From contig NIVC01001220.1 of assembly GCA_002269645.1 (NCBI GenBank), forward strand, positions 1 to 26,779: a stretch of DNA of 26,779 nucleotides, written 5' to 3'. Each line of letters starts with the position of its first letter. Within the stretch, counting starts at the first letter, position 1. Below are positions 1-26,779 of this stretch, piece by piece. A model generated the notes under the pieces. It saw nothing but the letters and a program-made list of their open reading frames with translations. It was not told the DNA's origin and did not search any database. This stretch comes from Macrostomum lignano (lineage: Eukaryota). Position numbers and translations under genes: made by a program.

Positions 1-167
1 CCCTCAGAAGCAAGAAAACTTGTACTGTTTTGCCCCTGACTAACTATTTGGCCATCTTCCCTTTGGAACCTAAATACCCATTTTGGCTGTTAGACTTAGT
101 CTTAGACACCTATTTTGGTGCCTAGACACCCATTTTTGCACTCAGACACCCACCTTGGCTCCCAAGG
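1..167 (+). repeat. Interspersed repeat copy A, left part (interrupted by the transposon); contains ~20-bp subrepeats agacacccattttggc
   Basis: Reverse complement of 14177-14343 with no indels. Confidence 0.9.
161..167. repeat. Left target-site duplication CCCAAGG
   Basis: Identical to 6213-6219; single copy at the empty site 14177-14183 (ccttggg). Confidence 0.9.
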
Positions 168-183
168 TAGGGACTCCAGTGAG
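168..183 (+). repeat. Left terminal inverted repeat (16 bp, imperfect)
   Basis: TAGGGACTCCAGTGAG vs revcomp of 6197-6212 TAGAGACTCCGGCGAG: 13/16, all three mismatches are transitions; TAG start fits the hAT YAR consensus. Confidence 0.85.
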
Positions 184-925
184 ATTTTGAAAGTTAAAAG
201 TCTGACAGATTTTTTATGCTTATCTGATAGATCTTACTTTCTTGTTTGCAAAAAGTATTATATTATTAGATTTGGTAAAGGAATAAGAAAGTTGTGGCCA
301 TTTTAGTGACCATTTTTTGCGGATTCTCTTATGGGATATTTGCATTATGGGCTGTGATCATTTTTTCCAAAATATTTGTTTTTTTCGTGGTTGACCAGCA
401 AGAACTTTCGTTTTGTATTACCAATTTTGCTGTTCTTGGTGTCATTTTTTTGCTTTTTTTCTTGCCTTGCTTGCTATGTACAAGGCAAGTCAGTGGTGTC
501 CTTTCTTCTTAAGTTATTTTGCACTAAGTATAGGAAAAATGATAACTGTGTGTGGTCACGGGGGCAATACATATGCTTTTTAAAGCTACAATTTGATTTT
601 ATTGATAAATTATTATAAATTTATTATACTAAATTTAAAAAACATAATAAATTATATTTATTATATTATTATAAATTAAAATTAAATGTATCATAATAAA
701 TAATATATTATAAGTTTATTTATATTATTATAAATATTACAAATATATTATAAACTATTGATAACTGAGACATAAATTATATGTCTCATTATTGATAATG
801 AGACATATTCATACTTATTTGGCACTGAATCACCTGAGTAACTCAGTAAGTCAATCAATATGTTACCATTCCAGCTGCCACTGGAGTAGACTACTGGAGT
901 ACTGACTGACTAAACAATACTATCT

Positions 926-3900
926 ATGGCCACATCCTCCACACCCAAGACCAAGCCCAACCTTCGGCTTCGTGGCAGGTCCAGATCATCCATTCGCCCA
1001 GTCACCAATGGCCAGGTGATTACTCATCTCAAGTCCAGCAGCCAGGCCCATACAGGACTTGACAAGGCCCAGCCGATTCTGAAACTGGTTGGGCTACCTT
1101 CTCACTTGATGGAGTTTGTCTCTGACAATCTGAAGAAGGCACTCCTGAAAAGGATTAAGGATTTAGAGAGAGAAGCCCAAATTCTGCTGAAGAGTCACAC
1201 TCGTGAGGCTGCGTCTGGTGATGGCATCTCGACATATGAGGCCCATTTGGCACGAGAATTCGAACCTCCAGCGGCATTGCAACAGCTGTTGAACCCAATG
1301 GCAATGCCGATTGTGCCTTTGTCAACATCACCAATGCCAATGGCCTCGAACTCACCGACTCCAGCAAGGCTTGACCAATCGAAGCAGTCTGGCATGAGTG
1401 TCTCTGTCGAAGAGAAGATCGGCATCGAGGCAGCCATTGTTGATCTGCGAGTTCACAAGGCCAAAGCCAAAGTTGCGCAGCTGAAGGCCGCCCTGGCCGA
1501 GCAGAAAGCTGAAGTCCGGCGACTGAGGGCTAAGCTAGCCAAGCGGCCTGAAATTCGCGTCTGGAATCAGCGTCTCAGACGGCTACAAGGCAGATACGAC
1601 AAGCTGCGTGCTGAGCATGCCAAGCGGCAGGCCTTTGCATCATCTGCCAGCCGTAGGCGTGACCTGCGCTTGAGGCGTGCCAACAGCCGTAGCAAGTCAA
1701 GTCAGCTCGCCACTGAGAGAGTGAAGGAGCTCAGAGCCGATACCCGCAGTTTGCACGGCCTCATCTGTGAAGCAAACGAGAAGCTTCAACAGCAGAGTGT
1801 GGGCTCCATCATCACCAAGACATCACGTCCGAGTGGAGGACAGCAGTACACGAACCAGGTCATCAGCACCTGTATGCACTTGGTGCTGGACTGCCACGTC
1901 CCTGTGCAGCACGTCAAGCCAGCGATTCGACGCGTCCTCACGGACCTCGTTGGCATCGACGCCGGCAACTTGGCGCTTCCGTCGCGTTCGCAGGTCAGTG
2001 CTTTGAGCTACAGCCTTGGCAGCTGCCTAGCTAAGGCGAGCGCGATGGAGAAGCTGCTGCATCAGGGGGCAAAGGAGGACCGACCAATAACGATCTTGCA
2101 TGATGCTACCAGCAAGAAGGGCCGACACTATGCCGCCTACCAGGTAAACTTGAGTAATGCATTTTCGTGCATATTGACAAATAATTGGACTTAAAGGAAG
2201 GAAATGAATTTAATAATTAATTATTATTATTAATATTCACAAAAAGAGAACTTTTAGTTAATAAGAATGAACTTTTATATTCACAATATGCTTTGTATTA
2301 CATATGCACCATTCATAGGTTGACACTGGGGACAGCCGCCCGATGGCTGTTTCTCTTCGCGAGGTCGAGGGTGGCACCGCGAACATCTACGCCCGCGAAC
2401 TGGACTACTCGGTGGAAGAGCTGGTCGATCTGTTTTGCTCGGTAGTTCTTGCCCACTCGAGCGACGAAGAGAGACGCCGCCTGAAGTGTAATCTACTGGC
2501 ACGCGTCAACTTCCTAATGACTGACCGACACGTGGTCAACAAGTGCCTCAACGTACTGCTCAACGAGATGCGGCAGGAGCTGGCAACCCAGCAAGGCGTG
2601 AACCCACCTCCACCTGTGACTGCACTGTTCTGCGGCATGCATGTGATTGTAAATCTTGCTGCTGCCGCAGAAGCTGCGCTGCGCGAGTGGGAGACTTGCA
2701 TGGCTGCAGAGGCCGTCGGATCTGCTGCCCTCCCTGGCTTCCGCCCGTCCCAAGCTGAATCTGGCACGCAGCGTCTAATCCGCACCGTCTGCAAGGCGTT
2801 CCATGCCCTGGGCAGTGAACAGTGTGGCGTTGCGATTCCGCTTCAAACGTATCTGGAGTCGAAGGGCGCACCGTCCCTTCGTTTGGACGACTTCCGTGGC
2901 AACCGCGCCTACATCACATTTCCCAACGGGGGAAACATTTTCTGGCAGCGAGACCGCCTGTCCGAGTTCCTGGCTGAGTACACCTGCAGCAACCGCCTGC
3001 TGATCGCAGTGCAGGCTGACTTGGCATCTGATTTGCTGCTGAGTGGCTGCCGTGCACTCGGAATTGCTGACGTTCTGCTAATCCGGCCACTGTGGGTGCT
3101 CCTGCGCTGCCGAGACGTGACCCTCACGGACATGAACGAACGCTATGAGCGCGCTTGCAATTGGCTGCGCCAGCTGTCATCGTCCGAGGGCGTTACTGTG
3201 GCCAGCAGCATGATTGGCCCATTTCCCGAACTGGCCCAGACGGTTCTCCGGGACATCCAGCTGCAGGACATCTGGGCGGCGCTGACGTCTGAGCTGACAG
3301 CCTTGGAGAACGAGATTGTCGGCCAGGCTCTGCAGGTAAATATGGGTTTTGAATTATGAATGCGCTGATTAGTCACAAAGTACAGTACAGTATCAATGAA
3401 CATTAACGAATGTATAGATTGTAGCTTTTATACTTTAAAACACCACTTCAGATCATGGCGACACACATGCTTGTGTTGCTAGAGAGAGAGGTGCGTGACC
3501 ACCTGCCTGGGGGCACTCTGCGGCAGCTCACGCCAGAAGTTGCCCAGCTTGTCTCATCTGCGCCTAAGGACAACGTAGCAGTCGAGCGAGGCTTCGGGAT
3601 GCTGGATAAGTGCGTCGCAGACAGGCCCAACATGCGCCCTCTTGCGCGCGAGTCGCTTGTGCTCTTCGGCTATAACTGCACGTCCGAGTGGCTGGCCGAC
3701 AAGACGGAGCGCGAGAAGGACCTCCTTCTTACCAGGGCACGGAAGCTGGTCCCTCAGCTCGAAAAGCGAGGGAAGGAGAGCGCCGACGCCTTGCGCAGCT
3801 GCCGCCAGGAGATTCTCCGCGCCAAGCTAGCTGAAAAGCAGCGCAAGAAGGACTCGAACGCCGAGAGCATCCGATCCATTCTCCGTGTCATCGAGGCCTA

Positions 3901-4808
3901 CGGCGGACTCTGGCCAACCATCTCCAGGATGGACGCTGTGCTGCACCAACTAGCCCCTGACCAGCACGAGAAGGCCATCAAAGCACAGCTGCAACTGCAC
4001 AAAGCGACCAGTACGTGTGGGCAGAAAAATGTGTCTGTTTGCTCACTGCTTAGCATGAAAATTATGTTTCATGTAATATTTTGTAGAGATCCACCTGCCC
4101 AAGGACAAGGCCAGCCTGCTCAACTTCTCCGCGGCTGGTGTCAAGCGCAGTGTGCCTCAACTGCGAAGCCAACTGCGTGAAGTTCTGCAGATAGTGGAAC
4201 TACAGGACCAGCAAAAGGGTGCCGATGCGCCCACCGTGCCTCCGTCCGGCCTCCTGGATGCTCGCGAGCGCAAGGAGCGAGTCCGCACTGCCATTGCTGA
4301 CAGGCTGCAGCGTCGTCAACGGATTCAAGATGCAGGAGCTGTGGCTGCTCAAGCTGGGCCTGGCCTTGGTGGACGAGGCGGCGGTCGCGGACGCGGACGA
4401 GGTCGAGGTCAAGGACGAGGTCGAGGTCAAGGACGAGGTCGAGGTCAAGGAGGAGGACGAGGTCAAGGAGGAGGACGAGGACGAGGACGAGGAAGAAGAC
4501 ACGAGGATGAGGGCGACGCCATTGACGAGACCACCAATCAGCGGACGCTGGCCAACCTCCCCGATCTGGTGAGCAGAAGAATCGAGATGAAGTTCTGCTT
4601 CACAGATGGGGAGGACTGGATACCAGGCCACGTCCTCCAGCGACTGCCATCAACCTGCCAGAGCAGGGACATTCTCAGCCAGGAGTTCAAGGTTGTGTTC
4701 GATGATTTTGAAGGGGAGTACACCTATGACCTCAACAAGGACTACCTGGCTGGCGAATTGAATGTTCTCTCTGATGACGATGACGATTATGATGATGATG
4801 ATGACTAA
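926..4808 (+). CDS. Spliced DDE transposase (~1171 aa); exons 926-2143, 2319-3335, 3452-4010, 4087-4808
   Basis: Four GC-rich ORFs join in frame across three GT-AG introns (phases 0, 0, 1); total 3516 nt = 1171 aa + stop. Motifs: ILHDATSK (D1), LMTDRHVVN (D2), FCGMH (CxxH), FRGNR, KDNVAVERGFGMLD (E; resembles the hAT C-terminal 'SxxxERxFS' motif), N-terminal coiled coil. Junctions read YAAYQ|VDTGDSRPM, QALQ|IMATH and HKAT-K|IHLPKDKASLLNFS. Confidence 0.88.
2144..2318 (+). other. Transposase intron 1 (175 bp)
   Basis: cag|GTAAAC...attcatAG|gtt; AT-rich; phase 0 keeps the frame. Confidence 0.85.
3336..3451 (+). other. Transposase intron 2 (116 bp)
   Basis: cag|GTAAAT...cttcAG|atc; phase 0 keeps the frame. 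Confidence 0.85.
4011..4086 (+). other. Transposase intron 3 (76 bp)
   Basis: cca|GTACGT...tttgtAG|ag; phase 1 joins the 3455 and 4152 ORF frames. Confidence 0.8.
4368..4497 (+). repeat. Coding 18-bp minisatellite (ggacgaggtcgaggtcaa variants) encoding GRGRGQ repeats
   Basis: Tandem units are visible directly; they translate as GRGRGRGQGRGRGQ... in the transposase frame. Confidence 0.9.
4566..4769 (+). other. Spindlin/Ssty-like Tudor module at the transposase C-terminus
   Basis: LVSRRIEMKF..EDWIPGHVLQR..FKVVFDD.EGEYTYDLNKDYLAGELNVL aligns by eye to the Spin/Ssty repeat (VGKxVEHMF..DEWRGMVLAR..[28 protein letters not shown]). Confidence 0.7.
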
Positions 4809-6196
4809 GTGTATTCATTGTTTAACAAAGTTTTTCAAGCACAGCTTGGTCTGTTCACAAAACGTAGTTGCCTGAGATTCATATTATGTACTATCTCCCA
4901 CACAGATTAGCACCTAGGCTAGTATTTGCATGTTAAGTCTTCAGAGTTTGCACCCAAAATAATCACTCATTATTACAATGAAGAATCTAGCTAACTCAGT
5001 AGCTGCATAAGTCAGAAGACATTCAAACAAAATGGCTGCTTTTCAATGCCATATAAAAAATCACCTACCTGCTTTTATTGCACAGGCATAAACCTATTGC
5101 AACAGTTCCACGGTACTCTGTACCATACATACCATACATTTTTGAGAGTTTGCATCGTTGACCAGACGAATGCCAGGGGTCGCTTGTTGGGATCACTATG
5201 CTGGGGTCTGATATCCAGCAGCTTTCCAACGGAAGCCTCTCATATGACCCCCATGTACAATGTGTACATAGAATAGAAGAGTACACATCTTGAAGACAGC
5301 AGTTGTAATGGTTATCATGGAAATGAATTTCAAGACAGTGTGTATTGACTTCATAGTGCAATTAACTTACAAAATACAGTTTAAAAATGTTCATTTTTCC
5401 TACTAATAAGGTGACGATGCAATTGCATTTGCACTGAAAGTCATAGTTACTCCTGCCGTTTACCTGAATCTCGCTGAAACATATTGATGCTCATATTTCT
5501 AAGTGCGCGGTCAGTTGTCAGAAGGAACTTTCATTCCTCACACTTGTCATGCAATTATGTATGAAAGTCAATATCAACTGTATTTGTGCGTCTCTTTTTT
5601 TCTCAAAAAAAATAAAAAATATATTTTAAATAGACATTTACTTTGATTTTACTATGATCTTTGAATCAACTTAGTAGCAATGCGCGACTAGGTAATCCCA
5701 AACGGTTTTCTGCATGTCCTTCCACTTGCAACAAAGAATAAAGAAATTTACATTTGAATTCCGTGCAGCAATCGGATGATACAAAGAAATCGAAGAAAAA
5801 AATTTGGACTACCCCTGTAGGCAACAGGGAATATTTTTTTCTTCTGAAATTTACATAAAATGATACTTAATTATGCCTAGATTGCTTTTATATTGATTAT
5901 TTTTGTTTAAAACGGTCATTTCGTTATTAAAAATTAGACTTTCCAAAGTCACGATTTTTACCGTAAAATAGGCTTCATTTTGCATGGGAATGCAAAAATG
6001 ATGAAACTTTAACTGTCCATAACTTTGTCTCTGATCGACTTTAGAAGCTGTTTGAGCACTCATTTTGAAGTACATTTATTGTGCTTTTTATTGTGTATTT
6101 CAGTTTTTACACAGTCATATTTTTTCTATCTTAGTTTTCTGTTTGAAGTAGGTGCTAAATGTACGTTTTTTCTAGTTTCAACCACGCTACTCGGAG

Positions 6197-6212
6197 CTCG
6201 CCGGAGTCTCTA
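6197..6212 (-). repeat. Right terminal inverted repeat
   Basis: ctcgccggagtctcta, pairs with 168-183. Confidence 0.85.
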
Positions 6213-6219
6213 CCCAAGG
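6213..6219. repeat. Right target-site duplication CCCAAGG
   Basis: Identical to 161-167. Confidence 0.9.
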
Positions 6220-6630
6220 AGATACCTCTAAGACACCCATTTTGGCTCCCAAGGAGACACCTCTGAGATAACCAAGCATTGGCTTGCCCCCCTCAAGAAA
6301 TTCTTGGATCTGCACAAGACATTGGTGGTATATAAAGATTATAATAAAGCTATAGTATATATGATTATAGTTTATTGCTACAGAGTATGGTATATAACTT
6401 AAGCTAATGGTAAATAAAAAGTCAGTGCTCAAATACAGTTATTAAGTTTATCAATTTTGTTCCAGTTCTAGCTAGAAAGCTATGGTTGGTTTTACTTTTT
6501 TCCTGACATAATAAAAAACTTGTTCTGCGAGTTTAATTTCTTTGAAATGGGTCCTTTATTTTAATTTTTAGACAAAATGCTTGCCTTCCTGATCTAGTAT
6601 TTACTTATTGTCCTTATTTAATGTCCATTC
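6213..6630 (+). repeat. Interspersed repeat copy A, right part
   Basis: Reverse complement of ~13765-14183; near-identical to ~6555, then more diverged. Confidence 0.9.
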
Positions 6631-7335
6631 ATCATTCTCATTTTCTCTATACTATATGTAATTTTTAACCTTGAATTTTGTTCTTTGTAACTAGAAGCAC
6701 TATATTGTGACCTTTTTAAATCATATAAATACTAAATTTGATATTTGATCATGAACTACTTGTAATAAAAAAATATTGCAAATGTATATTTTGTGACCAC
6801 AGGTGTCCATTTATCTATGTCCCTTTGAAATGTTATCATGTTTTTAGTAACTCTATAATTGATTTCAATAGTAGGCCCTAGGTATGTTGTAAAAAGCTTT
6901 TTTTCTTAGTTTTTACTGCTAATGTAATTTCTACAATATGATTTAACTAAATGTCTTAGCTTACAATTTATAGCACAATATATGTACTCATTGACACTTC
7001 CAATTTGTATCAATGAGTTAATTATCCATTCATTGAGGTTTAGTATCAGTGGAAACACAATAGAAAGAAATTTTTTATTATGAAAACATGCCTTTTGTGT
7101 TTTGGGCTTCATATATTAGGCTATTGGTACCTTTTTAGACCATGAAATCTATATAAATTTTGGATTAATCCACAATAGGCTATTTTATTATACACTGCAT
7201 TTTTGAACAATAATAATATAGGCCTAGCATTGCACTTAATATGCAACCATCTAGCCTTTATATGGCACATAAAAATGGGGTGACTAGACAGTAATATGTT
7301 ATGCTGCTACGCCATGCTATGACAATTACTAGTAG

Positions 7336-8105
7336 GCTCATTCCATATAAGCATGGTCGTAACATGACAGGTTATTTTTACTTATAAAATGAAATATAAT
7401 AATAGAATATACTAAACCAATATTTCAAATGAAAGATTATTTTGTCTAGAATATATTTATAGAGTTTTATATAGATATCATCATTATTATAGATGCTATT
7501 AAACCTTAAATGACACTTATGGTCATAACGACAGGATTTTTGACATATAGAAACTAAAAGGTAAAAGTCTTATAACATTTTTCATTTTTGATATTTTGTA
7601 ATACATTTTTAAAATTTGACTAAGAACATCTTTAGAAATCATACTCTTTTATTAGAATATATAAACTCAAAAGGCAACAAAGATACAAAAGAAAAGGCAG
7701 CCTTATGGTCGTAACATATTTTTTTCTGTCAATTCAGTAACTTTGAGGTACTAATACATTAAAAATATAATAGATTATTTGGTCACCAATGCTTTTATCT
7801 GATGATGCAAGTACTATACTTTTATCTATAGTTTGTTTCAACCTTCAAAAGCTTTCTATTTGTTTTTAAAAGGTACAAAATCTTAATGATGTCTTTTGCT
7901 TCGAAAAATGTCCAAATTTTTACAAAAATGACTTTTTGCCAATTGATAACATACTAATCCAACATTTTACCATTCCTTTATTCTTAGATTGTATATATTG
8001 CACAATATAAACATTTGGTAAAAAAATAGGCTAATTAGGCAATGGCAAGCAAAAATATTGACTTTTTTCTATTTTCCAAATATGTCCATCTTATATGGAA
8101 TGAGC
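7336..8105. mobile_element. Non-autonomous TIR element (MITE), 770 bp
   Basis: Perfect 16-bp TIR GCTCATTCCATATAAG / CTTATATGGAATGAGC; flanked by tagtag on both sides; internal repeats of atggtc(g/a)taac (~7355, ~7520, ~7705). Confidence 0.7.
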
Positions 8106-8875
8106 TAGTAGTGTAAATGAAGCTTTAGAGACTTACGTTGGTATTTAAATTATTATTCATAGAAACGATGTCTGTACAAATGCTTGTTTAAGTATTTATC
8201 TAAGCTAGGCCTAGGCCTACAAATTCTTAAGCCATTATATTTGTACCTATGTTACAGCCACTAAATCTAAAAAATATGTGAAAGTGGAAAAATATTTATA
8301 GCTCAGCATATCTTTGTGTGTAGTGAGTGGCTCTCAAAGCTTTTAAATGGACATCATATTAGCATATGATTAATAAGCATTTTTATTAGCAGTGATTATG
8401 CAAATACAATGCTTGTCTAGTTGTAGATTTATTATACCTTAATGTGTAAATAAGAAGTGAAAATAAGCTAAAGAAATGAATTATAAAAGAATGATTCATT
8501 AAAGAATATAAAAAAGTTTAAAGCTTTAACAGTAATATTCAATCTACTAAAAATTTGCATCTTTTCATTGTTGATTTAAATTTTATTAGTAAGAGGCCCA
8601 GCTTTTCAAGTTAGTCCAAGGCCTCAATGCCTAGGCTTATCAAACAGAATACATAATAGCCATTTATCAGAGCAAAAAAATTGCTACAGTAGCCTTAGCT
8701 TTTCCATATGAAGTTTTATGATTCTCTATTATAGCAATAGCTAGTTTCTTTAACTATATAGTCTAGTACTGGCTATATAAAATTGCATGAATTATGATAA
8801 AAAAGAAATTATTCTTTTTGTCATGCAAATAAAATTATCTGATGAAATATTATTATATATATATTTCTGATTTTA

Positions 8876-9800
8876 TCTATCTCTACATATAAAAATCAAA
8901 ACTCTGTGTGTGTGTGTGTGTGTCTGTGTGTGGACAATTTTGATCGCTATGGACTCCCAAACCACTCAACCAAATGACACCAAACTTTACACCCACCCTA
9001 AACTTACTACGGAGAATGTCTTAGGCTACCTTTTAATTTCCTAAATTTGAGTCTTCCTACCTAAAAGTGCAAAAAACTGCTCAAAATACGCAATTTTTTC
9101 ACTAAATCCTCCATAGCGCCGCTCCACTTCTACCGATTCTCTTCAAATTTAACACAGACAATTTTCAACTATTTTGGCAAAATCATGTAAAATTTTGAGT
9201 CTGAAAGTTAATCCTGAACGGCGCTGTGCACTTTTAAAGTTTGGCTGTTTTTTTCAGCGAGGCAGCCACCCCAACCTCCGCCCGCCTGCCTCTCTTTCCA
9301 AATCTGGGCAAAGGGTGTGAGTAGGTTTTAAAATGCCTAACTTTCGGCTGCCATAGTTTTGCTCCACATGAAGCGATTGACTTCAAATTTGACACAATTC
9401 TTTATTGACTCATTCTCTGCCTACATGTAAAGTCTCAACTCTGTATCTCAATCAGGACAGAAACTGTAAGCATGTGAATTTTGTCTGCTTTTTCTGTTGT
9501 TTGTGCCTCTCACTCACTCATTCCCCCAGCCCAGACGAAGGGTCAGGCGATAGGGCTCAATGTACTTAGCGAATGTACAGTGTTTTGGAATAACTTTTTA
9601 ATAGCCTTCTTGGCACCCCGCACGTGGAGAGGCGTGGAGAGGAGAGACAGTTTCAGCGAGAGATTCAAACCACTGTCCTCTGTATAGACAAGTCTGCAGT
9701 CGTTTAACAGTGGATGGCAAATCAAGGCGATGTGGGATGGTTTATAAAAATAGCAAAAAATTAATGAATAACTGATTAGTAGTGATTACAATGCAATCCC
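8876..9800 (+). mobile_element. Helitron/HINE-like non-autonomous repeat (right end uncertain)
   Basis: A|TCTATCTCTACATATAAAAA start, then a (TG)n microsatellite and an '...aaccaaatgacaccaaactttacac...' block typical of non-autonomous Helitron/DINE-like repeats; GC-richer than the flanks. Confidence 0.45.
8905..8932. repeat. (TG)n microsatellite
   Basis: Directly visible. Confidence 0.95.
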
Positions 9801-10094
9801 ACTAAATTAGTTACACCATGAAAATTTTAATATCAAGATTCGCATAAGGTACTTTAAAATTTAAATGGCTCCTAAGAAATACGTATTTCCTTGGTTGCTA
9901 GACTGCTGCAGACTGTGGTGGTGGAGCTGGGCTGGAGGGAGATACACAAATTCCTCTCAGGGCTGCTAATTGGCCAGAAATATGATGTGATTAAAGCATA
10001 ACAACTATGAGAGTACTACGTCCCACAAACGCTTTCGAAGCGGGGATTGACAGACTTTAACCTCAAATGCCAGATAAAGAATCAAGCTCATGGC

Positions 10095-11530
10095 TAATGA
10101 GATAAGAGTGAAAAGGAGAAGGAATAGACTATAAGAAGAGAGGAGAAGCAAGAGGAGGATAAGAGAAAAGATAGAAGACAAGAAGAGAGATGATGGGGTA
10201 AGGATAAGGAGTGAGCAGATAATATTGGAGTAAGAAGCAAGAGGAGGGGAGAGAGAAGAGAGAGGAAAGAGTAGAAGTGAGAAGAGGGAGAGAGAAGATG
10301 GGAGAGATGAGACAGGATCGATGACAGATGAGAGCAGAGAAGAGTGAGAAGAGAGTAGAGATGAGAGATGAAGGAGGAGAGAGCAGAGTGCAGAAAGGCG
10401 AGAGAAGAGAATAGAGGGGAGAGAGTATAGAAGAGAGAAGAGAAGAGGAGTAAGGAAAGAGAGTAATCAGAGGAGGGTAAAGAGAAGAGTACACTGAAGA
10501 TTGGAGAGTACAGATGGCAGAAAAGAGAGGGGATGAGAGTGAACACGATATCTGAGAGGAGAGAGGAGAGAGGAGTCAGATGAGGGGAAAGAGAAGAGTA
10601 CAGAGGAGAGAGGTGAGAACATATGAGTATACGAGAGTAAAGATGACAGATGAGAGAGGGAAGATAAGACTAAGAGAGCAAAGACGAGAGTGAACACACG
10701 GGAGATGGGAAAGTAGAGAGAAAAGAGGGTAGATAAGAAATAAGAGATGAGAGATGAAAGGTGAGACAAAGGGAGAGAGAGAGAGAAGTGAGTGAGGAAA
10801 GAGGAGGGGAGGGGAGAGAATCGAGAGGACAGGGGAAAGAGGGGAAAGGATGAGAGAGGGGTGAGGAGAGAGAGGGAGAGATAGAGGTAGAGAGCATGCA
10901 GAGAGAAATGAGAAGAGATAAGAGAGAAAATATAAAAGAAGAGAAAGGTGAGATAGATAAGAGAGCAAAGACAAGAGAGGAGAGGTGAAGGAAGAGACGA
11001 TAGAAGAGAGGAGAGAGAGACGAGAGAGTACAGAGTACAGAGGAGGGAGGAGAGGAGAAAGGAGAGAGGAGAAGTGTTCGGAGAGGGTAGAGTAAGGAGT
11101 GAGAAGAGGGGAGAGGGAAGAGAGAATAGAGAGTAGAGAGCAGAGAGAAGATAGTAGAGAGCAAAGAGAAGATAGTAGAGAGCAGAGAGAAGATAGTGCA
11201 GATCGAGCAGAGGGAAAATAGAGTAGAGAGCAGAGAGAAGAGAGAGTAGAGAGCAGAGAGAAAATAGAGTAGAGAGGAGAGAGTAGAGAGCAGAGAGAAG
11301 ATAGAATATAGAGCAGAGAGAAATGGGAAGAGATAAAACAGGAGAAAGGGAGAGATAAGAGAGCAGAGACGAGAGAGGAGAGGAGAGGAGAGAAAATAAT
11401 AAGAGGGAATAGACGAGAGAAGAGGGGATAGAAGAGAGAGAGAAGAGACCATAGACCAGAGAAGAGAGAAAACAGAAGAGAAGGTAGAGATAGAAGTTTC
11501 TAAGGATCCAACTTCAAAGGGACACAAGGA
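10095..11530 (+). repeat. Polypurine (AG-rich) low-complexity tract with degenerate agagagcagagagaagatagt units
   Basis: Overwhelmingly A/G on the + strand for ~1.4 kb. Confidence 0.95.
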
Positions 11531-12478
11531 GAGGCAGAGGCCATGAGTTTGCCTGACATTCTGTGCAGCACCCCAACCAACAATATTAATGTTTGCTTCA
11601 AATACTAATTGTACATGAATGTACTCTATTTTATGTTTAATTCTATCCTAAATTCCTAACTATTAAAATGTTTTTGTTTAAGTATGGGCTCAGATTTCAG
11701 AATACATGCAAAAATAGTTCCGGGGGTTGGAATTCCCCGGGTTCAAATTCCGCGGGTTTCAACAGCTTGTTTAATACTATAGACCACTTCATGGTCTATA
11801 TCATATATGTTGTTATTATTAATAATAATTAGTTATAAAATCAATTTAGTAGAAAATAATATAAAGGCTAAAGGAAACAAAAGTAGTTGGAAAAGATAGC
11901 AGTCAATAAAGGTTAGATTAAAAGTTAAAGAAGCAGTGGAAATGAGGAGATATGAGCCTCAAAGAATAAAGGAATCAGGTTGTTATTAAGCTTAGGCCCA
12001 GGGTAAAAAAGCTTCAGGGATAGAACAGTAGACCTTCAAGGAAGAAATATGAACTTTAAGAGTAGGTAGCTATGTTTTAGGAATTTTTATCTTTGGCATA
12101 GTGTGTACCTCATATATTTTAGCTAATAAATATCTGTATTTAATTTTGATTCTATAATTATGGCGAAAATTAATATGAATAGAGAGTTACATTTAGCATT
12201 GCCTAGATAGTTGTCATTTTCACATTGGCCAAAAAGAACATCTAATAAATGCAGGCTAGCTAGTACTTATTTGCTTTAAAGTGAAGTTATTTTAATTCAA
12301 GCTCTAGAATTCAACTCATTTGAAATGAACCAAAGATAAGTAATACTTCAATAAACTGAAAACTTTTCAAGAATAGAAGATTAGTTCTACCAACTAAACT
12401 CCAACTACAAATCCCATATACATGCATTCACTTGTGAGCATAGCCAATATCATACTATCAAAGTAATAAAATACTCAC

Positions 12479-12672
12479 AGAGGAGTTGGTCTGAACAGAT
12501 TGAAGAATGAACTGTACATCTGCCTCTAGCAGCTCGTTGCACTGTGTAAGATTGAGATTTGATGGATCTTTTAATTCCAGCACAAAATATCCGCAGCACT
12601 CGAAGTTTGACATCCAATGAAAATCACAAGCTAGTGCACTCCACAGAACAGGCCCTTTTTGATTCACCGAAT
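12479..12672 (-). CDS. Candidate internal exon of an unidentified host gene (xD-SVNQKGPVLWSALACDFHWMSNFECCGYFVLELKDPSNLNLTQCNELLEADVQFILQSVQTNSS)
   Basis: Polypyrimidine acceptor tcttgtctttttttatAG, consensus donor GTGAGT, 194-bp open frame, GC higher than the flanks. Confidence 0.5.
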
Positions 12673-13634
12673 CTATAAAAAAAGACAAGATGCTTTTAAC
12701 TCTAATTGATGCAGTACAATTTTTTAATCTGATGAAAATTTTATACTATTTTAACTCATTTGTGAGATCACAATTAAACTACAATTAGGACCAGGCTTCT
12801 TGGCTTTTATCTCCTTTAAGCTGTGATATATGCATTCAACCTTTTGACAGCTATACATACCAATTTTAATGAAAACTTTACACTTGAGATAAATTTAGAC
12901 TCAACTTGCCATTAAAATTTAGATTTGAGCAAGATGATTTTCAACAGTCATAGACAAAACAATGAAAAATGAGCTCTGACTATACCTATAAGAAAAATAC
13001 ACTAATTCAATAGGTGAGAATTAGGTTTTTAGCATTCTAAGCCAATTTTTTAAGTTACCATTAACAGAATTTAGCCACATGATCCCACTCAAATTTGCAA
13101 TTGAAAAAATCCAATTTGAATAAAAATATTTTGGATAGTTTAAAAGGGAAACTTACAGACAGACAAACAGACAAACTCAACTTTACTACTGTTTTTAATA
13201 TAATGGATAGATGGTTGCTTGGATGGATTGACTTCATCTTAGGCCTGGGAAGCCCCAAAGAAAGGGGTGTAGAATGCAAATGGTATATACTAATATATTT
13301 ATATATTACATATAGCATAGCCTAGCATAGCATAGCTACACAGTCATAGCATGCTTGTAGCCTTAAAGACAATAGTCTATATAAATTATAGTAATATTAT
13401 TATATATACAATTGTACTAAGTAATATCATTCAAATTGTTATGGTATAGAGTAAGTAATTTGAAATGCATGCATTGATTTATTGTTAAATACACTACAAC
13501 TACAAAAAAACAACATAAAGAAAGTTTTGTGCCAACAAATAGTGTCCAGCTTATTTAGATAAATAAAATTTATCTAATTTATCTATCTAGATAAATAAAA
13601 CAAAGAAATTTTGTTTCATATTATAGTAAATGCA

Positions 13635-13760
13635 TTTAAATGAGTAAAGCACAGAAAAACACTACTATATTGAGTTACAGCATGGCTGCATAGTGTGCCA
13701 TGCTGCAGTCTAGTTGCCCCATATTTACGTGCTATATTAGGGACAGATGATACTGTATAG
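13635..13760 (+). repeat. Short hairpin-containing repeat, copy 1 (diverged)
   Basis: Direct, visibly diverged copy of 14501-14625. Confidence 0.75.
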
Positions 13761-13764
13761 GGTG

Positions 13765-14343
13765 TGAGTGGACATTAAATAAGGACAATAAATAGACACT
13801 AGATCAGGAAGGCAAGCATTTTGTCTAAAAAAAAATATCAAGGACCCATTTCAAAGAAATTAAACTTGCAGAACAAGTTTTTTATTATGTCAGGAAAAAA
13901 GTAAAACCAACCATAGCTTTCTAGCTAGAACTGGAACAAAATTGATAAACTTAATAACTGTATTTGAGCACTGACTTTTTATTTACCATTAGCTTAAGTT
14001 ATATACCATACTCTGTAGCAATAAACTATAATCATATATACTATAGCTTTATTATAATCTTTATATACCACCAATGTCTTGTGCAGATCCAAGAATTTCT
14101 TGAGGGGGGCAAGCCAATGCTTGGTTATCTCAGAGGTGTCTCCTTGGGAGCCAAAATGGGTGTCTTAGAGGTATCTCCTTGGGAGCCAAGGTGGGTGTCT
14201 GAGTGCAAAAATGGGTGTCTAGGCACCAAAATAGGTGTCTAAGACTAAGTCTAACAGCCAAAATGGGTATTTAGGTTCCAAAGGGAAGATGGCCAAATAG
14301 TTAGTCAGGGGCAAAACAGTACAAGTTTTCTTGCTTCTGAGGG
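13765..14343 (-). repeat. Interspersed repeat copy B (uninterrupted, inverted relative to A; may extend further right)
   Basis: Matches 1-167 + 6220-6630 joined at a single CCCAAGG. Confidence 0.9.
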
Positions 14344-14500
14344 GGCCATGGCTCCCTTGGCAATATCTCCAAGAAAATAGTTTAGTCCTGTTTTCAATAT
14401 TTTCTATAGAGCTCTCTTTAGAATTACTAATTTAATACAATTTACGATAGGCATCCATGATACATTTCAGAAATATAGGCCTAGTTTCGTAGAAAGCGCG

Positions 14501-14625
14501 TTTAAATGAGCAAAGCACAGAAAAACACTACTAGACTGAGTTACGGCACGGCTGCATGGCGTGCCGTACTGCAGTCTAGTCGCCCGCATTTCTATGTGCC
14601 GTATTAAGGGCTAGACGGTTGCATA
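14501..14625 (+). repeat. Short hairpin-containing repeat, copy 2
   Basis: actagactgagttacggcacg...cgtgccgtactgcagtctagt inverted repeat at 14530-14580. Confidence 0.75.
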
Positions 14626-15239
14626 TCGGGTGATAATTGTCAGGAAATCACTACATAATTTTACATGTAATACTTACATCCTTCAAGTTATATTTATATT
14701 ATAATGTTTATCTCAGGATGCAAAAATCCTCTCAAAACTATTAAGTGCTAACTGCAAGACAAAAAATATTCACTTTTGCAAAGTGTAAATTCCAATCCCA
14801 TGTTTACTGGGATCCCAGACTATTAATGCTAGGATCTCGATCACTAACAAAAAGCTGGGATCTCAGAATTGGGACCCCTAACTGTATCACAGTATTGAAA
14901 ATGCAGTGTGGAAGCATAGTACAATTCTTGATTTATATTGTGTAACCACACTCACACTGCTAACTTTAATAGAAAATAGAAACTGGTACTAACTTGCCTA
15001 AGAAATTGATTATGTCATAACTCCTCTGTGACTTTTACTCAATTGACTTAGTGTTAGTATGGAATTATAAGTGCTACAAATTAATTTATAAATTTAATAA
15101 GAGCTAACCTAGATATAAACACGCTGGACTGCTAATGCAGTGACCTAGGTCAAATCTTAGTAGTGTAAAAAATAAAAATAGGCCCTAGCATAATTTTTTT
15201 ATTGAAAGATTTTATTAAAAGACTAATTAAGCAGACCTA

Positions 15240-15500
15240 GATTATGGCACTTGATACACCAAGGATTATTGCACTTGATAAGCCAAGGATTGTTGCACTA
15301 AATTAGAAAGGGCTTTTGCACTAGCTGAGACATTGATTTTTGGACTTGATTAGCAAAGGATTATTGTACTAAATGAGAAAATGATTATTTAACTAGCTGA
15401 GAAACTAATTATTGCACTGTCAAAAAGAGATTGTTGTGCTAGCTAAAACGTAGATTGTTACACAACCTGAGAAAGCAATTATCACATTAGTGGAGGTAAC
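15240..15500. repeat. Degenerate ~23-bp minisatellite (ggattattgcact...)
   Basis: Recurrent gattattgcact/gattgttgcact cores. Confidence 0.65.
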
Positions 15501-15524
15501 ATTTGCACTAGCTATTTGCTGTCT

Positions 15525-15845
15525 GGTGGATGCTTGCTTTCTGGGGGATGCTTGCTCTCAAGGGGGTACTTGCTATTTGAGAGATGGGGTACTTGCTATT
15601 TGAGAGAGGGGGTACTGGCTAACATGTATGGGATTCTTTCTATCTAAGGATGCTTGTTATTTAGGGATTCTTATTATCTACAGGATGCTTGCTACCTGGG
15701 TGGATGCTTCTATCTTGGGGATGCTTGCTATTTGCAGATGCTTGCTATCTGGGATGATGCTTGCTATCTGGATGGATGCTTGCTACAAGTATTAAGGGAT
15801 GCTTGCTATCTGCAATTGCTTACTTTTCATTGGGGGTGCTTGTTG
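15525..15845. repeat. Degenerate ~17-20-bp minisatellite (ggatgcttgctatct)
   Basis: More than a dozen gatgcttgctat-like cores. Confidence 0.85.
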
Positions 15846-16222
15846 TCTTAAAAATATTTTCTATTTGAGGGGAATATCTATTACTTCGCGTGTGTCATAA
15901 GTAATGTCACTGATGTGAAAGCAGACAAACTTGCAATCGCTAATGAAGAAAACTATACCACTCAACAACATAGAATCCCCCAATATCAATCACCCTTTGG
16001 CAGTGCTCATACAGTGTTACATCCAACTTCCGTTACCAACTCAAAGTCTAGGTGAATTATAGTTAGTAATCTCAAGCTTGGTAGCGGGCTCTTGCCATGC
16101 CGATGTTAACATTCATTTCCTTTATATTTGCTCTCCTTATATTAGCTTTAGAACGCAGGGTTAATAGAAGCAGTGTCTATGGCCAATGTGTGTGAAATGA
16201 AATATACTTTATATGCGCATAT

Positions 16223-17085
16223 TGATGTGTTCCTTATTACCCGACTTTCGATAATCAAGGAACAATCACTTCTAGCTCAACAGCTAGGCAACCCAGTAAG
16301 TCAAACGAAGGTATTCAATTACCTTTAATCCGGATTTGAATTTCTTGAGTAGTTCTCGCTAGGAACTTGTCAGTAGATCTCGTAGATCAGGCGCCTTGAT
16401 TCTTCAGTTGCTCTGGTCCTGGTTCCTCTTGTACTTCCGATAAGTTCTTCCGGCCGGTATCTTCCGTCAGGACCAATCAGAGGCCTCGTAGCAACAATGG
16501 GTACCCTGCGCCAAACTGCGGTCTAAATTAAGCCTCCTTCTTCTAGCAGTGCCTCTATGCACTCTAGGTATAGCTCCGGAAACCACTGATAGTCCTCTAA
16601 GATCTATCAGGGGCAGTCCTTCTGGAGACTGCAACCAATGGAGTCTAAACAGACTCAAGAGTCTCAACAGACTCAATTAGACTCAAGTCTCAATAGACTT
16701 GAGCGAGATGTCTCTAACACAACGGGCGCAAATAAGGAAGGCTTACCGCAACAACTCGACCGAGTCTCGATTGACTTGGTAGATCAGGAAGTCCTCCTAA
16801 GGCTTCCTCTTCGGAGCGCTCCTCTTCCGTGGGAGAATGGCTCCGGTACCGCTTCAGATCGCTTGTATTTATAGACAAGTTTTTGATCCAAAATAGTATC
16901 ATGACAATTCACGTGTTGCGCTAAAAGGGGAAAATGGCTCATGGCGTATTATTCTGGTAACATCTTTTTCTGGTAGCGTGATTCATTCAAAGCTTAGGCG
17001 CACATGCGTGTACTTACTTACTTATAGTAGTATTATACGATTATCTTCCTTTTTCCTCCTTTAACGGGAGGTAGAACACTCTACA
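16223..17085 (-). repeat. 3' LTR (863 bp, TG...CA)
   Basis: Matches 25958-26779 with 2 substitutions and 5 single-base indels counted by eye; minus strand starts TGTAG just after the PPT and ends ACATCA. Confidence 0.95.
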
Positions 17086-17088
17086 AAA

Positions 17089-17100
17089 TCTCCCTTTTTT
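17089..17100 (-). promoter_or_regulatory. Polypurine tract AAAAAAGGGAGA
   Basis: 3 nt upstream of the 3' LTR TG on the minus strand. Confidence 0.85.
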
Positions 17101-17265
17101 ACGAAAAAACTCGTCCCGAGTTTTAACAATAAAATTCTGTGGTGATCAGTTAATATAGGAAATAAACAATTGATTTTGTGCGCGTCTAGTGAAGCGAGGG
17201 TTTGGTCAAAACTCTAAAAACTTTTCAGTACATATTGCGGTCAAAACTCGAATATCGCGTAGACA

Positions 17266-17640
17266 TCAAGTGGCATCAGGTTTGATCCGACACCACTTTC
17301 GAAACGTGCAGTCTCGCGGCATACTATTACATAAGGGGCATCCTATAACGCCCCTACTAGCGGTTTGCTTCAAACAGTGCATGCAAATAAAATGTTGGTG
17401 GTTACAATATTGAAACGTGCGCCAAGAATAACAATAGGCACATTGTCGCAAACTATCTCTACAGAGGGGACAATTCTGCCATGGCTGAATATAATGTGAA
17501 TCGCTTAAACATTGTCCGCAAACTTTATGTTCGTTGATGCAAATAGTCGGTGGCTTGACAGCCAAGTCATCAGTTAAACATATCGGGCAGTCATATAGCT
17601 GCTGAGGCTGGGGCGCCTGTTTTGACAGTGCGTTGCCCAT
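17266..17640 (-). CDS. Accessory 124-aa tandem RING-finger protein with an N-myristoylation motif
   Basis: ATG in strong context (attATGG); MGNALSK; RING1 CPIC-x12-C-x3-H-x2-CGQC-x12-CPLC; RING2 CAYC-x8-C-x3-H-x2-CMHC-x11-CPLC. Confidence 0.85.
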   Translation of the reverse strand: MGNALSKQAPQPQQLYDCPICLTDDLAVKPPTICINEHKVCGQCLSDSHYIQPWQNCPLCRDSLRQCAYCYSWRTFQYCNHQHFICMHCLKQTASRGVIGCPLCNSMPRDCTFRKWCRIKPDAT

Positions 17641-17760
17641 AATTGTCGTCAATTTGTCGCTGTCTTTGTGTCGCTCGGATTAGTCGCCTTTTACGACAAG
17701 CTTGCGAAGCTGTAGTGCTATTCTTTATCCCGGTCACTACACGGGGTTGTTCTCTAAACT

Positions 17761-20700
17761 CTAGCGTGGTCGTAGGTTGTAGCCATGTGGCTGGCTCACA
17801 TCTGTCGTTTGAGTCTCCTCGTGCTTCGTCGCGATGTGGCGGTTCGTTGAACGCGTGCGATCAGCGTTGTCTAATGTCGGTAGAAACGTCGCTGTGTCAG
17901 TGTTGATCTTCTTTAGTCGATGAATGTGTACGTAGAACTGGTGCTGATGTGGATCTTGTACATTAGCCAGGCGTGCCGTTGTTGGTGACGTTAGTTGGAC
18001 CACTCGATAGGGTCCTTTGTACTTCTGTGCATGTTTATGCGTCTGCTGTGGCGGGTAGTGTAGGTAGACGATGTCGCCGGCCGTCAGGGTTGTCGATCTC
18101 GCGTCGTTGCCGGTGGTCAGAGCCACCTGGTTGTCAATGTTGTGCTTGGCGATCTTCCATGCGAGGTGTAGTTGCGTGACGAATTTCTGAATGGAAGTCG
18201 GTACTTCCACGTACTGCGATGGTAGCAATTGCTGTGCGAGCAGATTCGGCGGTTGGAAGTCTCGTCCAAACATTAGGAAGAATGGCGTATTGTCCGTTGA
18301 TCGATGAATAGCGCTGTTGTAGGCCATTGTTACAGATTGCAGGTAGATGATCCAGTCTTCCGGCTGTTGGTGCGCGAAATGTGTAATCATCTCGTGCAGG
18401 TTGCGGTGAAACCGTTCAACCATGTTTGCCTTCGGATTGTAGGTCGATGTGTAGATCTGCGTAATGTTGAGAATCCTTACGACTTGCTGAAACAGTTGCG
18501 ATGTAAACTGCGATCCGTTGTCCGATGTGAGGTTCTTCGGCGTGCCGTACTTGCAAATGATTTCGTTGAAGAAACTCATTGCCACTGTCTGAGCTGTGAT
18601 GTCCGGTATCGGTATGGCGATAGCAAACTTCGAGAAGATATCCAAGGCGGTTAGAATGTAGGTGTAGGCGATGCCCTGGAGACAGCTCGGTGGTAGCGGT
18701 CCGGTGATGTCGATGCTTAGACAGTCCATTGTAGTCGACTTCGGAATGGACTGTAGCTGCGGTTTCTGTCGTCGTCCTGTCTTTGATGCAGCACATGAAT
18801 GGCAGTTGTTGCAATACTGCTTGATGTCGCCGTACATAGTTGGCCAAAAGTAGTATTGTTCCACTCTCGCGATGGTCTTTGCTGCCGACAGGTGTCCAGC
18901 GAGTGGGTTGTCGTGTAGCTCGTTGAGAATTGCTTGCCGAAACGAATATGGTATGTAGATCTTGGGTTTATTGTCGCTCATCCAGTAGAGCCGTGACTTA
19001 TTGATTGTTAGGTGTTGTCGTTGCTTGCGTAGGAATTTTCGTTCCATGGGACTGAGTTTGATGTTCTTGTCGTCGTCTTTAACCGCTTGGTAGAAGTTGT
19101 CGCGCTCGGTTTCATCCACCAACTCCTTGATGTTAGGGATTGGATGAATGGCGTTGACTTCATAGGCTCTTGACAGGGCGTCCGCGGCTTTGTTGGTAAT
19201 TCCTGGTTTGTAGACGAGTTTGTAGTTGTAATCCTGGATCTTGAGTGTCATCCTGATGAGTCGGTTGTTGGTCTGTCCTTTTGTAGTTACGACGTAGGTC
19301 AATGGTGCATGATCCGTGCGTACTATCGTCTGTATTGGAGAACCATAGATGTAGTAATGAAACTGTCGCAGGGCGAACAAGACTCCTAGTAGCTCTCGTT
19401 CCGTAGCTGACCACTTTGTCTCATTTGGTTTGAGTGCTCGACTGACGTAAGCAATAGGTCGTTCCTTCTTGTCCTCGGTTTCCTGTAGTAGGACTGCTCC
19501 GAGTCCCGTTCCTGAGGCGTCTGTCTCGATGATGAAGGGCTTGTCGAAGTCCGGATGCTGTAGCAGTGCGTCTGATGTCAGCTGTCGTTTGATTTCGTCG
19601 AAACTTTCCTGTTGTCTCTGTGTCCAGTTGTCTTGCTTCCATTTGTCGAACTTGAGCAGGTCGTACAGTGGCTTTGCTGTCTTTGCGAAGTTAGGTAAGA
19701 ACTTCCTGAAGTATTGCGCAAGTCCAAGGAATGATTGGACCTTCGTTATACTGGTTGGCGTAGGAAACTTCTTCACCTTTTCCACGTTGTCTGGGTCCGG
19801 TGAGATTCCTTTGGCTGTCACCTGATGTCCCAGGTAACGCACGTTGTCTCGGAAGAATTTGCATTTAGTTGGTTGTAGCTTCAGACCTTGGCGTTGAATG
19901 AGCGCTAGGGCCTTCTCCGTAGCTTCGTAGAGTCGCTCGAAATCCTCTCCGTAGGCTAAAATGTCGTCGACATAGTGCAGCAGGTTCGTGCATCCTGCTA
20001 GCATGTATGCTGTTAGTCGACTCATCGTTGCTGGGCTGTTGCTAAGTCCCATCGGCGATCGATTGTACTCGTATACTTGTCCATTGTAGGTTTTGAAAGC
20101 CGTGTACTGTCGTGACTCTTTCTCGATTTCAATTTGCCAAAATCCATGACGTAGGTCGAACACCGTGAACAATTTTGCCGTGTTGAGCTTTGCTAGTAGT
20201 TCGGAGATCTTCGGTAGGCTTTGCTGATCCGTCGGTATGTACTTGTTCAACAGTCTGAAGTCGCATACGAGTCGTCTTTCGTTTGTCTCCTTCTTCTGTA
20301 CCAGTAGGCACGGTGAGGAGTAAGCCGAAATAGCTTTGCTGATGATGCCGTGCTTTAGCATTTTATCGATGATTTCGTCAAAGTGTTGTTGCAGATGCTT
20401 GGCGATCGGGTACGGCTTGCACTGAATTGGTTCCGTGTGCGGCAGAAGTTTGATTTCCTGTTTGATGTCCTTGGCTCGTCCGATGTCGTAATCATGATGG
20501 CAGAAGGCTTCGTTGTACTTCCACAACAGCTGTCGAACTTTCCTCTTTTGCTGTTCCGTAATCGGGCTGTCATCCAAATTGATCTTCTTTTGAAATTCTT
20601 CCTCTGTTAGTCGTGGAGTCGCTTGTTCAATCAGCATAACCGATGCTTGGGTGTTGAGATGACCGATGCACATTCCTTGTCGTAGATGAACCGTTTCTGT

Positions 20701-22281
20701 GTTCGGGTTGAAGATTTGTACTGGCAGTTGCTTATCCTTTGCAACCAGCACTAGTGCCGTAGGCATCATGATTTGATGTTTTGCCGTGACTCTCCTGTGT
20801 GGATCAAATATCATTGCTTCATCTGCCGCGCTGGTCGTTTTCGCTCTGACCCAGCATGCGCTTTCAGGCTGGATAATGACATCTTGCTGCAGAGTTACTT
20901 TCGGTAGTACTCGAATCTGGTTGATCAGCGGTTGCTCCACCGTGTCGATCCTAAACGTTTGCTTGTTGAAGTCGAAGGTCAATGGTAGTTGAAGCTGCTT
21001 GAACGTGTCGATTCCAACGATGACGTCTTGGTTTGGTAGTCTGTCGATGATGTACGTCGGGACCGTCAGCTGTTTATTAGCAATTTTCAAGTCGATATCT
21101 GCTTTTCCTAGGATGTTGAGTGAATGTCCTCCTGCTCCTGCAACTGCGATTGCTGCTGGTCGTACCGCGAGTCGTAGCTTGTTGCATAATTGTTGCGAGA
21201 TGACTGTGATCGAGCTGCCTGAATCCAGTAGTGCTCGACATGGCAAGTTGTTGACAATGACCTGAGCCATTGCTTTGCCAATCTCGGCGTGTAGCGTACA
21301 GACGTAGTTTTCCGGCCATTTTGGCTCGTGCTGTTCTGCTTGATAGTTGGGTGGTTGTATCCTTGGTGCCGTTGGTGTTGTCGGAATCGATGGATATAGC
21401 CGCGTTGCTAGTGTCGGTTGCCCTTGAACCTCACAATGTGCAGTTTCTGTTAGTTCTAAACTGTTGTCGCTTTCCGTTGTCGTTCTTTGCATTATGGCAT
21501 TCACTGTCTTCTTAGCTCTTGGACAAGTTTGACTGAAGCACCGTACGATCGATGAAATGATGAAGATTGCCGTGACAATCCACACAATGCAAGCACCGTA
21601 GAAGATGAATCCTTGATAGAGACTGCCTCTTCCATTGAGCAGCTCCCAGAAGCTATTTGTCCAAAATGATTTGATGGCGCTGTCCATTGAAACAAGGACG
21701 GGAAATCTTCCTGTCCCGGTTCCTTTGTCCTTTCTTGTGAACAGCTGGTGAATCATCTTGCGTTGGGTGATGAACGCTTGCAAGAAGTCGTTGATCGTCC
21801 ATCCTGGTGTTATCTCGTCAAGTTGGATATCGGCGAATGGCGTATACTTCGTTCTGTTGAATCGGATTTTCAAATCCTCCATGTCGTAGTTTTCGTCGAC
21901 GATTACTTCCGGTTCTGTGACGTTTGCTGTCGTTCCAGTTGTTTTGATGACGTGTAGTGCATTGTCCAGTTGATAGTAGTTTACTGCCGTGGTGCAAGGT
22001 CTCGGTATTGCGGTGCCAACGATGATGTTGTGTACCGTGTCCAAGAATCCCTGAATTCGTTTTCCTTCGTAGAACGCTTCAATCCTTGGCTTATCGTAGC
22101 AGGTTGTTGACGTGTTTGACGGCAAGATGTTAAAGTGCTGTATCGGCGTGCACTTGTATATCAACAGATGCTCGTATATTGGAACTGCCAAAACGTTCGT
22201 CATTCCGGTGATTTTACGAAAAGTCATCGTAGGGTTGACATAGTAGTTTTGTCTGGCATAATTTAAGTTGATTGCGTGCAT
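17761..22281 (-). CDS. pol: Env C-terminal half + TM + cytosolic tail fused in frame to protease-RT-RNaseH-integrase (frame open from ~22317)
   Basis: NPTMTFRKITG..CYDKP..GFLD..PC env motifs; TM FIFYGACIVWIVTAIFIISSIV (~21545-21610); LLDSGS protease; YVDD RT; IETDASG RNaseH; HHCC; D..D..E integrase; GPY motif; terminal YNLRPR. Confidence 0.97.
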   Translation of the reverse strand: MHAINLNYARQNYYVNPTMTFRKITGMTNVLAVPIYEHLLIYKCTPIQHFNILPSNTSTTCYDKPRIEAFYEGKRIQGFLDTVHNIIVGTAIPRPCTTAVNYYQLDNALHVIKTTGTTANVTEPEVIVDENYDMEDLKIRFNRTKYTPFADIQLDEITPGWTINDFLQAFITQRKMIHQLFTRKDKGTGTGRFPVLVSMDSAIKSFWTNSFWELLNGRGSLYQGFIFYGACIVWIVTAIFIISSIVRCFSQTCPRAKKTVNAIMQRTTTESDNSLELTETAHCEVQGQPTLATRLYPSIPTTPTAPRIQPPNYQAEQHEPKWPENYVCTLHAEIGKAMAQVIVNNLPCRALLDSGSSITVISQQLCNKLRLAVRPAAIAVAGAGGHSLNILGKADIDLKIANKQLTVPTYIIDRLPNQDVIVGIDTFKQLQLPLTFDFNKQTFRIDTVEQPLINQIRVLPKVTLQQDVIIQPESACWVRAKTTSAADEAMIFDPHRRVTAKHQIMMPTALVLVAKDKQLPVQIFNPNTETVHLRQGMCIGHLNTQASVMLIEQATPRLTEEEFQKKINLDDSPITEQQKRKVRQLLWKYNEAFCHHDYDIGRAKDIKQEIKLLPHTEPIQCKPYPIAKHLQQHFDEIIDKMLKHGIISKAISAYSSPCLLVQKKETNERRLVCDFRLLNKYIPTDQQSLPKISELLAKLNTAKLFTVFDLRHGFWQIEIEKESRQYTAFKTYNGQVYEYNRSPMGLSNSPATMSRLTAYMLAGCTNLLHYVDDILAYGEDFERLYEATEKALALIQRQGLKLQPTKCKFFRDNVRYLGHQVTAKGISPDPDNVEKVKKFPTPTSITKVQSFLGLAQYFRKFLPNFAKTAKPLYDLLKFDKWKQDNWTQRQQESFDEIKRQLTSDALLQHPDFDKPFIIETDASGTGLGAVLLQETEDKKERPIAYVSRALKPNETKWSATERELLGVLFALRQFHYYIYGSPIQTIVRTDHAPLTYVVTTKGQTNNRLIRMTLKIQDYNYKLVYKPGITNKAADALSRAYEVNAIHPIPNIKELVDETERDNFYQAVKDDDKNIKLSPMERKFLRKQRQHLTINKSRLYWMSDNKPKIYIPYSFRQAILNELHDNPLAGHLSAAKTIARVEQYYFWPTMYGDIKQYCNNCHSCAASKTGRRQKPQLQSIPKSTTMDCLSIDITGPLPPSCLQGIAYTYILTALDIFSKFAIAIPIPDITAQTVAMSFFNEIICKYGTPKNLTSDNGSQFTSQLFQQVVRILNITQIYTSTYNPKANMVERFHRNLHEMITHFAHQQPEDWIIYLQSVTMAYNSAIHRSTDNTPFFLMFGRDFQPPNLLAQQLLPSQYVEVPTSIQKFVTQLHLAWKIAKHNIDNQVALTTGNDARSTTLTAGDIVYLHYPPQQTHKHAQKYKGPYRVVQLTSPTTARLANVQDPHQHQFYVHIHRLKKINTDTATFLPTLDNADRTRSTNRHIATKHEETQTTDVSQPHGYNLRPR

Positions 22282-22289
22282 TTTGCAAG

Positions 22290-23726
22290 TTAGCTGGACC
22301 AGTGACGATGTAAGTGGTTAAGCTGGTTATGCAGGTTGTGATCCAGCGCCGTGATCTTTGCTGACAGCAGTCGGTTTGACACCAATCGTGGACGTTCTAT
22401 GTCGCGTCGTTGTCTCTCTTGTTGCTGATATGTTCCGTTTATGATTGCCAGGAAGGTTTGTTTGTCACCATCCTTCACGTAGACTGGTATTTCTTGCTCC
22501 GAGATGAATAGTGTCTTGTCTGTATCCTTGCATTTCAGTTTTTGCTCGACTGGTTTCTTTTGAAACGTCAGTGCCAAGTCTCCTGACTTTGCCAAAAACG
22601 TATTTGACAGTAGTCCTCCTTCAACTGTGTGATACTTTTGAAGCTTGCAGTCAATTTCCGGCTCAACTTCCCACGCGAAGAAGTATTGTCGTGATTTGTA
22701 CGGTTCCTCATAGTGTGATTGTGCTCTGTGCTCAATCTGCCATCGATAGTCTTGATGATATGTTGGACTCAGTGGTAGACTGTGTAGTTCTTCCTTCCGT
22801 AGAATCGGCGTTGGACACCATCCTTCACTGTATCGACATTCGCTTAGTTGCAGCTGTAACGATTCCATTTTCTCGTACGGATTGTAGTAGAATGGAATAT
22901 TTCTGATCAAGTAGCTGTTGCGTGCCATATATTCTTTCCATTTTCCGAAGAAGTGAATATATCGACCGTTGGCTGAATTCTTTGTTCTGAACAGCTGTGC
23001 GTTGCCGACCTTCTCATCTGGTTCCAGTTCACCATCCTTTGAAAATAGTGTTTGATTCCATTGTAGGCATTCCGCGTGCGACACATGTAGCTCATGTTGT
23101 TTAAATCGGATCCGGTTCCATTGTCCGCGCCAAACTTTTTCCACCAGGTGCTTGTCTCTGAAGCATACTATCCCGTGTTGTCGATGCTTCTTGATGTTAG
23201 CCTTGTAGAGATCGAGTGTAATCTTCTTTGGTTTTGTCTGGTTTGTCTTGAAGTAACTGCATTTGATGTCGGTTGGTATCTTGTAGATCATCGGTTGGAT
23301 ATGCGCATCCGTTGGACAAATCATTGGCTTTTCCGTTGCCGTTGCTTTGGCGACTACTGCTATCAGTAGTATCACGATGATCCAGAATAGCCAGTTTTTC
23401 CACTTCTTGGATTTTGCCGTTGTCCTTGCTGGCATTGGCTGCGATCGCCATTCGTTATCTTCCATGTCCGCATCATATTCTTTCGGTTGTTCCATTGGCT
23501 GATCCAGGCGGAAGGCTTCTGATTCGCTTTGCTTTTTGGTTATTTCATTATCTTCGTCTGCGGCTTCTTCCGATGTTTCCGTTGTTTCACTCCATTGCGT
23601 TTGGTATCTTTTCTCTGTCTTGTAGTCGACCGTTTGAATATAGGCTTCACCATTTCGTTTGTATCGGATCTCGTAGCATTCGTCGCTGTCGGAACTCGGC
23701 TTTTCTTTCACCTGTTCTTTTTCCAT
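22290..23726 (-). CDS. env: Acidic linker + internal signal anchor + N-terminal env ectodomain (frame open from ~23831)
   Basis: KKWKN-WLFWIIVILLIAVVAKATA hydrophobic signal (~23337-23394); Cys-rich ectodomain; N-glycosylation sequons (NQT, NGT); furin-like RQRR at 22404-22415. Confidence 0.8.
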   Translation of the reverse strand: MEKEQVKEKPSSDSDECYEIRYKRNGEAYIQTVDYKTEKRYQTQWSETTETSEEAADEDNEITKKQSESEAFRLDQPMEQPKEYDADMEDNEWRSQPMPARTTAKSKKWKNWLFWIIVILLIAVVAKATATEKPMICPTDAHIQPMIYKIPTDIKCSYFKTNQTKPKKITLDLYKANIKKHRQHGIVCFRDKHLVEKVWRGQWNRIRFKQHELHVSHAECLQWNQTLFSKDGELEPDEKVGNAQLFRTKNSANGRYIHFFGKWKEYMARNSYLIRNIPFYYNPYEKMESLQLQLSECRYSEGWCPTPILRKEELHSLPLSPTYHQDYRWQIEHRAQSHYEEPYKSRQYFFAWEVEPEIDCKLQKYHTVEGGLLSNTFLAKSGDLALTFQKKPVEQKLKCKDTDKTLFISEQEIPVYVKDGDKQTFLAIINGTYQQQERQRRDIERPRLVSNRLLSAKITALDHNLHNQLNHLHRHWSS

Positions 23727-23773
23727 TTCTTCATCTTTCCATTGTATTTCGTAGCCTTGATCGCTGTCGGAAC

Positions 23774-24382
23774 TTAGATTCTCCGCTCTCGTTCTTCCTG
23801 CATTCCTCTTTCGGCTTGGTAGTCGTTCGTGTCATCACGCACCTCGCAGTCGTGGTCGTTGCCGTAACTTCTACATTCTTCTTCTTCTTTCATTTCTTTG
23901 TCTTTCATGCTCGTTTTGTCGTCATCCACTGTTGTCGATTCATAGTTGTTTTCTTCGCCGGTTTTCATCTTTTCTTCGTTGCCGATGTCGCTCTCCGCCT
24001 CCTCCCTTGTCTTGTGATTTACTTTCTTCCTGTTTTCTCTGCTGTCTCCGGTGGTCTCTTTTAATTTGATCATTTCGGTTTCATTCGTCTCTTCTGTGTT
24101 GTCAGTGTTGTCCTCGTGCGTCGTCTTCTTTTCGATCAAGCTGATGTCAAGTTCCGGGACTGTGAAGTCCATTTCCAAGTCGTCAATTGTGAACACTTGC
24201 TGTTCTTGCTGTTCATTTTCCGGTGTGTACGTGATGGCATTCGCGTATCGTGGCATTGCTTGCGTCGGCTGTCTTTGTGTATCTGACGTTGCGTGGCCTG
24301 TAGCCATTACTTCTGAAGCGGCCTTCGTTTCCGAAGCGGCCATCATTTCCGGAGCGGTCATTATTTCCGAAGCGTCTATCAT
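23774..24382 (-). CDS. Acidic low-complexity linker; probable frameshifted continuation of gag (from ~24260)
   Basis: YANAITYTPE followed by E/D/T/K-rich sequence; overlaps the gag end in the +1 frame. Confidence 0.55.
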   Translation of the reverse strand: MIDASEIMTAPEMMAASETKAASEVMATGHATSDTQRQPTQAMPRYANAITYTPENEQQEQQVFTIDDLEMDFTVPELDISLIEKKTTHEDNTDNTEETNETEMIKLKETTGDSRENRKKVNHKTREEAESDIGNEEKMKTGEENNYESTTVDDDKTSMKDKEMKEEEECRSYGNDHDCEVRDDTNDYQAERGMQEERERRI

Positions 24383-25244
24383 TTCCGAAGCGTCTCATTC
24401 CTTGTTGTTGGCGATTTTGATAGTGCTGCCATGGTTTCTGCGGCTTCTGATTGTTGAATATCTGTCGCGGCTTGTCGTATCTTGTTGACCAATGAGGACA
24501 ATTAATCTGATAATGTCCTTCTTGTCCGCAGTAGTAACATCTGGCTGAGGCTTGTTCATTTCGTCTTTTTTGTTCGGCGATAGCAGCTGTCTGGTGCTGC
24601 ATTAACTTGTTTAGTTGCTGCGTCAGTTTCTGCACTTCATTGTTGCCTGTCGTCATTAATGGGGCACTGGCTTCCCATTGCATTCCGCAACGCAAAAGGT
24701 CTTCTTCGGTTTCGATATTTTCACGCAAAAGTCTATCCCGAAGTGACGGCTGTGCGTTGTTTATTACGTGCAGGATGAGGTTTTGTTCACGATCCATCAA
24801 TCGTTGTCTTTCTCTGGCGGCCAATTCTGCCGCTCCCAGTGGTGGTTGGTCCGCAGCTTGCAGCGGTGGCTGATGCAGTGCCTTAATTATCTGGCGGATA
24901 TCGTCCACAAAGGCGAGGAAGGATTCTGTTGCTTGCATCCTTCTGTTATGCAACTTGTGCAGCAGCACTGATCTGTTTGTGCCGCAACGGTTGAAATGCG
25001 CGCGCAGTTGAATGATTAGTGCTGGATAATTTTGCTGTGTTGCCGCATCCAGCTTGCCGTAAATTTCTCGCGCAGTACCTTGGAGAAGAGGTGGCAGCAG
25101 CTGTGCCTTCTCTGGATTTTGTAGGTTGTATTCCCTACATACCAGGTCAAAATGGTCGACAAATGTGTTAAAATCTTTCTCCATCGAGAAAGTACCGACC
25201 GTTTCTTTGATGTCTCTGTGTACCGTTGGATTGCGCCGCGCCAT
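24213..25244 (-). CDS. gag: Gag (capsid-like region + one CCHC zinc knuckle + RFGND repeats)
   Basis: FNTFVDHFDLVC...LLPPLLQGTAREIY capsid-like segment; CYYCGQEGHYQINC = CX2CX4HX4C; first ATG after in-frame stops. Confidence 0.9.
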   Translation of the reverse strand: MARRNPTVHRDIKETVGTFSMEKDFNTFVDHFDLVCREYNLQNPEKAQLLPPLLQGTAREIYGKLDAATQQNYPALIIQLRAHFNRCGTNRSVLLHKLHNRRMQATESFLAFVDDIRQIIKALHQPPLQAADQPPLGAAELAARERQRLMDREQNLILHVINNAQPSLRDRLLRENIETEEDLLRCGMQWEASAPLMTTGNNEVQKLTQQLNKLMQHQTAAIAEQKRRNEQASARCYYCGQEGHYQINCPHWSTRYDKPRQIFNNQKPQKPWQHYQNRQQQGMRRFGNDRRFGNNDRSGNDGRFGNEGRFRSNGYRPRNVRYTKTADASNATIRECHHVHTGK

Positions 25245-25941
25245 GTTGTTGATAGGGTAGAACGGTAGTTCAAGATCTGGATCGATTTGTAACGGATCGT
25301 CCAGTGTGGTGTTTGCCTCGGAATAAACCTCGACTGTAACGAATTGCCTTGTGGTGTCGATTTGTTATTCGCTGGCCTCGGATGCGGTGTGGCTTGCTGC
25401 CACTGGTTGTCCTCAAATGAACTTGTTCTGTTCGCTTGCTGATTTCGCACTTATGCGGCGTCCCGCAAAGTGTATCTTCAAGTTGAAGTGGACTTGTCTT
25501 CTTGCTTTGCAAAGTCTTTCTTCTCTTCTTTGACTCTCTCTCTTTTGTCAATTAACTCTGCTCTCCACGAAGTTTCAATTAATTTCGGTTTTGTTTTAGT
25601 TTTTGTGCCGGCAAAATGTTTCAGTTATTTTTTGTTTGTTTTGCGTCGACGATTCTTTTTATTTTTGGTTTGTTTTCAGTGTACCGACGAAGTTAATTTC
25701 GGTTTTGTTTTAAACTCACACTTGCTCGAGCTCGTCAAAACAAAATTTTAACACGCGTGCTCAAACTGTACTCAAATTTGACAGGTGCTCAAACCTGTAC
25801 ACCAAATTTTACTCGAGTTTCAAAACGTAACGGACTTAAAAAGTGTTAACTCTAACACGTGCGCGCAAAATTAATGAAGTCGCTCTGTCGTCACTTTACA
25901 ATAGCTTCCAGGCTATTGCTCAAGTTTGAGTAGTGCCGAGA

Positions 25942-25955
25942 GGGCGAGATCACCA
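25942..25955 (-). promoter_or_regulatory. Primer-binding site TGGTGATCTCGCCC (possibly tRNA-Val)
   Basis: TGG 2 nt downstream of the 5' LTR; complementary to a tRNA 3' end ...GGGCGAGAUCACCA. Confidence 0.8.
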
Positions 25956-25957
25956 AT

Positions 25958-26779
25958 TGATGTGTTCCTTATTACCCGACTTTCGATAATCAAGGAACAA
26001 TCACTTCTAGCTCAACAGCTAGGCAACCCAGTAAGTCAAACGAAGGTATTCAATTACCTTTAATCCGGATTTGAATTTCTTGAGTAGTTCTCGCTAGGAA
26101 CTTGTCAGTAGATCTCGTAGATCAGGCGCCTTGATTCTTCAGTTGCTCTGGTCCTGGTTCCTCTTGTACTTCCGAAAGTTCTTCCGGCCGGTATCTTCCG
26201 TCAGGACCAATCAGAGGCCTCGTAGCAACAATGGGTACCCTGCGCCAAACTGCGGTCTAAATTAAGCCTCCTTCTTCTAGCAGTGCCTCTATGCACTCTA
26301 GGTATAGCTCCGGAAACCACTGATAGTCCTCTAAGATCTATCAGGGGCAGTCCTTCTGGAGACTGCAACCAATGAGTCTAAACAGACTCAAGAGTCTCAA
26401 CAGACTCAATTAGACTCAAGTCTCAATAGACTTGAGCGAGACGTCTCTAACACAACGGCGCAAATAAGGAAGGCTTACCGCAACAACTCGACCGAGTCTC
26501 GATTGACTTGGTATATCAGGAAGTCCTCCTAAGGCTTCCTCTTCGGAGCGCTCCTCTTCCGTGGGGAGAATGGCTCCGGTACCGCTTCAGATCGCTTGTA
26601 TTTATAGACAAGTTTTTGATCCAAAATAGTATCATGACAATTCACGTGTTGCGCTAAAAGGGGAAAATGGCTCATGGCGTATTATTCTGGTAACATCTTT
26701 TCTGGTAGCGTGATTCATTCAAAGCTTAGGCGCACATGCGTGTACTTACTTACTTATAGTAGTATTATACGATTATCTT
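25958..26779 (-). repeat. 5' LTR (about 38 bp missing beyond the window)
   Basis: Copy of 16223-17047; followed on the minus strand by AT and the PBS. Confidence 0.95.
26599..26606 (-). promoter_or_regulatory. Putative LTR TATA box TATAAATA (3' LTR copy at 16866-16873)
   Basis: Consensus match in the U3-like part of both LTRs. Confidence 0.5.

Follow-up and report, generated by a model that had tools for sequence, protein, structure and literature searches.

A truncated two-RING open reading frame behind pol in a Gag-Env-Pol retrotransposon of Macrostomum lignano and the accessory gene family from which it derives

The 124-aa open reading frame (ORF-A) found behind pol in a retrotransposon of Macrostomum lignano is very probably a truncated derivative of a dispensable accessory gene family. 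Full-length members of this family encode two RINGs followed by a helical domain and, by the pattern of their substitutions, are functional genes under purifying selection. Somewhat better than even odds are given to the full account, in which the family supplies E3-type ligases that act in trans on a target in host defence, with an active-looking RING1 and a pseudo-RING2, and in which the copy described here is a remnant. The window is the whole stretch of DNA analysed, 26,779 nt of contig NIVC01001220.1. The features of the element are as follows, in the order in which the element is read.

25958..26779, minus strand: 5' LTR, cut by the window end
25944..25955, minus strand: primer-binding site
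17761..25244, minus strand: Gag-Env-Pol coding region (gag with zinc knuckle, env, protease, RT, RNase H, integrase), in pieces
23334..23390, minus strand: internal signal/anchor helix between Gag-spacer and Env, hydropathy 2.41
21613..23333, minus strand: Env ectodomain, putative class III fusion-protein type, in two frames in the window
21556..21612, minus strand: Env transmembrane helix, hydropathy 2.43
21343..21399, minus strand: cluster of late-domain-type motifs (LYPSI, PTAP, PPNY) between the Env transmembrane helix and the protease
17676..17749, minus strand: non-coding block between the pol stop and ORF-A, with a predicted H-type pseudoknot and two short hairpins
17266..17640, minus strand: ORF-A, 124-aa form (N-terminal extension and two RING clusters; front half of a 222-aa gene)
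17620..17640, minus strand: N-myristoylation-type start (G2, S6, K7), within an 11-15-residue extension of one clade only
17461..17589, minus strand: RING1, C3HC4 with C-x3-H spacing, SIAH-like by profile, with E2-face residues and linchpin Arg61 kept
17329..17442, minus strand: RING2, all eight ligands present, lacking the linchpin Arg/Lys and thus a pseudo-RING
17146..17319, minus strand: remnant of the start of the helical domain (52% identity, 56 codons), spanning the last ORF-A codons and beyond
17268-17266, 17208-17206 and 17148-17146, minus strand: in-frame stops in the helical-domain remnant
17089..17100, minus strand: polypurine tract
16223..17085, minus strand: 3' LTR, 863 nt

The element has the features of Ty3/gypsy errantiviruses of the GAG-ENV-POL type, namely LTRs, a primer-binding site, a polypurine tract, the domain order PR-RT-RNase H-IN and an env located between gag and pol. 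Its 5' and 3' LTRs are 99.2% identical over 826 nt (2 mismatches, 5 gaps), and a 4-bp target duplication was observed in sibling copies, the 5' end of the window copy being cut. A supplementary entry for Mlig_errantivirus_2 (PMC13524379) gives an 863-nt LTR, a 10.59-kb span and a primer-binding site that are those of the window element. Several other copies carry gag-env-pol as a single stop-free frame of about 2,460-2,540 codons, and the insertion site of the window was recovered on a second contig (L004), where the 3' flank matches at 454 of 454 bases and the interior differs by 10 gaps. The three gag-env-pol frames of the window were therefore rejected as programmed and are probably assembly indels. 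The assembly type is described as redundant (PMC12801592), so that match counts overstate insertions. All five Env members examined gave weak, sub-cut-off matches to the family Monjiviricetes_fusion (PF24664; best E 5.8e-8, the first member scoring 23.4 bits against a cut-off of 27), and two of the five gave such a match to the gB family; the Env sequence found no match in the PDB. While the polyprotein is being processed, Gag might be kept at the membrane by the internal signal helix.

ORF-A starts 120 nt past the pol stop (17761) and ends ~165 nt ahead of the polypurine tract (17100-17089). The initial annotation had reported a 124-aa reading frame between the integrase stop and this tract, starting MGNALSK and containing two C3HC4-type RINGs, together with a Gag that starts MARRNP and has no Gly2. 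These observations were confirmed, the reading frame being on the minus strand and the Gly2-less Gag start recurring in 5 of 5 other gag starts checked. The frame was also called intact, which is misleading: it represents the front half of a 222-aa gene and is followed, after its stop, by a decayed piece of the lost domain. ORF-A does occupy what was called the canonical env slot, but the slot is not specific to this gene. In other env-pol families it holds unrelated ORFs of ~250-360 aa, 160-310 nt past the pol stop (L110/L114, L112/L113 and L116/L128), of which those of L110 and L114 are alike by eye, as are those of L112 and L113. Three such ORFs from distant elements had no Pfam match, and tblastn found no RING gene in distant env-pol elements.

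As read from the sequence, RING1 is C18-x2-C21-x12-C34-x3-H38-x2-C41-x2-C44-x12-C57-x2-C60 and RING2 is C67-x2-C70-x8-C79-x3-H83-x2-C86-x2-C89-x11-C101-x2-C104, each with eight Cys/His ligands at RING spacing. Pfam searches with the 124-aa protein detected RING1 alone, under the cut-offs (E 0.003-0.02); RING2 is supported by ligand spacing, by conservation and by the structural match of a paralogue's second cluster to RING folds. The motif rule for N-myristoylation is an MGxxxS/T start with K/R at position 7, and the MGNALSK start of ORF-A satisfies it. Among 1606 other ORFs of at least 60 aa in the fetched loci, a redundant set, MGxxx[ST][KR] starts were found in none and MGxxx[ST] starts in 2; judged by these counts, a chance origin of the motif is unlikely.

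A genome search with ORF-A returned at least 145 matches (150 of 212 candidates scored), and the best 30 are all located behind an element's integrase. By form of ORF-A, these 30 loci comprise 15 of 124 aa, 6 of 144 aa, 5 of 222 aa and 4 of other lengths, the 124-aa form having 17 matches at 100%. Siblings of the window carry a 222-aa ORF-A (RING-RING-helical domain) followed by a 210-aa paralogue, ORF-B, and the gag-env-pol of a long-form sibling is 99.4% identical to that of the window. Relative to this long form, the window lineage has undergone a net loss of ~1.06 kb at this position: its sequence from about codon 110 of ORF-A onward derives from another sub-lineage, and the rest of the helical domain and the second gene are absent. 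Sister clades, at 66-72% Pol identity, contain two or three paralogous genes of 200-222 aa, each with the RING-RING-helical architecture. The paralogues are only 19-27% identical to one another, yet conservation across 21 members reaches at least 90% for each of the 16 zinc ligands and for a Trp-Pro motif in the helical domain. The window copy is probably a decaying remnant.

Outside the genome, a protein search with the 124-aa ORF-A gave 12 candidates, none at E<=0.001. Profile searches recovered seven true-looking relatives (P0001, which is named M. lignano, P0002-P0005, P0017 and P0135), known as proteins alone; six of the seven, from public runs, contain all or part of the architecture, and they group with both A and B/C types. 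The remaining listed matches were judged by matched range to be generic RINGs and were set aside. P0001, a 660-aa 'RING-type domain-containing protein' that contains ORF-B, is seemingly a chimeric gene model made of ORF-B copies and LTR sequence. Locus scans found no related loci in viral contigs or in metagenomes. Two B/C-type genes were seen ~3 kb upstream of a distant pol (33-43% identity) in L140:4114-5604 and L141:742-2232, with no ORF-A match in the stretch. A further family (L038 and L124) is almost without pol but retains gag, part of env, the non-coding RNA block and both RING genes intact between identical 917-nt LTRs, an arrangement compatible with a benefit in cis as well as with youth. 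Dense, rearranged and partly broken copies with repeated RING cassettes were noted on contigs C2121, C1130, C87, C272 and C4009 of G000 (L031, L034, L046, L047 and L121), and these clusters could be piRNA-cluster-like traps.

AlphaFold models of the proteins reached pLDDT values of 87.5 and 86.9, with RING E3 ligases as top fold matches. In structure searches, model residues 13-65 matched RINGs and the second cluster of ORF-B matched RINGs at Z 4.4-5.1. The best PDB sequence match was the SIAH1 RING (E 8.9e-5). The Pfam family Sina_RING was detected in 18 of 21 members at E<=0.1; the window copy scored 15.5 bits against a cut-off of 29.3, some paralogues passed this cut-off for the RING part alone, and the Sina C-terminal family was found in none of the 21. 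The linchpin position of RING1 is Arg in 20 of 21 members and Lys in the other, Pro58 is present in 20 of 21, and the E2-face hydrophobic residues are kept, whereas RING2 has Arg or Lys at its linchpin position in 0 of 21. These residue signatures suggest an active-looking RING1 and a pseudo-RING2. The full-length helical domain had no Atlas match; its best hit (VIA, Z 5.4) is within the range of common helical arrangements, so that no new fold is claimed and the label of substrate arm was assigned to it by elimination. HSV ICP0 and NCLDV RING proteins were among weak structural matches (E 0.004-0.17; Atlas 0.87-0.91), which cover one RING only, do not reach E 0.001 and extend to no homology outside the RING. 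A complex prediction for ORF-A with ORF-B, run without alignments, gave no verdict (score 0.00).

When the host genome was scored with the RING1 profile, SIAH reached 37 bits and a cluster of RING/B-box-like (TRIM-like) genes 26-34 bits. The latter (L137-L139 on C210, with similar genes on C1491 and C2920) are clustered host-like genes with RING and B-box-like exons, and their RINGs are spaced C-x3-H like those of the element; they are candidate donors or targets. The suggestion in the initial annotation that ORF-A is an E3-ligase accessory gene survives, as a reading of sequence and predicted fold, for the full-length family but not for the 124-aa copy.

Full-length genes gave dN/dS values of 0.14-0.25 for the RINGs and 0.17-0.33 for the helical domain, with upper confidence bounds of 0.29-0.82; these figures rest on unsaturated pairs, most between-clade pairs being saturated. 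The two LTRs of a copy agree at 99.3% or more in 12 of 15 short copies and in all 7 copies with the 144-aa form, and at 99.7% or more in 5 of 6 long copies. Counts of non-synonymous and synonymous changes within the 144-aa group are 20 and 12 for ORF-A against 12 and 98 for pol (p 1e-8), and those in ORF-A strike five zinc ligands and create one stop; compared with intact lineages the difference has p 0.07, and the synonymous excess over neutrality p 0.03. The 124-aa group, with 5 non-synonymous and 7 synonymous changes (p 0.057 against pol), holds too few changes to call decay. A further lineage with at least 20 matches has a dead ORF-A that stops at codon 70 and in which substitutions have removed two RING1 ligands. 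Its LTR pairs are at least 99.6% identical in 10 of 10 sampled copies, and because this dead stub has spread recently, ORF-A must be dispensable in cis. Truncated and dead lineages alike have transposed with env retained. Disruption of the ORF in most sibling elements had been named in advance as a ground for rejecting the original proposal; this is partly borne out, many siblings being disrupted.

Both RINGs are whole in the well-amplified 124-aa form, as would also be seen if a RING-only product were useful. Such a product might act at the membrane as an anchored decoy that sequesters E2~ubiquitin, or might poison host RING ligases (SIAH or the expanded TRIM-like set) by forming mixed dimers. 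The many young 124-aa copies, most with both RINGs and Gly2 whole, would fit this, as would the host TRIM-like cluster with its shared C-x3-H spacing and RING1 profile scores of 26-34 bits beside 37 for SIAH. However, zinc ligands are lost in the 144-aa relatives, the dead-stub lineage spread equally well, and stops that arose after the loss cut the frame back step by step, in the manner of decay. A decoy role is accordingly considered improbable, and the reading of the window copy as a remnant of an accessory ligase gene is preferred.

The extension bearing Gly2 forms a single nested clade (support 100/100) in a midpoint-rooted tree with several long branches, and 28 of the best 30 loci fall inside this clade. 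Five of 10 ORF-A rows lack Gly2, as does every one of the 12 B/C rows and the 5 outside homologues. On this distribution Gly2 is a derived addition in one clade, so the conservation that the initial annotation had made a test of its proposal was found within the clade and not across the family. Between sub-lineages of the Gly2 clade (dS ~0.7), G2, S6 and K/R7 are kept while 5 of the first 15 residues differ, and the persistence of the motif despite these changes indicates that the signal is probably real within the clade. Ser2 replaces Gly2 in two copies at different insertion sites. Unlike the Gly2 of ORF-A, the Gag-Env-Pol layout and the Gly2-less Gag are common to all clades.

Motifs of the late-domain type (PTAP, PPxY and YPxL) are absent from the 124-, 222- and 210-aa proteins. 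In the polyproteins of env-pol elements down to ~30% Pol identity, in the stretch that separates the Env helix from the protease, P[TS]AP was found in 8 of 11, YPx[LI] in 9 of 11 and at least one of them in 11 of 11 (L033, L040, L045, L049, L110-L112, L114, L116, L118 and L123, a set with several close pairs and a proline-rich linker); such motifs also occur in distant elements without RING genes. Late-domain motifs behind the Env helix may be how these Gag-Env-Pol polyproteins bud without a myristoylated Gag. A myristoylated ORF-A could instead be pictured as a membrane E3 for budding or traffic, ubiquitylating Env or Gag for ESCRT or removing a surface restriction factor. Retention of G2, S6 and K-or-R7 between sub-lineages that differ at 5 of the first 15 residues (dS ~0.7) is in keeping with such a role, as are the ESCRT-type motifs of the polyprotein. 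Against this, the signal is confined to one clade, distant elements without RING genes have the same motifs, and a PPxY motif would recruit host NEDD4-type ligases (PMC3509680). The membrane role is considered improbable, slightly more so than the decoy.

The 74-nt block between pol and ORF-A is nearly unchanged across the clade, whereas its flanks have diverged. A model with a pseudoknot and two hairpins was drawn by eye from the clade sequences; in 16 distinct variants, which represent three related types, 96.6% of cells pair, compared with 33-41% for slid partners. Two loop-loop pairs vary on both sides, a count not above that in shuffles (230 of 500), and plain folding, to which pseudoknots are outside the method, gave z -0.56. 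Rfam gave no match for 17676-17749, its best hit (E 3.2) lying elsewhere within the 901 bases searched. Run over 24 sources, the RNA model gave 8 matches, each inside the RING-gene clade, and 0 in 11 distant elements; viral contigs had 0 matches to the RNA pattern. Readings of the block as an HDV-like, twister or pistol ribozyme, considered by eye, were dropped because the pairings that they need are not conserved. The block persists unchanged in the dead-stub lineage.

With regard to expression, a YAG is present within 2 nt of the ATG in 11 of 18 B/C starts, drawn from few independent lineages, compared with 12 of 126 ATGs in gag-env-pol (for an example ahead of an ORF-B/C ATG, see L049:7930-7939). 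From its placement, this YAG is a possible cis- or trans-splice acceptor; the host trans-splices ~30% of its genes and resolves operons in this way (PMC8629364). In contigs from four runs presumed to be RNA, which span the element, 0 of 8 listed joints end at the start of ORF-A or ORF-B; contigs cannot show RNA ends, and this result speaks neither for nor against splicing.

The neighbourhood of the block raises the alternative that the RING proteins are non-ligase regulators of element RNA, Rev- or CERV-like, that act on the adjacent structure. This would agree with the restriction of RNA-model matches (8) to the RING-gene clade and their absence from 11 distant elements, and an element of Caenorhabditis elegans is described as having an accessory export protein (PMC10309623). 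It would not account for the conserved linchpin and E2-face residues of RING1, nor for a block that is unchanged where ORF-A is dead, and a single RNA target needs no two or three diverged paralogues. Regulation of element RNA is thus held to be quite unlikely.

The other proposal of the initial annotation, that ORF-A is a stand-alone matrix resembling arenavirus Z, understood here as one that would replace Gag myristoylation and drive budding, was largely refuted and is now very unlikely. It was suggested by small size, Gly2 and a RING, and RING2 of the paralogue ORF-B does align to Lassa Z (Z 5.1, rmsd 2.0, 47 residues), but this match is tied with many cellular RINGs (Z 5.7-4.4). At E<=0.1, 0 of 21 members matched the arenavirus Z RING family zf-P11, whose model was among those searched. 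Classical late domains are also missing from Tacaribe Z, which buds nonetheless (PMC3509680), so their absence from the three proteins would not by itself exclude budding by ORF-A. Beyond that absence, however, Gly2 is missing from half of the ORF-A rows and from every B/C and outside row, the ancestral protein is twice the size of Z, truncated and dead lineages transpose with env retained, and the polyprotein has a signal anchor and late motifs of its own. Finally, the notion of a recently captured, neutrally evolving host gene fragment, which the initial annotation had raised against itself, draws on the likeness of RING1 to host SIAH and TRIM-like RINGs and on the truncation of the window copy, but it is refuted for the family by purifying selection on the full-length copies, is further opposed by paralogues at 19-27% identity, by outside homologues of both types and by the placement of the best 30 genome matches behind integrase, and is given almost no credence.

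Under the preferred account, RING1 would bind and activate E2~ubiquitin, as its residue signatures and the analogy with viral RINGs suggest, and RING2 would be a non-catalytic partner packed against it, forming a built-in RING dimer. Choice of the substrate would fall to the divergent helical domain, the likeliest target being a host factor for silencing or restriction; an anti-restriction role is established for viral RING proteins such as ICP0, while arenavirus Z illustrates that a RING need not be a ligase. The product is proposed to act in trans, so that copies losing the gene still transpose; their transposition demonstrates dispensability, and the shared benefit would follow from action in trans. 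In one clade the myristoylation signal, evident as a motif, would move ORF-A to membranes. Expression is probably from a subgenomic message set by the conserved RNA block, or by way of splicing or trans-splicing. Since the window lineage has lost the helical domain and gene B, its product could amount to no more than a pair of RINGs at the membrane that lacks a substrate arm.

A more far-reaching picture may be entertained, though only tentatively. In it, a clade of enveloped retrotransposons would carry its own multi-gene catalytic E3 battery (active RING, pseudo-RING and a helical substrate domain of no known family) that degrades flatworm silencing or TRIM-like factors in trans; the subgenomic or trans-spliced message would be set by an undescribed pseudoknot RNA, one paralogue would have been retargeted to membranes by myristoylation, cheating lineages such as that of the window would drop the cassette, and the signals for budding would be carried by the Env tail within one continuous Gag-Env-Pol polyprotein. 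Because full-length, truncated and dead lineages occur side by side in nature as young insertions, the question of cis or trans action and of cheaters can be tested, and transgenesis exists for this worm (PMC12801592).

Elsewhere in the window, long ORFs without a convincing Pfam match (926-4572, plus strand) lie near long inverted repeats (1-167/14177-14343 and 6213-6631/13765-14183), and together these are probably a DNA transposon. Positions 10220-11480 are a GA-rich simple repeat and 15498-15729 an 18-nt tandem repeat.

To our knowledge, the anti-defence genes of animal retrotransposons are poorly known. An element RING family under selection would point directly to the host factors by which enveloped retroelements are kept in check in stem cells and the germ line; the interest thus lies in the full-length cassette, and the 124-aa ORF is less important than first proposed. 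Extra genes behind pol, the Gag-Env-Pol layout and the element family are already known. GAG-ENV-POL errantiviruses with an HSV/gB-type Env have been described from nematodes, bryozoans and flatworms (Chary and Hayashi, PMC13524379); they have the same layout, and Mlig_errantivirus_2 among them matches the window element as noted above. 'RING' occurs 0 times in the text and the seven supplements of that paper, and the text is also without the terms 'late domain', 'PTAP', 'myrist' and 'matrix'. LTR elements of bdelloids bear family-specific non-env ORF3 genes behind pol that are gained and lost and typically have spliced messages (Rodriguez 2017, PMC5408684). Those genes encode GDSL esterases, DEDDy exonucleases, coiled-coil proteins and TM proteins, whereas here two or three paralogues of one family are present; RING and ubiquitin are mentioned 0 times in the text of that paper. 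In the supplements of the Macrostomum paper, the RING entries among the matches listed are host gene annotations. No title or abstract in the open literature searched dealt with RING genes of LTR elements; an annotation of this kind could be present in Repbase, Dfam, subscription papers, Sacco 2022, the earlier Macrostomum LTR classification or bioRxiv supplements. The full-length RING cassette family therefore looks undescribed.

Among known proteins, the SIAH/Sina E3 ligases are alike in RING1 spacing, profile and best PDB sequence match, but the element proteins lack the SIAH zinc fingers and substrate-binding domain, have two RINGs and an unrelated helical domain, and mostly score below the Pfam cut-off. 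Viral RING E3s (HSV ICP0 and the RING proteins of large DNA viruses) share a virus-encoded C3HC4 RING, the match covering one RING. Arenavirus Z, a protein of 90-99 aa with one RING and late domains that is essential (PMC3509680), is similar in Gly2 and RING fold; ORF-A differs in its two RINGs, its extra domain at full length, its lack of a late domain and its dispensability. Vif, Vpu and Vpx are adaptors for host cullin ligases, and retroviral anti-defence genes that use ubiquitin borrow the ligases of the host in this way. The RING genes described here would resemble them as accessory genes that turn ubiquitin on host restriction, except that the catalytic RING would be encoded by the element itself.

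Follow-up and report, generated by a model that had tools for sequence, protein, structure and literature searches.

The 26,779-nt stretch of Macrostomum lignano DNA analyzed here (hereafter, the window) contains a Ty3/gypsy LTR element on the minus strand, in which 19 residues located between the membrane anchor of Env and the protease comprise three short motifs: LYPSI of the ALIX type, PTAP of the TSG101 type and PPNY of the NEDD4-WW type. As judged from the sequence, these residues probably represent ESCRT-recruiting late-domain motifs for particle release, carried by a membrane-anchored Env-Pol chain; we assign this reading a probability of about 0.6. Within the literature searched, the placement of the motifs on the Env tail is new, while the Gag-Env-Pol layout of the element is known.

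Organization of the Element

The element encodes gag, a linker, a first membrane segment (TM1), Env, a second membrane segment (TM2), a tail, pol, and a RING ORF between two LTRs (Table 1). The LTRs differ by two mismatches and five gaps, and a primer-binding-site-like TGG is found immediately inside the 5' LTR; no tRNA genes were found in the 26,779-nt window. The LTR termini do not follow the TG...CA pattern: on the element strand the LTRs start with AAG and end with CAAT.

Table 1. Features of the Gag-Env-Pol element and of the motif cluster in its Env tail.
Feature	Position	Strand	Evidence and remarks
5' LTR	25956–26779	-	828 nt, 99.2% identical to 3' LTR; contig ends at the outer edge of the LTR
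gag	24213–25364	-	First Met at 25244; CCHC knuckle 24498–24539; zf-CCHC E 1.5e-4; weak DUF1759
Acidic Gag–TM1 linker, predicted cytosolic	23394–24280	-	ORFs; spread over several frames in the window's copy
TM1, signal-anchor-like internal segment with basic N-side	23343–23393	-	Hydropathy and sequence context; topology and signal-peptidase cleavage inferred
Env ectodomain, putative class III (herpesvirus gB-like) fusogen	21613–23342	-	Foldseek on a low-confidence model; weak PF24664
TM2, membrane anchor of Env	21556–21612	-	Hydropathy 2.4
Predicted cytosolic tail of Env, leading into the protease; fast-evolving, about 85 aa	21298–21555	-	Comparison of copies and lineages
LYPSI, ALIX-type YPx(L/I)	21385–21399	-	Translation, conservation, relatives
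PTAP, TSG101-type	21364–21375	-	Translation, conservation
PPNY, NEDD4-WW-type PPxY	21343–21354	-	Translation; copies have N, T, or I as x
pol (protease, RT, RNase H, integrase; Ty3/gypsy order)	17761–21297	-	Pfam Asp_protease_2, RVT_1, RT_RNaseH, Integrase_H2C2, rve
Small RING ORF downstream of pol	17266–17640	-	ORF list, Pfam, comparison across families
3' LTR	16221–17047	-	LTR identity; polypurine tract just ahead of it

The pol region is in frame with the Env tail, both belonging to a single 1518-aa frame (17761–22317). Three frameshifts (near 24275, 23790, and 22310) break the window's copy and separate the tail frame from the gag start; this copy is therefore probably not a producer of the tail. 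Forty genomic matches were listed for a 2-kb probe, with identities of 90–100%, and 17 of these 40, counting the window's own copy, were at least 98% identical. Many genomic copies encode Gag-Env-Pol as one open frame of about 2,460–2,540 aa, and in the genomic copies examined env stays joined to the tail. A Logan protein of another family has Gag, TM1, and Env on one chain, and many of 150 representative relatives (the best 150 of 5,241 proteins) continue from Env through TM2 into the protease. At one genomic location (G000:C2447:186799-198536) two copies of the element are spaced by 9,729 nt, about the length of one element minus one LTR, and probably form a tandem with a common LTR.

Gag-Env-Pol elements with an HSV/gB Env have been described in Nematoda, Bryozoa, and Platyhelminthes (Chary and Hayashi, PMC13524379), where the non-canonical nematode ERVs of Sacco et al. 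(2022) are also cited. The architecture is thus already known, and the window's family may be present in the tables of this survey. These errantiviruses share with the window's element the Ty3/gypsy pol, the LTRs, a gB-like Env between gag and pol, two membrane segments flanking the ectodomain and many near-identical copies; the window's element differs in having a RING ORF past pol. The main text of PMC13524379 contains no mention of late domain, ESCRT, budding, cytoplasmic tail, fused, or single ORF. No report of late domains on the Env tail of Gag-Env-Pol elements was found in the literature searched, mostly without subscription papers.

The RING ORF is kept in families A and B, with 49–57% identity to B. 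It is about 220 aa long in other copies and shorter in the window's copy. In family A it starts with MGNALS, presumably a myristoylation-like start, which family B lacks. None of 12 candidates was a homologue of this ORF. Its Atlas neighbors are viral RING proteins, among which arenavirus Z comes no higher than rank 17 (score 0.87).

Env Fold and Membrane Topology

The ectodomain model of a natural genomic copy was compared with known structures by Foldseek, and all 34 matches listed were herpesvirus gB. The best match had an E-value of 5.7e-16 and a TM score of 0.27 (range 0.24–0.31), with a pLDDT of 49 for the model. The match of Env to PF24664 was weak, the N-terminal half compared by sequence with solved structures yielded nothing below E 0.27, and a word-indexed homologue search with Env gave one match among 1556 candidates. 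On this low-confidence model, Env is predicted to be a herpesvirus gB-like class III fusogen; Env of foamy viruses is a class I fusogen. The ectodomain is cysteine-rich and contains a furin-type RQRR motif (22404–22415).

Hydropathy analysis predicts two membrane passes, which would place both Gag and the tail with Pol in the cytosol. The location of the motifs in the cytosolic Env tail just upstream of the protease, as proposed in the preliminary description, is supported by the reading frame, the open copies, hydropathy and the gB-like model. The tail is fused in frame to Pol, and its cytosolic side is predicted from hydropathy and the position of Pol.

Two other features of the tail are recurrent. 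Families A and B, whose tails are otherwise divergent, share cysteines just inside TM2 (21500–21555, minus strand), two of which lie past the membrane segment; the cysteines are candidate palmitoylation sites. A Trp-Pro motif shortly ahead of the protease (21298–21324, minus strand) recurs in families A–D and, among relatives (P0003–P0140, from the best 150 of 5,241), in 19 of the 64 tails bounded by a protease motif; it is possibly a processing or protease-regulating element.

The Motif Cluster and Its Conservation

Translation of the minus strand at 21343–21399 gives LYPSIPTTPTAPRIQPPNY, which bears out the motif content and location reported in the preliminary description. The cluster follows TM2, and its first motif lies 57 residues ahead of the protease LDSG (21214–21228). 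Of the three classes that had been claimed, P(T/S)AP and PPxY are matched exactly by PTAP and PPNY; the ALIX-type motif ends in Ile rather than Leu, and is LYPxI, not LYPxL. ALIX-type sites may accept Ile in place of Leu.

When the 88-aa tail was shuffled 200,000 times, all three classes co-occurred in 6 cases; local shuffling in 25-aa blocks gave 5 cases in 100,000. These odds are weak by themselves because the pattern was picked after the sequence had been seen. A 2538-aa open copy has a single P(S/T)AP and a single PPxY in its entire polyprotein, both of them within the 19 residues, as is one of its two YPx(L/I) sites. The motif scan of this type of copy revealed neither P(S/T)AP nor PPxY in Gag of the window's family. 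Gag does contain a YPAL, at aa 113 of the open frame, but this was not counted as a late domain, since it is located inside a folded capsid-like region and is absent from the sister family.

The three-motif cluster is kept at all 30 loci compared (the top 30 of the 40 matches listed; 92–100% identical). Among 20 distinct nucleotide variants of the family, all equal in length to the corresponding stretch of the window and with identity above 70%, none of the ten core motif residues varies in amino acid and six of the ten vary synonymously, while 22 of the 49 tail residues ahead of the cluster vary. The difference between the core (0/10 varying) and the remaining tail (29/68) gives a Fisher p of 0.011, a value that is only indicative because the variants are akin to each other and include decayed copies. 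The changes within the cluster are Leu to Met before YP, Ile to Met in the spacer, and Asn, Thr, or Ile at x of PPxY; the first and the last of these affect free positions of the motifs. These sequence variants indicate that the core motif residues are under purifying selection. Comparison of the motifs with the divergent surrounding tail, suggested earlier as a check, thus came out in favor of the motifs.

In six lineages of the same genome YPxI was found in five, P(S/T)AP in four and a tail PPxY in one. Sister lineages with 59% and about 25% identity retain YPxI and P(S/T)AP in altered order and spacing. In family B (59% identity) PTAP precedes IYPKI, the reversed order, in five of six copies, and PNAP and IYPRI are present in copy L061. 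The family B tail contains no PPxY; the other cytosolic linker, ahead of TM1, carries this motif in all three copies read there (PPPY, PPPY, and PPAY). The tail of family C contains PSAP and IYPTI, that of L082 PSAP and LYPTI, and that of family D only LYPKI, while none of the three motif classes is present in the tail of family E (L073).

Motifs in the Env Tails of Relatives

A profile search (E 0.001) retrieved 5,241 proteins, of which the best 150 were taken. From 151 proteins, 56 were dropped (26 without an Env match, 28 without TM2, and 2 with too short a tail), and the 95 remaining tails were cut automatically, 64 of them being bounded by a protease motif; a few of the cuts are visibly wrong. 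At least one motif is present in 27 of these 95 tails from the best 150 of 5,241, compared with 5.1 after shuffling. By class, the numbers are 10 vs. 0.9 for P(S/T)AP, 13 vs. 2.5 for YPx(L/I), and 10 vs. 1.8 for PPxY, and each real motif is the most frequent among its 12 anagrams. Chance emergence from Pro-rich sequence, the objection raised in the preliminary description, does not account for this enrichment.

Since the search profile took in the tail, the count was repeated for Env only: 65 strong Env scorers, with the four closest removed, gave 19 vs. 3.6. Shuffling in 15-aa blocks gave 24 vs. 5.5 among 91 tails. Motif density, per 1000 aa, is 3.15 in the tails and 0.33 in both the ectodomains and Pol, about a ten-fold difference. 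YPx(L/I) sites, ending in either Leu or Ile, number 14 vs. 2.6, and those of the form [LM]YPx(L/I) 6 vs. 0.24. Of 25 motifs, 23 are located within 100 aa of the DSG motif. No enrichment is seen in the same tails for non-proline YxxPhi sites (47 vs. 42.7) or for dileucine signals (6 vs. 10.9). All these counts refer to relatives from the best 150 of 5,241.

Two classes occur together in 6 of the 95 tails and three in none, and 68 tails have no motif of the three classes (best 150 of 5,241). The three-class cluster noted at the outset holds for the window's family and is specific to it; the general feature is the presence of one or two motifs. P0002, a rearranged record of the window's family, lacks the cluster. 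In 44 linkers of relatives ahead of TM1 the motifs are not enriched (1, 1, and 2 vs. 0.3, 1.3, and 0.9), and PPxY at this position in family B is therefore no general pattern.

In a quick Env tree of 89 rows, 28 motif-bearing rows are scattered, requiring 20 changes, at least 11 of which are forced by well-supported branches. Clustering on the tree is slight, as 26 of 500 label shuffles were equally low. This pattern fits repeated gain and loss of motifs and does not give the order of events.

Some relatives have additional features in this region. P0006 (aa 241–250) contains the overlapping PTAPPTY followed by YPKV, resembling the overlapping late domain of Ebola VP40. Two protease-like D(S/T)G motifs are present past the Env anchor in P0039, P0047, P0077, P0078, and P0140, and additional hydrophobic segments past the tail in P0041, P0054, P0062, and P0067.

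Host Partners

The host encodes partners of the TSG101, ALIX, and NEDD4 types. A TSG101-like UEV domain is found at three genomic places (G000:C629, C1162, and C1163; E 3e-44 to human TSG101). It keeps Tyr68, Asn69, and Met95 and has His for human Tyr63 and Val for human Phe142, these being positions of the PTAP pocket. ALIX V-domain exons gave 12 matches in the host genome (e.g., C3039, C2509, and C1209), and WW domains adjoin HECT exons on the same strand (e.g., C366, C59, and C158).

Other Features of the Window

A GC-rich region (914–4808, plus strand) contains four ORFs of 426, 346, 251, and 243 aa separated by short AT-rich gaps. No significant Pfam match was obtained for these ORFs; possibly, they represent a transposase-like gene with introns. 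Long inverted repeats (1–167, 6213–6631, and 13765–14343; 419 nt at 98% and 167 nt at 100%) contain internal subrepeats of 20–35 nt and are likely the ends of non-autonomous DNA transposons. Long Leu/Ser frames read from the minus strand at 10200–11500 are spurious, being produced by a purine-rich (GA) low-complexity tract.

Proposed Role of the Motifs

The late-domain classes and their independence of position are covered in PMC8402826, according to which MLV Gag carries PSAP, LYPAL, and PPPY and in which LYPSL of RSV appears in a reference title. Late domains of retroviruses (HIV-1 p6, RSV p2b and LYPSL, EIAV p9, MLV Gag) belong to the same three classes, and three per protein are known in MLV and HERV-K (PMC8402826). 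Unlike these motifs, located in Gag or matrix, those of the window follow the Env anchor on a Pol-bearing chain, and the YP motif ends in Ile. A precedent for late domains in a membrane protein is NS3 of bluetongue virus, a two-pass viral membrane glycoprotein with PSAP and PPRY that uses TSG101 and NEDD4 for egress; it differs in that NS3 is small and non-structural, serves egress, comes from a dsRNA virus lacking an envelope, and is no fusogen-polymerase fusion (PMC7409164). Foamy virus Env, which is ubiquitinated and has a long N-terminal leader in the cytosol, also participates in budding, but there the functional late domain (PSAP) belongs to Gag, and Env, Gag, and Pol are separate products (PMC3705266). 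Consensus look-alikes can be non-functional, as exemplified by PPPI and YEIL of foamy virus Gag (PMC3705266; PMC8402826).

The product of the element would be one Gag-TM1-Env-TM2-tail-Pol polyprotein, in line with the single frame observed in many copies, and hydropathy predicts that it spans the membrane twice with Gag and tail-Pol in the cytosol. Signal peptidase could cut after TM1, leaving a membrane-tethered Gag and an Env with Pol on its tail. Gag may then assemble beneath the membrane, with Env trimers carrying Pol into the bud. By analogy with retroviral p6, p2b, and p9, the tail motifs would bring TSG101/ESCRT-I, ALIX, and a NEDD4-family ligase to the neck for its scission, after which the protease would trim the tail. 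Because late domains are independent of position (PMC8402826), the putatively disordered linker between TM2 and the protease could do in the fused precursor what p6 does in HIV Gag. This independence, together with the predicted disordered cytosolic linker at the bud membrane and a Gag without P(S/T)AP or PPxY, favors particle release. The terminal Ile of the ALIX-type motif, the motif-free tails of most relatives and of L073, the single YPxI of family D, and the two host UEV substitutions are points against it. The 1:1:1 output of Gag, Env, and Pol would also be unusual for a budding particle.

The main rival to particle release, which we consider rather unlikely, is that the motifs bind ESCRT and NEDD4 as cargo-sorting signals, directing Env-tail-Pol to multivesicular bodies for lysosomal turnover or exosome-like release with no virion budding neck. 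Turnover could lower the amounts of Env and Pol relative to Gag, which a single frame would synthesize equally, or clear the fusogen from the cell surface. The tail of a membrane protein is the usual place of cargo signals, and the conservation and enrichment results fit sorting equally well. Host cargo and adaptors such as HRS and ARRDC1 share the three motif classes, P(T/S)AP being used by host adaptors, so that the sequence does not tell budding from sorting (PMC8402826). The crowding of three redundant classes into 19 residues, however, resembles viral late-domain clusters such as those of MLV and Ebola VP40 (PMC8402826), and motif pairs like the overlapping PTAPPTY of P0006 also look viral. 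Generic endocytic YxxPhi and dileucine signals are at background, and Gag offers no other candidate late domain; both observations argue against sorting.

A chance resemblance to late domains of what is really a proline-rich spacer, a context for protease cleavage, or an endocytosis signal of the AP-2 YxxPhi type is improbable. The tails are rich in Pro and Thr, YPSI fits YxxPhi as well, most relatives are motif-free, and a search profile including the tail could favor similar tails. Nevertheless, the whole, block, and anagram controls do not reproduce the counts, the Env-only subset is still enriched, non-proline YxxPhi is at background, and the core residues appear to be under purifying selection. 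A chance origin is largely refuted by the shuffle and anagram controls and by conservation, and the AP-2 YxxPhi and dileucine readings were rejected, both signals being at background in the tails. Highly improbable is the action of the motifs in a spliced or Env-less Gag-tail-Pol product, in which their place would be behind the nucleocapsid, as with HIV p6. The cluster occupies the final third of the linker; like most motifs of relatives, it is close to the protease. Splicing has a Ty3/gypsy precedent in Cer1, an element with no such Env (PMC10309623). Positive support for such a product was not found, and env is attached to the tail in the genomic copies examined. Contigs from 4 runs (presumed RNA) out of 24 listed were compared with 17060–26779, and none of the 10 joints listed connects gag to the tail, a result that shows no absence of splicing since contigs lose rare forms.

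For env-carrying retrotransposons outside insects, the published survey builds on gene integrity and protein folds. ESCRT-docking motifs under selection on the Env tail would add independent evidence, of a second kind, that such elements may leave cells. The motif-bearing tail suggests a particle-building route for a single Gag-Env-Pol frame, and suggests that late domains are not bound to Gag or matrix. The move of budding signals to the Env tail put forward in the preliminary description would presuppose an origin in Gag, and the infectious particle suggested there is hypothetical. More tentatively, and at somewhat less than even odds, the invertebrate Gag-Env-Pol errantiviruses may form enveloped particles, transmissible from cell to cell, out of one polyprotein spanning the membrane twice. 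The tail of their gB-like spike would both package Pol and recruit ESCRT, in a matrix-free manner unlike that of retroviruses, with late domains gained, lost, and reshuffled on the tail across lineages.
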